Shown here: one piece after another, positions 1 through 47,928 of the stretch
How the letters are laid out: the number at the start of each line of letters is the position of its first letter
Position numbering within the stretch: the first letter of the stretch is position 1
Virus record (IMG/VR): IMGVR_UViG_2541047918_000003
Origin: a virus
Taxonomy: Duplodnaviria > Heunggongvirae > Uroviricota > Caudoviricetes
Direction: 5' to 3' (one strand)
DNA: 47,928 nucleotides
Made by a program: the position numbers and the translations under genes
Notes under the pieces: generated by a model
What the model saw: the letters and a program-made list of their open reading frames with translations, nothing else
Databases searched by the model: none
Told to the model about the DNA's origin: nothing

Positions 1-249
1 ATGCGTATTGAAATCTGCATAGCCAAAGAAAAAATGACTAAAATGCCAACCGGTGCTGTGGATGCGTTAAAGGAAGAATTAACCCGACGCATCAGTAAAC
101 GTTATGACGATGTAGAGGTGATCGTAAAAGCCACCAGCAACGATGGCCTTTCTGTTACGCGCACCGCCGATAAAGATTCAGCTAAAACTTTTGTTCAGGA
201 AACTCTGAAAGATACCTGGGAGTCTGCTGACGAGTGGTTTGTTCACTAA
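1..249 (+). CDS. DinI-like damage-inducible protein family
   Basis: 82 aa; ends ...[16 protein letters not shown], closely resembling the DinI C-terminus as recalled; ATG at position 1. Confidence 0.7.
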
Positions 250-366
250 TTAGCACGTAAAATCAGTAACAGCTGGAAATCATTCAATACTCGCACTATC
301 GAAAGTTAACCAGCCAGCCGCAGTATCCTGTCATGACAAGTTACTGCGGCTTTTTACTTTTTATAT

Positions 367-654
367 TTAACGGATCAACATCCAGATCAGCAGACACGCC
401 ACCACCGGCACAGCAAAATCCATCAGGCTTGCCACATCCCATGCACGTGGATCAAAACCGCCCCACCACGGCATGTTAATCCGCTTGCCATGCCCGAACA
501 TTTCAATCCAGCGATATTCTGCCTGGGTGTGTTCACGCGCAATGAAGAACGTACAACCGGCTATCGCCCCGTAAGCCCAGTTTCCGGTAAAAAGACCAGC
601 CAGTACCTGCACCGCCACGGCACAAAGCGCATGAAGTATCGACGTGATATCCAT
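367..654 (-). CDS. small hydrophobic membrane protein, unknown function
   Basis: 95 aa with two hydrophobic stretches; ATG preceded by AAGGGGAG; sits 10 nt after the stop of the 664-942 ORF. Confidence 0.45.
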   Translation of the reverse strand: MDITSILHALCAVAVQVLAGLFTGNWAYGAIAGCTFFIAREHTQAEYRWIEMFGHGKRINMPWWGGFDPRAWDVASLMDFAVPVVACLLIWMLIR

Positions 655-663
655 CTGCTCCCC

Positions 664-942
664 TTAAAACCACTCCCTGAGCGGGCGCTCTGGTGTAACC
701 ACCCACTCACGGAACACGGATTCATCAAAGCCATCGTCAAGAAGACGAATATTAACAAAGTACCCTTCGTCTCGCGTGTATTCAGGCTCCCCGTCAGCAG
801 AAACACCTGACTCACTGAACGTAAAACCAATCTCATCAACCAGAACGGCATTCTGCAGCTCTTCGTCCTCTTCCCAGTTAAGTTTCCTGAGAAATGCCCT
901 GAAATCTGCTTTATCACTGAAACGCAACGTGAAATCTCTCAC
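664..942 (-). CDS. hypothetical acidic protein, possible tail-fibre accessory protein
   Basis: 92 aa; GTG start overlapping the tail fibre stop (GTGA); GGGGAGG upstream; no family recognised. Confidence 0.4.
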   Translation of the reverse strand: MRDFTLRFSDKADFRAFLRKLNWEEDEELQNAVLVDEIGFTFSESGVSADGEPEYTRDEGYFVNIRLLDDGFDESVFREWVVTPERPLREWF

Positions 943-3002
943 TCCACAACCTCCCCAAGCTGCGCATCTGTTAGCTCTTTATGCCAGAGACGAAAATTCC
1001 TCACATGCCCAAATAAATGGCGTAATCCTGCTGTAGTTTGTCCACCAATGCGAATGGTTGCTGTACTCCGGATATATTCCCATTTGGTTTTAGTTTCGCT
1101 GCTTAACTTACCGTTACTGACTACACATGTGGACCGTTCGGACTTTACCCGCATACCAATAAGCATTTTTTCCAGCCCGGCATTTTCATTTATTCGTCGG
1201 TCTGAACCACCTATATCGCAATACGGAAAACCGTCGTACCCACCTGATGAACCAAACCCCATTACGATCCCCGCATCTGCCTGATGCCGGTATGTGTCAA
1301 AAACACGCGGTGCTGCATTTGGCGTTTTATACCAGTTCTTATGTACCTCACAAAGAACCGTAAAAGGAAGATTATAAAGATTATTCTTAATCGGAACTGT
1401 AACCATATCGCTTGCCCGCGTTACCGGTGCCGTCCCCGTAACAATAAAAGATGATGCGCCTGTACCAGCCTCAATCTGTGGAGTGGTTACATCGAGATAA
1501 TCCCCTGATGCAACCATCTGCCCTGTATCCGGAGAATACTGGACAAAACCACCAACCGTATTTTCTGTTGTATCTGCTTTTAATGTAGCCTCAAAAAATA
1601 TCCAGCCAGTTGCATCATCCTTAACAGACCTTGCTGTAACACGGCTTGTCTGACCTGTCTTGCTAATTATGCGGGTGGTAAGGTTCAGGTTTGCTGCTCC
1701 TATTGATGTCCTTACCTCCCCATCATAATGTTCAAATAAAATACGAACGGCGATATTATCAACTTCACTTTTTACCCGACAGGATATAGTTACATGCTTT
1801 TCGTCCCCTGAAGTATCAACCCCTCCGGTACTCGAATACAGTCCGATAATGGTATGCGCTTTACTTGTACCAACAATCGAATCCTGTACGACAAACCGGC
1901 CATAATTAAACCCGAAACTATCTGTGCCTGTTTCTGTAACGTCCAGTGAAGTTGACTTATTCCACTTCGAAGGGTCTGTACTGTTCTGGAAGAAGTTCGT
2001 TCTTTGTCCCTCAATAAGCAGGCCATCACACTCAAATCGCGGCTCATTAATTTCCGCCGTTTTCAGTTCGCCAGATTTGTTGATATATGTTGCCGTTGAT
2101 GCGCGACTGAAATTAACCTGTTTATCACTGGCAACCTGAACCACATTATCGCCAATCTTCACTTTTTTATAACCCGGAGAATAGCCCGTAATCATATCCA
2201 GCGAATCATTAAAGGGTATCCACACATCCGGCAGCGGCTGTAAAACATATCTGTACGGCTCTGCTGTCTGGTTTGCGTATTCTCTGGCAGCATCTTCACT
2301 TGCTTTTGCTGCCGTCTGGCTTGCTGCCGATGCTTTCGCCGAGTTCGCCGCCGCTGTTTCGCTCACCTTTGCGTTGGCTTCACTGTCTTTGGCATTCGTC
2401 TCACTGGTTTTCGCTGCCGTCTGGCTGGATTTTGCGTTTTTTTCGCTGGCCTTTGTGGCTGTCTCGCTATTTTTCGCGCTGGTTTCTGATTTTTTGGCTG
2501 CTGTCGCGGAGTTTGCCGATGCAGTCTGCGAGGCCGCTGCCGCCTGTGCGCTGTTAGCTGCATTCGTTTCTGAGGTTTTCGCCGCGTTCTTCGATGAGGC
2601 CGCTGCAGTTTCGGATTTCTTTGCCGCCGCTGCGCTCTGTGATGACGCTCCGGCATGACGTGCCACTTCATTCACCATCAGCTCAAAACGGCGCAGTGCC
2701 TCCGGACGGGCATCATCCTCCGTCATGGCACCGAGAAAATCATTCAGCGTACCTGGTCTGGAACCTTCATAGACGGTAATGGTCCCGGCATGTGAAGGCG
2801 GAAAATCTTCAACCAGCAGGGTGACGCTGTACTGGCCATACTCAACATCCATGCTGTAACGCCCGGCTTCATCCGGATTTTCAGAGGCCACCGTGTTCAC
2901 CACCACCGTGCTGCTGGTCCGTCTGGCCTTCAGCACAATGGTGCAGTTCTGTACTGGTTTTCCTGTGCCATCTTTAAGCACGCCAGAAATTTTTACTGTC
3001 AT
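939..3002 (-). CDS. stf: side tail fibre protein (Stf-like)
   Basis: 687 aa; N-terminus MTVKISGVLKDGTGKPVQNCTIVL typical of lambdoid Stf; central Ala/Ser/Thr/Lys/Glu repeats (AAKKSETAA...); divergent C-terminal domain. Confidence 0.8.
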   Translation of the reverse strand: MTVKISGVLKDGTGKPVQNCTIVLKARRTSSTVVVNTVASENPDEAGRYSMDVEYGQYSVTLLVEDFPPSHAGTITVYEGSRPGTLNDFLGAMTEDDARPEALRRFELMVNEVARHAGASSQSAAAAKKSETAAASSKNAAKTSETNAANSAQAAAASQTASANSATAAKKSETSAKNSETATKASEKNAKSSQTAAKTSETNAKDSEANAKVSETAAANSAKASAASQTAAKASEDAAREYANQTAEPYRYVLQPLPDVWIPFNDSLDMITGYSPGYKKVKIGDNVVQVASDKQVNFSRASTATYINKSGELKTAEINEPRFECDGLLIEGQRTNFFQNSTDPSKWNKSTSLDVTETGTDSFGFNYGRFVVQDSIVGTSKAHTIIGLYSSTGGVDTSGDEKHVTISCRVKSEVDNIAVRILFEHYDGEVRTSIGAANLNLTTRIISKTGQTSRVTARSVKDDATGWIFFEATLKADTTENTVGGFVQYSPDTGQMVASGDYLDVTTPQIEAGTGASSFIVTGTAPVTRASDMVTVPIKNNLYNLPFTVLCEVHKNWYKTPNAAPRVFDTYRHQADAGIVMGFGSSGGYDGFPYCDIGGSDRRINENAGLEKMLIGMRVKSERSTCVVSNGKLSSETKTKWEYIRSTATIRIGGQTTAGLRHLFGHVRNFRLWHKELTDAQLGEVVE

Positions 3003-3016
3003 ACTTTTCCACCAAT

Positions 3017-3047
3017 AAAAAAAGCCCGCAGCAGTGACGCCACGGGC
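3017..3047 (-). terminator. hairpin plus T-run between lom and stf
   Basis: GCCCG...CGGGC stem followed by T7 on the minus strand. Confidence 0.4.
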
Positions 3048-3153
3048 TTCAGGACAGTGTAACTTTACGTTTCCTCAAACGCAGTTCACCCCATAAGGCG
3101 GATGAACCTGCGTATCATAACAATATTTACAGAAGATAAATCGGCGTCTGTTG

Positions 3154-3753
3154 TCAGAAACGGTATCCGATACCAACAATAAATGCATCCGTTCGCCAGT
3201 CGCCACTGCCGGAGCCTTCATAAGCAATATCAATGGCCACGGATTCGGTCGGGTTAAACTGCACGCCAGCTCCCCACGCCAGAGAGGTATTGCTGTGGCG
3301 ACCGTCATCACTTCCGGTCAGCACGTCGTGCGTTTTCCCCTTGTTGTCAGTTACGCGGAGATAATCCCCGGAGAAAGTCGACACACGGCTGTAAGCCACA
3401 CCCGCCATCGCATACGCGCTGAACCATTCATTCACGCGCACAGACGGCCCCGCCATCACGCTGAACCAGCGGTTACGCACGGAATCTTCATGCCAGCGGG
3501 TATCGCTGTAATGCGTTTTTTGCTCATCTTTGGCATTGGCATAACTGAATGACGTCACCAGCCCCAGCGTGTCCGTAAACTCATAACGGTATTTCACGTT
3601 AATCCCGTTCAGATCATCGCTGCCTGGCATATCAGTATGGGTCTGAAGATACCCGGCGCTTAGTGTGGACTGATGCTCTGCTGCGCTCGCTGGCGTACCA
3701 GCGGCAACCAGCCAGACTACTGCGGACAGAATAACAGCACATAATTTACGCAT
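3154..3753 (-). CDS. lom: Lom outer membrane protein (Ail/Lom family)
   Basis: 199 aa; signal peptide; beta-barrel pattern ending GIGYRF; position directly after J. Confidence 0.85.
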   Translation of the reverse strand: MRKLCAVILSAVVWLVAAGTPASAAEHQSTLSAGYLQTHTDMPGSDDLNGINVKYRYEFTDTLGLVTSFSYANAKDEQKTHYSDTRWHEDSVRNRWFSVMAGPSVRVNEWFSAYAMAGVAYSRVSTFSGDYLRVTDNKGKTHDVLTGSDDGRHSNTSLAWGAGVQFNPTESVAIDIAYEGSGSGDWRTDAFIVGIGYRF

Positions 3754-3777
3754 AATTACCTCTCGCTTTTCTGCAAT

Positions 3778-3801
3778 AAAAAAGGCGCCATTTCTGGCGC
3801 C
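3778..3801 (-). terminator. intrinsic terminator after J
   Basis: Perfect 7-bp stem GGCGCCA/TGGCGCC with loop, followed by T6 on the minus strand. Confidence 0.55.
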
Positions 3802-3820
3802 CGTATTGGGGTTATAAAAT

Positions 3821-6800
3821 TCAGCTAATCGTGATGCCTGCAGTGGCTTTCTTCATCACAACAACCAGCAAATCGCTGATACTTGCTGTGGGATACCAGC
3901 CATTTACCCACCATGCTGATACAGAAAACTCCAGCGTCATGTGGCCGCGACCAGCAGGCATATCAATAACACCACTGTAAACCAGCGTATTATCCATCGC
4001 GGTACGGTTATAAATTTCAGCACCGTTTTTCTTCACTATCAGGCGGCATGACGAATAAGTATCGCTGTTCTCCCGCTCATGTCTGGCACCGCTGAAAGCC
4101 ACCGCCGGAATAACAATCTGCCGGTTAAACGGCTGATCGTCATAAACCCTGACGGTAATGGTTCCTGATGGCCAACGCTTCGGTGCACGGGAGTCACGAG
4201 GGAAAGCCTTACCCACTGTTTTAACGAGATCGCCTTCAATCTGGTTTGCAGACAGTTTCCCTCTGATGACACAGTTCTCGTTAATGGTGACATTATTGAG
4301 CGTGCCGGTATTCGCCGTGATGGCTCCACTGATATCCGCATTGCGGGCTGTCAGCCTGCCATCCGGCGTCAGGGAAAACGTCGGAGGATTGCCGGATGAC
4401 GTGATGCTCACCGCAAACAGTCGCTTCAGGAACACGTCGTTCATGAACAGCTGATTCCCCTGCGCCACAAACAGCGGCGTGGTGTTGCCGTTCTCCGGGG
4501 TAATCATCGCAATGCGATCGGCCTGCAGCAGAATGTTACTCAGGGTCTGACCATCAACATCCTCAATCCCCGCGCCAATCCCGGCCACATAGGGAATACC
4601 GTTTTTTGTTTTCTGCACCTTCAGCATATACATGGCATTCAGCTCATTGCGCGTGTCTGACTGAACCCGCTGGATTTGCTGTATGGTCACGGCCTGGTCA
4701 CCCAGCTTTTTATCCGTGGTCGAGGTAATTTCACTCCCTTTTTTATCCACGTACTGGCGGACCTGTGCTATCTGTCGGGCGTTTTCTGACTGCCCCTGGC
4801 TGACAGTCTGTGAGATTTCACTGCTCACCCGGTCCACTTTCTGGCTCACCTGCGCGATGGCCAGTGTCTGGTCCTCATTCTTTTTCGCAACCAGCTGCGT
4901 GAGGCTGTTTTCCGCCTTCCCGATTTTCCGGGTCACTTCTGCGATATCCGTGTCCATCCGCTGACGGATATCTTCTTCCAGTTGCGTGACCTCCGTACGC
5001 AGCGCTGAAGCATCAATGCGCTCTTTCAGTGCCTGACCCAGAAGCGTCTCATCTATCAGCCCCCGGAAAATTTCCAGATACCCTTCACCATCATTGCTGG
5101 GCTGCCCGCTGGCTTCCACAAAAGCAGATTTTCCCACCAGGTTGACGCTTCGCACGTAAAACCAGAAATCCGTCCCCGGCTTAATCCGGCTCCCCTGGAC
5201 AGTCCACTGACTGCCGGTCCCCAGATAACGGGCAGATTTTTCCACCTGTGCTGTGTTCGTGATGCGTTTTTCTGAGAACCAGAATTCAAACTGTACCGTC
5301 GGGTCATACACCGCAAGACGCGGGACCGCCGTTATCTGAAAATACCCCGGCGTCAGCTCAATGGTGGCGGGTTTTGCAGGTGCGTTAATCCGGAACGATA
5401 CCGACGCCGGATCGCCCTGCTGTCCCCGGGCATTTACCGCCCGGACCGTCAGCGTGTAACGCCCCAGCGCCAGCTGCCTGAAGCGGTAAGTGGTTTCCGC
5501 CGTCCGGGCCGTGCTGACCAGCCGCTCACTGCCGTCATCCGCTGTTACGGTCAGACGGAGCAGGAAGCTCACGCCCTTCACCACCTTCGGCGTGTCCCAG
5601 CGCGCCAGCACCTGATATTCCCCGCTGTCTGCGGTGACTTCGGCGGTCAGGTGCTGCACCGCTGGCGGCGTGACACCATTCACCGTGCCGCTCTGGTCGC
5701 CGTCAAAGTGCGCTCCGTTATCCACGATGGCCTCTTTTTCCGGTACATGCTGCACGGCGGTGATGGCATACGCACCGTCATCGTTCTCCCGGATACTCAC
5801 ACAGCGGAACAGGCGCTGGCGCAGCGTCGGCAGCTTCAGCCCCCACACGCTGTATTCGGCAACGCCGTCAGGAATACGGCTCACTTTCACCTTCACGCCG
5901 TCGGTGACGGACTGGACCTCCACGCTGACCGGATTCCCACTTCCGTCAACCAGGCTTATCAGCGTGGTGCCGGAGGATGACAGCATGATTTCACGGTCGA
6001 GCGTCAGCGTCCGGGTCTGGCTGTTCACCGCCAGCACGCGCCCGCCGGTGCTGATACCGGCATAGTCATCATCACAGATTTCAATGACATCGCCCGGAAC
6101 ATGGCGAAGCCCTTCTGCGCCGACGCTGAAGTCCACGGTCTGCGTTTCCAGCAGTTCTGTTTTAATCAGCCACAGCCCGGCGCGGTGTGCCTGCCCCCGG
6201 CTGGTACAGCCAAAGGCATCCATCTTCGTGACGTTACGACCGTAACGGGCAATGGCCTGCGTGTCCTCCACAAGCTCTGTTGCCGTCTCCCAGCCGTTAT
6301 CCGGGTCAATCCAGTTCACCTCAACGGCATTATGGCGGTCCTTCAGGGCGCTGAAGCTGTAGCGGAACGGCGCGCCATCATCCGGCATCACCACATTACT
6401 GCGGTTATAGGTCCACACCTTATCCGACGGTCGGTCCTGCACGAACGTCAGCGTCTGCCCGTTCCATACCGGCATACAGCGCATCGCCGAGCAAAAATCA
6501 CTGAGCACATCCCACGCCTTGCGCTGTGTGGTCAGGTACGCATTACAGGTGATGCGCGGCTCCGTGCCGCCAAAGCCGTCCGGCACTGACTGGTCGCAGT
6601 ACTGGCCGATGACATACAGCGCCCATTTATCCACATCCGCTGCACCAAGACGTTTCCCCATGCCGTAGCGCGGATGGGTCAGCATATCCCACAGACACCA
6701 GGCCATGTTGTTGCTGTATGCCGGTTTAAACGTTCCGTCCCAGATACCGCTGTATTGCCGCGTCTGCGGGTTATAATTCGACGGCACCTGCAGAATACGC

Positions 6801-7519
6801 CCGCGCAGATGATAATTACGGCTCACCTGCTGGCTGCCGAACTGTTCCGAGTCCACCTGTACGCCGACCAGTGCCGTGTTCGGGTAGCACTGTTTCACAT
6901 CGATGATTTCGGTGTATGACGACCAGAGCGTTTTGTTCTGCAGCTGGTCTGTGGTGCTGTCCGGCGTCATCCTGCGCATCCGGATATTAAACGGGCGCGG
7001 CGGCAGGTTATCCACCACCACCGAGGCCAGATACTGCGAGGTGGTTTTGCCTTTAATGGTGATGTCTTTTTCCGTCACCCAGCCACCATTACGCTGTATC
7101 TGAACCAGCAGGCGGACTTCCGACGGATTCCGGTCACCCTTTGAGGTGGTTTCCACCAGTGCCTGCACACCGAAGGTAAAGCGCAGACGGTCGATGTTTG
7201 CCGACGTGATGGTGCGGGTGATCGGCGTGTCATATTTCACTTCTGTACCGAGCACCGTCTCGGAGCCGGAGGATTCAAAACCTTCCGGCGGTGTCTGCTC
7301 CTGCTCACCTGCCCGGAACACCACCGTGACGCCGGAGATGTTGGTATTCCCCTCACTGTCCAGCACCGGCGTACTGTTCAGCAGCACGCTTTTTAATCCA
7401 TCCACCGGACCTTCAATCGGCCCTTCGCTGATGGCATCAATCACACTCAGCAACTGCGTGGATTTCAGGTTGTCCTTCGCTTCGCGCGGGGTATGCCCCT
7501 TACTGCTTCCTTTGCCCAT
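3821..7519 (-). CDS. J: tail tip host-specificity protein J
   Basis: 1232 aa; lambda J-like N-terminal and central regions; fibronectin-like region and divergent C-terminal receptor-binding region. Confidence 0.9.
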
Positions 7520-7530
7520 TCGTCATGCTC

Positions 7531-7560
7531 CATAAACGACAAAACCGCCCGGAGGCGGTT
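7531..7560 (-). terminator. terminator-like hairpin between I and J
   Basis: AACCGCC CGGA GGCGGTT stem-loop followed by a T-rich run on the minus strand. Confidence 0.35.
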
Positions 7561-7579
7561 TCACATGAAATATTTTGCA

Positions 7580-8227
7580 TCAGCGGCCAATCACCACAAC
7601 CTGACCACCGTCCCCTTCATCTGCCGTGCTGATCTCCTGAGAAACCACACGAGACCCCACGCGCATTTCACCGTACAGAACAGGCAGAACATTGCCCTGG
7701 GCAACCATGTTATCCAGTGATGAGAAATAGGTGTTCTGCTTACCGTTATCCGTGCTGGTCGCTGTGGGCGTCCGGGCTTTCGGTGCCAGCATCTGGGCCA
7801 CACCACCCAGGATCATACTGGCCCCTGCCGCATACATGCCCGATACAGCCGCGGCACCCAGCCAGCCCACAGGGTTCCACCATGCCACCGCAATCAGCGC
7901 CGCCCCCAGCACCACCTGAAACACACCGCCACTTTTAGCTCCCGCCAGACGCGGCACGATGTGGATCACGGCACCATTTGCCAGCGGCTCATTAAGACGG
8001 GCAGATAATTCGGTTTCACCTGCATCACGCCCGGCAATGCGCACCTGATACCAGCCGTCATTCAGTTTCTGACGAAACGCCGGGAGCTGTGTGGACAACG
8101 CCCGGATGGCTTCAGCCCCCGTTTTTACACGAAGGTCGATGCGGCGGCCAAATCGTTGTAAATCCCCGTAAAGGCAGATGCGTGCCATGCCCGGTGACGC
8201 CAGAGGGAGTGTGTGCGTCGCTGCCAT
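7580..8227 (-). CDS. I: tail assembly protein I
   Basis: 215 aa; MAATHTLPLASPGMARICLYGDL... and C-terminus as in lambda I. Confidence 0.85.
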   Translation of the reverse strand: MAATHTLPLASPGMARICLYGDLQRFGRRIDLRVKTGAEAIRALSTQLPAFRQKLNDGWYQVRIAGRDAGETELSARLNEPLANGAVIHIVPRLAGAKSGGVFQVVLGAALIAVAWWNPVGWLGAAAVSGMYAAGASMILGGVAQMLAPKARTPTATSTDNGKQNTYFSSLDNMVAQGNVLPVLYGEMRVGSRVVSQEISTADEGDGGQVVVIGR

Positions 8228-8868
8228 TTGTCGGTATACCTCTCTCGTTTGCTCAGTTGTTCAGGAATATGGTGCAACAGCTCACCGTCGCCGCAGTAAA
8301 TGGCGGCATGATTCGGCACCGATGAACCAAAACAGCACAGCAGCACATCGCCCGGCTGCGCCGCTGACAACGGCACCTGATACAGCCCTGTGGCCTCCAG
8401 ATTATCCAGATAGAGATTCTGGCCGTTACACCACCAGTCATCCTCACGATGAAAGTCCGGCATCTCAATCCCCGCCAGATGATAAGCATCCCGGAACAGC
8501 GTGTAACAGTCCGTCGCCCCGTGCTCAAAGCGCCGCCCGGTAAGATGCGGCACACAGCGGAATTTATGAATCTCACCCCGGCAGACCAGCCACCAAGGCA
8601 AATCGCTCTGCACCTGCAGCCGCCTGTCAGCCTCACTCAGCCAGGGCAGGCCACCGGGGTGGCTGTGGACCAGCGCCACAATCTCACCCTGCATCTCTGC
8701 CCGCAGCCAGTCCTCCGGCGACATCCGGAAATACGCCTCCGGCTCACCGGAGATATTCACGCAGGGAAAATATCTTTCCCCTTCCGGCGTTCTCACCACG
8801 AAGCCGCACGACTCCGCTGGCGCACATCGCCGGGCGTGCGCCAGAATCGCTGATTCTGTCTGTGTCAT
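8125..8868 (-). CDS. K: tail assembly protein K (JAB/MPN plus NlpC/P60-like)
   Basis: MTQTESAILAHARRCAPAESCGFVV...; HSHP metal motif; ATG at 8868 four nt after the L stop; 103-nt overlap with I in another frame. Confidence 0.8.
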   Translation of the reverse strand: MTQTESAILAHARRCAPAESCGFVVRTPEGERYFPCVNISGEPEAYFRMSPEDWLRAEMQGEIVALVHSHPGGLPWLSEADRRLQVQSDLPWWLVCRGEIHKFRCVPHLTGRRFEHGATDCYTLFRDAYHLAGIEMPDFHREDDWWCNGQNLYLDNLEATGLYQVPLSAAQPGDVLLCCFGSSVPNHAAIYCGDGELLHHIPEQLSKRERYTDKWQRRTHSLWRHRAWHASAFTGIYNDLAAASTFV

Positions 8869-8872
8869 GGGA

Positions 8873-9571
8873 TTACTGCGAAAGTTTGTTAATGGAAAGG
8901 AAGCCGCCAAAGTTGCCGACGTTATTGCGGAACTTACAACCACTCAGGCATTTGCTGCATTTATCCTTCGTGATATCGGACGTCGGCTGGTCATATTCAT
9001 CCGCAACCGCCGGACCGTGATAACCGCACTCATCACCGCGATAGGTCCAGGTGCAGGTGTTGGCCAGCATGGTACGTCCCGGAAAAACAGCACCATCCGT
9101 TTCCGTCGGCGTGGACAGTACAAAAGAGGCACTCACCGCGCTCAGTTCGCTGCACTGCTCGATGCGCCAGCGGCTGATCACCTCCTGCTCTGGATCGGCT
9201 TCGCTGTTTCCGTTGACGAAGTTCACCACATCCAGAAAACGGGCGTAAACCTTACGCCTGACCACCGTTCCGCCGACCAGACTCTGCAGGTCTTCCGCCA
9301 TCCCGGTGACCATGCCGTGCAGATTAGAGACTTTCAGCGTTGGCCTTGCACTGGCTCCTTTGCCGTTCATCTCAAATCCACTTCCCTGAATGGGATAGGC
9401 CTGATACTGCCGCCCCTGCCAGGTGACTGGTTCACCTTTTTCGTTCTGCTCATTACAGAAGAAATAACGATCTCCGCCGACCTCTGTCAGATCAATTTCC
9501 CAGAGCACGACCAGCGCGGATTGCTCCGTTTTAGTGCACTCATTGAGTGTTTCCTGCTGTATATCCTGCAT
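8873..9571 (-). CDS. L: minor tail protein L
   Basis: 232 aa; lambda L-like with C-terminal Cys cluster; ATGA overlap with the M stop. Confidence 0.85.
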   Translation of the reverse strand: MQDIQQETLNECTKTEQSALVVLWEIDLTEVGGDRYFFCNEQNEKGEPVTWQGRQYQAYPIQGSGFEMNGKGASARPTLKVSNLHGMVTGMAEDLQSLVGGTVVRRKVYARFLDVVNFVNGNSEADPEQEVISRWRIEQCSELSAVSASFVLSTPTETDGAVFPGRTMLANTCTWTYRGDECGYHGPAVADEYDQPTSDITKDKCSKCLSGCKFRNNVGNFGGFLSINKLSQ

Positions 9572-9870
9572 CAGTGAGTGACCTCTTCAAAGGTACAGTT
9601 AAAATCGGTATACATGGCATTATCCGAAATGCTCCACTCCCTGCAGACAACCCGGACAGTCCTGTTGTGTTTTGGCGGACGCCACAAAAAAGCACGAACC
9701 CCGGCATGACGGGATAAAAAACTGTCCAGCGCGGCACGGGAATATTCATCCGTGACACGAAATACCGGTTTAAACGTTTTCAGATCTGCATTCAGACCAC
9801 CAGCCCGTCGCTGTTCATATCCGTCACCGAACTTTACCGTAATAACAGATGGCTTTCGTGTCGTCTCCAT
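9571..9870 (-). CDS. M: minor tail protein M
   Basis: Lambda M-like (KPSVITVKFGDGYEQR...); ATG at 9870 preceded by GAGGGG; the track ORF extends further upstream from a weaker start. Confidence 0.75.
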   Translation of the reverse strand: METTRKPSVITVKFGDGYEQRRAGGLNADLKTFKPVFRVTDEYSRAALDSFLSRHAGVRAFLWRPPKHNRTVRVVCREWSISDNAMYTDFNCTFEEVTH

Positions 9871-9904
9871 CCCCTCGCGGGGGATCCAGTTAAAAACTTC
9901 AGAC

Positions 9905-12900
9905 TCAGGCACTGCATAATCCTCCGTCCCGACGTGATGACTGCATAATTGACACAACCCTGCTGTCGATCAGATCCACCAGTCCCTTGGCTGACTGCGT
10001 ATCTATCTCGCCATTGCTCCCTTTATTCTGAATACTGATGTGATATACGGGAGAATAAACAAATCCACCGCCACCATTCACATTGCCAATGGCTCTGACT
10101 CCAAGAGAGCCGTCCGCTGCCCGAGTCAGTGGCATGATAGCTTCAGGCCCGGCCTCGCCCATCAGCCCGGCACCTTTCGCAAAAGCAAAATACGTCGGGG
10201 TATCCACAATGGTGTTACTGTAAGCACTCAGATTTGCCGATGTATAAACACCACCTTTTGCGTTTGCCACTGCACCGGAAAGCCAGTCGCCGACTGTACC
10301 AAGCCATCCTCCGGCACCGGACATGCTTTTGGAAAGTGACTTCAGCCCGTTAACGATGGCAGCGTTCATCAGAATTTTTGAAACTTCCTGGAGAATTGAA
10401 CTCCCCCAGTTTCTCCAGTCCACAACATTTCCGGCCAGTGCATCGGAAATATTTGATACCAGCCCGTCCATCGTGGAAACGACAGCATCTGCCGCCTGCG
10501 AAGCATAATCGGTGGCACTGTCTGCCCAGTTCGTCAGCCCCTCTTTGAGCCCGGCATTCCAGTTACTGCGTAAAGCATCAGCCTTTACATAATAATCCTG
10601 CTGATCGCTGAGACGCTCTTCCAGATATTTTTTATTCAGCTCTTTCTCCTGTTTCCACAGGGCTTCTTCAATTTCTCCGGCCTGATACTGTCTCAGTAGC
10701 TCGTTATTTTTCTGCTCAAACTCCTGCCGGATGCTCCACATTTCCTGAAGTCGTTCACGCATCCGTGAGCCTTCACCATATCCCAGTAACTGAGCCTCAT
10801 TTGATGCTCTGACACTGGCATTACTGTCCGCCAGACTGCTCTCATACGCAGCAAGCTGCTCACGAATCTTTTTCTGGTCGATAAGTGCTGCATTCTGCAA
10901 AAGCGTTTTTTTCTGCGCTTCTGACAGGGTTGATAATTCGCCCTGACTGACCTGATATTTCATCTTAGCCAGTTCAGTATTCTGCCCTGCCAGTGCTATC
11001 TGTTCTTTTTGCTGTTTAATCAGCCGTTTATAAATATCCTCTGTTTTTTCCGCTTCGGTCTTTTTATGCGCTTTGGGTTTATTTGCCTGGTTATTTCGCC
11101 ATGCATCCAGTGAGTTATTTATATAATTCAGTCTTGCTGTCTGATACGCCTCTCCCACAAATCCGAGATCATCCGCAGCATAACCCAGGCGGGCACGCTC
11201 ACGAGCTTCCCCCTTCAGGCGGGACAGAGCCAGTTCGCGCTCGCTGTTATTCAGTGCGGTCTGCTGTTTATCATCCAGGGTTGCCTGTGGTAGCCGTAAC
11301 GGTACATTCACCAGCCCCTGTCGCTGCTGAAGTAATTCATTACCGAGCCCGAGAAGGCGATTAAACTCGGTATGCTGCCCATTCATGATCAACAGGGACT
11401 GATACGCTTTGTTTTGTTCCGCTGCCTGTTGACGGATCAACGCCACCCGTCGCTCCTCCAGCCCGGCAAGCACATCCTGAATGGATTGCGCTTTGCCCTG
11501 CATTTGAGTGAGGCGAGACTGTTCAACTGCCAGTTGATTTGTTGCTTCTGCAAGCCCTTCTGTGACAGTTTTTACCGACGTCATGTGGTTAATCATAAAA
11601 CCGTTATCGGTTGTCCAGCCCGGGTTTGCCAGCACATACTGATAGCCAGCAATTTTTTCCTGTAAGGATTTAATCTTACTTTTCTGCTCGTCAATTAACC
11701 TGTTTTGCTCCTTCAGTGCCTGTCGCGTCTTTTCCTCATTATCTGACGCTTCAGGAAGCGACATTGCCGACGTTTTCTGGCGAATTTCGTCGATTGTTGC
11801 GGCATACTGGCGTGCAGATTCTCTGGCCTGCTCCTGATTCTGATACATCGTGTACCAGGCCGCAGCCCCCAGCATGACGAGTCCCGGCACACCACCAACC
11901 AGCCCCAGCGCGCCACTTAATAAACGACTCCCCACTGACGTAACATTATTCAGCGTTGTCTGTGCCGCTGTTCTGGCCGCAATATTACGGGTAAGTGACA
12001 CCTGGGCAGCTGTCAGCTTCGCTTCTGCTGCGGCCTGCCTTTCGGTACCGCGAGCAGCAACAACCGCCTGTTGCGCACGATAAACCGCCGCACGCGCCCT
12101 GGCGGTTGCTATCTGTGTCCCCCGAAGTTGCACTTCAGCAAGAGCCACTTCGTTTCTGGCTGCAGTAATTAATCCGGCAGTTGCAGATCCAGCAGACGAC
12201 GCCATATTGCCAAAATATCGGGCTACCCCGACGGCAACCAGAGCACCAGCAGCGGTTGCCACGGTGTCAATATTGCCTGCAATACCATTCAGCACACCGG
12301 AGAGCGTCTTCGTCACTCCGCTTGCCTCGTTCGCACCACCAACCCAGGCCATAAAGGCGTTTTCAACTTTGGTTGCAGAGGATGAAACCGTATCAGGCAT
12401 TGCTGCATATTCATCACGCAACGCCCCAAGCTGACTAATCAGTGCAGGAACAACCTTATCGGCGGTCAGTTTTCCGTTATCCGCCATGGCCTTCAGATCC
12501 TTACGGGCAACCCCCATTCCCGCAGCCAGCGCACGAATAACACGATCGCCGTTCTCATTCACCGAGTTAAACTCTTCACCGCGCAGCACTCCCTGCGCCA
12601 GTGCCTGACTGAACTGCGTGATCACCGAACTGGCTTCTGCTGTACTGGCACCGGATAATTTCAGGCCCGTGGAGATCGCCTCGGTGACTTTCAGTACCTC
12701 CTCAGAACTGTAACCATACTCCCGCATGGAAGCTGCAGAACGGGCAAAAAGGCTGGCGTTATCAGAAAACGCCGTCCCCGTTCTCTGGCTGATCGCCATT
12801 AATTCACGCTGTGATGACTGAAAATCATCACTGGACTGTGAGGCCTGCTTCAGACGGGCATTTACTGAATTCCACTCATCAGCGAGAGAAATAAGATGAC

Positions 12901-13150
12901 CGGTAGCAAAAGCCCCGGCAAATGCCCCCGCCATGTTCAGTGCCGAAGATTTAGCTGTATTTATCTGATCCGTCACTTCTGCCAGTGCACGCCGCATTTC
13001 ACGGGATGCAGCAGCGGACTGTCGGCCTCCGTTCTGCATGGTACGGTAGTAATCCTGCCCCATACGCGAAGCCCGGGAGATCTCTGACTGGAATGACCGG
13101 GAATTTGCCGAGATTTTAATAATCAATTCACGTAATGTCGCCACACTCAT
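9905..13150 (-). CDS. H: tail tape measure protein H
   Basis: 1081 aa; coiled-coil-rich; position between G/GT and M. Confidence 0.85.
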   Translation of the reverse strand: MSVATLRELIIKISANSRSFQSEISRASRMGQDYYRTMQNGGRQSAAASREMRRALAEVTDQINTAKSSALNMAGAFAGAFATGHLISLADEWNSVNARLKQASQSSDDFQSSQRELMAISQRTGTAFSDNASLFARSAASMREYGYSSEEVLKVTEAISTGLKLSGASTAEASSVITQFSQALAQGVLRGEEFNSVNENGDRVIRALAAGMGVARKDLKAMADNGKLTADKVVPALISQLGALRDEYAAMPDTVSSSATKVENAFMAWVGGANEASGVTKTLSGVLNGIAGNIDTVATAAGALVAVGVARYFGNMASSAGSATAGLITAARNEVALAEVQLRGTQIATARARAAVYRAQQAVVAARGTERQAAAEAKLTAAQVSLTRNIAARTAAQTTLNNVTSVGSRLLSGALGLVGGVPGLVMLGAAAWYTMYQNQEQARESARQYAATIDEIRQKTSAMSLPEASDNEEKTRQALKEQNRLIDEQKSKIKSLQEKIAGYQYVLANPGWTTDNGFMINHMTSVKTVTEGLAEATNQLAVEQSRLTQMQGKAQSIQDVLAGLEERRVALIRQQAAEQNKAYQSLLIMNGQHTEFNRLLGLGNELLQQRQGLVNVPLRLPQATLDDKQQTALNNSERELALSRLKGEARERARLGYAADDLGFVGEAYQTARLNYINNSLDAWRNNQANKPKAHKKTEAEKTEDIYKRLIKQQKEQIALAGQNTELAKMKYQVSQGELSTLSEAQKKTLLQNAALIDQKKIREQLAAYESSLADSNASVRASNEAQLLGYGEGSRMRERLQEMWSIRQEFEQKNNELLRQYQAGEIEEALWKQEKELNKKYLEERLSDQQDYYVKADALRSNWNAGLKEGLTNWADSATDYASQAADAVVSTMDGLVSNISDALAGNVVDWRNWGSSILQEVSKILMNAAIVNGLKSLSKSMSGAGGWLGTVGDWLSGAVANAKGGVYTSANLSAYSNTIVDTPTYFAFAKGAGLMGEAGPEAIMPLTRAADGSLGVRAIGNVNGGGGFVYSPVYHISIQNKGSNGEIDTQSAKGLVDLIDSRVVSIMQSSRRDGGLCSA

Positions 13151-13160
13151 TCTCCGGACG

Positions 13161-13182
13161 AAAAAAAACCGCCGAAGCGGTT
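13161..13182 (-). terminator. terminator-like hairpin between GT and H
   Basis: AACCGC TTCG GCGGTT followed by T8 on the minus strand, directly upstream of the H start. Confidence 0.35.
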
Positions 13183-13190
13183 ATGTTGAC

Positions 13191-13879
13191 TCACTGAGAC
13201 ACTATTAAAAGCGCGTTTTCCAGTCCAGCAAATGGATCTGATACGCCTTCTGTCTGCTCCTTCTCCCACTGAAGAAGCGCATCATTCAGTGGCACTTTGA
13301 CCCCCTGCGCACCGTAAACAGCTGAAACAATCTGGGCAGCCCGGATATCAGCCCGTTCGTCCCCCAGCGGGCTGAACCTGTCAAATTCTGCCCACATCAT
13401 GATTTCTGATGCGGACATTTCCCGGCGTAACTCTGACAATGTGCGCCCCATCCTGAGCGCCAGCATCATCAGAAAACGCATCCCCGGAAGCGCTACTTTT
13501 TTTTAACCTCGCCGGCATCACTGATTAGTTCCAGAGACTGCCGAAGAAGCCGCGCATGCACCGGGCCATACACGGCAATCACCTGTTCACGATCATCCTC
13601 TGAAAATACAGGTTGCAGTCCGGTATCACACAGAACATCGATGAACAGTTCAACATCCGCTTCCAGATTTCGGCGGGCGCGCTCCGCAACGGATAACGGT
13701 GTCTCATCATCTTTTGCTTTAACGATCTCCTGCCAGCGCAACCAGGCTTCTGCAGAAGGTTCCCGTAATACAACCGTTGCCCCTTCCCATTCAGGCACAT
13801 CAACAGTTTTATGGCGAAACCCCGACATCGTTGCCAGTGCCAGATTACGGATATTTTTAGTCATCACATCTATCCTCAT
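13191..13879 (-). CDS. T: tail assembly chaperone GT fusion, made by a -1 programmed frameshift
   Basis: T-frame ORF (13191-13481) is in the -1 frame relative to G; slippery A AAA AAG sits immediately before the G stop. Confidence 0.65.
13493..13879 (-). CDS. G: tail assembly chaperone G
   Basis: 128 aa; ends VKKK-stop; start overlaps the V stop (TAATG). Confidence 0.75.
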   Translation of the reverse strand: MRIDVMTKNIRNLALATMSGFRHKTVDVPEWEGATVVLREPSAEAWLRWQEIVKAKDDETPLSVAERARRNLEADVELFIDVLCDTGLQPVFSEDDREQVIAVYGPVHARLLRQSLELISDAGEVKKK

Positions 13880-14583
13880 TAACTGACGGTAACAGTGCAG
13901 GAAGTAGAGGTCACTTTGTTAACCGGGCTTGCTGAATCAGAAATCTCGCAGGTATATGCACCCGCATAACCGGATACTGCCGATGCCTTACTGAACGTTG
14001 CCGCCGTCTGTCCGGAAACAGGAGAACCACCTTTCTTCCAGACATAAGAATAAGGCGGCACACCACCCGCAGCCTCAACCGCCATTTCAAGTTTCGATCC
14101 GGAAGCAACCCGCAGCGTGCTTTTTAAATCGACCTTCACTTTCAGCGGCTCTGTCGTCAGCACAGGTTTACCTTTCAGGCGCAGAGAAAACGTTGCAGCC
14201 ACAACACCATTGGTTCCTGCAGACCAGGTATGCTGACGCACCTCTGCCATAAAGGTAAATCCGTTGCCTGACGGAAAAATAACTTTAAAGCCATACGTGG
14301 TGTCATTGTCATAGGCACTGCGCAACGCGTTCTGGGCAGCATTGAGGTAAAAGTTGCCTGACATGGAAATCTCTGAAGCAGCACCAAGGCCGTTAATATT
14401 TTCCTGCTCAACAGAACACAGCGTGGTGACATCAATATCCTGCTTTTGTCCTGCAGTAAACTGCACCTCTTTGATTGTACAGCTCAGGCCAAGATAGCTG
14501 GCAGAATCCAGGGTTTCTGCTGTTACCGGTGCAGACGAAATCATAATTTTCGTCAGTTGCGAACGCTCAAAATTAGAGGACAT
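13879..14583 (-). CDS. V: major tail protein V with C-terminal Ig-like domain
   Basis: MSSNFERSQ... start with GGAG upstream; Ig-like C-terminus (...YTCEISDSASPVNKVTSTSCTVTV). Confidence 0.8.
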   Translation of the reverse strand: MSSNFERSQLTKIMISSAPVTAETLDSASYLGLSCTIKEVQFTAGQKQDIDVTTLCSVEQENINGLGAASEISMSGNFYLNAAQNALRSAYDNDTTYGFKVIFPSGNGFTFMAEVRQHTWSAGTNGVVAATFSLRLKGKPVLTTEPLKVKVDLKSTLRVASGSKLEMAVEAAGGVPPYSYVWKKGGSPVSGQTAATFSKASAVSGYAGAYTCEISDSASPVNKVTSTSCTVTVS

Positions 14584-14596
14584 ACTCGTCTCCTGA

Positions 14597-14622
14597 AAAT
14601 AAAAAACCCGCCAGCGGCGGGT
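14597..14622 (-). terminator. terminator-like hairpin upstream of V
   Basis: ACCCGCC/GGCGGGT stem followed by T6ATTTT on the minus strand. Confidence 0.4.
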
Positions 14623-14642
14623 GGGTAAAATCATTAACGACC

Positions 14643-14987
14643 TCAGGCTATTACCTGAAATTCAAGCGTGGCTCTGCTCAGACGGGAGTCAGGATCATAC
14701 CCCTGCGTTTTAGAAATAACGGAGGGTGCCAGTTTCCTTACTGCATCAAGCGCCTGCTCACGAATATCATCTGCGTCATCAGGTACTGTCGCCCAGACAT
14801 CGATCTGCACGGTAATTCTGGATTCAGCCTGCCCATCAAGCACATCAGATGCCGTGTCAGACACCACAGAAAACACCAGCCACGGCGGAGATACCGCAGG
14901 CTTTCCCTCCGTCAGCGGGACCACATAAGGATAAACCTGTCCTCCGGCCAGCTGAGACAACAGGGAATACAGTGTGCCCTCCCTCAT
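14643..14987 (-). CDS. tail terminator / tail completion protein (U-position)
   Basis: 114 aa; positional; ATGA overlap with the upstream gene. Confidence 0.5.
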   Translation of the reverse strand: MREGTLYSLLSQLAGGQVYPYVVPLTEGKPAVSPPWLVFSVVSDTASDVLDGQAESRITVQIDVWATVPDDADDIREQALDAVRKLAPSVISKTQGYDPDSRLSRATLEFQVIA

Positions 14988-15430
14988 TTACTTAAGACCT
15001 CATCAATAGCCTGATTCATTCGCTGTATGGCAACCTGCGCCGCCAGCTCCTCTGTCGTATCGAAAGCCGGGCGAATGAATGGATGCGCGGGCATGTTTAT
15101 CGTTCCCAGCTCCACAAAGCGCCAGTAAAATGCATTTCGGGGATCGCTGGCTTTCATGCTGTTATCACTGTTTCCGGTTCGCAGGTTCCGTCCGCGAATG
15201 TGGACACCCGAGATAATTTCCCCCCGACGCTTTGAACGCTGAGTGAGAACAACCACATTTTTCTTCAGTTTCCCGGTTCGCTCCGGCGCACGTTCAACAA
15301 CTGCATCCCGCATAACTTCAGCACCGGCACGGGTGGCATCGCGCAGAACCTTATTGTTTTCTGCCCTGCTGAGCGTCTCCAGATCCCGTGCAATATCCGC
15401 CAGGCCGGAAAAATCAAGACTGAAATCCAT
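14984..15430 (-). CDS. HK97 gp10-family head-tail joining protein
   Basis: 148 aa from the ATG at 15430; gp10-family-like sequence; gene order. Confidence 0.55.
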   Translation of the reverse strand: MDFSLDFSGLADIARDLETLSRAENNKVLRDATRAGAEVMRDAVVERAPERTGKLKKNVVVLTQRSKRRGEIISGVHIRGRNLRTGNSDNSMKASDPRNAFYWRFVELGTINMPAHPFIRPAFDTTEELAAQVAIQRMNQAIDEVLSK

Positions 15431-15768
15431 CACACATTCCCCTTCAGGCTGCAGAGTATTTCAAGCCGGGTAGCGCGTGCATCCGGTATTGGTGGACCTT
15501 CTATACCCAGAATGGCCCCTTTAAATGCACCGGTCAGCACTTTCAGACGTGAAGTCGCTGTCACATCGCGCCGGAATCTCATCCAGACTCTGACCGTAGC
15601 CTGAGCGGTTTCTGCTCCGCCTGAGATTATCTCCCTCCCGCTGATACCCTTAACTTCTGCCCATACGGTAGCTCCCTCCGTCACCGTCTCCACCGGATGC
15701 CCTGACGGAGAGCGGGCGGTGGTGACATTCAGAATAATTACGCGATCACGTAATCTGCCCGCCTGCAT
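15430..15768 (-). CDS. head-tail adaptor / head closure protein
   Basis: 112 aa; strong AGGAGGAG upstream; gene order. Confidence 0.55.
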   Translation of the reverse strand: MQAGRLRDRVIILNVTTARSPSGHPVETVTEGATVWAEVKGISGREIISGGAETAQATVRVWMRFRRDVTATSRLKVLTGAFKGAILGIEGPPIPDARATRLEILCSLKGNV

Positions 15769-15776
15769 GTCTCCTC

Positions 15777-16094
15777 CTACAAAGGAATAAAACGATAAGG
15801 CTCCAGCAGAGAAGAAAAACCAAACGGGACTGGTGCCTTGCTGACATCTGAGGAATTTTCCCGGTTTTCGTACCAGTGCCCGACCAGCAACATGAGCGCC
15901 AGCAAAACATCATCAGCTATAAGCACCCCTTCAGGATCACCTTCCGGCACCGTCTCCTCATAAAGCTTACGGTTGATAAAATTTTCTGCCTTGCGGCAGG
16001 CAGCCCGGAAATACAGCATCAGTAACTCATCATCAGTTGCATCATCTGTATCAATACGGCACTGCGCCCTGAGTTTTTCCACTATTGCTGCCAT
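15777..16094 (-). CDS. head-tail connector protein (gp6-like)
   Basis: Start MAAIVEKLRAQ at the ATG at 16094 with GGAG upstream; the longer track ORF starts inside a hairpin region. Confidence 0.5.
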   Translation of the reverse strand: MAAIVEKLRAQCRIDTDDATDDELLMLYFRAACRKAENFINRKLYEETVPEGDPEGVLIADDVLLALMLLVGHWYENRENSSDVSKAPVPFGFSSLLEPYRFIPL

Positions 16095-16125
16095 CAGAAA
16101 CTCCTGCCCGCAACACTGTGCGGGC

Positions 16126-16149
16126 ATAAAAAAACCGCGTCGGCGCGGT
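16126..16149 (-). terminator. intrinsic terminator after the major capsid gene
   Basis: ACCGCG CCGA CGCGGT followed by T7 on the minus strand; a second perfect 8-bp hairpin (16104-16125) lies between it and the connector RBS. Confidence 0.5.
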
Positions 16150-16170
16150 CTGTAACTGAACAACGAGTGG

Positions 16171-17388
16171 TTATTTGCCAGTGAGCGCCTTGATGGCTGC
16201 CACATCTTCCAGCACACAGTCAAAACGATGGAAAGCCAGAAATGCCACCTGATCAAACTCAGCATAACGCTCAACCAGACGTTTCAGTTCCATATAAGTA
16301 ACGCGGCGAATGATAAAGCGGTTGAAATCCCCCAGGAAAATGAATTTTTTTCCGGTACCAATCCCGTCAATAGCCTGATCAATAACATAAGGGATCCCCA
16401 GCACAGTAGCCGGCGTACCGCCTGCAATATCCGGCAGCCATAACGGGCGTTTCTGCCCATCCTCCATCTCTTCAATAGTCTGCAATGTGGCATCATTGAA
16501 TGCCCAGCGGTATTTCGGCCCACCACGATATGCCGGATCAATGGCATGTTTCAGGGCATTCATTTCTTTCCAGGTGAAAGCGGCAGAGGCTGCAGTCTGG
16601 ATGGTTCCCGTCACCGACGCTGCCAGCCCTTTTGGCTGTAACGGTGATCCCGTTCCGGTCCCCTGAACCAGATATTTTGCCTCTCCACGACCAATACGCT
16701 GGGCAATACGGTTTGCCAGATAAGATTCAATATCCACCCCACTGTCCTGGAGCAGCTCATTGGACACACGAATTATTTTTGATGACAGCTTTTTAGCCCC
16801 CAGAATAGCGGTCCCGAACGTCACATCCTGTTCCGTTGCGGCTGTATTTTCCGCCAGCAGTTCGCCCTCTTCAGTCGTGCCATCAGACGTTGACCAGGTG
16901 ATATCCTGCCCGGTTGATGTGGTCAGAAGTTGCGCCACACTGGCAATCCCGCCATAAGCCTTCATGGTGTCAATGATTTTGTTACGCATCTGCGTGGGCA
17001 CCGTATATCCGCCCTGAGAATCCGTTGTTACACTCTGAGCCCGCAGTTCACGCATCAGATTACGCTCTTCAGCATTCAGTTCTGCAAATCCGGCACGCAG
17101 AAAACGGTTAAATGCCGCAGCGCGCTTCTCTTCCACCGCCTTTTTCCCGTTCTCCGCCTCATTATTCTGGCGCTCTTCCGGCCCGGACTCATCCACATAT
17201 GCCTGATCCTGACGGCGCAACTCTTCTTCACGGGCGATTTGCTCATCCAGCGCATCCAGCTCAGCTTTCGCCCTGTTCCACTCTGCCCGTTGCTCATCAG
17301 TCCATGCGTTATCACCAATTTTTTCATGCAGTGCACGCATATCCTTTGCAATGGTGTTTCGTTTTTGCTTCATCTCATGAAGTTTCAT
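16171..17388 (-). CDS. major capsid protein, HK97 fold, with N-terminal delta/scaffold domain
   Basis: 405 aa; coiled-coil N-terminus then capsid domain; follows the prohead protease. Confidence 0.85.
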   Translation of the reverse strand: MKLHEMKQKRNTIAKDMRALHEKIGDNAWTDEQRAEWNRAKAELDALDEQIAREEELRRQDQAYVDESGPEERQNNEAENGKKAVEEKRAAAFNRFLRAGFAELNAEERNLMRELRAQSVTTDSQGGYTVPTQMRNKIIDTMKAYGGIASVAQLLTTSTGQDITWSTSDGTTEEGELLAENTAATEQDVTFGTAILGAKKLSSKIIRVSNELLQDSGVDIESYLANRIAQRIGRGEAKYLVQGTGTGSPLQPKGLAASVTGTIQTAASAAFTWKEMNALKHAIDPAYRGGPKYRWAFNDATLQTIEEMEDGQKRPLWLPDIAGGTPATVLGIPYVIDQAIDGIGTGKKFIFLGDFNRFIIRRVTYMELKRLVERYAEFDQVAFLAFHRFDCVLEDVAAIKALTGK

Positions 17389-17402
17389 CGTCAGTAGTAT
17401 CC

Positions 17403-18002
17403 TTATGCATTAAGAAGGGTCAAAAGACGCTCACGCGCCATTCGTTCGTTAACAGCTTTCTTCAGCGCACCACTCGCCCGCGCTTCCTGCCAGGCTTTCA
17501 TTGAGCGGACACCAGAGTCTGCGTCCTGATAGGCCGGATATGTCACCGGGCTGACGTCATACAGACGAGAAATGCGCGTGATTTCCCGGATAACAATCCC
17601 CTCGTCGTCTTCATACCAGCTCTCTCCGTCACGGGCGACACGAAACGCGAACGAGGACTGATTAATGTCACCACGCAACATTGGAGACAGCACCAGGTCA
17701 CAAATAGTCGGAGTATCCGGTGCAACAATGTCATAACGTAAACCGCGTTCATCCACCGACAATGACAACGTGCCGGCAGAACTTCGTCCGAGAATGAAAT
17801 TAGGATCATGATTAAACAAGCCACGTACATCATCATTCAGTACATCATCAAAAGCCCCCGGCTTGATGATTTCACGAAATCCCCACAGAGGTTCTGAACG
17901 ACTGTTAAATACCGAGCCATACCCCAGAATGTGGGTCGGGGCATTATCATATTGTTCCGCCCGCACCTCCCCGCTGTAACAGCGCGTTTCACGGTCATTC
18001 AT
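17403..18002 (-). CDS. prohead protease (HK97 family)
   Basis: 199 aa; between portal and capsid. Confidence 0.8.
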   Translation of the reverse strand: MNDRETRCYSGEVRAEQYDNAPTHILGYGSVFNSRSEPLWGFREIIKPGAFDDVLNDDVRGLFNHDPNFILGRSSAGTLSLSVDERGLRYDIVAPDTPTICDLVLSPMLRGDINQSSFAFRVARDGESWYEDDEGIVIREITRISRLYDVSPVTYPAYQDADSGVRSMKAWQEARASGALKKAVNERMARERLLTLLNA

Positions 18003-19221
18003 CGTTCTTTTCCTCTTTGCCTTTCGTATCTTTAAAGTTATTCAACGGATTTGCTGCATTTACGCTGACCAGCATTTCATCCAGACCGTCAACCGGGTTC
18101 ATATCCTCAAATGCCCTGGCTTCATTCCGACTCATCCAGCCATCTGTAATGGCAAAGTGATAGAACTGCGCACGCTCCTGTGGGGTCCCACGGAGCAACC
18201 CCGTGAGGTTGAAACGAACGTAATACCCGGCAGCCCGTTCTGTACGGGTAAACAGGCGACGGTTAAGCTCCTGCTCCCAGTTCGCAACCCAGGGCATCAT
18301 CGTGTAGCGAACAAACTGAATCGCCTGCTGCGTAATATTCGAAAATGTGGCTTTTTCCAGGTCATTAATCATGTGCGCCGGGACATTAAAAATCCCGGCA
18401 ATCATCGACCGGTTCAGCTTGGTCATATCAATGATCTGAGCATCCACCGGAGAAACTGTCAGAGCGCGGTAATCCAGTTGCGCAGGCAGCAACATGGTTT
18501 TATTTTCCTGGCTGCGAAGCGCTGTCACCGCCCGCTGCCACATATTTTTAAGCCTGCCCCAGCTTTGTTCGTTCAGTTCATTTTTCACAGAAATAATACC
18601 GGCAGGACGGGCATTACCGTTAAAAAAGGCGCTGGTATACTGCTGGCCACTCATTCCCATACCAATGGTTTCAGCATGCTGCATGATCGGGCTCAGTCCC
18701 ATTTTCTGATTGTTTCCCAGCGCCCTGATATGGATCATGTCGTCCGGACTTACCGCAAATGCACCCTCTTCGTTATACACCCCGTAAGTATGACGCCCAC
18801 CGGTGTTAAGTAACGTGGTTTCCCATGGCATACAGCATTCAAGGCTGGTAACCTCTCCACGACGATTACGTTTTACCCACGTATAACCATTGCCCCACCC
18901 CAGCACATGACGCTGCTTCAGTTCCCGCCACTTATAGCTGGTCTGCCAGGCATTAGGTTCATCATGAACGAGCCAGAACAACGGATGATCGCGTGCCGGC
19001 TGAACATGCTCATTCGTTTTTCGCATCACATGCAGGGGCATCTGAGCCACACTGGATGAAATAACATAAATACAGGCATAGACAGCAGCCAGCTTCATGG
19101 ATGTTTCCGGACTGACATACACATCCCGGGCAAAAATATTATCCGTCTCAGCGGCCTCTCCGGTTACCGGAACCGAGGGATTTTCCAGAGGCTCACTGCG
19201 AAACAGAGCATCAAGAAGCAT
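17995..19221 (-). CDS. portal protein (HK97 family)
   Basis: 408 aa; AGGAG upstream of the ATG; follows terminase. Confidence 0.85.
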   Translation of the reverse strand: MLLDALFRSEPLENPSVPVTGEAAETDNIFARDVYVSPETSMKLAAVYACIYVISSSVAQMPLHVMRKTNEHVQPARDHPLFWLVHDEPNAWQTSYKWRELKQRHVLGWGNGYTWVKRNRRGEVTSLECCMPWETTLLNTGGRHTYGVYNEEGAFAVSPDDMIHIRALGNNQKMGLSPIMQHAETIGMGMSGQQYTSAFFNGNARPAGIISVKNELNEQSWGRLKNMWQRAVTALRSQENKTMLLPAQLDYRALTVSPVDAQIIDMTKLNRSMIAGIFNVPAHMINDLEKATFSNITQQAIQFVRYTMMPWVANWEQELNRRLFTRTERAAGYYVRFNLTGLLRGTPQERAQFYHFAITDGWMSRNEARAFEDMNPVDGLDEMLVSVNAANPLNNFKDTKGKEEKNDE

Positions 19222-19368
19222 GTTTTCTCCTCATGGACACCACCAGTGCATAAAGCAGCAACAAACAGCCCGACAGCATCAGAGACGCTGGCAGACCTGC
19301 ATACAGATAAACGCCAGCAGTGAGCAAACCGAAACCGATCAGCCCGGTCATATCAGTAATAAGCTGTT

Positions 19369-21126
19369 TCACAGAATTAACAGGTCCTCATCAGGATCAA
19401 GCGTGGACAGAAAGTCATTCACGCCCCCTCCATTTACCAGAAAGCGGCTCATGGCTGTAAAAAGCGCAACAGGGCCGTCGATTTTGGCTTCCGGCGTGGA
19501 TTTATTCGGGAAGATGTTGTCGTTTTTGTCCGGTTTTACAGTAACGTTAGACATCATCCAGTTCATGACCGGATGATTGCTGTGATGGAAACGCCCGGCA
19601 TAAACCAGTGATTCCGTTTCCTTCATGGCCTCTGACAGATTGCGGACCGTCTGCGGAACCTCCACCAGCGGTATCCCTTCTTCAGCCAGTGCCAGGCTGA
19701 ACTGCATTGCGCTCCACGGGTCAAATCCCAGTTCCCTGAGGTTTTCACCGCCAATCCATTCCAGTAAGTCACTTTTTATCTGAGCATGATCGATAACATC
19801 ACCATCCGTCAGGATGAGCTTATCCATCTCCGCCCACTTCCGGTAAAGTTCTGCCTGCTGCCGCGAGCATCGTTCCAGCCGTCCTTCCGGAAGCCAGAAT
19901 TTAAAATCAGCATGAACATGTCCGTTATCGGTTCGCCAGAGTTTTGCCGCCGCACAGATATCAATCTTATGAGCAAGGTCGACGCCGACCCACATGGGAT
20001 ATGTTTTCAGCTCATGTTGTGGAGCAATGTATTCGCACTTCTCCCACTTAATCATATCCATCCAGGCAGATTCGGCAGTGACCCACACATTCATGTGTTT
20101 GGTAAAAAAATTCACCCGCGCAGAGACCTGCTCCTTCGCTTTTTTCGCCAGACGACGCAGATCATCCCAGCGTTTACAGATGCCCAGGCCAGGATTCGCT
20201 TTCTGCCAGACCGTTTCATCAAACGGATCATCTCCCTCATCAAGCGTGTAAATGATCGCAAAGTAAGAGTCGTCTTTTACAGCGCCCTCCACGTCGCTGT
20301 TATAGCCTCGCAATACCTTGATGGCGTAATCACGCTGCTCGTAACAAATCCCTTCCTTGTTAAAGCCAGCCGTGGTGATACCAAATAACAGGGACTGCAG
20401 ACGGGCACCGGTTGCCGTTTCCAGAACGTCCCACACGTCGCGGGTTTTATGTGCATGCAGCTCATCAATAATGGCGCAGTGGATGTTCAGACCGTCCAGG
20501 TTGTTTGCATCCGAGGAAAGCGGTTCAAATTTTGATGCGCTCTGCTCCTGGTAAATCGCCAGCTTGTTGAAATCAAACAACCGCCCGAGTGTCGACCGGG
20601 CTTTTCTGACCATATTTTTGGCGTCTTCAAACACGATTCTGGCCTGGTCACGCGTGGTTGCGGCTGAATACACCTCAGCTCCGCCTTCACTATCTGCCCC
20701 CGTCATATACAGGCCGATACCCGATGACAGTGTTGATTTTGCGTTTTTACGGGCGACTTCGTTGTACGCCGTCCGGAACCGGCGCACCATCACCGGACGT
20801 CCGCTGCCATCGCTGCGCATGACAACTTCCCCGGTTTCTTCATTGACCAGCGGAATGACAAAACCAAAAATATTAATGAGGATAAATACATGCCAGTCCA
20901 TCAACTCAATGGGCTGGCCTGCCAGTGCCCCTTTTACATGAGGCACAAATTTGTAGAAATTCAGGATGTGCTGCGCACGGGGTTCACTGAAATAAATCCC
21001 CCGCTTTTCGCCGTACTTCAGATCATCAAGAAAACGCTGGCAGGCCAGGCGGACAAATTCGCCAGCAACAATTTCTCCTGCAACAACACGTTCGGCGTAG
21101 CGGATCCCGTCAGCCACTTTTGCCAT
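19369..21126 (-). CDS. terminase large subunit
   Basis: 585 aa; ATPase N-terminal half and nuclease C-terminal half; ATGA overlap with the small subunit. Confidence 0.85.
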   Translation of the reverse strand: MAKVADGIRYAERVVAGEIVAGEFVRLACQRFLDDLKYGEKRGIYFSEPRAQHILNFYKFVPHVKGALAGQPIELMDWHVFILINIFGFVIPLVNEETGEVVMRSDGSGRPVMVRRFRTAYNEVARKNAKSTLSSGIGLYMTGADSEGGAEVYSAATTRDQARIVFEDAKNMVRKARSTLGRLFDFNKLAIYQEQSASKFEPLSSDANNLDGLNIHCAIIDELHAHKTRDVWDVLETATGARLQSLLFGITTAGFNKEGICYEQRDYAIKVLRGYNSDVEGAVKDDSYFAIIYTLDEGDDPFDETVWQKANPGLGICKRWDDLRRLAKKAKEQVSARVNFFTKHMNVWVTAESAWMDMIKWEKCEYIAPQHELKTYPMWVGVDLAHKIDICAAAKLWRTDNGHVHADFKFWLPEGRLERCSRQQAELYRKWAEMDKLILTDGDVIDHAQIKSDLLEWIGGENLRELGFDPWSAMQFSLALAEEGIPLVEVPQTVRNLSEAMKETESLVYAGRFHHSNHPVMNWMMSNVTVKPDKNDNIFPNKSTPEAKIDGPVALFTAMSRFLVNGGGVNDFLSTLDPDEDLLIL

Positions 21127-21608
21127 CAGTCTCTCGCTTTTAAAAGCTCTGCCAGCGGATCAACATTATCCGGTCCGGCGGTATTTACTTTTGCCCGGCT
21201 TGCCGGTGACATACCAAATTCTGCAAGCATCGCCCGGATCCGCTTCCAGGCATCCGCTTTCATCGCAGCAGCCGGGTGTGCCTTAATCAGCACATCACCG
21301 TTCTGCGTTTCCGAGCGGTAGGTGTACCCCTCAACATCGAGTGTTTCGCAGTGATGCCGGTATTCGGTATAGGCTTCCACCAGTAGCTCAAGCGCACGCG
21401 CATCAAGCTGAGAAATGATCCCTTCCGCATTCAGCTCTTCCGCCATTCGCCTGAACCAGTACTTCCCCTGCGCCCCTAAATGTTGCGGAATTTTAGGGAG
21501 ACCTTTTTCATCCTTTTTAGCGGTTTTTTTGAGGTCTTTAACTGGCCGCTTTGAGGGGTTGCCTCGTATCAAATGCAGGCGTGGCGGGATTTTCGGGGGT
21601 CCAGACAT
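21126..21608 (-). CDS. terminase small subunit
   Basis: 160 aa; basic N-terminus; directly upstream of the large subunit. Confidence 0.7.
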   Translation of the reverse strand: MSGPPKIPPRLHLIRGNPSKRPVKDLKKTAKKDEKGLPKIPQHLGAQGKYWFRRMAEELNAEGIISQLDARALELLVEAYTEYRHHCETLDVEGYTYRSETQNGDVLIKAHPAAAMKADAWKRIRAMLAEFGMSPASRAKVNTAGPDNVDPLAELLKARD

Positions 21609-21680
21609 AATCGGTTTTACCTATCAATCATTTAATCACATTCCAAAAAAAAGTTTTCGAACCTGCGGCGATGCGAGGAA

Positions 21681-21700
21681 AGGTCAGGCGGCGGTACTGA
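21681..21700. other. candidate cosN (cohesive end site)
   Basis: Minus strand reads ACCGCCGCCTGACCT, resembling the lambda cohesive end GGGCGGCGACCT as recalled; lies between HNH and terS. Confidence 0.3.
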
Positions 21701-21755
21701 ACAGCCAGGGTTGCAGAGATTTGACCCGCCCCTCCCCTGCAGATGGGAGCTGTTA

Positions 21756-22106
21756 TCAATTGATGCGTTCGCGCGCTGTTTTTGCTTTATGACAGGGCCA
21801 GCACAGACTCTGCAGGTTACTGTCTGCATCCGTGCCACCATGAGCTTTCGGAATGATGTGGTCCACAGTTCTGGCTTCAACGGCTCTCCCATTGCGCAGG
21901 CAGTTCTGACACAGATGATTATCACGCTTCAGTATGCGCGCACGTATGGCATCCCATTTCGAGCCATAGCCACGCTGGTGGCGGCTCAGTCCGCGTTGAT
22001 GCTGTACCCATCCTTCGCCACGATGTTTATCGCAGTAACCAGAACTGTCTGTGGTTGTACCTGCACATCCACGCTTACGGCAGGCGCGTGGGATTAGTGC
22101 TGGCAT
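21756..22106 (-). CDS. HNH endonuclease (packaging-associated)
   Basis: 116 aa; Cys-rich HNH motif (...DHIIPKAHGGTDADSNLQSLCWPCH...); position before cos/terS. Confidence 0.8.
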   Translation of the reverse strand: MPALIPRACRKRGCAGTTTDSSGYCDKHRGEGWVQHQRGLSRHQRGYGSKWDAIRARILKRDNHLCQNCLRNGRAVEARTVDHIIPKAHGGTDADSNLQSLCWPCHKAKTARERIN

Positions 22107-22244
22107 GTTTCGCCCTTATATAAATCAAAGGTGACCTGCATTGAGTATCTCCATGGAATAGATTTGCTGCTGATATGAGACAGATCAATAGACTTCATGA
22201 GCCAACGGGTGTAGATATTACTTTTTACTTCAGAGGGTTAACTC

Positions 22245-22784
22245 ATGGATATTAAAGATAAAATCAATACCATTTTGTTATGTGACATTGCCATCCACCT
22301 AGGTATCGAAACTGATATTGATCCACAGCTTGTTAAATATGCTGTGTCATCTGGTAATGATTGGGTTATCAAGGCCGAATATTCACATTTGGATGTTGAC
22401 GAACCAAGTAAAGAAGATCGTGATTTTGTTACTGCTGTCTTGAATATGTATCGCGGACTTTCCAATGCTTTCAGGAAACTTAGTGATGACGAGCAAAAAG
22501 AATTAGTCCGTGACCATCATCTAAAAATACATGATGGGGCAATTCAGCTCCCAGGTTTCGACGGTAATAATGAATGCGATTACTTCAGTATCATTGAGGC
22601 ATATCAGAAAATTGATCGCTTCCCCGAACAGAAACAGCCCATTGCCAATACTCATTCACGTACAGAACATCTCTATAACGCAATGCTTGATGAGTTTAAG
22701 AAAATTGACGCTGTAAATCGAAGCTGGGATTTATCGAAGGAAGAACTGGCATCCATTCTTTCCACAGCTCCACGCAGTTTCTAA
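22245..22784 (+). CDS. YfbU (UPF0304)-like protein, moron
   Basis: 179 aa; C-terminal half follows the YfbU pattern as recalled (GFD ... Y.AML ... LS..E...I); GAGGG RBS; AT-rich; own terminator. Confidence 0.5.
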   Translation: MDIKDKINTILLCDIAIHLGIETDIDPQLVKYAVSSGNDWVIKAEYSHLDVDEPSKEDRDFVTAVLNMYRGLSNAFRKLSDDEQKELVRDHHLKIHDGAIQLPGFDGNNECDYFSIIEAYQKIDRFPEQKQPIANTHSRTEHLYNAMLDEFKKIDAVNRSWDLSKEELASILSTAPRSF

Positions 22785-22789
22785 GTGCT

Positions 22790-23056
22790 TTAGGCGGGTT
22801 TCCAACCCGCCTTATTATGCTCGTATATAGAGAAGGAAGCACCCAAATTAACCAGCGCGGATTTCTTTTCCTCAATACGGCTGTTAAGTTCAGCAACTGC
22901 ATGCGGGCGTATGGCCTCAAGAAAAGCACTATATTGATAGGCAGACTGGATTGTCACACCAAGCCCTGCACCACTTTCCAGTATACCTTTCTGTCGCTGT
23001 AGCTCTTTCATCTCGTTATAGATGTAATGTGCGTTACTTAGGTTTTCTACGTTCAC
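22790..23056 (-). CDS. hypothetical protein (doubtful)
   Basis: 88 aa; GTG start; its 3' end is encoded by the terminator palindrome of the opposite strand. Confidence 0.25.
   Translation of the reverse strand: MNVENLSNAHYIYNEMKELQRQKGILESGAGLGVTIQSAYQYSAFLEAIRPHAVAELNSRIEEKKSALVNLGASFSIYEHNKAGWKPA
22793..22818 (+). terminator. intrinsic terminator of the YfbU-like moron
   Basis: Perfect 8-bp stem GGCGGGTT/AACCCGCC, loop TCCA, then TTATTAT. Confidence 0.6.
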
Positions 23057-23211
23057 GCCCTAAGTTCTTCCTGCAGTTAGCCTGCACTGATTTGTTATGC
23101 GCCAATATGTCCCGCTTCGTCTGTTGCATTATCATAAGTAATAGCGTAGGTTGACACCTTGGCTCTCTTTCGCCACCGGCGAATCTTTAGCGGATTATCC
23201 TTGGCCGGTTT

Positions 23212-23679
23212 TTATCTGAGACATTGCTCACGAATGTATAGCTGTGCCCCTTCCAGTTGCTTCTGCATCGTCATCAACCGTTCTCTGAGGGTGAAATAAT
23301 CCCGTTCAGCGGTGTCTGCCAATCTGGGGCTGGTTGCATTATCCACGCTGGTGGGTCCGGTGGCTTCACGCACGGCTGCGGAGCAACTGGCATTGACCCG
23401 CAGGCGCTTACGACCAGCGGCAACATCAGCGCGCAGAGTTTCATTTTCAGCTTTCGCATTGGCTAATTCTCTCGAGTACTTTGCATCGAGCGCAGCAACA
23501 TCACGCTGACGCTGCTGCATGTCAGCGATGGTGGCGGTCAGCTGCTTCAGCTCACTGACTTTTTTATCACGCTGTTCTTTGTAGGTGATGGCGTTATCAC
23601 GGTAATGATTGACCGCCCACGACAGGCAGACGATGATGCAGATAACCAGAGCATAAATAATCGCGGCGACTCTGCTCAC
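23212..23679 (-). CDS. Rz: i-spanin Rz
   Basis: Lambda Rz-like ([25 protein letters not shown]...); GTG start overlapping the endolysin stop. Confidence 0.8.
23274..23459 (-). CDS. Rz1: o-spanin Rz1 lipoprotein, embedded in Rz in another frame
   Basis: 61 aa; lipobox LVVSAC; Pro-rich; lambda Rz1-like; entirely inside Rz. Confidence 0.75.
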
Positions 23680-24209
23680 TGATCTATTCCCCAACAGGCT
23701 AATGCGCTTTCTTGGTCACGACGAATAACCTGTCCATAGCAGTTATTTGAACGTATGCGGCAATCGCGCCCACCATCTTTTATCCACCAGCGAATCGCCT
23801 CGCATGCGCCCTTACGATCACCAGCATTCAGCCGCTTATAAAACGTCGATGGAAAACACTTACCGGGGCCAATGTTATAGGGACAAAATGACGCGATACC
23901 CGCTTTTTGTGGTTCGGTCAGTGGTACTTTAATATTGCGCTCCACCCATGCCAGCGCCTTATCACGCTCAATGGCGTTGACCTGGTCGCATTTTTCCTTC
24001 GACAGTTTCATACCGGGAAAAACGGGTTTTCCATCCACCATCGTGGCACCCCGACAGATGGTCCAGATGCCGGAACCATCGCGGTATGCCGTTGTGTGGT
24101 TACCTTCTTTTTCATCCAGAAACTGGTCGAGAATATCAGGCGCGGGCGCACCGACGGCAATCAGTGCCAGAACGGCAGCCGACAGGCCGTATCTGATTTT
24201 TGCGTTCAT
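23676..24209 (-). CDS. R: endolysin, T4-lysozyme-like with N-terminal SAR domain
   Basis: 177 aa; N-terminal uncharged hydrophobic stretch; catalytic region with E, D and T residues. Confidence 0.8.
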
Positions 24210-24272
24210 GGATATTTATCAGGATTTATCGGTTTCTGCCCACGGACAGGTTTATCTGTTCCGGTCAGTGAC

Positions 24273-24623
24273 TTAAGGTTGTGATTCCGGAGGAGTCTTC
24301 AGAGAACCAGTAATTCTTCCTGGTAGCTTTCCTTTGTAGGTTATCCACACATTCTGCGCCTCTAAAATTACGGGGCGCTTTTCCGGCGACTGCTCATCCC
24401 CTTCACATAACCCGGCAGCAACATCCAGGAAGACCTGTCTGATGCTCCTTCTGGCTGCTGCCTCATAAAACCCCAGCGCGGCACCTTCAACACGGTCCAG
24501 CGAGATGTCCAGGTCAAAAATTTCACCGTCAAAGCGTTTTTTGTCCCGTAACGCTAAAGTTACCGTAACTTTATTCTCAAAATTGCGGATCCCTTTCACA
24601 ATCAGTTCATAGTTTTGAGTCAT
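24273..24623 (-). CDS. hypothetical protein inserted between holin and endolysin
   Basis: 116 aa; ATG 4 nt after the holin stop; GGAGAG upstream; no family recognised. Confidence 0.45.
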   Translation of the reverse strand: MTQNYELIVKGIRNFENKVTVTLALRDKKRFDGEIFDLDISLDRVEGAALGFYEAAARRSIRQVFLDVAAGLCEGDEQSPEKRPVILEAQNVWITYKGKLPGRITGSLKTPPESQP

Positions 24624-24627
24624 TGAA

Positions 24628-24843
24628 TTACTCTCCCCGTGCAGCCTTACGACGGTCCTCTCTGATTTTGAAATACAGGTTAGTCAGATATGTCAGGAAG
24701 CCCAGAACCAGACTCCCCAGTACACCAATCGCAGCCCACTGTGACGGACTGACCTGATCAAGCCACTGTAAAAACCAGTAGCCAGCACTGCCTGCGGAGG
24801 TGCCGTAGGCAATGCCCGTTGAAATTTTATCCATGGATTTCAT
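24628..24843 (-). CDS. S: pinholin, phage 21 S-like, dual-start
   Basis: 71 aa [18 protein letters not shown]... matches S21 as recalled; Met1 and Met4 both present; GGAGGT RBS. Confidence 0.85.
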
Positions 24844-24980
24844 AGCCTCACCTCCGCAGCGAACGGATGGCGTAGTTATAAGGGGAGCGAAAAAGAAAGA
24901 ATGCGCGATTGCGCAATATGGTAACGTCAGGGTATTATCCACTGGCTGAATAGATCACTTCACGTTTTTTGTTCCTTGCC

Positions 24981-25008
24981 GCCCGTATCCATATGCGGGC
25001 TTTTTTTT
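24981..25008 (+). terminator. plus-strand intrinsic terminator in the holin-tRNA spacer
   Basis: GCCCG...CGGGC hairpin followed by T8 on the plus strand. Confidence 0.45.
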
Positions 25009-25014
25009 GCATGT

Positions 25015-25044
25015 AAAAAGGCCCCAACACATGTGCGTGGGGCC
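25015..25044 (-). terminator. minus-strand intrinsic terminator downstream of the tRNA cluster
   Basis: GGCCCCA/TGGGGCC stem followed by T5 on the minus strand. Confidence 0.45.
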
Positions 25045-25283
25045 TGAGAGTATACATGGTTTCAGTCAACTGCATGGTGCCGGGTGCCTCCCGGTGAATT
25101 CAGTACCAGCACCTGAATCCGCGATTATCCCATATACCTACTCGCTGATTGCCCCTCCGCACAGGGGGATTCACCATGCCAGTTTCTTTTAACAAACTCC
25201 CCGCAAAACAGACAACTGTCAACCGTCTGAATTGTGAGACATTTAAAAAAAGGCCCGCAAAAGCGAGCCGGGAAAAATAAGTC

Positions 25284-25360
25284 TGGCGCGTTGTACTGGA
25301 TTCGAACCAGTGACCGATTGCTTAGAAGGCAATTGCTCTGTCCGGTTGAGCTAACAACGC
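25284..25360 (-). tRNA. argO: tRNA-Arg (anticodon UCU)
   Basis: 77 nt; cloverleaf; anticodon loop CTTCTAA; T-arm GGTTCGAATCC; encoded CCA. Confidence 0.85.
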
Positions 25361-25373
25361 AGGGTACAGATAA

Positions 25374-25450
25374 TGGACCGCCATCGAGGACTCGAACCCC
25401 GCGCAACCAGCTTCGAAGGCTGGCGCTCTATCCTGATGAGCTAATGGCGG
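25374..25450 (-). tRNA. argN: tRNA-Arg (anticodon UCG)
   Basis: About 77 nt; anticodon loop CTTCGAA; T-arm TTCGAGT; CCA end; exact 5' end uncertain by 1 nt. Confidence 0.75.
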
Positions 25451-25457
25451 TATGTGA

Positions 25458-25533
25458 TGGTGGCCCTTGCTGGATTTGAACCAGCGACCTGGCGATTATG
25501 AGTCGCTCGCTCTCACCACTGAGCTAAAGGGCC
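25458..25533 (-). tRNA. ileZ: tRNA-Ile2 (anticodon CAU, lysidine type; would also score as Met)
   Basis: 76 nt GGCCCTTTAGCTCAGTGG...CTCATAA...GGTTCAAATCC...GGGCCACCA; close to E. coli ileX as recalled. Confidence 0.85.
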
Positions 25534-25573
25534 GGGAGCCGCATAATAACGACGCGTAATTAATTCTTCAATA

Positions 25574-25852
25574 TCATCCGTTCTGGCTGACTAAATCCTG
25601 TACTTCCCGAACCGTCTGCTCAAAACGTTCAGTCTCCAGCTCAACGCCAATTGCACGACGCCCGAGCGCCAGTGCCGCTTTCACTGTCGAACCCGACCCC
25701 ATGAAAAAATCTGCAATCAGGTCACCCGGACGACTGCTAGCGCTGATTATCTGCTGCAGCATTTCTGCCGGTTTTTCGCACGGATGTTTCCCGGGATAGA
25801 ACTGCACCGGTTTATGCGTCCAGACATCGGTATACGGCACCTGCGCCGTCAC
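25574..25852 (-). pseudogene. C-terminal remnant of an N6/N4 DNA methyltransferase
   Basis: 92 aa with the C-terminal motif (...KPAEMLQQIISASSRPGDLIADFFMGSGSTVKAALALGRRAIGVE); N-terminal catalytic part absent; GTG start only 58 nt below tR'. Confidence 0.6.
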
Positions 25853-25910
25853 GCCAAAATACCGCCGCAGTCGGCATTCACAACCACCAGCGCATTTAAC
25901 GTTCAGCCAT

Positions 25911-25933
25911 AAAAAAACCCGCTCGCGGCGGGT
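25911..25933 (-). terminator. late terminator tR' downstream of Q
   Basis: ACCCGC CGCGA GCGGGT followed by T7 on the minus strand, about 70 nt after the Q stop. Confidence 0.6.
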
Positions 25934-26003
25934 TTAAGCTGTGTGGCGAAGTAACCACTCTTAACATACTGACATACTTTTTGCGGACCGCACTAATCAT
26001 TTT

Positions 26004-26384
26004 TTACTTTTTTAGCAGCCAGTCGTCCATCTCCAGTCTTACCCCCAGCACAGACAAACATCCGTCAATAAACCCTTCGGCTATCTGCATCTCAATTCGT
26101 ATTGCTTTTTCGCTTTTCTTTCTCGTCCTGGCTATCTGTCTTTTTGATATTCGCAACAAATAATGAGCAATGAGAAGCGAATACTCCTCAGGTTTTTTCT
26201 GCTTCAGACGAGCAAGACAGTTTTCAATGATAAGTCCGTCATCATCGCAGCAGGCCGGACGTGGTTTAGTGGCAGATGGTAAAAGTCCTTTGAATCCGGC
26301 AGCGATCGGAGAATAGTCCACCCCGGTGTTACCACTTGCAGCCCATGCCCCCCAGCGTTCAAGAACCATCTGAATATCACGCAT
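26004..26384 (-). CDS. late antiterminator Q (small Q family, QuuD-like)
   Basis: Starts MRDIQMVLERWGAWAA...; ATG at 26384 with GGAGAAAG upstream; the track ORF starts at an upstream TTG. Confidence 0.7.
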   Translation of the reverse strand: MRDIQMVLERWGAWAASGNTGVDYSPIAAGFKGLLPSATKPRPACCDDDGLIIENCLARLKQKKPEEYSLLIAHYLLRISKRQIARTRKKSEKAIRIEMQIAEGFIDGCLSVLGVRLEMDDWLLKK

Positions 26385-26401
26385 CAACTTTCTCCACAAA
26401 A

Positions 26402-27421
26402 TCAGGACAGCACACCAATCGCCAGCGCGCGATCGATAAAACGAAATATCAGCTCCAGTTGGGAGCCATACTTCTCTTCAAATGCCACGGTATCCGCATG
26501 CAGTTCGTCATGGTGTTTTCTGCACAAAGGCAACACAAAAAGGTCATGCGCTTTTGTTCCCATTCCACCCTGACCGTGACCTATCAGGTGGTGGGGATCA
26601 TCAGCGGGCTTTCCACAACATGCACACGGCTGTGTCTTAACCCAGCGCGTGTACTTTTCATTAACCCAGCGGCGACGTTTTGGGCGTAACATAAAAGACT
26701 CCGGCGACTCCGGATCCACTTTCAGCGCCAGCACCTTTTTCGCCTTATCCCGGATGATGCTGGTGGCAGGAACCGAAGGCACAAGGTCACTTTCCCGGGT
26801 AACAGTCGGCACAACAGGCTTCGGTAATCTCAGTGCCTTACGGGCTGCACTTTCCGGTAAGGCATCCGCCAGATCATTACGAATCAGCCACCAGCACAGT
26901 TCCGGCATTGTCACAACGTGACTGTCATCAAAACCGAGATCCCGACGCACAACAGACAACACCCAGCGGGCACAGTTATCCGTTGCCCTTGATTCCAGCC
27001 GTTCCGTGAACTGATCGCGCAGCTGATTATCGCAGTGCCAGCACAGACGGATTGCACCCGGAGCGTGTCGCATTGTGGTCATGTTCTCGCTGTGCCAGTC
27101 GGAATGAGGCCACTGGCAGCCTTTTTCACGAAGTAACCAGCTTTCAAGACATTCCACGCCACCAGCACGACGGATCACTGCCTCATTGCGGAACACGGCC
27201 CGAACGGCAGGATCATCCGCCAGCGGTTGTGATGCCGCCGGAACGGCACCGCTGGCGAAAGATGAATAACGTTCCGGCTCAGGCTCCAGCAGGACACGCC
27301 CCTGCATAAACAGGGGCATCAGCTCTGAACCGGGCCTGAACAATACAATCCCCATACGCGGGGCAATTTCAGGGGTCAGCAGTGCTCTCACGGTCACCTC
27401 AGCAAACGATATTGAATGCAT
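26402..27421 (-). CDS. DUF968-family protein (YdfU-like) with C-terminal Cys/His cluster
   Basis: 339 aa; C-terminal CACCGKPADDPHHLIGHGQGGMGTKAHDLFVLPLCRKHHDELH; Q-proximal position. Confidence 0.55.
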   Translation of the reverse strand: MHSISFAEVTVRALLTPEIAPRMGIVLFRPGSELMPLFMQGRVLLEPEPERYSSFASGAVPAASQPLADDPAVRAVFRNEAVIRRAGGVECLESWLLREKGCQWPHSDWHSENMTTMRHAPGAIRLCWHCDNQLRDQFTERLESRATDNCARWVLSVVRRDLGFDDSHVVTMPELCWWLIRNDLADALPESAARKALRLPKPVVPTVTRESDLVPSVPATSIIRDKAKKVLALKVDPESPESFMLRPKRRRWVNEKYTRWVKTQPCACCGKPADDPHHLIGHGQGGMGTKAHDLFVLPLCRKHHDELHADTVAFEEKYGSQLELIFRFIDRALAIGVLS

Positions 27422-27442
27422 ACAGAGAAAAAAACTCAGTCA

Positions 27443-27700
27443 TCACGCAGTAAACTCCTTCACCAGTATTTCAAACTGGCTTACCTGTCCTTCCAGTTCC
27501 GCCACGCAATCCACCAGCTCATCCACCGCCTTTTGTGTGCGGTGTTTTGCCTGCAGCAGATCACGAAGCGCCGGAGTAAGCTGCTTGCGGAGCGTATCTT
27601 TTTTCACGCTCGTTTTTTCCATCTGTTCAGCACAACGAAGCATCTCCTGCGCCTGCCGACGAAGTTGTTCCGGTGAAACAGTGATTGTTCTGTTGTTCAA
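27443..27700 (-). CDS. hypothetical coiled-coil protein
   Basis: 85 aa; TTG start overlapping the DnaB-like stop; no strong RBS. Confidence 0.3.
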   Translation of the reverse strand: MNNRTITVSPEQLRRQAQEMLRCAEQMEKTSVKKDTLRKQLTPALRDLLQAKHRTQKAVDELVDCVAELEGQVSQFEILVKEFTA

Positions 27701-29097
27701 AATAAACGCTCCGTTTTACTGCCCGACATGCGGTTATTGCTGTATCTGCGCGGATTGCCCGGCGTCATGGGAGTGGAAAGAACCCGGGCACTCTCCTGGT
27801 CCACAGGCAGAAAATGTCCGTTATGAAAACGCCGGTAAATGGTCCCGAGTGTGCCATTACGCTGTTTCGTGATGTTGATTTCTGCTATGCCTCTGGCCTG
27901 TGTATCCGGGTTATACACCTCATCCCTGTAAAGCATCAGAATGATATCGGCATCAGCCTCTATTTCCCCGGAGTTTTTCAGGTCTGAGTTCATGGGACGT
28001 TTATTGGGTCTGGATTCCACGCCTCGGGAGAGCTGGCTCAGAGCAATCAGCGGGAAACCGCCGGATTTTGCCAGGCTTTTAAGTCCCTTTGAGATTTCCC
28101 CCACAGCAAGGTCGTGACGCCCCGTGCTGCGGGTTTTAATCAGACCGAGGTAATCGACCACCACCAGCGCCGTTTCCGGGTGTTTCATCCGGTGGTGCTT
28201 CGTGGTTGCACATATCTCATCAATGGTCAGGTTTGCCTGATCCACCATCCAGATATTACGCCCCGTCATTCGTCCCACGCCCTGCGAGAAACGCGCCCAG
28301 TCTTCATCTTCAAAACGGGCAACAGACTTAAGACGGGATACCGGCATTCCACCGGCAGCAGACACCATACGTTCACCAATCTGGATGTTCGCCATCTCCA
28401 TGGTGAACAGAAGCACGCCATGCCCCTGCTCAGTCACCTTGTCGATGATGTCCAGCGCAAGTTCGGTTTTCCCCATCGAAGGACGGGCGGCAATGAATAC
28501 CAGGTCTCCGGGCTCCATACCGCCCGTTTTTGCGTCCAGTTCATCAATACCGGTCATCAGCGCCCTGGATTTCTCCAGTCCCTGATTGCGGCATTCAACA
28601 CGGTCGACCACTTCCGGAAGGACATCATCAATGTGAACCGGCTGAATGACGCCCTTTCCGGTCGACAGTGAGGCCATCATGTTCTGCACATCCTTCAGGG
28701 CATCCTCGGCTGCTTCACAGGTATACGCATCACGTAAATTCTGTAATGCTTCAGTCAGTGTTTTTTCTGCATCGCGCAGTGCGGCATTGCGCCGCAACGC
28801 TGCGACATAGTGCTCCAGTGAAGACTTCACCCAGGTTTTGCGTCCGGTGTCGGTAATCACCGGGGCAAGTTCCGGCATCTCATTGCACAGCAGTACGGGG
28901 TCAATGACGCCGGATATGCTAGCCTGTCTGCAAATCCCCGCGTAAATATCCCGGTACTGACGCACAAAAAATACATCCGCCGGAAGTGTGGCCAGAATAT
29001 CCATCACTTCCGGATCGGCCCCACGCAGAAAAAACGCACCGATGACAGCGCCTTCCAGGTCATCGTTACGCCATGCCGGGGTGTTCTGGCTGGTCAT
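27697..29097 (-). CDS. replicative DNA helicase (DnaB family)
   Basis: 466 aa; Walker A ARPSMGKTELALD; RecA-like C-terminal domain. Confidence 0.85.
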   Translation of the reverse strand: MTSQNTPAWRNDDLEGAVIGAFFLRGADPEVMDILATLPADVFFVRQYRDIYAGICRQASISGVIDPVLLCNEMPELAPVITDTGRKTWVKSSLEHYVAALRRNAALRDAEKTLTEALQNLRDAYTCEAAEDALKDVQNMMASLSTGKGVIQPVHIDDVLPEVVDRVECRNQGLEKSRALMTGIDELDAKTGGMEPGDLVFIAARPSMGKTELALDIIDKVTEQGHGVLLFTMEMANIQIGERMVSAAGGMPVSRLKSVARFEDEDWARFSQGVGRMTGRNIWMVDQANLTIDEICATTKHHRMKHPETALVVVDYLGLIKTRSTGRHDLAVGEISKGLKSLAKSGGFPLIALSQLSRGVESRPNKRPMNSDLKNSGEIEADADIILMLYRDEVYNPDTQARGIAEINITKQRNGTLGTIYRRFHNGHFLPVDQESARVLSTPMTPGNPRRYSNNRMSGSKTERLF

Positions 29098-29993
29098 GCG
29101 GCAACACCTCCGATACGAGAACGGTAGCTGGGCCAGTTAAACGACAACCAGTTGCGCCCGCCATCGGTGATTCTGTCGGCAATCCGGGGACTGATGAACG
29201 CCCACAATTCTTCCGGTGAAAGGTTGCTGATCAGGATAGTTGGCAAAATACCCTCATACCGGGCATTGATAATTTCCTGCAAAATGGCCATTTCAGCCGC
29301 ACTGCCAAACTGAACGCCGACTTCGTCGACAATCAGCAAATCCAGTGACGCATAATGCTCAATGACGTCATCCGCTGTTTTTTCACTGTCATTCCGCCAG
29401 CAGTTTTTCACAGCCCGGGTAAGGCGCATCACGTCGGTGATCTCCACACTGGCCAGATAGTTACGGATGATGTGTTTTGCCATTGATACCGCCAGATGAT
29501 TTTTCCCGGTACCGCAACTGCCGGTCATAACAAGACTGGTACCGTTCTCCAGCATATCTGGCCAGTTCTCCGCATAGCGGCGACAGGCCGCAAGATTTCT
29601 GGCTGCGTCAGGATTAACCTCCAGATAATTATCAAACTCGCAGTCCCGAAAACGCAGAGCAATTCCGGCGTTATCAGTCAGTTCTTCCGCCTTGAGGGAC
29701 GACAGTTCCATGGTCAAATCACTGGCCTCAGCGATCAAGCAGTCAGGGCAGCATGAAATTTTTTCTCTGTCCTCGCCATTACGATCGATCCACACCAGTA
29801 TATGCGTACGATATTTACCGTGTTTTTCGCAATATCCGCGACCTTCACGCATCAGGCAGGAACGATAAGGCCATGGCTTTTCGCCCTTCTGAGCAAATGC
29901 AATCTCTGCCCGTAACTCATCCATTTCTGCCCGTAACTCATCCATTCGCGCCTGTAGTCTTGTTTGTTTCTCACGTTGGTCAATCGTCATCAT
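29094..29993 (-). CDS. DnaC-like helicase loader (IstB-like AAA+ ATPase)
   Basis: Walker A GSCGTGKNHLA; Walker B LLIVDEVG; ATG at 29993 with GAGGTGA upstream. Confidence 0.8.
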   Translation of the reverse strand: MMTIDQREKQTRLQARMDELRAEMDELRAEIAFAQKGEKPWPYRSCLMREGRGYCEKHGKYRTHILVWIDRNGEDREKISCCPDCLIAEASDLTMELSSLKAEELTDNAGIALRFRDCEFDNYLEVNPDAARNLAACRRYAENWPDMLENGTSLVMTGSCGTGKNHLAVSMAKHIIRNYLASVEITDVMRLTRAVKNCWRNDSEKTADDVIEHYASLDLLIVDEVGVQFGSAAEMAILQEIINARYEGILPTILISNLSPEELWAFISPRIADRITDGGRNWLSFNWPSYRSRIGGVAA

Positions 29994-30003
29994 CGCTGTC
30001 ACC

Positions 30004-30930
30004 TCAGAATGTCAATTTGTTACTGGATTTACCGAATTTGTCAGACATGGCTCCCAGGCCAGCCAGGACATCGACCTGTCGCTGTCGCCCACCTCCGTGA
30101 GCGGCTGGCTGTTGCCAGTAATCTTCGAAGTGACGATCGGGTCCAAAGAACGTCGCAGCCTGCTTCACGAACTGTGTGCCGGTATTTCCTGTAGCACGTA
30201 CCCAGGCGGCATACCGCTTCACGCCATCAAGCATGGTCTCCGGTTTTATTCCCTCCCTGATACGGGCTTTCCAGGCTTTGAAGGCTGCTGATTTGGAATT
30301 GCCACCAGCACGTTTGGGATATTCCTGCCAGGCCTGTTCAAATTCCGGTGAATATTCCTGTCTGGCAGAACGCGCTGGTGCAGACGCGTCAGCGGATGCG
30401 CCAATATCTTGCGGTTCATGTTTTGAATTTACTGGTGGTTCATGTTTTAAACCTTGTGGATCTGGAGTCAGATTCTGAAGGGTCAAACGCGTATTTTTGC
30501 CAGAATCTGAAGGGTCAAACACGCCTGAACATACAGATTCTGACGGTTCAGATTTTGAAGGTTCAGAATCTGAAGGGTCACGTAATACTGAAAGTCTGCG
30601 CTGCTGTTTCAGTTCTGCAACCTTATCCCGCTCAGTTCTGGCAAGCTGCTCAAGCCGATCAGCATTCAGATGATAAAGATTGGACGTATTACGGTTACCT
30701 TTGCGGCGTGACTGACGCGTCAGCCAGCCATCAGCCTCCAGTTCGGAGATTGCCGTTCTGACTGTACTTTCTCCCAATCCAAGCTGTCGACATATGGTTT
30801 CAACACCCGGGTAGCACACCCCGTCATCATTCGAATAATCAGCCAGGCGCGCCATAATCATCAGTTTTGCACCTTTGACGCCATATGCTGCGCATGCATC
30901 CCAGACATTACCGAGGATCTTGCTACTCAT
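30004..30930 (-). CDS. replication initiator (O-like) with internal origin iterons
   Basis: 308 aa; N-terminal winged-helix-like region; low-complexity linker encoded by the iterons; heads the replication operon. Confidence 0.7.
   Translation of the reverse strand: MSSKILGNVWDACAAYGVKGAKLMIMARLADYSNDDGVCYPGVETICRQLGLGESTVRTAISELEADGWLTRQSRRKGNRNTSNLYHLNADRLEQLARTERDKVAELKQQRRLSVLRDPSDSEPSKSEPSESVCSGVFDPSDSGKNTRLTLQNLTPDPQGLKHEPPVNSKHEPQDIGASADASAPARSARQEYSPEFEQAWQEYPKRAGGNSKSAAFKAWKARIREGIKPETMLDGVKRYAAWVRATGNTGTQFVKQAATFFGPDRHFEDYWQQPAAHGGGRQRQVDVLAGLGAMSDKFGKSSNKLTF
30468..30580. repeat. origin iterons inside the initiator gene
   Basis: Five copies of a CAGAWTCTGAAGGGTCA-like 17-20-bp motif; a nearby GGTTCATGTTTT pair at 30410-30450. 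Confidence 0.6.
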
Positions 30931-31151
30931 ACGACACCTCCCAGACGCTTAAACATTTTTCCGGACTGAAACGCCACCAGCGGGTAACTCAGGGTATAAG
31001 TACGCCCCTGCACCTGGCAGACAACCTTCTGACTTTCTGCATTGACCAGGCAAACCCGCAGAACGAGGCCGTTGCTGGTGGTAAACCACTGCCCCACTCG
31101 GGGGCAACGGTTGTATCGGTGATACAGGGAATTAACGATGTGGCGGATCAT
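30927..31151 (-). CDS. hypothetical small protein (74 aa)
   Basis: ATGA overlaps with both neighbours. Confidence 0.4.
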   Translation of the reverse strand: MIRHIVNSLYHRYNRCPRVGQWFTTSNGLVLRVCLVNAESQKVVCQVQGRTYTLSYPLVAFQSGKMFKRLGGVV

Positions 31152-31342
31152 GGACGCACCTCCGCCGTAGTTACGTATTTAACCGGGCTACCTTTCATTG
31201 AGATGGTTTCACACATCTCTGCCGCTTTCAGTTCCGCTGTTTTTCTGGATTTATAGCGACGGTGCCAGACAGATACATCCGTGCGAACTGATACATCGTT
31301 TCTGTATTCCGTAGTGGAGATGATGATTTCGTAACTAATCAT
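31148..31342 (-). CDS. hypothetical small protein (64 aa)
   Basis: Strong AAGGAGG RBS; ATGA overlaps with both neighbours. Confidence 0.45.
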   Translation of the reverse strand: MISYEIIISTTEYRNDVSVRTDVSVWHRRYKSRKTAELKAAEMCETISMKGSPVKYVTTAEVRP

Positions 31343-32205
31343 GGGCGAACCTCCTTGTCAGAACCATTCAGCCTAGAATCAACAAGTGCAGCGCCAAAAA
31401 CAGCATCACCAACACGGTCGTACAGTTTGCTAGCCAGCGGAGATTCAACGGCCTTAAGCATTGGATAAAGCTGGCTTGTCCAGATTTGATGGATTTCACG
31501 CAAATGCAGGTATACGCCTCTGGCGTTTCGTGCGACAGCTGACATATCAGACGCATCGGCACCTGATAAACTCTTCTCCATCAGGTTAAAGGCGTTGATG
31601 TATGCCTCTTTGAACCGGGCAGCACGTTTACCCGTGAAACCCATAGCAAGAAATGCAAAACCGTCTCGTGTGATTTGATAGCAAGGGAGCTTGCGTGTAC
31701 CGCCGTTCGGTTGATTTACCGAAATCGATGTCTCCGCAAAATTGCGGGCACAAAACTCTGGAGAACAATCCAAAATGCGAATCTTTTTCAGAACATCGTC
31801 ATGACGTTTAGAGAAGAAGTCAGCAACAGCCAAAGAAGATGTAACAGCCTGACCATCAACGATGGCAATTTCAGGTTGAGAGAGGGTTGGGAGAGTAGTC
31901 ATAGTGACAGCCCCGGTAGTCAGTTTTTTAGAAAACTCACCACATGGGACGCCAATCACAGAGGTGGTGAGACGTACAGGGTTGGCGTTACCGGAGACTA
32001 CCGAACCCGGCCCGACCGAAGTCGGCCCTGTACGCCCCACCATAATTTGGGCGTAGCAATGCTCATGACACGAAAAAACCGCATGAGCGCGGTTATGCTC
32101 AGTAATCAATTTCAGGACGCCAATCCCGGCACCCGCTTTATAAGGTGCGGAGACAGTGTAACGTCCCGAAATTGCAGAATCAATATTTGGTCTTGAAATG
32201 ATCAT
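31339..32205 (-). CDS. Rha-family phage regulatory protein; start uncertain (alternative ATG at 31902)
   Basis: Central motif AIVDGQAVTSSLAVADFFSKRHDDVLKKIR; no strong RBS at any candidate start. Confidence 0.55.
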   Translation of the reverse strand: MIISRPNIDSAISGRYTVSAPYKAGAGIGVLKLITEHNRAHAVFSCHEHCYAQIMVGRTGPTSVGPGSVVSGNANPVRLTTSVIGVPCGEFSKKLTTGAVTMTTLPTLSQPEIAIVDGQAVTSSLAVADFFSKRHDDVLKKIRILDCSPEFCARNFAETSISVNQPNGGTRKLPCYQITRDGFAFLAMGFTGKRAARFKEAYINAFNLMEKSLSGADASDMSAVARNARGVYLHLREIHQIWTSQLYPMLKAVESPLASKLYDRVGDAVFGAALVDSRLNGSDKEVRP

Positions 32206-32228
32206 ATAGCTGCTGATATCTTTAGAAC

Positions 32229-32314
32229 TGTTCTTGGATGTTTCGGAGCCGTTTTATGCGAAACAGCTCCCCGTTATTGATGTTGAGTGAGCCGGGTTAC
32301 TCCCGGCTTTTTTT
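32229..32314 (+). ncRNA. candidate OOP-like antisense RNA
   Basis: Plus-strand terminator GCCGGG TTACT CCCGGC plus T7 (32291-32314) in a region of minus-strand genes; possible TTGAAA-N18-TATCTT promoter about 85 nt upstream. Confidence 0.3.
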
Positions 32315-33021
32315 CACCGCTGCCAACCAATAACCTGAAATAACCCCATTTTCGGGTGATACCAGCGAGTCCCTCGCGGTTCTGCTTCCTCCATAACCCG
32401 ATAAAAAGCAGCCATAAACGGTTCCACAGCAACAATTGCGCGACGTGACAACAATCCGTCCGGCGTCATGAACTCATGGGTGTCTGTAGGAATCTGATAG
32501 GCGTTCACCAGATTGCGGCATTTATCATCTGACAAACCGGTTTTTGCTTTCAGTTGGCGATATCCGGCATAGCCCTCACGAATAGTGCCCTTTTTAATTT
32601 GCTCGACTGTTTCAGCAACGTGGCTGACTTTTTCTTCCACCTGAGTGATCCGTTTCTGCTGACGAACTGCTTCAAGAGCCATCGCGGCAACCATTTCGAT
32701 TTCGCTCATTGGCTTACGGATCTGTTCTTCCAGTTCGCGCCAGCGATCTACCAGGCGAGCAGTGAATTCAGGACAGAGCTGTGCGACGACAATGATGCTG
32801 TCGCGCTTACCTTGTTCTCCTTCAAACAGGTAATGCTCATATTGAACTTTAAAACCTAAGTTATTGATTCTTTCGGAAACCTCAATTTGAGGAGACCGGA
32901 CAACGCCACCTTTGGCTAATGTTTCAATAGTGCGTTTCACATTGTCATGACGTTTACCCACCAGCTCTGCAATTTCAACGCTGGTCATGGATGCTTTGCC
33001 GTTAAAAATTGCGGTGTTCAT
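32314..33021 (-). CDS. Rha-family phage regulatory protein, antirepressor-like
   Basis: 235 aa; N-terminal motif TSVEIAELVGKRHDNVKRTIETL; AGGAGA RBS. Confidence 0.65.
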   Translation of the reverse strand: MNTAIFNGKASMTSVEIAELVGKRHDNVKRTIETLAKGGVVRSPQIEVSERINNLGFKVQYEHYLFEGEQGKRDSIIVVAQLCPEFTARLVDRWRELEEQIRKPMSEIEMVAAMALEAVRQQKRITQVEEKVSHVAETVEQIKKGTIREGYAGYRQLKAKTGLSDDKCRNLVNAYQIPTDTHEFMTPDGLLSRRAIVAVEPFMAAFYRVMEEAEPRGTRWYHPKMGLFQVIGWQR

Positions 33022-33245
33022 TGTTGGTCTCCTGTGGGCTTGTCATCTTCTGTATTCGCTAGACTTGGGTGTGTATATGGAATGCTCGTATCCAGATGAC
33101 AAAGAATGGCAACATCCTCCGGAACACCTCGCGTTTTCCACTTTCCAACACCTTGACTGCCACGAGGCCTTCCTTTCTTTGGGAACCTGCGACCAATAGC
33201 GGCATTGGTTTTAAATTGAATTTTTAATATTTCATAAAGGGTCAT
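33018..33245 (-). CDS. possible Cro-position early regulator
   Basis: 75-aa basic ORF, first on the minus strand after the operator region; weak RBS; no clear helix-turn-helix. Confidence 0.3.
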   Translation of the reverse strand: MTLYEILKIQFKTNAAIGRRFPKKGRPRGSQGVGKWKTRGVPEDVAILCHLDTSIPYTHPSLANTEDDKPTGDQQ

Positions 33246-33356
33246 TCTTTAGTCTCACACCAGATACTTTGTTATCCAACGATGTTAACCACAGGAACCC
33301 AAAGTATCAAGAAATTCTGTTACTTTAGTATCAACAGCCATGAGAGGAGAAGAAAA
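33246..33356. promoter_or_regulatory. right operator/promoter region (OR-like)
   Basis: 111-bp divergent region between the cro-like gene and cI with repeated GTATCAA/TTGATAC-type half-sites. Confidence 0.5.
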
Positions 33357-34013
33357 ATGAAGTCTTTAGGTGAACGTCTCATCAACGCACGGCAAAAAGC
33401 TGGGTTAACACAAGATGCGTTGGCTAAAAAAGCTGGGGTCACCAGAGTTGCAATCAGTAAAGCCGAGCAAGGCCTTACAAAAAGTTTCAACGGTGACACC
33501 CTTTTTAAAGTTGCAGCTGCACTGCAGTGTTCACCGCAGTGGCTTCAGAACGGAGATGAAAAAGATAAGCATTGGGAAAATAATGTTAAGAGCTGCCCAC
33601 AGAGAGACACAGCATACTCTTACCCTGTAATTAACTGGGTTCAGGCAGGATTATTCGCAACTTCTGGTGATGACTACAACATGTATGATCAGGATAATTG
33701 GAGGCATTCTGTAAAATACGCTGGTGAGAGGGGGTTCTGGCTGGAAGTGCACGGAGACTCAATGACTTCGCCCGTAGGAATAACATTTCCTGAAGGAATG
33801 TCGATCCTTGTCAACCCAGATAAAGAAGTTTTTTCAGGGTGTTACGTCATCGCCAGAAAAAAATCTACCAATGAAGCAACATTCAAAAAATATATTTCTG
33901 AAATGGGAAAGGCGTTTCTAAAGCCCCTTAATCCACAATATCCAATCATAGAAATGGACAATGATTGCGAAATAGTAGGTGTTGTGGTTGATGCCAGGTG
34001 GGATATTTTCTAA
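33357..34013 (+). CDS. cI: CI-like repressor (XRE helix-turn-helix plus S24 LexA-like peptidase)
   Basis: MKSLGERLINARQKAGLTQDALAKKAGV... helix-turn-helix; C-terminal peptidase-like domain; AGGAGA RBS. Confidence 0.85.
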   Translation: MKSLGERLINARQKAGLTQDALAKKAGVTRVAISKAEQGLTKSFNGDTLFKVAAALQCSPQWLQNGDEKDKHWENNVKSCPQRDTAYSYPVINWVQAGLFATSGDDYNMYDQDNWRHSVKYAGERGFWLEVHGDSMTSPVGITFPEGMSILVNPDKEVFSGCYVIARKKSTNEATFKKYISEMGKAFLKPLNPQYPIIEMDNDCEIVGVVVDARWDIF

Positions 34014-34029
34014 CCAGACACAAAACACA

Positions 34030-34100
34030 AAAAGAAACCAAAGTATCAAAAATCACTTGCCACACCTTGATACCTTAGTTACCATAAAACAAAGTTCGTA
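34030..34100. promoter_or_regulatory. left operator/promoter region (OL-like)
   Basis: Inverted GTATCAA ... TTGATAC pair matching the half-site seen in the OR region. Confidence 0.4.
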
Positions 34101-34116
34101 ACTGAGGTATCATCTC

Positions 34117-34533
34117 ATGATCAATAAAGCTACAACTCTTGACTGTCTCGAAGAACTGAAAAACCTCGGCAGCCTCATTACACTAATAGCAAAAGCAACA
34201 CCTGATGCTACGCTCTCTAGCGATATAGAGTCATGCGCAGGACTGGCATGGGATATGACAAATAGCATATCCAGAAAGCTATCGTCAGCAATGCTTTTAC
34301 AGAACAAAAATTCTGCAATCAACAACCGTCTTCGCACCCAACGCGAAGCCTGCGGCTTAACAACCGCCGAACTCGCCAGGCTGCTCGATCTCGATGAAGA
34401 AATTATCATCCAGTGGGAGAGCGGAGAGTATGAACCAACTATCAGTATGCTTATCCCACTGGCAAATATTCTTGGCTGCGATCCGATGTGGCTGTTAACT
34501 GGCGAAACGGCAGCAAAGGATATCTGCGCATGA
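34117..34533 (+). CDS. helix-turn-helix (XRE-type) protein with unknown N-terminal domain
   Basis: 138 aa; C-terminal GLTTAELARLLDLDEEIIIQWESGEYEPTISMLIPLANILGCDPMWLL; GAGGT RBS; first gene after the OL-like region. Confidence 0.6.
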   Translation: MINKATTLDCLEELKNLGSLITLIAKATPDATLSSDIESCAGLAWDMTNSISRKLSSAMLLQNKNSAINNRLRTQREACGLTTAELARLLDLDEEIIIQWESGEYEPTISMLIPLANILGCDPMWLLTGETAAKDICA

Positions 34534-34772
34534 AAAACTGTGATGCTTACCATATTTGTCTCATTGGTGAATTGCTTGATTTCATACAAAAAAGCACTGC
34601 GCGCAATAATAAAAATATAACATATGGTGATCTGGTAATAATTTCAGAGGATATAAAGAGCATCGCTCTTAAATTCAAGAGCGACGCGAGTATTGATGAC
34701 GCTATTTACGCTTATCTTGCGAAAATAATTGACGGATCCAAAATCCAGCCTCTGGATGAACCTCGTCAGTGA
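34530..34772 (+). CDS. hypothetical protein (80 aa)
   Basis: ATGA overlap with the upstream gene; AT-rich. Confidence 0.4.
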   Translation: MKNCDAYHICLIGELLDFIQKSTARNNKNITYGDLVIISEDIKSIALKFKSDASIDDAIYAYLAKIIDGSKIQPLDEPRQ

Positions 34773-34929
34773 AAAACTCCTTTGATGAAGATGAGAACTG
34801 CTTCATAAACTTTACTTTATCTTCAGGTGAAACTACCTGACGAATTAATGCGGAGATAGCAACTTTGTGCCAAATTAATTCTTTTTTGAGTTCTGAAATC
34901 TCTTTTTCGAGTTGCTCTGCGTTAATCAT
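34702..34929 (-). CDS. hypothetical coiled-coil protein (75 aa), convergent with 34530-34772
   Basis: Strong GGAGG RBS 5 nt before the ATG at 34929; overlaps the neighbour's 3' end by 71 nt. Confidence 0.4.
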   Translation of the reverse strand: MINAEQLEKEISELKKELIWHKVAISALIRQVVSPEDKVKFMKQFSSSSKEFFTDEVHPEAGFWIRQLFSQDKRK

Positions 34930-35108
34930 TTATCCTCCATTGAGAGCTGAATTGAAAATGGGGACCAACACGCGGCTACGTGTGGTCGTGCGCCGGACAC
35001 GGATAAGCATCCGGTAACTGATTATCAATCATTGCGGAAACAGTCTCAATATGAAAACACTTCTGAGACTCGCTATATAGCAGGACATATAAGTCAGCTG
35101 AGGAAGCC

Positions 35109-35474
35109 ATGAAAAAGTTCGAAAACATAACTGTTCTCCATGTTGATGACTTTGATTATACAAACCCGGAACTTCTCCCGGAGGTTGTAAAGGCAATAGA
35201 TGTTGCCGATATAGTGATTAGAGGAAAGAGAATTGTCAAAAACAGGCTCGCATGCACTTCAGAAGCAATGACAGAAACAACCTCACAGCAAGATAATTAC
35301 GAAGGCATTTGTCTGGAGCCTGATTCATTTGCGGTAAATGTTTATCATTTATTGCATGCAACACAGGTATTACATATGTCCAGTAATCACGAAACGAAAA
35401 CACTCGGCAGCGAAATTCTGAATTTTGCATGTGAGTATGCAAAAACTGCTGCCGAAAAAGAATTAGCGCAATAA
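35109..35474 (+). CDS. hypothetical protein (121 aa)
   Basis: GAGGAAG RBS; possible hairpin plus T-run after the stop. Confidence 0.5.
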   Translation: MKKFENITVLHVDDFDYTNPELLPEVVKAIDVADIVIRGKRIVKNRLACTSEAMTETTSQQDNYEGICLEPDSFAVNVYHLLHATQVLHMSSNHETKTLGSEILNFACEYAKTAAEKELAQ

Positions 35475-35552
35475 CAACAAATATGCTCTGAACGTTTATT
35501 GCGGTTTTATCGCCGGGGATTGTTACAATCTTAATCCACAGGAGGATTTATT

Positions 35553-35666
35553 ATGACTTTTATAAAGAATATGGCATCACACAAGACCGCCTGTCTTATT
35601 GCACAATACGGTGAAAATTACATGCATATTGCCTGCTTATTTCTGCGTAAAGCATACGGGAAATAA
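35553..35666 (+). CDS. candidate 37-aa leader peptide
   Basis: ATG preceded by AGGAGG; stop 3 nt before the next ATG; too short for the ORF track. Confidence 0.3.
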   Translation: MTFIKNMASHKTACLIAQYGENYMHIACLFLRKAYGK

Positions 35667-35669
35667 CAA

Positions 35670-36029
35670 ATGACACATGAACCCATTAATACATATCGTC
35701 GCCGTATAGCTGTTGCAGCACTCCATCGAATAAAACGTAAAACAGGTGGTGATCTGCTTATTGTTGACCTTCTGGATGGGAACATTACGACCATAGAAAT
35801 AACAGAACAGTTTATAAACCAGTTGCTGTTGCGCTTTGAAGATATTACCCGTGGTGAATTGGGTCGAGTGGAGGGTGAAACAGAATTCCGAACTGCATAC
35901 CAGAATGCCATCGGGATTAATCAACATACTGAATACCAGGCTGAAACCGGAAAGTTAATTATAGACAACCTTTTACAAGAGGTTATTGATTACGCGAAAG
36001 AAAAATATATCAGCGGAGGAATTAACTGA
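35670..36029 (+). CDS. hypothetical protein (119 aa)
   Basis: First gene of a four-gene overlapping operon. Confidence 0.5.
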   Translation: MTHEPINTYRRRIAVAALHRIKRKTGGDLLIVDLLDGNITTIEITEQFINQLLLRFEDITRGELGRVEGETEFRTAYQNAIGINQHTEYQAETGKLIIDNLLQEVIDYAKEKYISGGIN

Positions 36030-36244
36030 TGGCTAATTTATCCCCTGTATCTGTTGTGCACGAAAAAGTGCAGATCGTTATGACAATTGAAAATGGCCAG
36101 GTAACAGATGTCTGCAAAGTCCGCGATGGAGAGCTGATTGCCAGCATGGATACATTCATATGGCTGGCAGAAAGAGCGGGGTATCAGATAACAGCACCTG
36201 CTCAGGAGGAAACCAGTGACATTAACAGCAACGCGAATTCCTGA
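36029..36244 (+). CDS. hypothetical protein (71 aa)
   Basis: GGAGG RBS; start overlaps the upstream stop. Confidence 0.45.
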   Translation: MANLSPVSVVHEKVQIVMTIENGQVTDVCKVRDGELIASMDTFIWLAERAGYQITAPAQEETSDINSNANS

Positions 36245-36434
36245 GTGGGTCCACCAGCAGGCGTTGCTGGTCCTGCGGCGGTACAGATGCCGACGTATAT
36301 TCCCGCATCGGATACAGCGCAACGGATATCTCAGTCTGAAGGTTAACCGTCGCTGGCGGCTGTTATCGAAAGACGACGGCCGGAACTGGGAAATAATGAG
36401 TCATGAACGTTATTCGGGAGAAATAAAGAAATGA
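36216..36434 (+). CDS. hypothetical basic protein (72 aa)
   Basis: GTG start with AGGAGG RBS; Arg-rich; overlaps both neighbours. Confidence 0.4.
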   Translation: MTLTATRIPEWVHQQALLVLRRYRCRRIFPHRIQRNGYLSLKVNRRWRLLSKDDGRNWEIMSHERYSGEIKK

Positions 36435-36823
36435 TCGACAACCGCACCGCCAGCGCCATTGACCAGGCATTACAGAAACATGATACACCCGTCGGCCCGT
36501 TATTTTTTGTAACACATCACGGAAGAACAAAAAAATGCCTCACTCGAAAAACGGCAATTCGTTACCTGGCATTCTTTATGACCACCCGCGCTTTTGAACG
36601 TTCAGGATTCCGACAACGCCATCCTGACAAGCGTTTTATCTTCAACGGGAATGAAATATGGAAACGTGGAGAATCAACCACAGAGTACACCCGCGCACAC
36701 CAGCGAACAATCAGACGACTGCGCAGACTCATCGCCAGGAAACAGTATACAGAAAAATGGTTCAGAAAATATGACACATGGAGCGCCGGATATTACGAAC
36801 TGATGGCAACAAAACCATTCTGA
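36431..36823 (+). CDS. hypothetical basic protein (130 aa)
   Basis: ATGA overlap with the upstream gene; Arg/Lys-rich C-terminus. Confidence 0.5.
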   Translation: MIDNRTASAIDQALQKHDTPVGPLFFVTHHGRTKKCLTRKTAIRYLAFFMTTRAFERSGFRQRHPDKRFIFNGNEIWKRGESTTEYTRAHQRTIRRLRRLIARKQYTEKWFRKYDTWSAGYYELMATKPF

Positions 36824-36883
36824 CGTAAACGAAATTAACCATGACGCAATTAAATAAGGCAAGCTGAATACAGCAGGAGGACC

Positions 36884-37072
36884 ATGAACATTTATTTCAG
36901 AATAGTTATATCACTGGCAATTATCGCATGTATTTACGGATTGCTCGTCCCGTTTCTGATATCAATGAAGGATACGGTAGCGGTGATTTCTGGCTTTGCA
37001 CTGACGTTTCTAACCCCGCCATGTATTTATACCATTTATAAGGGGCTTTCTTTCACTAAGGATAAAAGATGA
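36884..37072 (+). CDS. small membrane protein with two predicted transmembrane helices
   Basis: 62 aa; AGGAGG RBS; ATGA overlap with the SPFH gene. Confidence 0.5.
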   Translation: MNIYFRIVISLAIIACIYGLLVPFLISMKDTVAVISGFALTFLTPPCIYTIYKGLSFTKDKR

Positions 37073-37896
37073 AAAAAATTATTTTTTCTTTAGCCATTGT
37101 TCTGCCTGCCATTGGCCTTGTCGGTTGTGATCGTGTTGAGCCTGGTAATGTGGGCATCAAAGTCAACAAACTTGGCGACGACAAAGGCGTCGGTGAAGTG
37201 GTCGGTGTTGGTCGCTACTGGACAGGCTGGAACACTGAAGTTTATATCTTCCCGACCTTTAAGCAGATGAAGACCTACGATGATCCATTCAGTTTCCAGA
37301 TGAGCGATGGAACAACCATTGGTTACCACATCGGAGTAGCCTACAAGGTTGATCCATCCAAAGTTACCACAGTCTTTCAGACCTACCGCAAAGGCGTGGA
37401 CGACATTACCGACACCGACCTGCGCCAGAAGATAGCCGACGCACTCAACCGACTGGCCAGCAAAATGACCACCGACAAATTTATCGACGGCGGCAAGTCT
37501 GAGCTGCTGGATGCAGCTCTTAAAGACATTCAGGAAGAAATGACGCCCATCGGTATTCAGGTAATAAGCCTCTCATATGTGGGTAAGCCGGAGTACCCGC
37601 CTACTGTTATCGACAGCATTAATGCCAAAGTCACGGCGAACCAGAAAACTCTGCAACGCGAGCAGGAAGTAAAACAGCGCGAAGCGGAAGCCAACATGTT
37701 GCGCGCGGAAGCTGCCGGACAGGCTGATGCGATTCGCACAAAAGCCCAGGCTGAAGCCGATGCTATTCGTTTACGCGGTGAAGCTCTGCGTCAGAACCCC
37801 GGTGTTATGGAGCTGGAAGCCATCAATAAATGGAACGGCACGCTGCCGCAATACATGACCAGCGGTGCCAATACACCATTTATCCAGGTTAAATAA
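37069..37896 (+). CDS. SPFH (band 7 / prohibitin-like) lipoprotein
   Basis: 275 aa; signal peptide with lipobox LVGC; SPFH-like core; coiled-coil Ala/Glu/Gln-rich C-terminal region. Confidence 0.75.
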   Translation: MKKIIFSLAIVLPAIGLVGCDRVEPGNVGIKVNKLGDDKGVGEVVGVGRYWTGWNTEVYIFPTFKQMKTYDDPFSFQMSDGTTIGYHIGVAYKVDPSKVTTVFQTYRKGVDDITDTDLRQKIADALNRLASKMTTDKFIDGGKSELLDAALKDIQEEMTPIGIQVISLSYVGKPEYPPTVIDSINAKVTANQKTLQREQEVKQREAEANMLRAEAAGQADAIRTKAQAEADAIRLRGEALRQNPGVMELEAINKWNGTLPQYMTSGANTPFIQVK

Positions 37897-37967
37897 CTTA
37901 ATATGCCCGGCAGGCCGTCGGGCTAAGGGAAAAGCAGATAAACACTCATAATACTCAACCGCAAATA

Positions 37968-38309
37968 ATGAACTATGACCCAAATCTGACGTCATGCGGA
38001 CGCATGGCGAAACAAACCGTTCGATTAACTTTCGGGCAATGGGAATACCGCGAAACATTCGAAGTCACTGTCGGTGGCAACCTGACCGGACTCGATGTTA
38101 TCAGTTGCGCTATTGAAAGCCTGTACGCAACGCTGCCTTATGAAGAAGTCGAGGATGAGCGTACAGGGGAAACAGATATCATGGCCACCATTAATATTGG
38201 CGAACTGACATGCCAGGATGAAGACCTGTCCGGAGAGCTCTGGCTTGCCGGGATGCTTATCTCAGCAGAAATTATCAGTATTGAACCCGCTACAAACATA
38301 CGGCTCTGA
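37968..38309 (+). CDS. hypothetical acidic protein
   Basis: 113 aa; weak RBS; start uncertain. Confidence 0.35.
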   Translation: MNYDPNLTSCGRMAKQTVRLTFGQWEYRETFEVTVGGNLTGLDVISCAIESLYATLPYEEVEDERTGETDIMATINIGELTCQDEDLSGELWLAGMLISAEIISIEPATNIRL

Positions 38310-38340
38310 AGTTCTCACTATTCAGAGAGCAGGAGAAAAA

Positions 38341-38583
38341 ATGTTCGCTTTGATTAATCAGGGACAACTGTATACCGACAGTGCCGGTTACCCGGTAATA
38401 ATTATTCGCTGCATAAACAACACTGTGTTGTACAGAAGAATTGATGGGCGAACACAGTCAGTAAAAATAAACGATTTCAATGAACTGTTTGAACGGATTG
38501 ATCACCAGGAATACCGACAAATTCTGGCAGAAACAGAGCAGGAGGCTCATCTGAAAAAATTACGGGCCATGAAAAGGAAGTAA
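38341..38583 (+). CDS. hypothetical protein (80 aa)
   Basis: AGGAG RBS directly before the ATG at 38341. Confidence 0.45.
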   Translation: MFALINQGQLYTDSAGYPVIIIRCINNTVLYRRIDGRTQSVKINDFNELFERIDHQEYRQILAETEQEAHLKKLRAMKRK

Positions 38584-38586
38584 AGA

Positions 38587-38733
38587 ATGAATAAAGCGTT
38601 TGAGCTATGGGTGCGCCAGCGTTACGGCAATCGCTATGACCTGACGCGAGATGTTGACGGCTTCTACTGTCGTGAAATTGTGAAACGAATGTTTGAAGTG
38701 TGGTGCCACTGCCGTGGGCTGAGTGTTGTGTGA
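38587..38733 (+). CDS. candidate 48-aa protein directly upstream of xis
   Basis: MNKAFELWVRQRYGNRYDLTRDVDGFYCREIVKRMFEVWCHCRGLSVV; AGGAAG RBS. Confidence 0.3.
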   Translation: MNKAFELWVRQRYGNRYDLTRDVDGFYCREIVKRMFEVWCHCRGLSVV

Positions 38734-38741
38734 GGTAATAC

Positions 38742-38978
38742 ATGGGCAATGTGATTCAACTGGCTCCCAATGAATGGGTTTGTGAAAGCGTTCTTATCGC
38801 AATTACCGGGCTCAAACCAGGCACAATTCTTCGGGCCCGGAAAGAATGCTGGATGGTTGGAAGAGAGTATATTCACGTATCACCAGACGGTAATCCAAAG
38901 CCTTCCAGTGAATGTATGTATAACAGAAAAGCAATAGATGCCTGGGTCGCCTCAATGAAAAACAAACAACCCAGGTGA
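38742..38978 (+). CDS. xis: excisionase (Xis-like)
   Basis: 78 aa; immediately upstream of int; GAGG RBS. Confidence 0.65.
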   Translation: MGNVIQLAPNEWVCESVLIAITGLKPGTILRARKECWMVGREYIHVSPDGNPKPSSECMYNRKAIDAWVASMKNKQPR

Positions 38979-39033
38979 TTTAATATCATGAAATATGTAA
39001 GCTCGTATCGCTCTTGGGCGTCTGGAGGTATCG

Positions 39034-40347
39034 ATGGATAAAGTCAAATATCCAACAGGCGTCGAAAACCACGGCGGCACATTACGCATCTGGTTTAATT
39101 TTAAAGGTAAACGTGTCAGGGAAAATCTTGGTGTCCCTGACACTGCCAAGAACAGGAAGATCGCCGGGGAACTGCGGACATCAGTATGTTTTGCCATCCG
39201 CACAGGAAGCTTTGATTATGCTGCACAGTTCCCTGACTCCCCCAACCTTCAGGCTTTTGGGGTAAGTAAAAAAGAAATTACGGTGAAGGAACTTGAAGAA
39301 AAGTGGCTGGATCTGAAACGAATGGAAATCTCTGCAAATGCATTCAATCGCTATGAATCCGTTGCAAGAACGATGGTTCCGAAAATTGGAGGCAGTAAAC
39401 TGGTGTCATCGGTAACCAAAGAGGAATTGCTGTATATCAGGAAAGATTTGCTGACCGGGTATCAGAATTCAACGAAAAACAAAGCAGCAGCAAAAGGACG
39501 GAGCGTCGTTACTGTAAATTATTACATGACGACAATCGCTGGAATGTTTCAGTTTGCTGCAGATCACGGTTACTTAGAAGCAAATCCCTTCCAGGGAATT
39601 AAGCCTCTTAAAAGAGCCAGGGCAGAGCCAGATCCGCTAACTCGTGACGAATTTATTCGCCTGATAGATGCTTGCCGACATCAGCAGACGAAAAACCTGT
39701 GGTCATTGGCTGTGTACACAGGAATGCGTCACGGTGAACTGGTCTCCCTGGCCTGGGAAGATATCGATCTGAAGGCAGGAACAATTACCATCAGGCGCAA
39801 TTATACGAAACTTGGTGAGTTCACTCTACCGAAAACTGAAGCAAGCACAAACAGGGTTGTGCACCTTATCCAGCCCGCTATCAGTGTCCTGAAAAATCAG
39901 GCTGAAATGACAAGACTGGGTAAGCAGTACAACATCAAGGTGCAACTACGTGAATATGGACGTTCAGTGAACCATGAATGTACTTTCGTGTTTAACCCTC
40001 AAGTGGTTAGAAAAAGCGAACAGGTAGGTTTTGTCTACAAAGTCGATTCTGTAGGTGACTCATGGGAAACAGCCATTAAGCGTGCAGGGATCAGGCATCG
40101 AAAGGCATACCAGTCACGACACACTTATGCGTGCTGGTCATTATCTGCCGGAGCAAACCCAAGCTTCATTGCCAGCCAGATGGGCCATGCAAGTGCCCAG
40201 ATGGTATTCAATGTATACGGAGCATGGATGACTGACAGCAATGCAGAACAGATCGCAATGCTGAATCAGAAGCTGACAGATTATGTCCCAATGATGCCCC
40301 ATAGTCACCAAAGTGACACCAGAGGCTTATTAAAATCAGTAAGTTAA
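39034..40347 (+). CDS. int: tyrosine integrase
   Basis: 437 aa; conserved Arg, His-x-x-Arg (SRHTYACW) and C-terminal Tyr; GGAGG RBS; stop abuts the host gene remnant. Confidence 0.9.
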   Translation: MDKVKYPTGVENHGGTLRIWFNFKGKRVRENLGVPDTAKNRKIAGELRTSVCFAIRTGSFDYAAQFPDSPNLQAFGVSKKEITVKELEEKWLDLKRMEISANAFNRYESVARTMVPKIGGSKLVSSVTKEELLYIRKDLLTGYQNSTKNKAAAKGRSVVTVNYYMTTIAGMFQFAADHGYLEANPFQGIKPLKRARAEPDPLTRDEFIRLIDACRHQQTKNLWSLAVYTGMRHGELVSLAWEDIDLKAGTITIRRNYTKLGEFTLPKTEASTNRVVHLIQPAISVLKNQAEMTRLGKQYNIKVQLREYGRSVNHECTFVFNPQVVRKSEQVGFVYKVDSVGDSWETAIKRAGIRHRKAYQSRHTYACWSLSAGANPSFIASQMGHASAQMVFNVYGAWMTDSNAEQIAMLNQKLTDYVPMMPHSHQSDTRGLLKSVS

Positions 40348-40373
40348 TCCTTAATACCCGTCATGTTAACTGC

Positions 40374-40775
40374 GTGGAGGGTAACACCACGCTTTATGCC
40401 CTGCCGAAACCCGAGGTTGTCCTGCGCTGGCGTGAGCAGACCACAGATGACTTCCGCTTCTGTTTTAAGTTTCCGGCGACCATTTCGCATCAGGCAGCAT
40501 TACGGCATTGCGATGATTTAGTGACTGAATTTTTGACCCGCATGTCACCGTTGGCTCCGCGCATTGGACAATACTGGCTGCAACTGCCTGCCACATTCGG
40601 CCCACGGGAGCTGCCTGCGCTTTGGCATTTTCTCGATTCTCTTCCCGGTGAATTTAATTATGGGGTGGAAGTCCGCCATCCACAGTTTTTCGCCAAAGGG
40701 GAAGAGGAACAAACGCTTAATCGCGGTTTACATCAGCGCGGCGTTAATCGGGTGATTTTTATTAGACACGTTTAA
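40374..40775 (+). pseudogene. yecE: internal fragment of a DUF72-family host gene (yecE-like), truncated at both ends
   Basis: 133-aa ORF with a DUF72-like pattern (EGNTTLYALPKPEVVLRW...FRFCFKFPATISH...); frame is open upstream into the int 3' end; sequence diverges at about 40757. Confidence 0.6.
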
Positions 40776-40825
40776 ATACACCATCTAAAACGATACAATC
40801 TAGGGCATCAGTTTTGAGGTGAACA

Positions 40826-42349
40826 ATGAAACGTGCCATTTCTTACATCAGGTTTTCATCTGAGAAGCAATCCCGAGGTGATTCATTACGCCGACAGTCT
40901 AAGATGGTTAATGACTGGCTTAAGGCTCATCCTGAGTACTACCTTGACCAAGATTTATCTTTTCGTGATTTGGGGGTGAGTGGGTTCACTGGTAAGCACT
41001 TGAAAGGTGGCTTAGGTGACTTTTTAACCGCTATCGAGAAAGGGCTTGTTAAAGCTGGTGATACGCTCTTGATAGAATCTCTTGACCGTCTGTCACGTCA
41101 AGATGTAGACCAAGCAAGTGAGCTACTCAGAAACATTCTTCGCTCTGGTGTAGATGTGGTCACCTTGTCCGATGGTGAACATTACACAAAGGAAAGCTTA
41201 AAAGACCCGTTAGCTCTGATTAAAAGCATTTTGATAATGCAGCGGTCGCATGAGGAGAGTTTGCGTAAATCTGAACGTATCCAAGCTGCATGGGATGCAA
41301 AGAAAGAAGCTGCTAAAGCCGGTATCAAGATTTATAAGCGTTGTCCTGCATGGCTTAAGCTTAATGATGACCGTAAGACCTTCTCTGTGATACCTGAGAA
41401 GGTAGAAACTGTGAAGAGGTGCTTTCAATTACGGTTAGAGGGTAAGTCTATTTGGGAGATTGTCAGGACTCTTAATGATGAAGGTCACCAGACACTTAAC
41501 CAGTACAAAGCAGGTAAGTTTGGTCAAACCTCAGTGCAAGACCTTCTGAAAAATCGCTCTGTAATTGGTTACTTCACACCTAAAGGCTGTGAGGAGATAG
41601 CTGGTTATTTCCCCCCTATCATCCCTGAGACTGATTTCTACAAAGTCCAGCAACTATCATATTCTCGTTATGGAAGAAAGCCTGCTTCAGATAAACCATT
41701 GAGTGTGAATCTTTTCAAAGGTGTTATCCGTTGTTCTGAATGTGGTCATGCTTTGATTATCACAGGCTTTAGCGATACAAGAAACGGGATTTATCGTTGT
41801 CCTCTTCGTAATGAAAACCGTTGTAGTGCTAAAGGACTTTCACGTAAGCAAACCGATGGTACATTGCTTGCCCTGCTATCCCGTATAGACCGATTTGATA
41901 GCGATATGACGAATACCATAGACACACTGAAGCTACACCGTGAACACATCTCAAGCAATATTGAAAAGCTGGTACAGCTATCACTTGAAATTGAAGACTT
42001 GTCCGCTATTACCAGCAAACTAAAACAGTTAAAAGGTGAGCTATCACAGGTTGATGCGGATATCGAGAAGGAGACACAACGCCTTAAATCTATTGATGTT
42101 GGTTGTTTGTCTGATTGTGACTTGACTACAAAGGCGGGAAGGATTGAAGCACAACTGATAATCAAAAGTGCTGTTAAAGAGGTCATTTTAAATACTGCTA
42201 AACGTCGCTGTAAAGTAACTTTTCACAATAGTAAGTCAATCACCCTACCAATAACAGAAACCCCCTCAGAGGACGTTACAGAGGCTATACAGTCGCTTTC
42301 TGAAGTCACTGAGAGGGGGTTGATAGATGTTGATGAGGTTATCATATAG
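40826..42349 (+). CDS. large serine recombinase (integrase)
   Basis: 507 aa; N-terminal resolvase-type domain MKRAISYIRFSSEKQ; Cys-containing recombinase domain and coiled coil; GAGGTG RBS. Confidence 0.9.
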   Translation: MKRAISYIRFSSEKQSRGDSLRRQSKMVNDWLKAHPEYYLDQDLSFRDLGVSGFTGKHLKGGLGDFLTAIEKGLVKAGDTLLIESLDRLSRQDVDQASELLRNILRSGVDVVTLSDGEHYTKESLKDPLALIKSILIMQRSHEESLRKSERIQAAWDAKKEAAKAGIKIYKRCPAWLKLNDDRKTFSVIPEKVETVKRCFQLRLEGKSIWEIVRTLNDEGHQTLNQYKAGKFGQTSVQDLLKNRSVIGYFTPKGCEEIAGYFPPIIPETDFYKVQQLSYSRYGRKPASDKPLSVNLFKGVIRCSECGHALIITGFSDTRNGIYRCPLRNENRCSAKGLSRKQTDGTLLALLSRIDRFDSDMTNTIDTLKLHREHISSNIEKLVQLSLEIEDLSAITSKLKQLKGELSQVDADIEKETQRLKSIDVGCLSDCDLTTKAGRIEAQLIIKSAVKEVILNTAKRRCKVTFHNSKSITLPITETPSEDVTEAIQSLSEVTERGLIDVDEVII

Positions 42350-42363
42350 TTGAGATTCTATCG

Positions 42364-43137
42364 TCAGAATCGCTTGTTAGGATTCACAGAAAATTTCTTC
42401 AAAGTACTACCTGTACCAGCATTATTAAGCACCTTTGAAGCTTGCGCATTAGCGGCATCTGAGAAGGTGCTTTTTCCATTCTCAACTTTGACACTTTTAC
42501 CACAATTGATACGGGCTTGAAGTTGCTCATTAGTGAGTTCACTCGTAGAGCGATTATATAGCTCCTGACACAGCAACATACCATTACCTAGACTTGTCGT
42601 AGTGTTACCAGTGTTCTTCTTAGAAGTTGCACCACCATCATTCGTGGTAGCAGTCTTTCCAGTTGCAGCAGAAATATCAGTCTGACCAACAATAGCTTTG
42701 AAGTTAATTTCCTGAAAAGTTAGCTGGATTCTTAGACCGTTTGAAATCCCCACATCTTTAGAGGCTTTAAAACTCGTAATAATGGAATCGTCAATTTTAA
42801 TTCCGTCTTTACAGATGACCGAAATAATCTGTTTCTGGTCACGCCAGCTTTCAAGAGTGTCGATGAAGTTTTCTACTAATTGACCCTGACGAGTTAATAA
42901 TAAGCTTCCTTCATAGCCAACTACAACGACACCACTAATAGTGATTGTTCTGGGTGCTCTTTGCACATTATCTGTAACGGTTTGTCCTGATTGCATGTTC
43001 TGTGTAGTCACCTGCATAGGACTATCAAATTCCATGTTTTCAGTTGCTGATAAGGTTAAGAAGGCATCTACATTATCTCTTAAGTGGAAATAGATGCCGT
43101 CTTTGCCACTATATTTGATTTGGTTAGAGTAAATCAT
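42364..43137 (-). CDS. hypothetical protein downstream of the tape measure (possible distal tail protein)
   Basis: 257 aa from the ATG at 43137 with AAGGGGAA upstream; Ser/Thr/Asn-rich. Confidence 0.45.
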
Positions 43138-43211
43138 TAAATTCCCCTTTGATTTCAAAGGCTTAGTGTATTTTAATCATTTTTAACCAAGCCTTTGATA
43201 TATAAGTGTTT

Positions 43212-43288
43212 TCTCTGTTAAGCGTGTTGTACGTAAATTCTATTTTTCAGTGTGGGTATTAGCTTTACAGATTTCACGTAGCATTCGA
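43212..43288. repeat. copy A of a ~77-bp direct repeat
   Basis: Shares CTCTGTTAAGCGTG, TACGTAAA and AGATTTCACGTAGCA with copy B at 45357-45433. Confidence 0.6.
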
Positions 43289-43294
43289 CTATTA

Positions 43295-45343
43295 TCAATC
43301 ATCTTCTGGGAATGATGAACTTAATAGCGTAGCTTCTGCGTATTGGTCGTAGATATTACTGCTAAAGGTCATAAAGCTGGTTTCATCTGGTTTAATGGCA
43401 ACTTCACCACCAAGTGAAACTTTCACAGGCTCCTGAATACGTTTGCTCAAAGCACTAATTTCATCTCTCAGGCTTTGGATATCCGTATTCGTTAATGCCG
43501 CATCTTGTCTCATGGTGATTAATTCTGGATGCTGGAAGTTAGCAAGATTCATAGCTGCACTATTAAACCAACCTTTCACATCGTCCATAGTAAATACTGG
43601 CTTAAGTCCAGATTCTTTAGCTAACTCTGGTAATTTAGCTTGTGCTTCCATTCGTTCAGGTGTAGAGGCTAGTCTTTCATAACCTGCATAGAGAGCGCTA
43701 CCAGCTAATAGCATATTCCCAAGATTCAGTCTTGATGGTTTCCCATTCTTTCTATTCACGTTATCCGCTGTAGTATCAGCAACCTGACCTAATCTTGTGA
43801 TAGCAGTCATAAGCCCGTAAATACTTCTGGTTACACCAACAACTTTATTTACAGCAATAACACCAGCCAAGACTTTTAAACTATTAATCAAGCCAGAACC
43901 TAAAGCATCAACAACTTTCTTTTGTTCATCGGTTAAACCACGATAAGCTAATGTCACCTCATCAAAGAACGCTCGCACCTTGTAACTAATATCGGCCAGA
44001 CTATCGACACCATGTGACATATCAGTCATCAAGCTACCAAGAGATTCACCAAGACTTTTACCACTTCCACCAAGAGCGTTTAAAAGCGTTGTTAAGCTTC
44101 TTGTAAAATCTTGCAGACCACTTTCAGAACCTCTGAAGATACTATCAAGCGTGGTATTCCAAGAGTTTTTCAGGTTCCCTAATTGTGCCTGTGTACTTTC
44201 TGAAATAGCTTTCCAGCCACCTTTAGCGGTGATTTGTCTATTCAGTTCCTGAGTGACCTTCTGAAGAGTATCGGCAGATTTTAAAGCCCCCTTCTTCATG
44301 GCATCAAATAATTCCTGTTCAGTCTTTCCGGTTGCTTTAGCGAATACCTGAACCATACCAGGAACAGCTTCAGCTAGTTGCCCCTTAAGCTCTTCAGCCA
44401 TAACCTGACCCTTACCAGCCATCTGTGATAATGCTGTCAGTGCTCGCTTAATCTCTTCTTCACTTCGACCCATCAGACGAGAATAGCCAATCATACTTCT
44501 AAAAAGTTCTTCAGAACCTTGAATACCCATAGACTCTTTAGCTGAAGCACCGAAACCAGCAAACTGTGATTGCAGTTCAGCGATATCTAAACCCGTTGTT
44601 TGAGCTAATGACTTTGTGAACTCTTTTACCTGACCTGCATCTTTATCAAATACGAAATCAATTGAACGTTCAGCACTTGCACGCTGTAAACCAATTTCCA
44701 TTACTCGCTGATAAGCTGCCAAAGCACTTTGAAAAGTGTAAATAGCCGTACCCGCTTTAATTGCACTTGAAGCTAGTACATCTAAACCATTTGAAGCATT
44801 TTCACTGTGATTATTTTTGCTGGTGGTCTTGTTAAACTTAGAAAGTGTTTCACGTAGATTTTGATTTAACTTTGCTAACTCACGATTAAAAGCTTCGTTT
44901 CCAAGTGTCTTGGATTTACTACTTAATGCGTAAAACTGACTCTTAATGTATTTCTCGACAATTGGGTTAAGACCTTTCAGCTTAGACATATTCGCTGAAT
45001 AAGCCGCTGTGATTGCTCTGTTGCCGCTAATTCGTGGCTGTCTTGGCTGTCTAAGTGGCTTTAAAGTATCCTCAATTTCCGTTTTAATCTTAAACGCTCT
45101 AGTGTTTTTAAGACGCTGCTCAATCTTGTCAAAGGTCTTATTAAACTTCCTTTCAAGTTGCCCTAAAGAACTTGTCAGATTGCTGTCAAGTTGCTTGGTA
45201 TCGACCTTAAACGCTCTATTCAAATTACGTTCAATTCTTTGTGCTGACTGCAAAGCTGCCTTTTCAACTCTTTGCAAGCCCTTAATAACGTTCTCGCTGA
45301 AGCCTAGCTCAACGATAAAACTATCAACTTTAAATTGTGCCAT
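43295..45343 (-). CDS. phage tail tape measure-like protein
   Basis: 682 aa; central motif RALTALSQMAGKGQVMAEELKGQLAEAVPGMVQVFA; long coiled-coil segments; GAGGTGA RBS. Confidence 0.7.
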   Translation of the reverse strand: MAQFKVDSFIVELGFSENVIKGLQRVEKAALQSAQRIERNLNRAFKVDTKQLDSNLTSSLGQLERKFNKTFDKIEQRLKNTRAFKIKTEIEDTLKPLRQPRQPRISGNRAITAAYSANMSKLKGLNPIVEKYIKSQFYALSSKSKTLGNEAFNRELAKLNQNLRETLSKFNKTTSKNNHSENASNGLDVLASSAIKAGTAIYTFQSALAAYQRVMEIGLQRASAERSIDFVFDKDAGQVKEFTKSLAQTTGLDIAELQSQFAGFGASAKESMGIQGSEELFRSMIGYSRLMGRSEEEIKRALTALSQMAGKGQVMAEELKGQLAEAVPGMVQVFAKATGKTEQELFDAMKKGALKSADTLQKVTQELNRQITAKGGWKAISESTQAQLGNLKNSWNTTLDSIFRGSESGLQDFTRSLTTLLNALGGSGKSLGESLGSLMTDMSHGVDSLADISYKVRAFFDEVTLAYRGLTDEQKKVVDALGSGLINSLKVLAGVIAVNKVVGVTRSIYGLMTAITRLGQVADTTADNVNRKNGKPSRLNLGNMLLAGSALYAGYERLASTPERMEAQAKLPELAKESGLKPVFTMDDVKGWFNSAAMNLANFQHPELITMRQDAALTNTDIQSLRDEISALSKRIQEPVKVSLGGEVAIKPDETSFMTFSSNIYDQYAEATLLSSSFPEDD

Positions 45344-45356
45344 TGTTCATATTTCA

Positions 45357-45433
45357 CCTCTGTTAAGCGTGAGCTACGTAAAAAATAATTTTTGGTGGGT
45401 ATATCTGTTCAGAAGATTTCACGTAGCACACAT
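45357..45433. repeat. copy B of the ~77-bp direct repeat
   Basis: About 80 percent identical to copy A; lies in the leader region upstream of the tape measure gene. Confidence 0.6.
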
Positions 45434-45526
45434 ACAAAAAAGGGAGAAACTACCGAATAATATCGATAATCTCTCCCCGTGTTATAGATTCGATAGAACC
45501 TATCTCATACACCCAACCAATCTTTT

Positions 45527-45736
45527 TTAATGCCTGACAAGATAATGTAGTTCCGTTTCACCTATAATTTGAGCATCGGAAGGGATACGGTCGATACACC
45601 ACTTTGGAATCTTGCGTGTTTTTGGTTTGCGTGAGGTGATAATTTGATGTTTGGTTTTAATTCTTAAGGCTGGCTTAGTTTGTAACTTTAAGTTTTCACA
45701 AACAGACCGAATAGTCTCTAAACGTTCTTCAAACAT
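45527..45736 (-). CDS. hypothetical basic protein (69 aa)
   Basis: AAGAGGTGA RBS; Lys/Arg-rich. Confidence 0.45.
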   Translation of the reverse strand: MFEERLETIRSVCENLKLQTKPALRIKTKHQIITSRKPKTRKIPKWCIDRIPSDAQIIGETELHYLVRH

Positions 45737-45759
45737 TAATCACCTCTTTTAATTCATAA

Positions 45760-46467
45760 TCAAAGTGCTTTGCTGTATTTCTGAGAAATCTTCGTTAACT
45801 GCTCAATATCAGCCTGCATAGCAACCTTCTTCTGCGTTTCATAGTCACTAATAATCGCTTTCATGCTATCAAGTTCTTTTTTAAGCTTTTGCTTTAACTT
45901 ATCCAGTTTACCGGAATAATGCTTAGTCAAATTAGCTTCAGCTAACTGAAGAATCTCTTCATCTGTTTTATCACTCATCAGAATAAATTGACCAGAACCC
46001 CTTAATGCTTGTCTGACATCAATTAACCGGAACCCTTCAGGGATACTTTGAAGAACTTTAGGAACGTCTTCAATCGCTGTACCAAAACCATCATTAAAGT
46101 TTCCTTCATAATAGATAAACGGGTTTGACTTAATCTCGTAAGCAATATCATATTCTGAAGGTTTCGAGGTTTCTTCGAAGTTCTTAACCGCATCGTAAGC
46201 AATATCAAGTTTAATTCTTTGTGCTTTCAGTAGTGGGTAATATTCACGCTCAAGCTCAAGTAATGATTCAGTTTTGCATACATCAGGCATCTCTTGAGGT
46301 TCAGGAGTCACAAAGATGATTTCCTTTGGTGACATCTTTAACTCTTGCTCAAGTGCAATTCTTTCATCGTGCTCTTTGCGCTGAATAGCGATAGCTGGAT
46401 GTTCAGTCTGTGGTGACCAGTCACCGAAGCTATCAATCTTTTTACCGTTAATATATAGATTTTCCAT
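45760..46467 (-). CDS. hypothetical protein (235 aa)
   Basis: Start MENLYINGKK at the ATG at 46467 with GAGGAAAA upstream; coiled-coil C-terminus. Confidence 0.5.
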   Translation of the reverse strand: MENLYINGKKIDSFGDWSPQTEHPAIAIQRKEHDERIALEQELKMSPKEIIFVTPEPQEMPDVCKTESLLELEREYYPLLKAQRIKLDIAYDAVKNFEETSKPSEYDIAYEIKSNPFIYYEGNFNDGFGTAIEDVPKVLQSIPEGFRLIDVRQALRGSGQFILMSDKTDEEILQLAEANLTKHYSGKLDKLKQKLKKELDSMKAIISDYETQKKVAMQADIEQLTKISQKYSKAL

Positions 46468-46720
46468 TTCATTTTCCTCTTCTAAGTAATATTCAGTTTT
46501 TAAAAAGCACACCTGACAGCCTATCTAAACTTAGAAGAGACTTAAAAGGCGGTTTGCCAAGTATGCTTTTTAAAAGCTGAAAAAGCCCTAAACATAGGTG
46601 ATTCGGATATTCATGGAATCATCCTTATCTGTGAAGGGCTTTGGAGGTTTGCTTTATAACGTTAACGAAGTTTCAGGAAAAACTTTCTTTAAAAGTTCTG
46701 TTTAAAAACTCTTAAAGAAA

Positions 46721-46740
46721 GCCCTAATCATGATTAGGGC
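46721..46740. promoter_or_regulatory. 20-bp perfect palindrome, candidate operator
   Basis: GCCCTAATCATGATTAGGGC; the AGCCCTAA half-motif recurs at about 46585, 47006 and 47413. Confidence 0.45.
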
Positions 46741-46962
46741 AAAGCTGTAAAGGGTTCAATGAATGAATGATTAAGCACTTTTCGAGATGACCTCTCAGGT
46801 TATATAAGAGGCCATGTAGCGAAAAGCATTGCACCTTTCAGAATAACTATCCCTAGATGTAGATGGAATTGTTGAAAGAAATAAGAGAGCAATTCTCTCT
46901 ATAATTAAAATTATGTCATGCTTAAGGTTATTTGTCAACAGCTTTTTAACAGATTGGTAACA

Positions 46963-47040
46963 TTAATTCTTATTTACCGTATTACCTACCCAGCAACCAA
47001 CAAATAGCCCTAAAACCGTCCAGAGAATAACGAGTGTCAT
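46963..47040 (-). CDS. candidate 25-aa hydrophobic peptide
   Basis: MTLVILWTVLGLFVGCWVGNTVNKN; its ATG overlaps the stop of the upstream gene (TAATG). Confidence 0.25.
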   Translation of the reverse strand: MTLVILWTVLGLFVGCWVGNTVNKN

Positions 47041-47345
47041 TACATCACCTCACTGTAAGGGTTTAATTCATTCTGATAGGTCAAGAATACATTCAGCTTC
47101 AATAATTGCTCCGGGCTTAAATCAAGTCGGTTGCATTCGCTTGTGATAAATCTCTTGTAGTCTGGGTCTGTTACTTCCAGTTTATGAACAAAGTCACCAA
47201 GTTTAATTTCGTTGATTATATGCTTGTCAATATACGTTGACGCTTCAAAACAATGCATGAAATAGATATTAAAGCCCGACCTGTTCAGGTCATTAAGCCA
47301 ATTCATAGTTTCTTGGTCAACCATAACTTGCATTGAATAATTCAT
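47040..47345 (-). CDS. hypothetical protein (101 aa)
   Basis: AT-rich ORF; no family recognised. Confidence 0.4.
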   Translation of the reverse strand: MNYSMQVMVDQETMNWLNDLNRSGFNIYFMHCFEASTYIDKHIINEIKLGDFVHKLEVTDPDYKRFITSECNRLDLSPEQLLKLNVFLTYQNELNPYSEVM

Positions 47346-47491
47346 TTTTAAAATCCTTCCTGTATCGCATTCTAAGACGTTTTAACCCCTTTTTTAGACC
47401 ACTTAAGGCGATTCCCTAAGTTACCCTGATTAGGGGCTTAAAATCGCTTAGAATTCGTCTGGTAAAGCCTGAGAGATATGTTTTACTGTTT

Positions 47492-47707
47492 TTAGCTCAA
47501 GTCTGAGACTAATAGCCCCATCTGGTGACCGTAGTCTTTTAACCAGCTTTGCTTAACCGGAGCCTTCAGAGAATAGTTAGGGGCTGACAAGTGAAGATAG
47601 ATATCATCTTTGCCGTGGATGCTTCCCCATCCTTCGTATAACTCAAGCAAGTTTTCAAAATAACGAAATGCTTTATTAGTCTGAAGTTGTACTGTGATAG
47701 TTTTCAT
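47492..47707 (-). CDS. hypothetical protein (about 71 aa)
   Basis: ATG at 47707 overlaps the upstream stop; the track ORF starts 12 nt further upstream. Confidence 0.4.
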   Translation of the reverse strand: MKTITVQLQTNKAFRYFENLLELYEGWGSIHGKDDIYLHLSAPNYSLKAPVKQSWLKDYGHQMGLLVSDLS

Positions 47708-47928
47708 CAAGCACCCCATTCAGAAATAAGCTTAATTCCCTGCTCAAGCTGTTCAGGGTCGTTATAGTCGAGTATTACCAGTGGCTTTAATTCGTGTTTA
47801 AGCTGGTGGATTTGAGAGGGTTTTAATCGTTTGTTTGCTTTGAGGGTCACATCTTCAAATTCAGCATCTGCTAAATTCTGTCTGATTAGGTGGCTGCCAA
47901 GTGTGGAATATTGGAACCTGTAACACAT
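47707..47928 (-). CDS. hypothetical protein, possibly truncated at the window edge
   Basis: ORF runs to the last base of the window. Confidence 0.35.
   Translation of the reverse strand: MCYRFQYSTLGSHLIRQNLADAEFEDVTLKANKRLKPSQIHQLKHELKPLVILDYNDPEQLEQGIKLISEWGA

Follow-up and report, generated by a model that had tools for sequence, protein, structure and literature searches.

Organization of the locus

The window, i.e. the whole stretch of 47,928 nt analysed here, begins with three small genes within positions 1–942. A dinI-like gene occupies 1..249 on the + strand as an 82-aa ORF with its ATG at position 1, as given in the preliminary description, and corresponds to WP_001217553.1 in the 99.8% identical strain JNEC-KY173. 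On the same strand, an intrinsic terminator follows at 316..364, composed of a hairpin with 18-nt arms (316–351) and then TTTTTACTTTTTAT. The − strand carries the gene for a 95-aa membrane protein (367..654; ATG start; WP_001513565.1; PHROG 1443), the gene for a 92-aa acidic protein (664..942; GTG start; WP_001204583.1; PHROG 1361) and the side tail fibre gene stf (939..3002), which encodes 687 aa with a PF08400 anchor and a distal module. Beyond stf, a terminator-like hairpin with a 13-bp stem (seven GC pairs) and a T-run lies between lom and stf (3021..3050, −). The coordinates thus place both of the − strand small genes downstream of the side tail fibre, in agreement with the earlier reading. 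Homologues of the products of the dinI-like, 92-aa and 95-aa genes begin at the same residue. Judged from their sequences, the three ORFs are genuine conserved genes rather than chance ORFs, because the first matches the Pfam DinI family (E 1.1e-19) and the 92-aa and 95-aa proteins belong to families of 178 and 563 clusters, respectively, at 90% identity.

The dinI-like gene is directed rightward and the other two leftward, and the two units converge on a gap of 117 bp (250–366) that contains the hairpin (316–351) and its T-run. The dinI-like gene had been called divergent; its arrangement with the other two genes is instead tail-to-tail. Within this lambdoid prophage of E. coli, two transcription units run toward each other and end in positions 1–942; the three small genes are divided between these two separate units and do not form a single cargo cluster. 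The window is colinear, at 99.5–99.75% identity, with a prophage integrated in yecE, adjoining yecD. The prophage lies between yecD/yecE′ and int, with the dinI-like gene as its last gene. Its repressor is a LexA-family (S24) protein. An Rfam scan of positions 1–3900 gave no significant RNA family.

The dinI-like gene

Assignment of the first gene to the DinI family, proposed earlier, was upheld by Pfam, by PHROGs and by an end-to-end alignment with E. coli DinI. The protein scored 70.9 bits against PF06183 (cut-off, 24.2; E 1.1e-19), its residues 16–80 covering profile positions 1–63 of 63, and matched PHROG 189 (RecA filament binding protein DinI) at 5.7e-31. Against PDB 1GHH, residues 1–81 aligned with an E-value of 3.7e-13, with TWESADEWF placed opposite TWESADDWF, and the C-terminal helix motif TWESAD(D/E)WF is therefore conserved. 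The PGAP annotation of the gene is likewise DinI-like. Since its score against the NCBIfam DinI equivalog (PRK10597) was 73 bits and fell short of the cut-off of 111, the prophage gene is, by this measure, a paralogue and not an orthologue of chromosomal dinI. E. coli DinI (1GHH) is similar in size (81 aa, against 82 aa for the prophage protein) and shares the N-terminal MRIE and the acidic C-terminal helix; E. coli DinI is SOS-induced, and LexA boxes are also present at the promoter of the prophage gene in near-identical loci. Unlike E. coli DinI, the paralogue is prophage-borne, is located at the att end and has two tandem LexA boxes.

The promoter and the LexA boxes lie just outside the window and were read from loci of 98.8–100% identity. 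In every such locus having upstream sequence, two perfect LexA boxes (CTGT-N8-ACAG) were found within 60 nt 5′ of the dinI-like ATG, and these boxes were kept although the sequence farther upstream differs between loci. The promoter in the near-identical loci consists of TTGACA and TAAAAA separated by 17 nt, one perfect LexA box filling the spacer and the second following just downstream. A DinI variant of 62% identity has the same promoter layout with one LexA box degenerate. Over 50 kb of the prophage region, three perfect LexA boxes were observed, compared with 0.65 expected. Transcription of the dinI-like gene is predicted to be under LexA (SOS) control, and the behaviour expected from such a LexA-box promoter is that the gene would be silent in a healthy lysogen and turned on early in the SOS response.

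At its other end, the gene has its own terminator, the stop codon being followed after 67 nt by the inverted repeat at 316–351, in which the arms are 89% complementary and have no spacer between them. The region 250–366 folds at −29 kcal/mol (z = −3.7), and none of 200 shuffled sequences (0/200) folded as well. The T-run stands beside the hairpin on the + strand side only. A Tum-like or Gifsy-like antirepressor partner was considered and set aside, as there is no ORF between the dinI-like gene and the terminator.

Among related loci, the dinI-like gene was present in 11/46 and 12/78 (23/124), and its presence varied independently of the 92-aa and 95-aa genes. With its own promoter, its own terminator and variable presence, the dinI-like gene is a classic stand-alone moron, already annotated as such a gene, and the last gene before att. 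In the preliminary description, the three small genes had been grouped as a moron cluster; that label stands for the dinI-like gene, with its own terminator and, in near-identical loci, its own SOS promoter. What truly varies as a cargo slot is the space on the opposite strand beyond the 95-aa gene, occupied here by the dinI-like gene and, in phage 21 and Lambda_ev203, by sitABCD.

By likeness to E. coli DinI, the product would bind RecA filaments via its acidic C-terminal helix. Modulation of the RecA co-protease could then alter the timing of cleavage of the S24 repressor, LexA and UmuD; that the gene tunes RecA-dependent induction is plausible, given that this repressor is itself a LexA-family (S24) protein. 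After excision, the dinI-like gene would lie downstream of int across attP in the same orientation, where the early leftward transcript could cover it as well. The closest described cases are in Salmonella, where Gifsy-1/2/3 carry LexA-controlled dinI homologues with a terminator-like palindrome ahead (Lemire et al. 2011, PMC3121763); prophage dinI homologues are conserved in many enterobacterial prophages (PMC3121763). Like the present gene, the dinI genes of Gifsy-1/2/3 and the DinI-like half of phage 186 Tum are prophage-encoded; they are also LexA-controlled, as is predicted here. However, dinI of Gifsy is the first gene of an operon with an antirepressor and irsA, whereas the present gene stands alone, and the Gifsy repressor is controlled by an antirepressor, whereas that of the present prophage is a cleavable LexA-family protein. 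In the Gifsy prophages, induction was not significantly changed by deletion of the dinI homologues (PMC3121763), and the effect of the prophage dinI-like gene on induction may therefore be small or absent. Concentration-dependent effects of DinI on RecA have been reviewed (PMC6590174).

The side tail fibre and the late operon

The side tail fibre begins with the PF08400 anchor (2.4e-67), continues as an Ala/Ser/Thr-rich shaft and ends in a distal module (approximately residues 252–687), a homologue of the GTA head-spike-fibre domain with a LamG-like end. Within this module, residues 329–530 matched NCBIfam GTA_spike_fiber (NF048003) at 4.2e-19, and residues 252–682 aligned with a Laminin_G_3 protein of a Mu-like prophage at 29% identity (E 2e-34). 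The tip belongs to the concanavalin-A-like lectin/glucanase class, and no catalytic family was detected in it by Pfam or NCBIfam. The head spike fibre of RcGTA binds capsular polysaccharide (PMC7296036); together with the match to the head-spike-fibre domain, this suggests that the fibre tip of the present prophage may bind a polysaccharide. The domain shared with the RcGTA head spike fibre Rcc01080 is that at fibre residues 329–530. In RcGTA, the fibre is attached to the capsid via a jellyroll base protein and no 92-aa partner has been reported, whereas here the head-spike-fibre domain is carried on a lambda-type side tail fibre.

Terminators were found on both sides of lom. A crude consensus scan of the − strand of positions 1–3900, which a weak promoter could escape, found no promoter-like site. 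In the lysogen, the hairpin at 3021..3050 would keep transcription of lom from running on into stf and the two small genes behind it. Taking together the terminator on the lom side, the lack of any internal promoter in the scan and the coupled start signals of the genes, we conclude that stf and the two small − strand genes form the tail end of the late operon.

The 92-aa protein as a predicted partner of the fibre

The GTG start of the 92-aa gene overlaps the stop codon of the fibre gene, as had been pointed out from the sequence, the two sharing the tetranucleotide GTGA at 942–939; a Shine–Dalgarno sequence, GGGGAGG, is located at 950–956, 7 nt upstream of the start. The acidic character claimed for the protein was also evident (pI 4.25; 23 D+E against 11 K+R). 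The protein is cytoplasmic, and its AF2 model (pLDDT 89.6) has an alpha/beta fold. Both small − strand proteins had been left unassigned, and the homology search that had been called for gave large families for each, none with a Pfam or NCBIfam match. The scans of Pfam, NCBIfam and PADLOC covered the 92-aa and 95-aa proteins plus 39 family members; for the 92-aa protein, they gave no significant match, and a profile search of PDB sequences was empty. Foldseek comparison of the model with PDB gave nothing significant (best E 0.044, TM 0.41), the fold resembling only generic alpha/beta proteins such as ribosomal S10 and PII (E ≥0.04, TM ≤0.43), and the BFVD fold search returned uncharacterized phage proteins only. 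Giant proteins of 1,200–2,700 aa with 5–9 matched stretches, found by exhaustive HMMER, were set aside as compositional matches because they consist of acidic PKD-like or low-complexity repeats.

The association of this family with the fibre is close at the level of the genome. A family member was located directly after the gene for the distal module in 46/46 and 78/78 viral loci (124/124). We then extended the comparison to seven distant contexts, i.e. a Mu-like Leclercia prophage, two lambdoid prophages, E. ruysiae, Comamonas and two metagenomic phages, and the pairing was found in all seven, the upstream gene carrying a homologous module (E 1e-214 to 6.5e-16 against the distal-module HMM); stop and start codons overlapped by 1–4 nt in six of these. 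Variants of the 92-aa protein (approximately 99% and 92%) each occur with both variants of the fibre tip (approximately 100% and 70%), and since the variants mix freely, there is no fine co-variation between protein and tip. In Comamonas and Pantoea, the 92-aa domain has a C-terminal extension of about 90 aa, which matched function-less PHROGs only and no Pfam family.

The 92-aa gene is not a moron: it has the GTGA overlap, lacks a promoter-like site and always occurs with the fibre module, and on these grounds of translational coupling and inseparability from the distal module, the earlier cluster label fails for it. Being adjacent to the distal module, coupled to it and co-inherited with it, the gene has the features of the functional class of assembly proteins, and we read its product as a predicted dedicated fibre assembly or tip partner. 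The protein would be made together with the fibre and would bind the LamG-type distal module, either as a folding or assembly chaperone or as a retained subunit of the tip.

Pairs of fibre and assembly-protein genes are well known, including Stf–Tfa of lambda, gp37–gp38 of T4, S–U of Mu and H–G of P2 (Caudo_TAP PF02413). As in pairs of the Stf–Tfa type, the present gene is small, coupled, placed directly 3′ of the fibre gene and exchanged with the distal module. Unlike Tfa, however, the 92-aa protein is about half the size, and it bears no sequence or fold similarity to Caudo_TAP or DUF4376 proteins, Pfam and NCBIfam giving no membership in either family; more broadly, no likeness to known chaperones was seen in sequence or fold. 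The genomic logic of lambda Stf–Tfa is thus shared, yet the protein family is unrelated. Literature searches turned up no relevant description of a chaperone for fibres of this type. The Mu-like prophage also carries a normal Caudo_TAP gene, beside its main fibre. A counterpart of the RcGTA head-spike base protein was ruled out, the base protein being a jellyroll.

A very improbable alternative is that the 92-aa protein is an immunity-like inhibitor that, inside the producing cell, covers a site of enzymatic activity or of binding on the fibre tip: a small acidic cytoplasmic protein encoded directly 3′ of a variable C-terminal module with a stop/start overlap, next to a tip of the concanavalin-A-like lectin/glucanase class, would suit such a role, but its variants pair freely with both tip variants, unlike tightly co-varying immunity pairs, and the tip has no detectable catalytic family.

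The 95-aa membrane protein

The 95-aa product had been described as a membrane protein, which its hydrophobicity (GRAVY 0.61) and the three long helices of its AF2 model (residues 4–23, 26–53 and 74–94; pLDDT 91.9) bear out. The family is invariant at H8, Q16, R40, E41, Q44–I50, R58, P62, G65–D68, W72, D79 and P83. The protein had no match in Pfam, NCBIfam, PADLOC or PDB, and the best hit in the fold search of the model had an E-value of 2.2. The ribosome-binding site of the gene, AGGGGAG, overlaps the stop codon of the 92-aa gene, and neither a promoter nor a terminator of its own was found. Family members are found with other types of fibre too, as well as in non-phage chromosomal settings. 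As to the moron label, the evidence is mixed for this gene: its layout makes it the final gene of the late tail operon, while its distribution resembles that of a captured cellular gene.

The neighbourhoods of the family are of several kinds. The gene lies directly behind fibre or Tfa genes in phage 21, the podovirus phiv142-3 and the myovirus phiHAP-1; it stays last where an extra Peptidase_S74 short-fibre gene is inserted ahead, and in Comamonas, Pantoea and Chelativorans the family is found alongside the fibre module and members of the 92-aa family. It is also often found just ahead of endolysin genes. In Aeromonas and sphingomonads, members stand beside housekeeping-type genes, with Pirin upstream in four loci, NAD-dependent DNA ligase upstream in two and PNPase in one. 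In an Aeromonas phage carrying the family, the neighbours are all unannotated. Because the family adjoins housekeeping-type and endolysin genes as well, its link with the fibre may be positional rather than functional. The protein would be an inner-membrane protein with a conserved polar core (H8, Q16, R40-E41-H42 and D79), from a family present also in cells, and its gene rides at the end of tail-fibre modules. Our best guess is that the protein benefits the phage through a function related to the envelope or to entry.

HK97 gp15, Cor and T5 Llp are factors for superinfection exclusion or for the blocking of receptor or entry. A more specific proposal, which we consider rather unlikely, is that the 95-aa protein is such an inner-membrane exclusion or blocking factor, matched to the receptor-binding genes and directed against phages of the same type. 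The proposal agrees with three features: the gene regularly comes next behind a fibre or Tfa gene in sipho-, podo- and myoviruses, it is retained in distant hosts alongside the fibre module and the 92-aa family, and its product has three membrane helices with conserved polar residues. It is weakened, however, by the lack of a detected promoter for expression in the lysogen, by the lack of a PADLOC match and by the loci adjoining Pirin, DNA ligase and PNPase; moreover, the homologues in beta- and alphaproteobacterial loci are 46–63% identical to the window protein, which suggests a conserved biochemical activity and not an arms race. The N-terminus, MDITSILHALC, read from the sequence, contains neither a basic n-region nor an L-[AS]-[GA]-C lipobox, and an exclusion lipoprotein of the Cor/Llp type was rejected on the lack of a signal peptide lipobox.

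Less probable still is the view that all three small genes are morons, i.e. lysogenic-conversion cargo beyond the fibre that is expressed for the benefit of the host. The genes lie beside att where the late operon ends, at a known hot spot for cargo; the dinI-like gene does have its own promoter and terminator, and the 95-aa family in non-phage chromosomes suggests capture from cells. Against this view, the start of the 92-aa gene overlaps the fibre stop, and the gene was never found without the distal module of the fibre; the ribosome-binding site of the 95-aa gene in turn overlaps the 92-aa stop. In addition, the − strand of positions 1–3900 has no promoter-like site and a terminator stands between lom and stf, while the dinI-like gene is gained and lost independently of the other two.

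A lysis-related role of the 95-aa protein as a holin, antiholin or other membrane component of a lysis cassette is highly improbable: an endolysin is the next sizeable gene in five of the 28 species-level loci (four Phage_lysozyme, one GH108), in phiv142-3 the 95-aa gene stands just ahead of genes for a membrane protein, a holin, an endolysin and an endopeptidase, and one family member matched Phage_holin_8 weakly (E 0.042), but the prophage already has a complete lysis cassette (class II holin, lysozyme and lysis protein) approximately 20 kb away, the C-terminus is hydrophobic (...CLLIWMLIR) and without the charged tail of holins, so that holin membership failed, the sequence conservation is unusually strong for a holin, and copies lie beside housekeeping-type genes in bacterial chromosomes.

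Significance of the locus

Taking the evidence of the three genes together, we regard as reasonably probable an arrangement in which an SOS-controlled dinI-like moron faces the end of the late tail operon, the latter consisting of the fibre with its partner and a membrane protein. The arrangement of the − strand genes is shared with other phages. In phage 21 (OL657228), CPT_21_22/23/24 encode a 687-aa fibre, a 92-aa hypothetical protein with a 4-nt overlap and a putative membrane protein of approximately 97 aa, the last of which is 88% identical to the 95-aa protein; the same order of fibre, 92-aa protein and membrane protein occurs in ev243, PhiR49_2, mEp460 and Lambda_ev203. Phage 21 and Lambda_ev203 differ in the following opposite-strand slot, where sitABCD is found and not dinI. 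The two small genes are annotated without function in the records of phage 21 and Lambda_ev203.

The 92-aa family (PHROGs 1361 and 18574), to which neither Pfam, NCBIfam nor PHROGs assigns a function, may be a new partner class for receptor-binding modules of the LamG/head-spike-fibre type, and may move with the module between siphoviruses, Mu-like myoviruses and other phages. The 95-aa family may be a cellular protein that was captured by phages and parked behind receptor-binding genes, with a new role in envelope modification or entry exclusion. Both readings, of a new partner class for receptor-binding modules and of a captured membrane protein with a new envelope or entry role, are tentative.

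The finding is ordinary and does not overturn current understanding. The dinI-like gene is a further case of a predicted SOS-controlled RecA modulator at the att end of a prophage, and a prophage with RecA-assisted repressor cleavage is a better test case than Gifsy for an effect of dinI on the induction threshold. The 95-aa family, being large, strongly conserved and absent from Pfam, NCBIfam and PADLOC, is a reasonable small target for functional work. The LamG-tipped fibre module is common in E. coli, and if the 92-aa protein is needed for a functional tip, its gene would have to accompany the fibre module onto lambda-type delivery particles and engineered phages.

Gene organization of the region

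Five genes were located in the first 3 kb of the window, one on the plus strand and four on the minus strand: the DinI-like ORF (82 aa, 1..249, +), a 95-aa ORF (367..654, −), a 92-aa ORF (664..942, −), the side tail fibre gene stf (687 aa, 939..3002, −) and lom (3154..3753, −). The GTG start of the 92-aa ORF and the fibre stop share the tetranucleotide GTGA, and a GGGGAGG ribosome-binding site lies before the GTG. The 92-aa stop is separated from the 95-aa start by 9 nt, and the ribosome-binding site of the 95-aa ORF (AGGGGAG) overlaps this stop. The 92-aa protein is acidic (pI 4.25) and the 95-aa protein hydrophobic (GRAVY 0.61), in agreement with the preliminary description, which had recorded an acidic protein with a GTG overlapping the fibre stop and a small membrane protein. 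That account of the three small genes is essentially correct except for the orientation of the DinI-like gene, described as divergent: it is convergent with the 92-aa/95-aa pair across a gap of 117 bp. This gap contains a hairpin with 18-nt arms (316-351) followed by TTTTTACTTTTTAT on the plus strand; the fold of the region, at −29 kcal/mol (z = −3.7), was equalled by none of 200 shuffled sequences.

The lom gene has a terminator-like hairpin with a T-run on either side, at 3021-3050 and 3783-3802 (−), one of them after J and the other before stf, and is thereby built like a moron in its own right within the tail operon.

The 3 kb region was 99.8% identical to E. coli JNEC-KY173, and 298 of 5,426 complete E. 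coli genomes had 80% or more of the first 3.1 kb. In JNEC-KY173, PGAP labels the DinI-like gene 'DinI-like family protein' and each of the other two small genes 'hypothetical protein'. The prophage is of the HK97/lambda-like type, encodes a LexA-family (S24) repressor and occupies yecE, adjoining yecD, with the DinI-like gene terminal, about 260 bp from the junction. The window and the JNEC-KY173 prophage are colinear (99.5-99.75% identity). At 13182-13226 the window lacks about 400 bp that in JNEC-KY173 encode a zinc-ribbon protein; this further variably present insert is located where the gene of tail assembly protein T adjoins that of the tape measure. The stretch just past the Q antiterminator region, 25284-25533 (−), contains three tRNA genes: Arg-TCT, Arg-TCG and one with a CAT anticodon, Ile according to PGAP. 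Between about 40300 and 47928 (coordinates mapped from the compared locus L003), beyond the integrase of the prophage and a fragment of yecE, the window enters a second element with a serine recombinase, tape-measure and baseplate genes, so that two elements lie side by side at yecE.

The DinI-like gene and its predicted SOS promoter

The 82-aa protein matched Pfam DinI (1.1e-19; 70.9 bits, the cut-off being 24.2) and, at 5.7e-31, PHROG 189, 'RecA filament binding protein DinI'. The solved structure 1GHH of E. coli DinI aligned with it over residues 1 to 81 (E 3.7e-13); both proteins begin with MRIE and carry the acidic C-terminal helix TWESAD(D/E)WF. On these sequence matches, its assignment to the DinI family, already proposed in the preliminary description, is secure. 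The score against the NCBIfam DinI equivalog (73 bits) fell under the cut-off of 111, which makes the gene a paralogue of chromosomal dinI.

Because the window starts exactly at the ATG, the promoter lies outside it and was read from a 100% identical locus, in which the sequence is TTGACA-CTGTttatctatACAG-TTAAAAATAACA-CTGTatacaaacACAG-TATAGAGGGACTTTT-ATG: a −35/−10 pair whose spacer contains one perfect predicted LexA box, with another such box shortly after. Both boxes were found in all related loci that match this stretch at 98.8-100% identity and include upstream sequence, among them those in which the DNA farther upstream is unrelated, and a 62%-identical DinI variant has the same promoter layout with one box degenerate. 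Only three perfect CTGT-N8-ACAG sites occur in 50 kb of the region (0.65 expected), two of which are these promoter boxes. The sole perfect site inside the window (18240-18255; 0.7 expected by chance) lies in the portal gene and, being no more than chance predicts, is unlikely to bind LexA. Beyond the window, on the stretch from the yecE junction to the dinI promoter (L001 7856-7917), ATGCCCCA(A/C)AA occurs three times within about 60 bp, and more repeats with GCCCCA are found close by; the 62%-identical variant is preceded by a comparable run, and these repeats may be integrase arm-type sites.

Among related loci, the gene was present in only 11 of 46 and 12 of 78, and its opposite-strand slot is filled by sitABCD in phage 21 and Lambda_ev203. 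With a predicted SOS promoter and terminator of its own and this patchy presence, the DinI-like gene is a textbook moron.

When stoichiometric, DinI stabilizes RecA filaments; at high levels it inhibits the recombinase activity and the cleavage of UmuD (PMC6590174). Gifsy prophages carry LexA-controlled dinI homologues, which head an operon containing an antirepressor; induction was not significantly altered when these homologues were deleted (PMC3121763). Unlike the Gifsy operons, no ORF lies between the DinI-like gene and its terminator, so that it stands alone. An effect on induction timing is plausible, as the prophage repressor is a cleavable LexA-family protein. After excision, judging from gene order, the gene would follow int on the other side of attP and point the same way, and the early leftward transcript could then include it as well.

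Genomic pairing of the 92-aa gene with the distal fibre module

The 92-aa gene was found directly behind a gene with the same distal fibre module in 46/46 and 78/78 viral contigs. The module recurred in the gene upstream of a 92-aa family member in seven independent, more distant contexts: a 498-aa Laminin_G_3 protein of a Mu-like Leclercia prophage, in which its gene is inserted between gp43 and gp44, a protein of 595 aa encoded behind J in a further E. coli prophage, one of 621 aa from a Leclercia lambdoid prophage, an E. ruysiae fibre, a 388-aa Comamonas protein, and proteins of 941 aa (between terminase and portal) and 437 aa from two metagenomic phages. In six of these contexts, stop and start overlapped by 1-4 nt. 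With an HMM built from fibre residues 246-687 and three relatives, E-values were 6e-53 to 6.5e-16 for the four independent proteins; those for the three seed proteins (1e-214 to 1e-171) are circular.

The distal part of the fibre (residues 329-687) matched the head-spike-fibre domain of the gene transfer agent RcGTA over residues 329-530 (4.2e-19) and ends in a LamG_3-type motif (GHVRNFRLWHKELTDAQL); the homologous fibre of RcGTA binds capsular polysaccharide. These two similarities suggest a polysaccharide receptor for the tip. Residues of about 110-245 form a long repetitive, SETAAKNSA-like shaft rich in Ala, Ser, Thr and Lys.

Close homologues of the 92-aa protein formed 24 clusters, in E. 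coli only, and exhaustive HMMER and profile searches extended the family to 178 clusters of about 77-100 aa with the motifs M-x-D-x-x-L-[KR]-F, D-x-I-G, G-[YW]-x-V-N-x-R and P-x-R-x-W. No model of the family was found in Pfam, NCBIfam or PADLOC; PHROGs 1361 and 18574, which cover it, are both labelled 'unknown function'. The AlphaFold2 model is a confident alpha/beta fold (pLDDT 89.6) with no significant match in the PDB and only uncharacterised phage proteins in BFVD. In three Pantoea and Comamonas loci (L156, L160 and L166), the domain forms the N-terminal half of longer proteins (171-188 aa) whose C-terminal half matches only PHROGs 6034 and 14311, both of unknown function.

Genomic context is the main evidence: since a small coupled gene that moves with the receptor-binding module across morphotypes is typical of a fibre assembly factor or a tip subunit, we infer that the 92-aa protein is one of these. 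Two observations speak against a tightly specific pairing with the tip, such as toxin and immunity: variants of the 92-aa protein at ~99% and ~92% were each found with fibre-tip variants at ~100% and ~70%, and Pfam and NCBIfam scans detected no catalytic family in the tip.

The 95-aa membrane protein family

The 95-aa family (563 clusters) is far larger than the 92-aa family, with members in Escherichia, Salmonella, Leclercia, Enterobacter, Aeromonas, Comamonas and sphingomonads that are 46-63% identical to the protein of the window. Its alignment contains an unusually conserved stretch, FFIAREHTQAEYRWI..FG.GKR.NMPWWGGFDPR.W, and invariant polar residues (H8, Q16, R40, E41 and D79) in or bordering the predicted helices, which span 4-23, 26-53 and 74-94 in the AF2 model (pLDDT 91.9). 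No described counterpart was detected by fold or sequence search (Pfam, NCBIfam, PADLOC, PDB).

In phages, members directly follow the fibre and 92-aa genes in phage 21 and lambda-like phages, the tail-fibre assembly gene (before the sheath gene) in myovirus phiHAP-1, and the tail fibre (before the lysis genes) in podovirus phiv142-3. The complete trio of fibre, 92-aa and membrane-protein genes is present in the cultivated phages 21, ev243, PhiR49_2 and Lambda_ev203, and in Comamonas, Pantoea and Chelativorans the family is likewise found together with the fibre module and 92-aa family members. Roughly one in two of the close relatives has an additional short fibre gene inserted between the 92-aa and 95-aa genes (L140 3918-4958, L142 4286-4990); it encodes 234-346 aa including a Peptidase_S74 intramolecular-chaperone domain, and the 95-aa gene stays last. 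Pirin was the upstream neighbour at four of the species-level loci scanned, NAD-dependent DNA ligase at two and PNPase at one. Because members also adjoin such non-phage genes, the family looks like a cellular membrane-protein family picked up by phages and kept at the end of the tail-fibre module.

A crude promoter scan, together with the search for terminators, gave neither for the 95-aa gene in this prophage, and in a lysogen its expression should be blocked by the terminator that separates lom from stf. Together these points indicate late expression rather than lysogenic conversion, to the extent that so crude a scan allows. An entry-exclusion or envelope-related role is a tentative suggestion, the likeliest of several weak options. 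A lysis role is improbable: at 5 of 28 species-level loci the first large gene to follow encodes an endolysin, but the prophage has a full lysis cassette elsewhere.

The moron cluster proposed for the three small genes thus holds for the DinI-like gene; the 92-aa gene, by its coupling and constant pairing with the distal module, belongs to the fibre, and the 95-aa gene is mixed, with no promoter of its own in the scan and with apparently cellular relatives. The DinI-like gene is ordinary and already annotated as such. What is new is the tie of the 92-aa family to a LamG-type fibre tip across unrelated phages, and the recognition of the 95-aa family as a large conserved family without assigned function; both are of moderate interest for the study and engineering of phage receptor-binding proteins.

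Follow-up and report, generated by a model that had tools for sequence, protein, structure and literature searches.

Does the junction of two overlapping reading frames just ahead of the tape measure gene of this tailed phage yield two separate proteins, or a short protein and a longer fusion produced from it by frameshifting? A preliminary description of the window (the whole stretch of 47,928 nucleotides that was analysed) had favoured the latter, proposing a lambda-like G/GT pair expressed via a -1 frameshift at A AAA AAG, and this proposal is supported by the anatomy of the junction, the Pfam families on either side of it, the colinearity of the predicted product with the HK97 fusion and the conservation of the slip site. 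Our reading, held with high confidence, is that the locus belongs to an HK97-like lambdoid E. coli prophage and encodes its pair of tail assembly chaperones, G and GT, with a programmed -1 frameshift at A_AAA_AAG. At the DNA level, the locus matches Escherichia phage PhiR49_2 with 100% identity and phages Evi and phi467 with ~97%, and among 5426 complete E. coli genomes 902 carry it, in each case on the chromosome.

Anatomy and neighbourhood of the G/T junction

The longest open reading frame of G extends from 13879 to 13493 on the minus strand and begins five codons upstream of an ATG at 13864. The latter, preceded by GAGGA at a distance of 8 nt and given (as its equivalent) as the G start in public annotations of identical DNA, is the likelier start codon, and the N-terminus of G aligns with that of HK97 gp13. 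From this ATG, the tail assembly chaperone gene G (13493-13864, minus strand) encodes 123 aa followed by a TAG stop, and its 3' end reads GAG GTT AAA AAA AAG TAG. The slippery heptamer A_AAA_AAG (13496-13502, minus strand) is in phase, with AAA AAG representing the last two Lys codons of G, and it belongs to a run of eight A's (A8; 13497-13504, minus strand), where RNA polymerase might also slip at a low level. On the minus strand, the heptamer (13502-13496) is directly followed by the G stop codon (TAG, 13495-13493) and directly preceded by a TAA in the -1 frame (13503-13505). The two frames are jointly open across 10 nt only, corresponding to the A8-G run, so that a shift yielding a fusion must fall inside the run of A's.

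The T frame spans 13502 to 13191, with a first ATG at 13481 and further ATG codons at 13469/13466, and its computed offset relative to G is -1 on the minus strand ((13879-13481) mod 3 = 2). Thus, both the relative frame of T and the position of the heptamer immediately before the stop codon agree with what had been described. Read after the slip, the T segment (13191-13496, minus strand) translates as VALPG plus 96 aa, then TGA, and the predicted GT fusion comprises 123 + 101 = 224 aa. Any -1 slip within the run would produce the same junction, ...GEVKKK-VALPGMRFLMML, with three Lys residues, because eight A's and one re-read base make up 9 nt; the junction proposed earlier ('...VKK then VALPG') corresponds to a raw reading of the -1 frame and is one Lys short of the correct KKK.

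By itself, the heptamer is a frequent word: AAAAAAG occurs in 23 copies in the window on both strands (vs. 11.8 expected from shuffles), and three copies are in phase (X_XXY_YYZ) within an open frame 80 or more codons long. Of these three, the G/T site alone is continued by a long -1 frame (101 aa, carrying a Pfam domain), and a chance co-occurrence of the heptamer with the G/T junction was considered and ruled out by the comparative data. The second in-phase copy, likewise followed by a stop (CTA AAA AAG TAA, 26004-26013, minus strand), is located where the gene for antiterminator Q (PF06530, 1.6e-52) ends; here a -1 slip would add only four residues (VKND) and is probably inconsequential. 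The third falls within an open frame on the plus strand, one that probably does not represent a gene. Three clustered prophage tRNA genes (Arg-tct, Arg-tcg and Met-cat; 25284-25533, minus strand) are found just downstream of Q, a placement similar to that seen near Q in many lambdoid and Stx prophages; as this cluster has no tRNA-Lys, the slip site would be read by the single tRNA-Lys of the host.

Both frames have clear family assignments. G matches Pfam PF06222 (Phage_TAC_1; E=2.8e-58, 195.7 bits vs. a gathering cutoff of 25), and T matches PF06223 (Phage_tail_T; E=4.3e-19, 69.1 bits vs. a gathering cutoff of 25.9) over 13209-13415 (minus strand, -1 frame), i.e., residues 30-98 of the 103-aa translation from 13502. 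Directly upstream of G is the gene for the major tail protein (13879-14634, minus strand), which carries a C-terminal Ig-like domain (Pfam Ig_2), has sub-threshold Pfam matches to Phage_TTP_11 and Phage_tail_2 and is annotated as major tail subunit in relatives. Tail completion genes (HK97 gp10-like and gp17-like) are found further upstream of it. Directly downstream of T is the tape measure gene (9905-13150, minus strand; Phage_HK97_TLTM 2.1e-93, TMP_3 1.1e-57, Tape_meas_lam_C 5.3e-14). The resulting minus-strand order (major tail, G, T frame, tape measure) fits the G/GT-type layout for which lambda is the paradigm.

A consensus scan revealed a terminator-like hairpin followed by a T-run (AACCGCTTCGGCGGTT; 13159-13182, minus strand) between the T stop and the tape measure start. 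A second hairpin of this type with a T-run (14606-14622, minus strand) is found at the 5' end of the longest major-tail open reading frame. Putative terminators at positions equivalent to these, including just upstream of the tape measure gene, are also annotated in the HK97 and HK446 records, where they flank morons, whereas in the window T and the tape measure gene are not separated by a moron. The gap between these two genes is a mosaic insertion point: the 19KM1863 E. coli prophage has an extra gene for a zinc-ribbon protein there (L004, 1816-2157), and HK97 has the gp15 moron (L091, 1704-1892).

The predicted fusion and its conservation among relatives

The predicted fusion aligns with HK97 GT by BLASTP at 64% identity over all 224/224 aa and without gaps. 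The HK97 protein used in this comparison was reconstructed from the sequence of its record (NC_002167), where the CDS takes the form of a join of two pieces with the remark 'translated due to a -1 frameshift'; the homologous pair in the HK446 record is also annotated as a joined CDS, as is 69/69' in the record of Bcep176. The fusion also matches phrog_14766, the PHROG of full-length, HK97 gp14-like GT fusions, over residues 1-220 of its 224-position profile (E=3.4e-92), and this match is colinear across the junction. In NCBIfam, no model matches the GT fusion.

Public annotations of the locus take a different form. In all seven inspected records (PhiR49_2, Evi, Stx2 phage 1717, HK542 and three RefSeq E. 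coli genomes; L001-L005, L089, L095), G and T appear as two unjoined CDSs, and T begins at an ATG equivalent to 13481 or 13469 under the name 'phage tail assembly protein T' or 'DUF4035 domain-containing protein'. Probably, the T start codons given in these records are unused; the practical value of the present analysis lies in this annotation gap, i.e., in a 224-aa GT product that is missing from all seven.

A comparative data set of 73 loci, each from a different GTDB species (including Enterobacter, Serratia, Xenorhabdus, Proteus, Providencia, Yersinia, Pantoea, Orbus and others), was retrieved with an alignment of six related G proteins. An in-phase A_AAA_AAG within the overlap of G with the -1 frame is present in 45 of the 73 species loci, which makes it the commonest slippery site in the HK97-like G family, and in 32 of these 45 the heptamer adjoins the stop codon as it does in the window. 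G_GGA_AAG is found in five loci, and a further 21 have the tetramer A_AAG only, including the HK97-type G_GAA_AAG and the Klebsiella/Pantoea-type GCA AAG TAA. Overall, A_AAG at the G/T overlap is shared by 71 of the 73 loci (it is disrupted in two), and in at least 45 of the 73 it is set directly against the G stop. The same element is retained over large distances: Burkholderia phages whose G is 29-33% identical keep an in-phase A_AAA_AAG, located 30-33 nt before the stop and falling at the homologous KK column of the G protein alignment. Across relatives, both the phase and the position of the slip site are thus kept down to these distant G proteins. The length of the A-run at the site, which varies from A3 to A9 among relatives, is not conserved.

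Conservation of the -1 peptide bears on the alternative implied by the public annotations, namely, that no recoding occurs and T is an independent protein of 92-96 aa translated from the ATG at 13481 or 13469, perhaps through coupling with termination at the G stop, 11 nt upstream. ATG codons do exist (13481 and 13469/13466), T is a separate CDS in the seven inspected annotations (PGAP and phage records alike), and a Met (the M of an FLM-type motif) is present in all 64 relatives that have this motif. Against an independent start, neither ATG has a well-spaced Shine-Dalgarno sequence (GGGG adjoins the ATG at 13481, and GGGGA is ~12 nt from 13469), and the position of the first ATG is occupied by GTG in one near-identical locus and by ATT in the 19KM1863 prophage. 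Of the 73 species loci, 69 have a -1 frame that stays open between the slip site and T, and the LALRxGR motif of T is likewise encoded in the -1 frame in 69 (one locus has it in the +1 frame). Moreover, the peptide that follows the slip codon has the consensus V-x-x-P-x-x-x-F-L-M-x-L-A-L-R-x-G-R-T-L, in which the distance from the slip codon to FLM is seven residues in 52 of 64 loci (6-8 in the remainder), a Pro three to four residues past the slip is kept in 58 of 64, and in 40 of 64 the -1 peptide has no Met ahead of the one in FLM. In these 40 loci, the conserved Pro and Phe of P-x-x-x-F-L-M come before any Met codon, and their spacing from the slip is fixed, which is unexpected in an untranslated spacer and is what would be expected of a fusion rather than an independently started T. 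Together with the annotation of the HK97 and Bcep176 homologues as fusions and the synthesis of lambda T solely as GT (PMC5009743), these observations make an independent T extremely improbable and argue for the G/GT frameshift.

At shorter evolutionary range the data are less informative. The GTTAAAAAAAAGTAG sequence is invariant in 84 near-identical loci (44 distinct G-T DNA sequences), which have 24 variable third-position, apparently synonymous, sites elsewhere in G, but this invariance alone is not significant: it is weak because it concerns only the third positions of three Lys codons, compared to ~20% variable third positions in the rest of G. A scan of IMG/VR with the G protein yielded 80 loci, all with 100% identical G and hence uninformative for deep conservation; their use was confined to the test of invariance among the 44 DNA variants.

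Several relatives depart from the common arrangement. The full heptamer is lost, leaving GCA AAG followed by TAA, in loci from Klebsiella/Raoultella (L093, L115, L116, L119) and Pantoea/Erwinia (L130, L134, L135, L138, L139), in several of which both frames are open over 10-16 nt; any GT still produced by these relatives would depend on single-tRNA A_AAG slippage beside the stop. Serratia sp. L9 (L125) has its T motif in the +1 frame when counted from the matched frame of G. The loci of Leclercia (L111) and Ca. Symbiopectobacterium endolongispinus (L154) look truncated or frameshifted, reflecting either decaying prophages or assembly errors.

Proposed slippage and its possible stimulators

In the mechanism proposed here, most ribosomes would make G (123 aa) and stop at TAG, while a minority would move back by one nucleotide, with tRNA-Lys on AAA and AAG of A_AAA_AAG re-pairing in the -1 frame. 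The slipped ribosomes would continue through the codons GTA GCG CTT... to give a 224-aa fusion, ...GEVKKK-VALPGMRFLMMLALRMGRTL..., and the C-terminal T domain would be made only as a part of GT, never alone. That such a shift takes place in vivo is what we infer from the sequence. The intrinsic properties of the site are favourable: A_AAA_AAG, which is also the dnaX site, is among the most shift-prone heptamers in E. coli, whose single tRNA-Lys pairs better with AAA than with AAG (PMC5009743). The adjoining stop codon may additionally aid the shift by slowing A-site decoding. By analogy with lambda, where the G:GT ratio is about 30:1, G binds the tape measure and T recruits the major tail protein (PMC5009743), G and the G part of GT would coat the tape measure protein and the T part would recruit the major tail protein. 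Given such lambda-like roles of G and T, the frequency of shifting would set the G:GT ratio that tail assembly needs.

Since the shift would occur on a homopolymeric run, its origin could also be transcriptional: stuttering of RNA polymerase on the A8/T8 run, adding one A, would generate an A9 mRNA encoding the same ...VKKKVALPG... protein. Polymerase slippage of this kind could act alone or beside ribosomal slippage, and the two products are indistinguishable at the protein level. The run in the window has eight A's, runs of A8-A9 are also present in some relatives (L102, L105-L110, L168, L170), and bacterial RNA polymerase slips efficiently in vivo on nine A's or T's, as exploited in Thermus dnaX (PMC5009743). 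However, eight A's fall below the nine reported for efficient slippage, many relatives have runs of only A6-A7, and 21 of the 73 loci have A_AAG only, with three A's (GCA AAG TAA, or the HK97 G GAA AAG). In the short-run relatives polymerase slippage would be unexpected, yet the G/T arrangement and spacing are unchanged, and the features that are conserved, phase and the AAG codon, are a ribosomal signature. Because the architecture is retained in relatives whose runs have three to seven A's, the conserved mechanism appears to be ribosomal; we regard the transcriptional alternative as very unlikely, and in the A8 allele transcriptional slippage may at most make a minor contribution.

The search for RNA elements that might stimulate ribosomal slippage yielded little. 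In cassettes of the dnaX/IS911 type, a stimulatory hairpin or pseudoknot starts about 5-9 nt 3' of the heptamer, and the SD-like element of dnaX is located about 10-14 nt upstream. In the window, the 45 nt past the heptamer fold at -11.4 kcal/mol, which is no better than shuffles (z=+0.29). A stronger hairpin starting ~22 nt downstream (z=-2.1 in a 70-nt folding segment) overlaps the conserved LALRMGR codons and is absent from more distant relatives. Overall, in a fold search for hairpins, no convincing one was found within 45 nt 3' of the heptamer in the window or its relatives. Strong hairpins near the site were seen in two distant relatives, HK022 and a Halomonas phage. No upstream SD-like stimulator of the dnaX/IS911 type was found either, the sole GAGG ending 4 nt from the heptamer (SD-like stimulators were sought 6-17 nt upstream by Sharma et al. 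2014; PMC4066793). A Shine-Dalgarno-like GAGGA/GGAGGA motif about 7 nt 5' of the slip site in the distant relatives Bcep176, Serratia OS31 and Halomonas H4907 (L088, L094, L096) stems from conserved Glu-Glu-Ala codons; its counterpart in the window is the GAGG at 4 nt.

As no strong stimulator was found, a low frequency of shifting is expected, probably a few per cent or less in vivo. Published -1 shifting on AAAAAAG is 0.29% unstimulated, 4.3% with the IS911 stimulators and 39% with the IS3 pseudoknot, and the respective values for GGGAAAG are 0.28%, 3.8% and 43% (PMC4066793, Table S3); with measured rates so alike, the two heptamers are functionally interchangeable. Within the G family, the near-universal shift element is A_AAG alone, with AAA, GAA, GCA or GGA as the P-site codon, and no conserved RNA stimulator was found. 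One tentative and rather doubtful idea is that the G:GT ratio is tuned jointly by the P-site codon, the adjoining 'shifty stop' and, in A8-A9 alleles, RNA polymerase slippage; if true, the natural alleles would constitute a graded series of frameshift efficiencies. The 'shifty stop' itself is a classical idea that reportedly goes back to Weiss et al. in 1987. The family survey (A_AAA_AAG, G_GGA_AAG and A_AAG-only classes) could, in addition, help to train frameshift predictors.

Comparison with known systems

The HK97 gp13/gp14 pair shares with the window the Pfam families of both parts, the gene order and an HK97_TLTM-type tape measure, and in both phages a G part of 123 aa is joined to a T part of 101 aa by a slip at a homologous codon. 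The difference is in the site itself: the HK97 sequence, G_GAA_AAG, allows only A-site (A_AAG) re-pairing and its G runs five codons further, whereas the window has the full A_AAA_AAG heptamer adjoining the stop.

With lambda, the window shares the genomic position of the pair, the -1 direction of the shift, a slip on ...A_AAG near the end of G and the Pfam family of T (PF06223). The lambda heptamer had been given as G GGA AAG, and this was confirmed in J02459, where G_GGA_AAG (GCG GGA AAG) occupies 10109-10115, 15 nt before the G stop. That the heptamer in the window is a different one is true but not noteworthy, A_AAA_AAG being the majority site of the family and equally shift-prone in E. 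coli. Lambda GT has 279 aa vs. 224 aa for the window GT. By sequence, lambda G, which we take to be a member of Pfam Phage_TAC_2, and the G of the window belong to different families. Because BLASTP of the window G and T against lambda G and T gave no significant similarity, the kinship with lambda is carried by the Pfam domain of T and synteny only; the two G/GT pairs are presumed, by analogy, to have the same function, and the chaperone roles assigned here to G and GT are those we infer by transfer from lambda. The lambda G/GT frameshift was reportedly treated by Levin, Hendrix and Casjens in 1993 and further by Xu, Hendrix and Duda in 2013 and 2014, and the tail assembly chaperone frameshift of tailed phages by Xu et al. 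in 2004.

The dnaX gene and the IS911/IS3 cassettes use the identical heptamer, A_AAA_AAG, and the same single tRNA-Lys. What sets these systems apart is an SD-like element before the heptamer and a hairpin or pseudoknot 3' of it, which raise shifting to 4-50% and neither of which is convincingly present in the window. In dnaX, moreover, the shifted product is the shorter one, whereas in the window it is the longer one.

A direct precedent is provided by the ECs1801 type of E. coli O157 Sakai and Stx phages, in which A_AAA_AAG likewise makes up the last two codons of G and is followed by TAG. Cluster A_AAA_AAG_25 of Sharma et al. 2014 comprises 53 prophage genes with ECs1801, a 'tail assembly chaperone', as the type (PMC4066793), and is marked [true], i.e., a 'safely inferred' frameshift (PMC4066793, Tables S3, S4, S6). 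Its motif is at codon 124 of a 124-aa gene, the shifted product has 226 aa, and the cluster is scored 'N' for SD and 'potential' for a hairpin (PMC4066793). Stx2 phage 1717 is taken here as representative of this type; its G shares 68% identity with the G of the window and also ends in AAA AAG TAG, with AGA AAA AAG (an A6 run) in place of the AAA AAA AAG (A8) of the window. Thus, the kind of element, its heptamer and its placement are already known and published for E. coli prophages: the G/T junction of the window is real but ordinary and, as biology, carries little weight beyond adding one more case of the conserved tailed-phage chaperone frameshift.

Follow-up and report, generated by a model that had tools for sequence, protein, structure and literature searches.

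The sole YfbU-domain protein of a mobile element with a tested function is Kamadhenu, a 180-aa PF03887 protein encoded on the Lactococcus plasmid pUCCL624_130, which acts as a single-gene abortive-infection system (PMC11381338). Alone, it confers strong resistance to skunaviruses and to phage c2, with an Abi-like phenotype: cultures are protected when infected at low MOI, and collapse or enter stasis when the MOI is high (PMC11381338). The phages that escape Kamadhenu all share one change (G22), located in a Sak-like SSAP (PMC12184496). As for the chromosomal gene, MazF-linked death following DNA damage requires yfbU (PMC2646832). The statement of an earlier note on the DNA studied here, that the YfbU family has no established function, is therefore outdated on both counts.

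The structure of the YfbU fold was solved in 2004. The chromosomal YfbU of E. coli (b2294, UPF0304; PDB 1WPB and 4LR3) has a two-domain helical fold and is encoded in a housekeeping locus, hxpA-yfbU-yfbV, and not on a mobile element. A third point of comparison is offered by the lambdoid morons, whose definition is said to have been given by Juhala et al. in 2000, and in particular by lambda bor, which is expressed in lysogens and codes for an outer-membrane lipoprotein.

The gene analysed here, hereafter the yfbU-like gene, is located in a window of 47,928 nt, this being the whole stretch of viral DNA that was analysed. Like Kamadhenu, its product is a single YfbU-domain protein of about 180 aa (here 179 aa) encoded solo on mobile elements, in this case prophages and a plasmid. 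The two differ in that Kamadhenu comes from another phylum and is carried by a plasmid rather than a prophage, the likeness between them being known at the family level only. The YfbU-family annotation was already available and the moron layout is a textbook one, so that the locus, as first described, is largely ordinary. What is new concerns the corrections made for cos and for the promoter, a pattern found across phage backbones in which the gene is solo, antisense and placed in the slot of bor, the link to a validated YfbU-domain defence, and an operon of a transmembrane (TM) protein with a YfbU-like protein in defence neighbourhoods.

Genomic context of the yfbU-like gene

The window comprises a lambdoid prophage whose head module is of the P27/HK97 type. 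The minus-strand block of about 32 kb (939 to ~33245) runs, in rising coordinates, through the tail genes, capsid, protease, portal, TerL (19369-21126), TerS (21126-21608) and an HNH endonuclease gene belonging to the P27-type packaging module (21756-22106; Pfam HNH, 60.4 bits, in agreement with PGAP and phage annotations). Past the yfbU-like gene, the same strand continues with orf88, Rz, lysozyme, YdfR, holin, tRNAs, Q, DUF968 and the replication genes. The Rz spanin gene, the last one of the lysis cassette, lies at 23212-23694 (Pfam Phage_lysis, 167.8 bits; 'lysis protein' in PGAP, which places its start at 23679). Beyond the block, a LexA-family repressor gene on the plus strand and an integrase gene (39034-40347) are followed by a second prophage fragment.

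The yfbU-like CDS occupies positions 22245-22784 of the plus strand, from an ATG start, and is the sole intact plus-strand gene within the minus-strand block. It had previously been presented as the only plus-strand gene in 33 kb of minus-strand late genes, which is essentially right, except that the block also comprises early-right, replication and Q genes, and that PGAP reports a small plus-strand pseudogene fragment at ~25031-25189. The gene had also been placed next to cos, and this proved incorrect: when the misc_feature 'cos-site' of phiP27 was aligned to the window, its equivalent fell at approximately 21685-21694, between terS and the HNH gene, hence beyond HNH, whereas the yfbU-like gene lies between HNH and Rz.

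The yfbU-like gene and orf88 form a variable cassette (22107-23245), delimited by blastn between the start codon of the HNH gene and the 3' end of Rz. Similarity to phages phi467 and 640R1 ends at 22106, i.e. at the HNH start codon, and returns at 23242/23249, inside the 3' end of Rz. The HNH-Rz gap measures 72 bp in phi467, where the slot is empty, vs. 1.1 kb in the window. In vB_EcoS-640R1, the same slot is filled by Bor, on the plus strand, and a small ORF, and in phiP27 by other small ORFs. Since HNH and Rz are adjacent in phi467 and Bor sits in that slot in 640R1, the yfbU-like gene is an insertion in the lysis/packaging junction. Its GC content (0.37-0.40, vs. 0.50-0.55 in both flanks) agrees with its earlier description as AT-rich.

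The locus thus resembles lambda bor and other lambdoid morons in lying between Rz and the genes for packaging, exactly where Bor is found in 640R1, in its antisense orientation, in its foreign composition and in the hairpin that follows its stop codon. It differs from lambda bor in its product, which is unrelated to Bor and predicted to be cytoplasmic and helical, and from this class of genes in that a consensus scan finds no promoter for it. Taken as a whole, these features make it very probable that the yfbU-like gene is a YfbU-family single-gene moron.

The second gene of the cassette, orf88 (22790-23056, minus strand, 88 aa), is convergent with the yfbU-like gene. Its product belongs to PHROG 5415 (function not assigned; E = 2e-38) and gave no match in a Pfam search. 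With 208 E. coli genomes carrying orf88 and 224 carrying the yfbU-like gene, the two largely travel together. The idea that orf88 could be a functional partner of the gene, or its mate in a toxin-antitoxin pair, was nevertheless rejected: this co-travel is restricted to E. coli, orf88 is pseudogenised by an internal stop in strain GPEC1031, in which the yfbU-like gene is intact, and unrelated ORFs take its place next to the diverged homologues. It is treated here as a passenger and not as a partner.

Coding evidence and conservation

A non-coding region of 138 bp (22107-22244) precedes the yfbU-like CDS on the plus strand and holds its ribosome-binding site, GAGGG at 22233-22237, with the ATG 7 nt further on; the ORF does have its own RBS, as had been noted from the sequence. 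The minus strand beneath the gene is without a long ORF. The protein (WP_000351660.1) is encoded by 225 of the 5426 complete E. coli genomes (~4%), on the chromosome in all cases, and truncated or fused variants occur in some genomes (P0029, P0032, P0035, P0038; H43). With dN/dS of ~0.10-0.12 vs. homologues of ~57% identity, dS being saturated in this comparison, with synonymous sites already saturated vs. an 83%-identical homologue, and with a reading frame intact in 224 E. coli genomes, the ORF is a genuine gene maintained by purifying selection.

These data bear on the view that the gene is a silent passenger, i.e. an AT-rich acquired gene that is hardly expressed (for instance because it is silenced by H-NS) and confers nothing, which its low GC, its lack of a recognisable promoter and the truncated or fused variants would suit, but which is very improbable given the strong purifying selection with saturated synonymous sites, the frame intact in 224 genomes, the position and orientation kept across phage backbones and genera, and the decay of the adjacent orf88 while the yfbU-like gene stays intact.

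Protein family and fold

The family assignment made from the sequence alone was confirmed by profile searches. The 179-aa protein matches Pfam PF03887 (YfbU) over residues 46-172 with 46.3 bits, vs. a cut-off of 25 (E = 6.5e-12), has the two-domain helical YfbU fold, and is named 'YfbU family protein' by PGAP. It also belongs to PHROG 6084 (function not assigned; E = 8e-83). A profile built from 30 homologues retrieves 1WPB/4LR3 among PDB sequences at E = 3e-9, whereas a search of the same sequences with the single protein gave no YfbU match.

Concerning the chromosomal YfbU, a blastp comparison of the 179-aa protein with the K-12 protein was not significant. The score against the NCBIfam YfbU equivalog (NF003936) is 34.8 bits, below the cut-off of 90, and identity in structural alignments is 15-16%, so that the two proteins are not orthologues. 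The prophage protein is a genuine member of the YfbU-fold family, related to chromosomal YfbU as a distant paralogue. In the profile alignment, a GFD...E...Y core is common to both, whereas the N-terminal third can hardly be aligned by sequence and chromosomal YfbU has Q where the phage clade has an invariant H137. Across the 30 homologues, the invariant residues are C13, A33, W40, G104-F105-D106, N109-E110, H137 and Y144. An invariant GFDGNNE motif marks the clade, whose members are found on prophages, plasmids and defence islands.

Transcription signals

In the 138 bp upstream of the CDS (22107-22244), no sigma-70-like promoter matching the consensus at 8 or more of 12 positions was found, either by a tool scan or by a separate strict scan, and the best candidates of a relaxed scan of the same region reached 7-8/12, all of them with poor 19-nt spacers. 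The gene may still have a non-consensus promoter. Conservation with the homologue L006 (83% identical) extends over the ~45 nt just before the CDS. From the layout of the locus, we infer that the yfbU-like gene is expressed in the lysogen.

Downstream, a stem-loop (22793-22819, plus strand) consists of GGCGGGTT-tcc-AACCCGCC followed by TTATTATG. Its stem, GGCGGGTT/AACCCGCC, is a perfect one of 8 bp with a 3-nt loop (22793-22811), starts 8 nt past the stop codon, and is extended to 9 bp by an extra A-U pair in RNAfold. The energy is -16.2 kcal/mol (z = -2.9 over a 51-nt stretch), and one of 200 shuffles folds equally well. The tail, UUAUUAUG, is U-poor. A terminator scan did not flag the hairpin at 22793-22811, because the extra A-U pair leaves a tail (TTATTATG) with too few U for the rule applied by the scan. 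The same DNA also codes for the last codons of the convergent orf88 (22790-23056, minus strand). Every diverged homologue has its own, different stem-loop directly past its stop codon, some of these being textbook terminators (e.g. GGGGTAATATTAGCCCCTTTTTT).

The stem-loop at 22793-22819 is a likely candidate for the plus-strand terminator of the yfbU-like gene. The claim of a perfect 8-bp-stem terminator stands as far as the stem, its energy and its place after the stop codon are concerned, and is weakened by the U-poor tail and by the result of the scan. The classic moron layout proposed in the earlier note fared likewise: the insertion between two otherwise adjacent genes, the foreign composition and the hairpin after the stop codon were all recovered, but a promoter was not detectable by consensus.

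Distribution of homologues and their contexts

An exhaustive profile search provided 2112 cluster representatives at E <= 1e-3, of which 850 reached E <= 1e-10. The majority are 170-190 aa long and aligned over their full length. Relatives are widespread in prophages and plasmids of the Enterobacterales, the close ones (50-83% identity) coming from Enterobacter, Hafnia, Providencia, Kosakonia and others. In every prophage context read for these 50-83% homologues, the lysis cassette lies on one side of the gene and the small terminase gene on the other, both on the opposite strand. Such an arrangement depends neither on the type of terminase (P27/HNH or Nu1/GpA-type) nor on the lysis cassette, of which at least three different ones were found. 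A 32%-identical homologue is also antisense in a lambdoid prophage, where it lies upstream of the holin gene.

Outside this arrangement, a 50%-identical copy is a lone cargo gene of a conjugative Kosakonia plasmid, with a RES/Xre toxin-antitoxin pair in its vicinity but no phage genes nearby. The P2-like Yersinia phage vB_YenM_324 has a 32%-identical copy on the same strand as its tail genes; its placement in the Z/fun hotspot of P2 was considered and rejected after the whole record had been read, the gene being part of an accessory cluster at the prophage end. In general, the YfbU fold is rare in phages, with four of 50,697 phage records (three phages) and one model of the viral structure library BFVD.

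These contexts bear on the possibility that the gene is a lytic-cycle accessory gene, switched on when the phage infects or is induced and serving, for example, in counter-defence or in the timing of lysis. Lysis genes always border it in prophages, and the small single-TM protein with which relatives in other bacteria are paired may resemble a holin. On the other hand, in all prophages examined the late operon runs on the opposite strand, so that co-transcription with the lysis genes is impossible, and the close homologue on the Kosakonia plasmid has no phage genes around it. The low count among phage records and in the structure library indicates that this is not a common phage function, and the related phage phi467 does without the gene and has no replacement for it. 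Such a lytic role is consequently judged decidedly unlikely.

Pairing with a membrane protein and defence neighbourhoods

More distant relatives were examined by scanning one genome per species, which yielded 80 loci at 24-60% identity, all except one (Enterobacter sp., 60%) being at 24-37%. For 28 of the 75 loci in which the ORF was recognised, a conserved protein of ~166 aa with an N-terminal TM helix is encoded immediately upstream in the same orientation, the two genes being separated by -29 to +25 nt. This TM partner had no significant match in Pfam or PADLOC. The two-gene module, found in Pseudomonas, Psychrobacter, Marinomonas, Arcobacter and others, shares with the prophage gene the GFDGNNE clade, a similar size and 25-36% identity over the full length. 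It differs in being operon-paired and often located among known defence genes, whereas the prophage gene is without a partner. In a search with the TM-partner profile for a hidden partner, no copy was found at E <= 1 in the window or in the enterobacterial prophage loci. The prophage yfbU-like gene is solo, with no conserved partner.

Three loci, picked from seven for their defence-like neighbours, were scanned in detail. In Arcobacter, the operon is preceded by PrrC and a type I HsdR and followed by JukA/JukB; in Pseudomonas corrugata, its neighbours are a ThsA-like STALD protein and DUF4297/HerA; and in Marinomonas, a TIR protein. A PADLOC scan of 104 neighbour proteins, which gives per-family counts and no enrichment statistic, also returned a retron-type 2TM protein, two mad1 and a second TIR protein. 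The location of distant clade-mates among defence genes is therefore suggestive and not statistical.

A wider reading of this pairing would make the GFDGNNE clade the sensor of a widespread and hitherto undescribed anti-phage system, with the ~166-aa single-TM protein as its effector partner in the defence-island operons of Proteobacteria. In enterobacterial prophages and plasmids, the sensor would act solo, either being toxic by itself or using another membrane effector, conceivably the holin of the resident phage encoded next to it, so that cells superinfected by recombination-active phages are killed. This reading is at present speculative and unlikely to be correct in this form.

Functional interpretation

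By analogy with Kamadhenu, and in view of the defence genes found around its distant relatives, the yfbU-like gene is tentatively interpreted as a lysogen-expressed, Kamadhenu-like anti-phage defence gene. This is the favoured reading, although possible rather than probable. The mechanism envisaged is the following. The gene, a horizontally acquired single-gene cargo that occupies the slot of bor at the lysis/packaging junction of this P27/HK97-type lambdoid prophage, would have a plus-strand transcript in the lysogen, ending at its own hairpin. Its product may sense a DNA replication or recombination step of a superinfecting phage, upon which the infected cell would stop growing or die, the lysogen population being protected by abortive infection. 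Once the resident prophage goes lytic, strong Q-antiterminated late transcription, convergent on the antisense gene, would silence it.

Several observations weigh against the defence reading, namely the lack of a detectable promoter, the U-poor tail of the hairpin and a YfbU fold without known enzymatic or effector activity. Concerning defence databases, PADLOC-DB v2.0.0 gave no family at E <= 1 for the 179-aa protein, because this version (2023) predates Kamadhenu. As for the distance to Firmicute proteins, the nearest Firmicute plasmid YfbU is that of E. faecium, present in 146 plasmid records and 24.6% identical over the full length to the prophage protein. No Lactococcus entry was among the matches and organism counts listed in plasmid tblastn searches with the window protein and the E. 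faecium YfbU, or in a protein search with the latter. Since the Firmicute plasmid YfbU is only 24.6% identical to the prophage protein and nearer to chromosomal YfbU (30%), functions may differ between the Firmicute and prophage clades.

An alternative is that the protein is a modulator of host physiology or of induction, which would tune the response to DNA damage, by faster or slower death or by coupling to the SOS response, and favour either induction or lysogen survival, without being anti-phage. The fold is common to the prophage protein and to chromosomal YfbU, described as a 'death gene' solely under DNA damage (PMC2646832); such damage is also what induces a prophage that has a LexA-family repressor, and the gene occurs outside phages as plasmid cargo. 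This alternative has to contend with the 15-16% identity to chromosomal YfbU and the score under the NCBIfam equivalog cut-off, with the distant clade-mates being found among defence genes and not stress genes, and with the anti-phage activity of the one mobile-element YfbU-domain protein tested so far (PMC11381338). It is considered unlikely.

The defence reading is a directly testable hypothesis in E. coli. If the gene is Kamadhenu-like, a system shown so far in Lactococcus alone would extend to Gram-negative prophages, and E. coli would provide a tractable model for the YfbU fold, which has no biochemical function yet, with phage annealases as candidate triggers. It would also be an added factor to consider for phage therapy and for prophage-mediated phage exclusion, and the operon of a TM protein with a YfbU-like protein would become a candidate new two-gene system. 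Should the gene be inactive against phages, it would be one more moron without known use.

Other YfbU-domain relatives

Further relatives possess an N-terminal ribbon-helix-helix (RHH) extension, the matches to RHH_1 being weak but repeated. The contexts of the loci encoding these RHH-YfbU fusions were uninformative: two are on very short contigs, and one has, upstream of the fusion, a gene for a 306-aa protein with no assigned function.

Association of YfbU-like genes with neighbouring genes in distant relatives

Among the species-representative loci (L030-L109), 28 of 75 carry, directly 5' of the YfbU-like gene, a gene for a member of one conserved family of proteins of about 166 aa with an N-terminal transmembrane (TM) helix, and the YfbU-like proteins of these TM-paired loci, 183-190 aa in length, belong to the GFDGNNE clade, i.e. 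the diverged YfbU-like proteins sharing that motif, among which is the product of the prophage gene itself. Examples of the pair are found at L063 5469-6543, L041 5465-6546 and L038 5452-6534. The TM partner family had no significant match in Pfam or PADLOC. Several of these operons are adjoined by PrrC/HsdR/JukAB, ThsA-like + DUF4297/HerA, or TIR genes, and the pair is a candidate for a two-gene defence module, undescribed so far.

As for other arrangements, a subset of YfbU-clade proteins of 225-240 aa (P0070, P0074, P0104, P0112 and the product of L027 4001-4717) has an N-terminal ribbon-helix-helix (RHH, CopG-like) extension, whose RHH_1 matches are weak, yet recurring. Such a fusion hints at possible links between the YfbU domain and DNA binding or autoregulation. 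On the sole long contig, a 306-aa gene lies upstream of the RHH-YfbU gene and overlaps it.

A 172-aa YfbU family protein is common on Enterococcus plasmids (146 plasmid records). On plasmid p3 of E. faecium Aus0085 (L019 3998-5035), its gene is followed, 6 nt 3', by one for a hypothetical protein of 170 aa that matches no known family, and IS elements and a Fic gene lie around the pair. The plasmid gene is possibly an enterococcal cargo gene similar to Kamadhenu, the single-gene abortive-infection system of a lactococcal plasmid.

Alleles of the yfbU-like gene and its neighbour orf88

Variants of 143-156 aa occur in some genomes (P0029, P0032, P0035, P0038), with 95-98% identity confined to the first ~100 residues, and partial DNA matches to the gene in others (H43). 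Both kinds represent truncated or recombinant alleles. The adjacent orf88 (window 22790-23056, minus strand; PHROG 5415), the 3' end of which falls within the hairpin downstream of the yfbU-like gene, accompanies it in about 208 E. coli genomes and is a pseudogene in strain GPEC1031 (L111 2495-2734).

Other genes of the prophage and adjoining region

The gene at window 3154-3753 (minus strand), located between the tail-tip J gene and the tail-fibre gene, is assigned to the Ail/Lom family of outer-membrane proteins by the PGAP name of its counterpart in strain 4/4. It would be a second lysogenic-conversion-type gene of this prophage; like lambda lom, it lies on the late strand. In strain JNEC-KY173, whose corresponding region is near-identical (99.9%), PGAP annotates a small plus-strand pseudogene fragment (about 25031-25189) between the holin gene and a group of three prophage tRNA genes, for Arg, Arg and Ile, with a truncated DNA-methyltransferase pseudogene beside them; the minus-strand part of this stretch is at 25284-25533. 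In the early-left region, two plus-strand genes (36216-36434 and 37069-37896) code for a ParE-family toxin-like product and an SPFH-domain protein. No single-strand annealing protein was seen among the annotated genes of the prophage.

Past the integrase (39034-40347), in the region 40329-47928, a disrupted DUF72 gene is probably the attachment locus. After it begins a second prophage, unrelated to the first, with genes for a serine recombinase-family protein (40826-42349), a baseplate protein and a tape-measure protein.

Follow-up and report, generated by a model that had tools for sequence, protein, structure and literature searches.

The closest described relative of the gene studied in this work is ydfR of the Qin prophage of Escherichia coli K-12 (b1555, P76160), which encodes a protein of the DUF1327 family and lies in the order essQ (holin)-ydfR-rrrQ (lysozyme)-rzpQ/rzoQ. 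The gene was still on the list of uncharacterised K-12 genes (the "y-ome") in 2024, and the only experimental information that we found on YdfR comes from a 2026 study of the K-12 protein (PMC13232886). Residues 1-72 of YdfR were recovered three times when RNase G was the bait of a two-hybrid screen. This segment gave signals with each of the three constructs tested, that is, with RNase G and, more strongly, with RNase E in both its full-length form and as residues 1-597; the full-length YdfR fusion gave a signal with RNase E 1-597 only (PMC13232886). FLAG-tagged RNase E 1-598 co-eluted with Strep-tagged YdfR, and DNase-resistant nucleic acid co-purified with the protein, with the authors' caution that a contaminant could explain this RNA (PMC13232886). 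The nuclease-treated repeat of the co-purification was done for YegJ and not for YdfR, and thus the association with RNase E could be RNA-bridged. Overexpression of ydfR did not cause a growth defect such as that observed with YegJ and changed few transcripts, and almost no RNA-seq reads were obtained for the gene under standard growth (PMC13232886).

The window, that is, the whole stretch of 47,928 nucleotides analysed here from a virus of the Caudoviricetes (IMG/VR record IMGVR_UViG_2541047918_000003), has the same gene order as K-12 Qin, and in both cases the holin and ydfR genes are separated by 4 nt. The N-terminal 72 residues of the two YdfR proteins are 81% identical. However, at 103 aa the K-12 protein is shorter than that of the window (116 aa), and its tail (...EKLSEKVESYLQHQYSFKIENPANKHERPHHKYL) is unrelated to the window tail with "KRPVILEAQNVWITYKGKLPGRITGSLKTPP"; the K-12 stop codon overlaps the lysozyme start, whereas the window has a 63-nt spacer at this point; and residue 51 is Glu in K-12 and Gly in the window. 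The order holin-ydfR-lysozyme-Rz is also found in Stx2 phage 86 (where YdfR is gp05), YYZ-2008, mEp460, phages of the vB_EcoS-611R1 type and H-19B, in which it is an unannotated ORF, with identities to the window protein from 99% (vB_EcoS-611R1) down to about 62% (Stx phages). Many of the Stx and lambdoid coliphages differ from the window in that their YdfR proteins are longer fusions (176-268 aa) and in that a convergent small ORF (phrog_2411 or phrog_1853), absent in the window, lies between ydfR and the lysozyme gene.

Identity and setting of the window gene

A first-pass annotation of this DNA had described the ORF as an unknown gene of 116 codons. Its coordinates were exact, and the strand, which had been left unstated, is the minus strand (Table 1). 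The gene is nevertheless already annotated: the protein matches the Pfam family DUF1327 (PF07041) with 141.6 bits (cut-off 25; E 9.2e-42) over positions 1-92 of the 93 of the profile, and it is 100% identical to WP_000193289.1, a "YdfR family protein" in RefSeq from E. coli JNEC-KY173, a strain that carries an identical 1.8-kb cassette. Phage records likewise name the homologue "YdfR family protein". The PHROG matches are phrog_406/2091 (E ~1e-67), both families with unknown function, and there is no NCBIfam model for it. Membership of the family is supported by profile score, domain core and synteny alike. Judged by its sequence, the ORF is ydfR, and its family (DUF1327/YdfR) is a known one among the accessory genes of lambdoid prophages; gene, family and position are already known from RefSeq, Pfam and the K-12 genome.

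Table 1. Positions of ydfR, of the surrounding lysis genes and of other features of the window.
Feature	Position	Strand	Description
ydfR-family CDS (DUF1327)	24273..24623	minus	ATG start, 116 aa + stop
ydfR start codon	24623-24621	minus	ATG
N-terminal domain, aa 1-73	24405..24623	minus	strands 5-14, 18-27, 34-43; helix 50-73
Codon 51 of ydfR	24470-24472	minus	Gly (ALGFYEA)
C-terminal tail, aa 74-116	24276..24404	minus	mosaic middle module SPEKRPVILEAQNVWITYKGKLPGRITGSLKTPP + ending ESQP
ydfR stop codon	24275-24273	minus	
Spacer between holin stop and ydfR ATG	24627-24624	minus	TTCA, 4 nt
Shine-Dalgarno sequence for ydfR	24631..24636	minus	GGAGAG, in last two holin codons, read from sequence
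S21-type class II holin	24628..24843	minus	71 aa, MKSM dual start, PF04971 E 8.6e-36
Non-coding spacer, ydfR to lysozyme ATG	24272-24210	minus	63 nt
R21-like lysozyme, SAR-type N-terminus	23676..24209	minus	177 aa, PF00959 E 1.4e-24, phrog_7 endolysin
Rz spanin	23212..23694	minus	PF03245 E 1.6e-49
Rz1, embedded in Rz	23274..23459	minus	PF06085 E 1.4e-18
88-aa hypothetical gene	22790-23056	minus	
YfbU-family gene	22245-22784	plus	
STnc100 sRNA match	25009-25208	minus	Rfam, 140 bits (gathering score 47)
Three tRNA genes	25284-25533	minus	ARAGORN: Arg-TCT, Arg-TCG, CAT anticodon (Met)
C4 antisense RNA	31960-32047	minus	Rfam, 82 bits
isrK Hfq-binding RNA	32072-32148	minus	Rfam, 59 bits

The neighbours on both sides were read correctly in the first-pass annotation, as an S21-like pinholin and a SAR endolysin. 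The order was read directly from the sequence and the assignments follow from the Pfam matches PF04971 ("Bacteriophage P21 holin S") and PF00959; the holin also matches phrog_20/9876 holin, and the lysozyme has a Gly/Ala-rich N-terminus, as in SAR endolysins. The tight linkage to the holin that the annotation had pointed out, with a start 4 nt after the holin stop codon and a plausible ribosome-binding site, is equally real. The 3' end of the holin gene reads ...CGG GGA GAG TAA on the minus strand. Located 7 nt before the ydfR ATG, GGAGAG is a good Shine-Dalgarno sequence and gives ydfR a strong ribosome-binding site of its own.

No promoter- or terminator-like site was found by a consensus scan of the minus strand from the holin start to the lysozyme gene, a scan by which weak signals could be missed. 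Co-transcription of ydfR with the holin and endolysin genes in a late operon is therefore the simplest reading, as the first-pass annotation had expected from the short gap and the ribosome-binding site. On this strand the cassette is preceded by the gene for a Q-family antiterminator, the three tRNA genes and the STnc100 sRNA-family match, indicating that ydfR belongs to the Q-dependent late operon of a lambdoid prophage, whose order is Q antiterminator, tRNAs, STnc100-like leader, S, ydfR, R and Rz. The spacer between ydfR and the lysozyme gene was considered as a possible regulatory RNA and rejected, since its predicted structure is no better than that of shuffled sequence (z 0.03).

Other features of the window were recorded around the cassette. 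The STnc100 match lies between the tRNA cluster and the holin gene, in the position of the late-operon leader just upstream of the lysis genes. The tRNA genes are found between the Q antiterminator and the lysis cassette; the one with the CAT anticodon, labelled Met by ARAGORN, is annotated as tRNA-Ile in RefSeq, where the anticodon was presumably taken as lysidine-modified. Directly downstream of Rz, the YfbU-family gene and the 88-aa hypothetical gene are further accessory genes, between the lysis cassette and the HNH/terminase genes. At a distance from the cassette are the matches to C4 antisense RNA and to isrK; in the identical region of JNEC-KY173 this area has genes for Rha-family regulatory proteins, and an antisense control of an antirepressor resembling that of P1/P7 is a possibility there by analogy.

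Domain structure and selection

The window YdfR is a protein of 13 kDa with a pI of 6.3. Its highest 19-residue Kyte-Doolittle hydropathy is 0.69, and no membrane segment, signal peptide or hydrophobic N-terminus was found by this measure, which indicates a soluble protein. In the full-length AlphaFold2 model only residues 1-72 are confident and the tail has a pLDDT below 50. With a more diverse alignment, the model of residues 1-76 reached a mean pLDDT of 91.0 and a pTM of 0.77, and consists of three antiparallel strands followed by a long helix (50-73). This N-domain is the sole part common to all members of the family, including stand-alone relatives of 72-76 aa, and has a conserved core, ...EGAxLEFYEA..., in which Y53 and E54 are invariant and are both present in the window protein. 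Residue 51, which opens the helix directly before the F-Y-E part of this core, is a nearly invariant Glu in the family (ALEFYEA) but Gly in the window allele. Identical DNA is carried by 7 of the 85 loci examined, the window included; Gly51 is thus an allele in circulation rather than an error of sequencing.

These 85 copies are those of the window, of K-12, of three further loci from E. coli or phages and of 80 IMG/VR contigs. The ORF is intact in all of them, and the product has 116 aa in 77, 114 aa in four, 268 aa in two, and 183 and 103 aa in one each. Values of dN/dS (Nei-Gojobori) were 0.27-0.45. For the N-domain, the comparison of the window with K-12 gave a dN/dS of 0.27 at a dS of 0.37, and that with Stx2 phage 86 gave 0.31 at a dS of 1.35; the pooled pN/pS was 0.39 for residues 1-113. 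Together with the DUF1327 match, the intact copies and the dN/dS values establish that ydfR is a real gene and not a chance reading frame. The purifying selection on it, as estimated from these alignments, is moderate, as is typical for accessory phage genes.

The tail appears to have a different history from the N-domain. Its module is poorly modelled, yet it is conserved and under purifying selection (pooled pN/pS 0.33 for residues 76-113). The family is modular: the N-domain is followed by the K-12 tail, by the "KRPIILEAQNVWITYKGKLPGRITGSLKTPP" module as in the window, or by this module and a further 60-150 residues, which gives the forms of 176, 183, 196 and 268 aa. Between the window and Stx2 phage 86, dS is 0.19 in the tail module as against 1.35 in the N-domain; that is, the window-type module follows a divergent N-domain in phage 86, and in the protein P0154 it follows an unrelated N-terminal part. 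This contrast in dS, together with P0154, indicates at the sequence level a recombination breakpoint near aa 72-76.

Two other arrangements of the domain were seen. Two proteins of 170-176 aa (P0189 and P0192) have two DUF1327 N-domains in tandem, and from these forms the stand-alone domain may be a dimer. Seven proteins of 139-187 aa (P0015, P0032, P0039, P0081, P0092, P0110 and P0118) combine PF04971 with DUF1327 as apparent holin-YdfR fusions. Since the 4 nt and the stop codon that separate the two genes do not keep the frame, these fusions are probably the result of indels or assembly errors.

The S-R junction and the distant relatives

The first-pass annotation had considered the gene an unusual insertion into a canonical holin-endolysin-spanin cassette. 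This does not hold, since the same holin-ydfR-lysozyme-Rz order is present in K-12 Qin, in Stx phages including H-19B and phage 86 and in at least a third of the complete E. coli genomes, and the arrangement is ordinary for E. coli. Of 5426 complete E. coli genomes, 4104 contain DNA homologous to ydfR, in up to 8 copies each, and in 1903 of these the coverage of ydfR was at least 80%. At least 80% of the 1.8-kb cassette was present in 2233 of the 5426 genomes. Among phages, 101 records have a YdfR homologue, many of them Stx1 and Stx2 phages, compared with 438 records that have an S21-type holin, and in the S-R gap of the classical H-19B sequence the homologue is present without an annotation. 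The family as a whole is restricted to prophages of the Enterobacterales. A profile search of 1.84 billion representative proteins gave only 91 matches, which include Escherichia/Shigella proteins, stand-alone N-domains of 72-76 aa and the two tandem-duplicated forms, with Yersinia, Serratia, Sodalis and Pantoea as the named organisms of the distant relatives.

The S-R junction itself is a mosaic, of which five variants were seen. In DLP12-type cassettes there is no insert and essD abuts rrrD; in K-12, ydfR overlaps R; in the window, ydfR is followed by the 63-nt spacer; in C43(DE3) and another E. coli genome, ydfR is accompanied by a convergent 90-aa ORF (phrog_2411) that overlaps its 3' end; and in Stx2 phage 86, a 268-aa YdfR fusion is accompanied by a convergent 104-aa ORF (phrog_1853). 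Aligned to the C43(DE3)-type variant, the window lacks ~273 bp carrying the convergent ORF, with homologous flanks on both sides. In all the copies from E. coli and E. coli phages whose context was examined (a handful of loci and the annotations of hits), ydfR lies between an S21-type holin and a lysozyme gene.

The distant members of the family are found elsewhere. These stand-alone relatives of 72-94 aa come from Serratia, Sodalis, Pantoea and uncultured enterobacterial prophages, and their N-domains are conserved across genera down to about 25-30% identity. In Serratia the gene is flanked by those for the tail assembly chaperone and the tape measure, in Sodalis as well as in two uncultured contigs by gpM and gpL, and in Pantoea by the Q antiterminator and a holin from another family (PF05106); in one uncultured contig it lies just upstream of gpJ. 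Thus the family occupies four other late-operon junctions besides S-R, and the distant copies are all oriented with the late genes.

Very often, a small convergent ORF (58-104 aa) follows the DUF1327 gene within ~15-30 nt or overlaps its 3' end. Such partners were observed in Serratia, Pantoea, uncultured prophages, E. coli C43(DE3) and Stx2 phage 86, always on the opposite strand (loci L083, 4244-4519; L087, 4240-4545; L089, 4247-4486; L091, 4245-4526; L092, 4269-4445; L094, 2579-2851; L096, 3317-3631). They belong to several unrelated PHROGs (10490, 25324, 2411 and 1853), all of unknown function, and no Pfam or PADLOC match was found for them. The ydfR gene of the window has no such partner.

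Possible roles in the late operon

According to these data, YdfR is probably a passenger module of late operons, and neither a core component nor a dedicated regulator of the lysis machinery. The DLP12-type cassettes show that the gene is dispensable for the architecture of the cassette, and their lack of ydfR, the mosaic S-R junction and the distant relatives outside lysis cassettes together favour a passenger. Moreover, a protein acting directly on S21 or R21 is not expected at tail-gene sites, so the distant contexts argue in the same direction. The position after the holin in E. coli would reflect inheritance with the cassette and would not require any action on the holin or the endolysin. 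The first-pass annotation had left the choice between a lysis regulator and an unrelated passenger, of which the latter fits the evidence better and the former less well; it had also held that absence of the gene from closely related prophages would count against its proposal, and in one sense this absence is what is seen, in the DLP12-type holin genes that abut the lysozyme gene. Identity as ydfR and a passenger role in late operons, taken together, are the overall explanation that we prefer, with a confidence that is real but still modest.

A rival proposal is that YdfR is cargo of the moron type, often with a small convergent partner, which would contribute to host fitness, superinfection exclusion or defence and have no role in the late programme. 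The family is indeed found at classical moron sites (Q-S, S-R, chaperone-tape measure and M-L) and only in Enterobacterales prophages, its presence varies at late-gene junctions as in morons (five S-R variants and four other junctions), and an opposite-strand small ORF directly follows the gene or overlaps its 3' end in five of six distant contexts and in two E. coli variants. However, morons have a promoter and terminator of their own, and for the window copy these were rejected on the negative consensus scan; this copy also has no convergent partner, and K-12 ydfR gives almost no RNA-seq reads in standard growth (PMC13232886). The partners come from unrelated families (phrog_10490, 25324, 2411 and 1853), and a comparison of YdfR, its long forms and three convergent partners with the PADLOC defence models gave no match at E up to 1, so that a known defence system was rejected. 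We consider cargo of this kind unlikely.

Another rival explanation is a role in lysis timing. YdfR would then be a cytoplasmic regulator specific to pinholin/SAR-endolysin cassettes, placed between S and R for stoichiometry; it might, for example, bind to S21 at its charged C-terminus in the cytoplasm, or delay the release of the SAR endolysin. Consistent with this, the gap to the holin is only 4 nt, the overlap of the K-12 ydfR stop codon with the lysozyme start suggests translational coupling, and every copy from E. coli and its phages seen in context lies between an S21-type holin and a lysozyme gene. This linkage does not extend to the family, however, as its distant members lie among tail genes, far from any lysis gene, and the DLP12-type holin-lysozyme pair works without ydfR. 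Several known regulators of holins and endolysins, namely the S21 71 antiholin, T4 RI, P1 LydB and Mu releasin, are membrane or periplasmic proteins, a location that is a feature of dedicated lysis regulators and that YdfR, which has neither a transmembrane segment nor a signal sequence, does not share. The deletion of ydfR does appear in a screen for envelope leakiness, the CPRG screen of 2014, in whose raw supplementary hit lists it is found; the gene is absent from the main text, where the hit is not validated, and the phenotype could be a polar effect of the resistance cassette just upstream of the lysozyme gene. It was set aside as evidence of YdfR function. A cassette-specific role within E. 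coli is possible, while lysis timing as the function of YdfR appears to us improbable, a little more so than cargo.

It is very unlikely that ydfR is without present function, as a remnant in decay that has merely travelled with the recombining lysis module: the C-terminal tail is very variable (products of 103, 114, 116, 176, 183, 196 and 268 aa), dN/dS is only moderately below 1 and some cassettes lack the gene, but all 85 copies are intact, the N-domain keeps the same fold-defining residues at dN/dS ~0.3 with dS up to 1.35, and the domain is kept across genera to about 25-30% identity.

For a passenger of late operons, the experiments with the K-12 protein suggest a mode of action. Late in infection, the N-domain would act in the cytoplasm by binding RNA, the N-terminal catalytic half of the host's RNase E, or both, and this binding would alter the processing or decay of particular transcripts. 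The window protein is identical to the RNase E-associating K-12 segment at 58 of 72 residues (81%); on the other side, it has Gly51 at the position of the nearly invariant Glu. The RNase E and RNA data refer to the K-12 protein, outside the phage lytic cycle, and the window allele is compared with it by sequence identity. A late cytoplasmic protein that binds RNA, RNase E or both is thus our leading, though tentative, proposal for the mechanism, one that we consider somewhat less likely to hold than not.

The fold of the N-domain was compared with known structures and domains. Searches of BFVD gave nothing reaching E 1e-3, and in the PDB a single-sequence search gave no match and a profile search only eL18, which at E 0.42 is not significant. 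When 20 diverse members were compared with Pfam at E up to 10, DUF1327 was recovered in all 20, and the remaining matches were isolated, weak and to unrelated families, with none to dsrm. The double-stranded RNA-binding domain (PF00035, alpha-beta-beta-beta-alpha) was considered as a candidate and rejected, because the first helix of this domain is missing in YdfR and there was no dsrm match at E 10 and no PDB match; the window allele has ARRSIRQ at the position of the dsRBD motif.

In a broader form of the same proposal, the DUF1327 N-domain would be a compact RNA/RNase E-binding module that lambdoid phages of enterobacteria carry in their late operons, often with a small antisense-encoded partner, and that retunes host RNase E in the late phase. 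Possible targets would be the very long late transcript, the embedded tRNAs and the S/R message, and through the stability of the latter such retuning could affect the timing of lysis. Small phage proteins that act on host RNase E are known, namely phiKZ Dip, T4 Srd and T7 gp0.7. Dip binds the C-terminal scaffold of RNase E and not its catalytic domain. The likeness of YdfR to these three proteins is one of functional analogy only, with no sequence similarity, and in contrast to the scaffold binding of Dip, K-12 YdfR co-purified with the catalytic half (PMC13232886). The idea of a general retuning module is speculative and in our view unlikely; if true, the DUF1327 N-domain would be a widespread counterpart, in temperate phages, of the RNase E modulators of virulent phages.

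Stx phages carry ydfR, and homologous DNA is found in about three quarters of the complete E. coli genomes; of the prophage genes of E. coli that are still uncharacterised, it is one of the commonest. To what was known of it, this work adds the variants of the S-R junction, the relatives at other late-operon junctions, the recurrent convergent small ORF and a high-confidence model of the domain. Should the reported association with RNase E and RNA also apply when prophages are induced, ydfR would represent a factor of temperate phages that acts on the decay of host RNA and is very widespread.

Follow-up and report, generated by a model that had tools for sequence, protein, structure and literature searches.

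The two facing hairpins between the tRNA genes and the holin gene of the window (the whole stretch of viral DNA analyzed, 47,928 nucleotides) are probably the intrinsic terminators of two convergent small-RNA genes of the prophage, the plus-strand hairpin ending a short RNA. The minus-strand partner is an sRNA of the STnc100/EcOnc05 type, of about 200–220 nt. The plus-strand segment belongs, as judged by sequence comparison, to the EcOnc08-type family, of which the copy in the Sakai prophage Sp4 is crosslinked to Hfq in vivo. Systems of this kind are already described in the literature; the copy in the window is a diverged and unannotated allele of an uncharacterized member.

The late region of the prophage

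The window is a lambdoid prophage of E. coli, and the region containing the two hairpins (451 bases) is matched at 100% identity in numerous complete E. coli chromosomes, ZH063 and E-1246 among them. The sRNA pair occupies the "moron" slot of the lambdoid late region, with the order Q, pR′/tR′, tRNAs, sRNA pair, and lysis cassette. The surrounding features are as follows:

26399..26004, minus strand: Q antiterminator (Pfam PF06530)
25935..25915, minus strand: tR′-like terminator (terminator scan)
Between the tR′-like terminator and the tRNAs, minus strand: DNA methylase, C-terminal fragment only
25284..25533, minus strand: three tRNA genes, with a CAT anticodon, Arg-TCG, and Arg-TCT (ARAGORN)
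25252..25269, minus strand: terminator of the tRNA cluster, GGCTCGCTTTTGCGGGCC then T7, directly after tRNA-Arg (terminator scan)
24628..24843, minus strand: P21-type class II holin, 71 aa, opening the lysis cassette (PF04971, E 8.6e-36)
Downstream from the holin, minus strand: DUF1327/YdfR gene, lysozyme, and Rz, in that order
22245-22784, plus strand: YfbU-family gene, beyond the lysis genes

The tRNA with the CAT anticodon is a tRNA-Met according to ARAGORN and ileZ/tRNA-Ile in the annotation of relatives; in the annotation of 933W and Sakai, the three tRNAs are named ileZ, argN, and argO. A possible terminator is annotated after argO in 933W, at a position equivalent to 25269..25252 of the window. 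The holin gene (24843..24628) is essD in the RefSeq annotation.

The elements of the sRNA pair itself, between the tRNA terminator and the holin gene, are the following:

25009..25208, minus strand: STnc100-family sRNA of the EcOnc05 type (Rfam RF02076)
25044..25020, minus strand: stem-loop of the minus terminator, GGCCCCACGCACATGTGTTGGGGCC, then U5 at 25019..25015
24981-25000, plus strand: stem-loop of the plus terminator, GCCCGTAT-CCAT-ATGCGGGC, with T8 at 25001-25008
24972..24980, plus strand: conserved motif UUCCUUGCC, U-rich and anti-Shine–Dalgarno-like, directly 5′ of the terminator
24958..24968, plus strand: conserved motif CUUCACGUUUU, single-stranded, candidate seed (alignments A3 and A5)
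24944..25008, plus strand: predicted EcOnc08-type small RNA of ~62–65 nt (covariance model, homology, and fold)
24933..24938, plus strand: −10-like hexamer TATTAT, 18 nt from TTGCGC
24909..24914, plus strand: −35-like hexamer TTGCGC, within a third hairpin
24902..24915, minus strand: third hairpin, TGCGCAATCGCGCA then TTCTTTCTTT, terminator-like in the pR′ direction and degenerate (scan)

The two facing terminators

A first-pass annotation had placed a plus-strand terminator at 24981-25008, a minus-strand terminator at 25015-25044, and a promoter candidate TATTAT at 24933-24938. All three are confirmed, and TTGCGC is found 18 nt upstream of TATTAT. An intrinsic terminator is taken here as a G+C-rich stem-loop with at least five U within 0–2 nt on the transcribed strand, and both hairpins are of this kind. 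In the scan, the plus-strand stem has eight pairs (five of them G-C), closed by a CCAU 4-nt loop and followed by U8. The minus-strand stem is bulged, with ~11 bp; it forms the terminal hairpin in the minimum free energy (MFE) fold and aligns to the terminator of the Rfam STnc100 family, and it is absent from the output of the simple scan because of the bulge. Over 3 kb, six terminator-like sites are found, with 3.1 ± 1.5 expected. This count alone is not significant, and the case for terminators therefore rests on homology and conservation.

The plus-strand stem is kept with differing sequences in nine variants, each of which, folded separately, has a 3′ stem-loop with five or more U after it. 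The changes are compensatory in these per-sequence folds, with stems such as GCCCGUAU/AUGCGGGC, GCCCGCG/CGCGGGC, CCGCUC/GAGCGG, or CCCGCGC/GCGCGGG. An RNAalifold analysis of the MAFFT alignment was set aside in favor of the per-sequence folds; in that alignment, stems of the ACCGC type are misaligned in their 3′ arm and the covariation is under-counted. The conservation of the hairpins and of the candidate promoter across related prophages, which the first-pass annotation had proposed as a check, is observed.

An open reading frame of 46 codons (24935..25075, minus strand) runs across both hairpins. A protein-coding reading of it was rejected: the product has no Pfam match, and indels between alleles break the frame.

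The minus-strand partner

The minus-strand RNA matches Rfam RF02076 with 140.2 bits (gathering score 47; E 5.6e-32) over model positions 1–206 of 206. This 200-nt STnc100-family sRNA gene lies between the tRNAs and the holin, is absent from the first-pass annotation, and terminates in the hairpin at 25044..25015. The northern probe used for EcOnc05 (Tree et al. 2014) is 100% identical to the plus strand of the window at 25116-25150; the minus RNA is therefore of the EcOnc05 type. EcOnc05 itself is found in Sakai prophage Sp4, with a northern size of ~222 nt (Tree et al. 2014, PMC4104026). Among its relatives (STnc100, EcOnc05, EcOnc27, and PasD), the copy in the window is a full-length member without notable differences; it directly follows the tRNAs, with no toxin or other moron gene intervening. 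The minus terminator had been proposed to end tRNA and late read-through transcripts. That is not its primary assignment: it belongs to the STnc100/EcOnc05-type sRNA, and the tRNA cluster has a terminator of its own at 25269..25252.

Convergent pairs and types of partner

Convergent sRNA pairs located 3′ of pR′ are described in the Sakai prophages Sp3, 4, 5, 9, 10, 11, 15, and 17 (Tree et al. 2014, PMC4104026). On the antisense side, AgvB, AsxR, and EcOnc03 are RNAs of 51–60 nt that depend on Hfq, with mapped primary 5′ ends; their 3′ regions are conserved and their 5′ regions variable (PMC4104026). In 933W, STnc100 lies 3′ of stx2B (locus L004, 2278-2483) and AsxR is head-on at 2537..2485 (RF02703, 88 bits). 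The junction between the two terminators in 933W is GGGGCC-TTTTTACATGT-AAAAAA-GCCCG, which reads GGGGCC-TTTTT-ACATGT-AAAAAA-GCCCG. In the window, the junction is TTTTTACATGC-AAAAAAAA, which reads GGGGCC-TTTTT-ACATGC-AAAAAAAA-GCCCG.

The partner of STnc100 was surveyed by scanning IMG/VR with the STnc100 core and inspecting the downstream 200 nt in 56 distinct versions. Two types occur, A and B, and at some loci the partner is missing. Type A resembles AsxR/AgvB/EcOnc03. In type B, the consensus AGCUGAAAUAUUACUUCACGUUUUGUUGUUUAUUCCUUGCC is followed by a hairpin and U7; the window carries type B. The type-B partner occurs also in the Stx2a phage EC3283, in PhiR5_1, and in Sakai Sp4 and Sp15. Rfam models did not find AsxR or AgvB in EC3283 and PhiR5_1, and the convergent partner there is therefore of another type. 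A contig search with the pattern CTTCACGTTTN{2,25}TYCTTRCC was discarded as too loose; it returned chance matches in unrelated phyla.

AsxR (RF02703), AgvB (RF02702), and EcOnc03 share with the window the slot, the convergence with STnc100, and a near-identical spacer between the terminators. They also share the −35 hexamer TTGCGC inside an equivalent hairpin, the 18-nt spacer, and a TAnnnT −10, and in both cases the RNA ends in a terminator with a U-tail. The RNAs themselves are different. The predicted size in the window is ~62–65 nt, compared with 51–60 nt for AsxR, AgvB, and EcOnc03; the body of the RNA in the window is not alignable to theirs and is without the 3′ region GUAUCUCAUGC.AUUGCCCGAACCCAYUCGGGC. 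In the comparison with AsxR and AgvB, neither a GcvB-target motif nor a FnrS-complementary motif was identified in the RNA of the window.

The predicted plus-strand RNA

The predicted 65-nt RNA has an MFE of −22.7 kcal/mol, with z = −4.9 relative to shuffled sequences. By analogy with type A, its 5′ end would be G24944 or G24945, 6–7 nt past the −10, and its 3′ end is predicted in the U8 tract, at 25003-25008. Two motifs stand out in the body. The first is contained in the 24958..24968 element: CTTCACGT is identical in seven of the seven sequences of alignment A5 and in all those of alignment A3 except the L073/L113/L115 group. In the MFE fold, the conserved CUUCACG of this element is apical, in a weak 5′ stem. 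The second motif, UUCCUUGCC, is nearly invariant across alignment A3.

A covariance model (R1) was built from the seven type-B sequences of alignment A5, the window being excluded. Its match in the window, 24944-25007 of the plus strand, covers the entire model and scores 58.3 bits (E 1.8e-12); the second-best match in the 48-kb window is a terminator, with 17 bits. Divergent members held out of the model score 51 (L033), 35 (L115), and 30 bits (L073). At the AsxR locus, R1 reaches 10.8 bits, with the terminator part only. On these scores, type B is a separate family and the RNA of the window a member of it. An Rfam scan of 24850-25060 (E ≤ 10) assigns the plus-strand RNA to no family and returns only weak matches driven by the terminator. 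Membership in AgvB was rejected (11.9 bits, against a Rfam gathering score of 56), as was membership in AsxR, for which there is no match at E ≤ 10. A literature search by sequence string gave irrelevant matches only, and we did not observe a matching sequence in the supplement of the Pas-sRNA preprint.

The possibility of a small RNA on the plus strand, raised in the first-pass annotation, is thus supported by comparison: homology to EcOnc08, the covariance model, and the geometry of the promoter all point in the same direction.

Promoter-like elements and the third hairpin

Across types A and B, the arrangement TTGC(G/A)(C/A), an 18-nt spacer, and TAnnnT is kept in all 28 of the distinct variants. 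TTGCGC is present in 27 of the 28 (TTGCAA is found in three loci), and the spacing to the −10 is always 18 nt. At the −10, TATTAT is invariant among the type-B variants, and type A has TAAAAT at that position. In both types, the −10-like hexamer is preserved on the sRNA strand only. The sequence between the hexamers is less constrained, with 8 of 18 positions identical in the window and Sp4, and many indels occur in the RNA bodies. AsxR and AgvB show the same TTGCGC with the 18-nt geometry, and RLM-RACE has located the 5′ ends of both (Tree et al. 2014, PMC4104026); the mapped ends of type A lie 6 nt past the −10. With this geometry, TATTAT at 24933-24938 is likely the −10 of a plus-strand transcription unit, and the promoter candidate of the first-pass annotation gains a −35 partner.

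The site in the window is the best on the plus strand in 24550-24960, with 8 of 12 consensus positions; at this value it is tied with two weak sites and scores under the scan threshold. It alone in that interval is conserved in relatives. The −35 lies within a conserved hairpin, and the −10 overlaps a promoter-like arrangement on the minus strand (GTGAAG, 18 nt, GATAAT), so the conservation of the hexamers could partly have another cause. The hairpin that contains the −35 has a stronger aligned counterpart, GGCTGCGCAACTGCGCGGCC-T5, in 933W and in Sp4.

Comparison with EcOnc08 and the Sakai data

Table S2 of Tree et al. (2014, PMC4104026) lists for EcOnc08 an Hfq-CRAC peak at 1179938-1180010 (−) in Sp4, found in five of five data sets and facing EcOnc05 at 1179806-1179914 (+). 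The type-B element of Sp4 is NC_002695.2 1179936-1180040 (−), and it aligns with the plus segment of the window with about 75% identity over 105 nt. EcOnc08 (with EcOnc21 and EcOnc42, in Sp4 and Sp15) has the same orientation as the RNA of the window, is convergent with an STnc100-type sRNA, and lies 3′ of pR′ and of tRNAs. The two have in common the promoter hexamers and their spacing, CUUCACGUUUU, UUCCUUGCC, and a terminator with a U-run. On the other hand, the allele of the window has a shorter U/G-rich middle, AU pairs at the top of the stem, and another loop, and it adjoins a P21-type holin, whereas EcOnc08 adjoins a 1.9-kb esterase gene. The upstream EcOnc21 part of the Sakai RNA, and hence the ~271-nt form, has no counterpart in the window. 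Crosslinking to Hfq (CRAC) is known for the Sakai Sp4 copy only.

The coordinate offset between the Sakai genome versions is 0 at Sp4, as follows from the probe positions and from an EcOnc8 CLASH read at 1179983-1179940, and about +135 at Sp5 and Sp15. With this offset, EcOnc42 falls on the upstream EcOnc21-like part rather than on the body of the short RNA. In RNase E-CLASH, hybrids of the EcOnc8 body use both conserved motifs; these are single reads with different mRNAs and thus anecdotal. In one read, CUUCACGUUUUG pairs with CAAAACGUGAGG in ECs2692 and, in another, UUCCUUGCC with GGCGAGGAA in ECs2472. Later papers and reviews list EcOnc42/21/08 as "function unknown."

A longer RNA complicates this comparison. 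The one Sakai northern for EcOnc08/21/42 shows an RNA of ~271 nt (Tree et al. 2014, PMC4104026). Its probe covers the proposed −10 and −35 (locus L125, 2510-2544), and Sakai CLASH reads cross the −10, beginning upstream of the predicted start. A longer Sakai antisense RNA therefore crosses the proposed promoter; it starts near or inside the esterase gene and stops at the type-B terminator. The plus segment of the window might then be the 3′ remnant of such an RNA (the Sakai ~271-nt EcOnc08/21 starting inside the esterase gene): recombination at the third hairpin would have swapped the esterase for the holin and removed the promoter of the long RNA, leaving the terminator and the body as a relic that is barely transcribed, if at all. 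Besides the size of the northern band and the start of the CLASH reads, this agrees with the end of the homology to Sp4 and other esterase-type loci at about 24903 of the window, at the third hairpin, and with the plus strand of 24550-24930, where we did not observe a further promoter-like site conserved in relatives. Against a relic, the allele of the window has kept both hexamers with the exact 18-nt spacing, a compensatory stem, and U8 despite about 25% divergence, and it is found at ≥99% identity in 97 genomes. Moreover, primary 5′ ends have been mapped for the type-A relatives, whose promoters share this geometry, and the EcOnc08 CRAC peak has its 5′ edge (1180010) about 5 nt from the predicted start of the short RNA. 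We consider such an origin unlikely.

The hairpins could also be a transcriptional insulator at a module boundary, with a terminated RNA that is functionless. The plus terminator would stop stray antisense transcription, for example from the YfbU-family gene (22245-22784), and shield the tRNAs and Q. The terminators are each unidirectional and stand face to face, a plus-strand gene does exist downstream from the lysis genes, and module junctions coincide with terminators in these prophages. Such a role is nevertheless distinctly improbable: conservation extends from the hairpin to the ~40 nt before it and to the promoter-like hexamers, in esterase and holin loci alike, Hfq binds the segment in Sakai, and the conservation of CUUCACG and UUCCUUGCC would not be needed.

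Finally, it is very improbable that the hairpin at 24981-25000 works instead on the minus strand in the late mRNA, for example as a processing or stabilizing stem-loop above the holin, with the T-run an incidental feature (on that strand, the A-tract ahead of the hairpin): an inverted repeat that is perfect or nearly so does fold on either strand and the late transcript must cross it, but the G-U pairs that make the hairpin stabler on the sRNA strand in eight of nine variants (in the window, −12.8 kcal/mol on the plus strand vs. −8.6 on the minus strand, a difference of 4.2) become C-A mismatches on the other, and the U-tract of at least six is on the sRNA strand in every variant compared.

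A proposed mode of action

In a lysogen, a sigma-70 promoter (TTGCGC, 18 nt, TATTAT) would start the RNA of ~62–65 nt at G24944 or G24945, as at the type-A promoters, and the RNA would stop at the 24981-25008 terminator. A terminator hairpin with a U-tail is the established 3′ module of Hfq-dependent sRNAs generally, and the plus-strand hairpin with its U8 tail would, by analogy, be the Hfq-binding module here. The mostly unpaired CUUCACGUUUU and UUCCUUGCC would base-pair in trans, with RNAs of the host or of the phage. The RNA may be an ordinary repressor, or it may be a sponge of core sRNAs like its positional counterparts AsxR and AgvB. A search for targets within the window gives one complement of 11 nt, with about 0.6 expected, which is at chance level. 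The facing terminators would prevent the collision of the two sRNA transcripts in the lysogen.

Upon induction, Q-modified polymerase from pR′ would cross four terminators on its way into the holin gene: tR′, those of the tRNA cluster and of STnc100, and the third hairpin. Over 65 nt, the plus-strand RNA would then be the perfect complement of the late mRNA leader. Its earlier description as antisense to the holin leader holds in this respect, for the long late transcript only; the predicted RNA lies about 100–165 nt upstream of the start codon of the holin and does not cover the ribosome-binding site.

Distribution and implications

Of 5426 complete E. coli genomes searched by BLAST, 1078 carry the type-B element, in as many as six copies each. 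The identity to the allele of the window is either ≥99%, as in 97 complete E. coli genomes, or 60–80%, with none between. The best-matching records for this allele, among the matches listed, are almost all human isolates. The element has no RefSeq annotation; in the phage records PhiR49_2 and 611R1, a "hypothetical protein" is given at that place. ORF calls that span both hairpins are probably spurious. Roughly one complete E. coli genome in five thus carries a partner of the EcOnc08 type, which has neither an Rfam name nor a RefSeq annotation.

Prophage sRNAs of this slot (AsxR and AgvB, with StxS nearby) rewire the way in which pathogenic E. coli hosts regulate iron, amino-acid, and stress functions. 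We propose, tentatively, that the EcOnc08-type RNAs are a second and independent family of short Hfq-dependent regulators housed in the AsxR/AgvB promoter–terminator cassette, and that the allele of the window has host targets of its own, reached via CUUCACGUUUU and UUCCUUGCC. If so, the slot would exchange RNA bodies within a constant frame of promoter and terminator, keeping the −35, the 18-nt spacer, the −10, and the facing terminator, and the allele of the window would be a lysogenic-conversion factor at the RNA level. The plus-strand RNA is a concrete candidate regulator, with a predicted promoter, seed motifs, and a terminator, and its recognition explains an otherwise puzzling "orphan" terminator.

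Promoter candidates and hairpins at the sRNA pair

Three minus-strand elements (the pR' direction) border or overlap the genes of the STnc100/EcOnc05-type sRNA and its convergent plus-strand partner, the predicted EcOnc08-type sRNA:

25224-25259 (-): TCACAATTCAG stretch upstream of STnc100 (alignment of three loci)
24933-24962 (-): promoter-like GTGAAG / 18 nt / GATAAT
24902-24915, tail to ~24890 (-): third hairpin, resembling a terminator for pR'-direction transcription

The TCACAATTCAG stretch is without variation in all three aligned loci. At this site, TTGCGG, inside the terminator hairpin of the tRNA cluster, precedes CACAAT by 18 nt, and the combination may constitute the STnc100/EcOnc05 promoter. 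From a start near 25225, the predicted STnc100 RNA would be ~215 nt long, to be compared with the ~222 nt measured by northern for EcOnc05 in Sakai (Tree et al. 2014, PMC4104026). The candidate resembles the proposed plus-strand promoter in that the -35 element lies within a terminator hairpin in both; for the plus-strand promoter, it falls within the third hairpin (24902-24915).

After AsxR/EcOnc08, phage 933W and Sp4 of Sakai have a GGCTGCGCAACTGCGCGGCC-T5 hairpin, of which the third hairpin is a weakened version. The third hairpin is probably a recombination junction, because the similarity of the window to the esterase-type loci (the 933W/Sp4 arrangement, with an esterase gene rather than the holin next downstream) stops there.

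The GTGAAG/GATAAT arrangement shares positions with the proposed plus-strand -10 and with the CUUCACG motif. Among the type-B (EcOnc08-type) variants, GTGAAG is present in most (with ATGAAC in its place in the L073/L113/L115 group) and the [G/A]ATAAT hexamer in every one except L044. The type-A (AsxR/AgvB/EcOnc03-like) variants compared have no counterpart of the arrangement. It might serve the downstream gene as a promoter in the pR' direction, or it might have arisen only as a side effect of the sRNA sequence.

Reading frames called over the sRNA genes

24935-25075 (-): 46-aa ORF across both facing terminators
25031-25189 (+): partial pseudo-CDS inside STnc100, antisense (RefSeq)

These two calls appear spurious, having been made where sRNA genes lie. 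The minus-strand stretch is annotated "hypothetical protein" in the phage records PhiR49_2 and 611R1; the 46-aa ORF is without Pfam match and its frame is disrupted by indels between alleles.

The interval between Q and the tRNAs

25915-25935 (-): strong terminator, AAACCCGCCGCGAGCGGGTTT then T7, ~70 nt past the Q stop codon
25574-25852 (-): N6/N4 DNA methylase, C-terminal part only (Pfam profile positions 137-220 of 221)

The terminator occupies the tR' position. In Stx phages, StxS is located in the short pR' transcript that a terminator at this position would end. In E. coli strain ZH063, the methylase gene is complete (1050 bp) and an extra 198-bp ORF also lies between Q and the tRNAs, whereas the window retains only the C-terminal part; the window prophage thus has a deletion in this interval.

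Further small RNAs

4627-4704 (-) of the 933W sequence (L004): weak Esr41-like match
31960-32047 and 32072-32148 (-) of the window: C4 antisense RNA and isrK Hfq-binding RNA (Rfam)

The Esr41-like match (28 bits, under the gathering score) is antisense and directly past the esterase gene L0105, the same position as that of PasA/PasC, placed between esterase and holin in the Pas-sRNA preprint. This suggests that such late regions hold a further antisense sRNA slot. In the window, the C4 RNA (82 bits) adjoins isrK (59 bits), each exceeding its own gathering score; together they resemble a P1/P7-type c4/ant-like immunity element, accompanied by an IsrK-like RNA, in another part of the prophage.

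What the first reader, a model, noticed from the sequence alone, without database searches (positions are those of the whole stretch)
32229..32314. Plus-strand terminator inside the early-right operon suggests an OOP-like antisense RNA
A clean plus-strand terminator (GCCGGG TTACT CCCGGC then T7, 32291-32314) lies between two minus-strand Rha-family genes. A possible TTGAAA-N18-TATCTT promoter sits about 85 nt upstream. Lambda makes the short antisense OOP RNA in the equivalent position to down-regulate cII. Here an antisense RNA would overlap the 3' end of the upstream Rha-family gene and the intergenic region.
Basis: partly seen in the sequence, partly recalled or inferred. Interest (0 to 1): 0.45.

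Follow-up and report, generated by a model that had tools for sequence, protein, structure and literature searches.

The report
Candidate antisense small RNA gene in prophage

Summary
GCCGGG-TTACT-CCCGGC plus T7 (32291-32314, + strand) is the only top-grade intrinsic terminator on the + strand of the 48-kb window (0 found in 100 shuffles). TTGAAA-N18-TGaTATCTT (32193-32222) would start an RNA of about 85-88 nt.

The element occurs in about 4% of complete E. coli genomes and about 92 IMG/VR contigs. It always sits between the same Rha-family gene and the isrK promoter, in three alleles. The promoter hexamers, a 10-nt block (GTTCTTGGAT), GTTGAGYGA and the terminator are kept. The middle hairpin has a different sequence in each allele but still forms a hairpin.

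- The RNA overlaps only the stop codon of the upstream gene.
- It shows no detectable sequence similarity to lambda OOP.
- There is no cII homologue, and the site is about 1.3 kb from the replication gene.
- The "gap" between the two Rha genes holds IsrK (32148..32072) and a C4-type RNA (32047..31960) on the minus strand. This is a P1 immI / Gifsy-1 type antirepressor switch. The candidate promoter lies back-to-back with the isrK promoter.

Best reading: a real, unannotated, short plus-strand RNA that is antisense only to PR read-through transcripts. Its terminator also shields the upstream gene and cro from antisense transcription. Expression and function are untested.

The parts
32193..32198 (+). 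-35-like hexamer TTGAAA of the candidate plus-strand promoter
   Evidence: Scan hit. Present in 25 of 26 unique promoter-to-terminator sequences across three alleles; one sequence has TTGGAA.
32214..32222 (+). Extended -10, TGaTATCTT (TG at 32214-32215, hexamer at 32217-32222)
   Evidence: Alleles 2 and 3 have TGgTATTTT at the same 18-nt spacing.
32227..32314 (+). Predicted non-coding RNA of about 85-88 nt. The start is inferred 5-8 nt after the -10 and the end lies in the T tract.
   Evidence: Inferred from the promoter and terminator. Fold -30.4 kcal/mol, z = -3.25. No ORF is conserved among the alleles (read from the sequences). No Rfam family reaches its threshold on this strand.
32230..32239 (+). 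Invariant block GTTCTTGGAT near the 5' end of the RNA
   Evidence: 10/10 identical between all three alleles, while the adjacent middle segment is 31-33% identical between allele 1 and alleles 2/3.
32245..32270 (.). Middle hairpin GGAGC-C-GTTTT-ATGC-GAAAC-A-GCTCC. It has a different sequence in each allele but still forms a hairpin.
   Evidence: 4 pairs changed on both sides. The strand of function is not resolved: allele 1 is more stable as minus-strand RNA, alleles 2 and 3 as plus-strand RNA.
32282..32290 (+). Conserved linker GTTGAGTGA (GTTGAGCGA in alleles 2 and 3). It may pair with the GTTC of the 5' block.
32291..32307 (+). Terminator hairpin GCCGGG-TTACT-CCCGGC
   Evidence: The stem is kept in all 22 distinct RNAs. 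The 7th pair is T/T here, T-A in most other sequences, C-G in one and mismatched in three; there is one G-U variant.
32308..32314 (+). T7 tract. The last T is the complement of the first base counted of the upstream gene's stop codon.
   Evidence: The tract has 6-8 T in every family member.
32314..33021 (-). Upstream gene A: a Rha-family DNA-binding protein of 235 aa. Its start overlaps the end of the cro-like gene.
   Evidence: Pfam Phage_pRha 40.2 bits; annotation ('Roi', 'DNA-binding protein').
32155..32183 (-). isrK promoter (inferred): TTGATT (32183..32178), N17, TACACT (32160..32155), 7 nt before the IsrK 5' end. It lies back-to-back with the plus-strand promoter, with 9 bp between the two -35 hexamers.
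   Evidence: Read against the Rfam IsrK 5' end. This is the only part of 32149-32330 shared with many other phages.
32072..32148 (-). IsrK-type RNA with its own intrinsic terminator (32094..32077)
   Evidence: Rfam RF01394, 59.3 bits against a gathering score of 50; terminator.
31960..32047 (-). C4-type antisense RNA (P1/P7 c4, P4 CI, STnc1160 class)
   Evidence: Rfam RF01695, 82.3 bits against a gathering score of 45. There is also a weak c4-a1b1 hit at 32161..32109.
31339..31902 (-). Downstream Rha-domain gene in the antirepressor position (AnrP position). The reading frame is open upstream to ATG 32043 and to 32205.
   Evidence: Pfam Phage_pRha 92.7 bits at aa 122-211 of the 288-aa ORF; ORF list.

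Best explanation
The 125-bp spacer between gene A and the isrK promoter encodes an independent, unannotated, non-coding plus-strand RNA of about 85-95 nt.

Proposed anatomy:
- It starts at a sigma-70 promoter with an extended -10 that lies back-to-back with the isrK promoter.
- It has a conserved 5' block, an allele-specific hairpin and a conserved linker.
- It ends at a strong intrinsic terminator whose T tract abuts the stop codon of gene A.

Proposed action (inferred, not shown):
- The RNA starts upstream of the isrK transcription start, so it is complementary only to transcripts that come from PR and read through gene A into the IsrK/C4/antirepressor module and the replication genes.
- I propose it acts in cis or in trans on such read-through transcripts of the same allele. 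Two routes are possible: pairing followed by RNase III-type cleavage in the intercistronic spacer, or convergent-transcription interference over about 85 bp.
- The effect would be to damp PR-driven entry into the antirepressor and replication genes.
- The terminator keeps this antisense transcription out of gene A, cro and the immunity region.

Shown here: the sequence elements, their conservation, the structure-preserving replacement of the hairpin, and the genomic context. Inferred: that the promoter fires, the RNA ends, and the whole mode of action.
For: - Terminator quality and uniqueness on the + strand.
- Promoter hexamers, TG and 18-nt spacing are kept in three alleles, while the remaining promoter-region positions match at only 14/24 and 16/24.
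- The spacer is 56-66% identical between alleles. The adjacent 3' two-thirds of gene A is mostly 94-100% identical and the isrK promoter about 90%.
- Inside the RNA, GTTCTTGGAT is 10/10 identical, GTTGAGYGA 8-9/9 and the terminator 14-16 of 17-18. The middle segment is 31-33% identical between allele 1 and alleles 2/3, yet folds into a hairpin in every allele.
- On a hand-fitted alignment 97.5% of cells pair, 5 pairs change on both sides, and 0 of 500 shuffles reach the observed pairing or covariation score. Slid controls pair at 34-51%.
- Folds have z = -3.3 to -4.9.
- No ORF is conserved among the alleles.
- The element occurs only in this context: 237 of 5426 complete E. coli genomes and about 92 IMG/VR contigs.
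- Swapping of a stem-loop between conserved islands is, from my own knowledge, what is seen in specificity-determining antisense RNAs such as P1/P7 c4 and plasmid copy-control RNAs.
Against: - There is no expression data of any kind. No paper or supplement searched mentions the sequence. PGAP annotates nothing here.
- Only three independent lineages exist, and the structural alignment was fitted by hand, so the covariation figures lean towards the structure.
- G-U versus A-C asymmetry does not settle the strand. The allele 1 hairpin is more stable as minus-strand RNA (-15.1 against -11.8 kcal/mol), and two allele 1 variants keep pairing only on the minus strand. Alleles 2 and 3 favour the plus strand.
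- A purely cis-antisense role does not explain why a 10-nt block is invariant.
- The promoter match (9/12) is no better than many chance sites in the region.
- The -35 region could instead be conserved as upstream sequence of the divergent isrK promoter.
Confidence: 0.45

Rival explanations
1. The RNA is real but acts in trans as an Hfq-type base-pairing small RNA. The invariant 5' block (GUUCUUGGAU) would be the seed, acting on a host or phage mRNA elsewhere. Its antisense position would be incidental.
For: - The 10-nt block near the 5' end is invariant in an otherwise replaced body.
- The layout is a hairpin followed by a terminator with 6-8 U, with an AU-rich stretch before the terminator.
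- Prophage early and late regions of pathogenic E. coli are known to encode many Hfq-bound small RNAs (PMC4104026, PMC13502914).
Against: - No convincing target was found in the window. The best non-self 14-mer matches have 2 mismatches and lie inside coding regions. Three matches were found against 0.58 expected, one of them the site itself.
- There is no complementarity to the IsrK/C4 transcript beyond shuffles.
- In the predicted folds, GUUC of the block pairs with the conserved linker GAGY, so the block may be structural rather than a free seed.
- The host genome could not be scanned.
Confidence: 0.2
2. Only the terminator matters. It is an insulator that stops any plus-strand (antisense) transcription from running into gene A, cro and the repressor gene. 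Such transcription could arise from divergent firing at the isrK promoter region or from sites further left. The short RNA would be a by-product with no function of its own.
For: - The terminator and T tract are the most strictly kept parts.
- It sits exactly at the stop codon of gene A.
- It is the only strong plus-strand terminator in 48 kb.
- IsrK is reported as expressed in Salmonella lysogens (PMC7067206, PMC4825925), so its promoter region is active when PR is off.
Against: - It does not explain the invariant GTTCTTGGAT and GTTGAGYGA blocks, or a hairpin that is kept in structure while its sequence is replaced.
- Other phages place the isrK promoter directly against a coding gene with no such terminator (L019-L023), so the module does not generally need an insulator.
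Confidence: 0.2
3. The conserved elements work on the minus strand, as part of the PR read-through RNA. Possibilities are a 3' stabilising hairpin for the cro-gene A message, a processing site, or a nut-like boxA/boxB antitermination site ahead of the IsrK terminator. The plus-strand terminator appearance would be secondary.
For: - This is the first non-coding stretch downstream of PR and lies just before the first minus-strand intrinsic terminator, the position of nutR in lambda.
- Minus-strand UCGCUCAAC in alleles 2 and 3 shares CGCUC with lambda boxA CGCUCUUA (my own knowledge of boxA).
- The allele 1 hairpin and its variants pair better on the minus strand.
- Allele-specific hairpins would fit co-evolution with a binding protein.
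Against: - There is no second (nutL-like) copy of the hairpin anywhere in the window.
- No N-like gene is annotated, and an HTH protein occupies the position next to the repressor.
- The loops (AUAAA, ACAAA(A), CGCAUA) do not fit the GNRA-like boxB pentaloop.
- On the minus strand the G+C hairpin is preceded by A7 and followed by UCACUCAAC. This explains neither the strict 6-8 T run nor the conserved promoter hexamers.
Confidence: 0.08

Closest known systems
Lambda OOP RNA (also OOP of Stx phages and OOP-BTP1)
   Same: A short (77 nt) antisense RNA inside the PR operon. It is made from its own constitutive promoter, consists of a 5' stem-loop plus an intrinsic terminator, and is transcribed towards cro and cI (sequence and fold; PMC12197685, PMC7067206).
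   Different: - OOP overlaps 55 nt of the cII coding end and sits directly upstream of O.
- Here the overlap with a coding region is only the stop codon. The neighbouring gene is Rha-family, not cII.
- The site is about 1.3 kb from the replication gene and adjoins the isrK promoter.
- No detectable sequence similarity.
P22 sar RNA (immI region)
   Same: A small (68-69 nt) antisense RNA with its own promoter, placed inside an operon that controls an antirepressor (PMC12197685).
   Different: sar covers the ant ribosome-binding site. This RNA lies upstream of the isrK start and is not complementary to the transcript made from the isrK promoter. It shows no complementarity to that transcript beyond chance.
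IsrK / STnc1160 / orf45 / anrP locus of Gifsy-1 and the P1/P7 c4-icd-ant (immI) and P4 CI systems
   Same: This is the immediate neighbour, not the finding itself. IsrK and C4 pass their Rfam thresholds, and an AUG at +106..108 matches the orf45 start reported in PMC4825925.
   Different: No plus-strand partner upstream of the isrK promoter is described for Gifsy-1 in the sections read. Five other phage contexts examined lack the spacer altogether.
Prophage antisense RNAs that exclude superinfecting relatives (BTP1 STnc6030, P22 sas)
   Same: An antisense RNA expressed from a prophage that could act in trans on an incoming phage carrying the same sequence (PMC7067206).
   Different: Those RNAs lie in late or sieB regions and have demonstrated phenotypes. 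Here the idea rests only on cassette-like allelism.

Membership tests
Lambda OOP-type antisense RNA | Antisense overlap with the 3' coding end of a cII-type activator gene | tested here: not met
   The overlap is only the stop codon 32316..32314. The gene has a Phage_pRha domain and no CII family hit.
Lambda OOP-type antisense RNA | Own promoter and intrinsic terminator giving an RNA of about 80 nt, oriented against PR transcription | tested here: met
   Promoter-like site at 32193-32222 and terminator at 32291-32314 predict 85-88 nt. This is sequence evidence only.
Lambda OOP-type antisense RNA | Position directly upstream of the replication initiator gene | tested here: not met
   IsrK, C4, a Rha gene and two small ORFs lie between it and the O-like gene at 30930..30004.
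Lambda OOP-type antisense RNA | Sequence similarity to lambda OOP | tested here: not met
   Global alignment score 3.0. Shuffles give a mean of -6.4 and a maximum of 4.5. The similarity is confined to the T tract.
Lambda OOP-type antisense RNA | RNase III-dependent cleavage of the sense transcript | not testable with these tools
   Needs an rnc mutant and RNA analysis.
Intrinsic (Rho-independent) terminator | G+C-rich stem, short loop, then a U tract on the transcribed strand | tested here: met
   6-8 bp stem, 4-6 nt loop (5 nt here) and T6-8 in all 22 variants. It is the only such site on the + strand, with none in 100 shuffles. The minus-strand version lacks a U tract.
Sigma-70 promoter with extended -10 | -35 and -10 hexamers at 16-18 nt spacing with TGn | tested here: met
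   TTGAAA, N18, TGaTATCTT scores 9/12 and is conserved across alleles. Activity was not tested.
Hfq-type trans-acting small RNA | Terminator hairpin with a long U tail, and a conserved accessible seed with an identifiable target | tested here: inconclusive
   The U tail and a conserved block are present. The block is partly paired in the predicted folds and no target was found in the window. Hfq binding is not testable here.
P22 sar-type antisense RNA | Complementary to the ribosome-binding site of the antirepressor message | tested here: not met
   The RNA maps upstream of the IsrK 5' end at 32148. Its pairing with the isrK-promoter transcript is no better than shuffles.
Lambdoid nut site (boxA/boxB), minus strand | boxA plus a boxB hairpin, a second copy downstream of PL, and an N-type protein | tested here: not met
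   There is no second copy of the hairpin and no N-like gene in the annotation. The only boxA resemblance is CGCUC in two alleles.
Any Rfam family (plus strand, 32187-32317) | Score at or above the family's gathering threshold | tested here: not met
   The best hit is sroD at 24.5 bits against a threshold of 50, and it covers the terminator only.

The most novel reading that the evidence does not exclude
The plus-strand RNA is an allele-specific, RNA-level immunity or exclusion determinant. It would be made in the lysogen and pair with the gene A-isrK spacer of the early PR transcript of any phage carrying the same allele, whether its own prophage on induction or a superinfecting relative. This would cut off entry into the antirepressor and replication genes. 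The three cassette-like alleles would be escape variants. That would be a second, RNA-based specificity layer stacked on an IsrK/C4 switch.
Probability: 0.1. Interest if true: 0.65.

Novelty: new member of a known kind. Interest (0 to 1): 0.38.

Why it matters
If the RNA is made, it adds a third RNA player to a locus that already carries IsrK and a C4-type RNA controlling an antirepressor-like gene. It sits at the point where PR transcription must pass to reach the replication genes. The element is found in Stx2-converting phages and in about 4% of complete E. coli genomes. It could therefore influence spontaneous induction, and with it toxin-phage release, or cross-talk between co-resident prophages.

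There is also a practical point for annotation. The 288-aa 'Rha family' and 'ash family' CDSs called here run across two RNA genes and hide the real regulatory architecture.

Tried and rejected
- **Rfam.** The gathering search on the window and an E-value search on 31700-32500 gave nothing on the plus strand above threshold. They did reveal IsrK and C4 on the minus strand.
- **Similarity to lambda OOP.** None.
- **Trans targets.** A 14-mer search and a duplex scan of the whole window found only the cis complement and chance-level sites. Duplex scans against the isrK-promoter transcript in three alleles were no better than shuffles: 27/30, 13/30 and 8/30 shuffles did at least as well. An earlier version of that script timed out.
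- **nutR idea.** No second hairpin copy and no N gene.
- **Repressor or LexA operator in the promoter.** By eye there is only a weak CTTTAG resemblance to the cI-cro intergenic repeats, and it is not conserved between alleles.
- **Small ORF.** The 31-aa ORF at 32238-32333 runs through the terminator and is not conserved.
- **Strand of function from G-U versus A-C.** Mixed result.
- **MAFFT plus RNAalifold on unpadded sequences.** This gave a meaningless consensus because the hairpins of different alleles do not align by sequence. I replaced it with a hand-fitted, N-padded alignment.
- **Gene A homologues in other genera.** They are followed directly by an overlapping ORF with no hairpin, so the element is not a feature of the gene family.
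- **More alleles.** Three different anchor patterns in IMG/VR returned the same roughly 92 contigs.
- **Literature.** Sequence strings were not found in full texts or in the Tree 2014 supplements. No supplements are held for the Sakai dRNA-seq/Term-seq paper. HnrS and the EcOnc anti-sRNAs are late-region RNAs of different size and sequence.
- **Not attempted.** I did not locate the element in strains Sakai or EDL933.

Full report
**What is at the coordinates.** The plus strand reads GCCGGG (32291-32296), TTACT, CCCGGC (32302-32307), then seven T (32308-32314). The consensus scan lists it with 8 pairs, 6 of them G-C. That scan is lax: it found 15 terminator-like sites against 9.1 expected. I therefore ran a strict scan requiring a perfect 6-bp stem with at least 5 G-C pairs, a loop of 3-8, and at least 7 T in the next 8 bases. 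This is the only hit on the plus strand of the 47,928-base window. The minus strand has four distinct sites, at 25933, 16149, 14622 and 3801. One hundred shuffles gave none. On the minus strand the same hairpin is preceded by A7 and followed by UCACUCAAC, so it is a one-way terminator. The last T of the tract is part of the stop codon (32316..32314) of the minus-strand gene 33021..32314. The promoter-like site TTGAAA (32193-32198), N18, TATCTT (32217-32222) is real. It carries a TG at 32214-32215, which is an extended -10. As a bare consensus match it is unremarkable: 14 such sites were found in 9 kb against 12.0 expected.

The 410 bases between the two Rha-domain genes are not empty. Rfam places an IsrK RNA at 32148..32072 (59.3 bits, threshold 50) and a C4-type antisense RNA at 32047..31960 (82.3 bits, threshold 45). 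Both are on the minus strand. There is also a weak hit to the C4 target sites a1/b1 at 32161..32109. IsrK carries its own minus-strand terminator at 32094..32077. This is the architecture described for Gifsy-1: the isrK promoter, IsrK with a leaky terminator, the processed C4/CI-like RNA STnc1160, orf45, then the antirepressor-like anrP (PMC4825925). It is the same kind of switch as P1/P7 c4-icd-ant. Reading the minus strand upstream of the IsrK 5' end gives TTGATT (32183..32178), N17, TACACT (32160..32155), 7 nt before position 32148. This promoter assignment is my inference. The candidate plus-strand promoter is therefore back-to-back with the isrK promoter, with 9 bp between the two -35 hexamers. 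RefSeq annotates none of this. PGAP calls one 288-aa 'Rha family phage regulatory protein' from ATG 32205, running across both RNA genes. Residues 16-111 of that ORF hit Pfam Phage_ASH, and the real Rha domain is at residues 122-211.

**Setting.** The window is a lambdoid E. coli prophage. It carries:
- a LexA/S24-type repressor at 33357-34013 (+);
- a cro-like gene at 33245..33018 (-) that overlaps the start of gene A (Phage_pRha, 235 aa);
- then the spacer, IsrK, C4, the second Rha gene and two small ORFs;
- then an O-like gene (30930..30004), a DnaC-like gene, a helicase and Q.

No cII homologue and no N-like gene are annotated.

**Conservation and module boundaries.** The stretch 32149-32330 is found at 80% coverage or more in 237 of 5426 complete E. 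coli genomes. It is 100% identical in several Stx2a and Stx2d phages and in phage ASU11, and 99.4% identical in PhiR49_2. Only 32153-32188, the isrK promoter, is shared with many other phages such as phiP27, ST64B, SfV and numerous Stx phages. In those phages the promoter abuts a coding gene (DUF4222, an Ant-like gene) with no spacer and no hairpin. Homologues of gene A in Yersinia, Providencia, Proteus, Atlantibacter and others are followed by an overlapping ORF, again with no hairpin. Three IMG/VR scans with different anchors returned the same roughly 92 contigs, always with the arrangement gene A, spacer, isrK promoter. The spacer is therefore a distinct mosaic unit of about 125 bp found only at this junction.

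**Three alleles.** The unit exists in three forms: allele 1 (this window), allele 2 (for example L003) and allele 3 (for example L070). Together they give 22 distinct RNA sequences.
- Between alleles the 3' two-thirds of gene A is mostly 94-100% identical, the isrK promoter about 90%, and the spacer only 56-66%.
- In the promoter region, -35, TG and -10 match at 13 of 14 positions and the 18-nt spacing is unchanged. The other positions match at 14/24 and 16/24 (p = 0.025 and 0.07).
- Within the predicted RNA, GTTCTTGGAT is 10/10 identical, GTTGAGYGA 8-9/9 and the terminator 14-16 of 17-18.
- The middle segment is 31-33% identical between allele 1 and alleles 2/3.
- Even so, each allele forms a hairpin there: GGAGC-C-GUUUU / GAAAC-A-GCUCC; GGC-UU-ACUUC / GAAGU-U-GCC; and GGC-CUGC / GCAG-UU-GCC.
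- The T tract has 6-8 T in every member. The seventh terminator pair is T/T here, T-A in most other sequences, C-G in one and mismatched in three.

**Structure counts.** I built a hand-fitted, N-padded alignment and proposed three helices. On it, 97.5% of cells pair, five pairs change on both sides, and 0 of 500 shuffles reach the observed pairing or covariation score. Versions with the partners slid by 1-3 columns pair at 34-51%. Two caveats apply: the alignment was fitted to the structure, and there are effectively three lineages. Predicted folds of the three RNAs have z-scores of -3.3 to -4.9. No ORF is shared by the alleles.

**Which strand.** Watson-Crick covariation cannot tell the strands apart, so I compared G-U against A-C pairs. 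The result is mixed. The allele 1 hairpin is more stable as minus-strand RNA (-15.1 against -11.8 kcal/mol), and two allele 1 variants keep pairing only there. The allele 2 and 3 hairpins, one allele 2 variant and one terminator variant favour the plus strand. The case for the plus strand therefore rests on three things: the strictly kept T tract after the G+C stem, the conserved promoter elements at fixed spacing, and the lack of any U tract on the minus strand.

**Mechanism.** The predicted start (32227-32230) lies upstream of the IsrK start (32148) on the other strand. The RNA is therefore not complementary to transcripts from the isrK promoter. It is complementary only to PR transcripts that read through gene A. 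Its overlap with a coding region is the stop codon alone. My best reading (confidence 0.45) is a real short antisense RNA that acts on that read-through message, by pairing and cleavage or by convergent-transcription interference. Its terminator would also protect gene A, cro and the immunity region from antisense transcription. Replacement of the hairpin as a cassette between conserved islands is what one sees in specificity-determining antisense RNAs.

**Rivals.**
- A trans-acting Hfq-type RNA using the invariant block as its seed (0.2). I found no target in the window and no complementarity to the IsrK/C4 transcript beyond shuffles. The block is partly paired in the predicted folds.
- A terminator that is only an insulator (0.2). 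This leaves the conserved blocks unexplained.
- A minus-strand element such as a nut-like site or a 3' stabiliser (0.08). There is no second hairpin copy and no N gene.

**Comparison with known systems.** The element works like OOP only in the general sense of a short terminated antisense RNA inside the PR operon. It fails the membership tests for coding overlap, cII neighbour, position next to O and sequence similarity. It is not sar-like, because it does not cover an antirepressor ribosome-binding site. No Rfam family matches. The EHEC prophage small RNAs I could check are late-region RNAs of other sizes: AsxR, AgvB, EcOnc03 and HnrS. A 2025 review table of phage small RNAs lists nothing at this position. 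Sequence strings from the element occur in no searched full text or held supplement.

**Verdict.** This is a credible but unvalidated new member of the class of phage antisense or small RNAs. It sits next to a known IsrK/C4 switch that current annotation hides. Interest is moderate: expression is untested, and the kind of element is familiar.

Noticed in passing
window 31339-32205 (-): PGAP's 288-aa 'Rha family phage regulatory protein' runs straight across Rfam IsrK (32148..32072) and C4 (32047..31960). Its residues 16-111 hit Pfam Phage_ASH (PF10554), and 'ash family protein' CDSs in related loci start at the same ATG. Either the region is dual-coding, or this protein family is built on translated RNA genes.
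   Followed up: partly
window 32041-32043 (-): An ATG at +106..108 from the IsrK 5' end matches the position of the first orf45 start (A107) reported for Gifsy-1. Here that frame continues without a stop into the Rha domain (MTTLPTL at 31902), so orf45 and the antirepressor-like gene appear fused.
   Followed up: no
window 32107-32119 and 32162-32174: A 13-nt inverted repeat, 92% complementary. The right arm lies in the isrK promoter spacer, so it is transcribed only in PR read-through RNA, where it could pair with IsrK and change its fold.
   Followed up: no
window 25009-25533 (-): STnc100 sRNA (140 bits) at 25208..25009 and three tRNA genes at 25287-25533 (Ile, Arg and Arg in the RefSeq annotation), downstream of the Q antiterminator gene.
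   Followed up: no
window 3784-3801, 14606-14622, 16134-16149, 25917-25933 (-): These are the only other top-grade intrinsic terminators in the window, and all are on the minus strand.
   Followed up: no
window 40826-45343: Beyond the integrase (39034-40347) lies part of a second element: a serine-type recombinase family gene (+), and baseplate and tape-measure genes (-).
   Followed up: no
L006-L018 (downstream of the match end): In Yersinia, Providencia, Proteus, Trabulsiella, Atlantibacter, Budvicia and Citrobacter, homologues of gene A are followed at once by an overlapping or coupled ORF. The spacer and RNA unit is therefore specific to E. coli-type prophages that join gene A to the isrK module.
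   Followed up: yes
L019 (E. coli 10159) 732-911: In some prophages a DUF4222 gene occupies the place of the spacer between the gene A homologue and the isrK promoter, and its 3' end overlaps the promoter's -35 region.
   Followed up: partly
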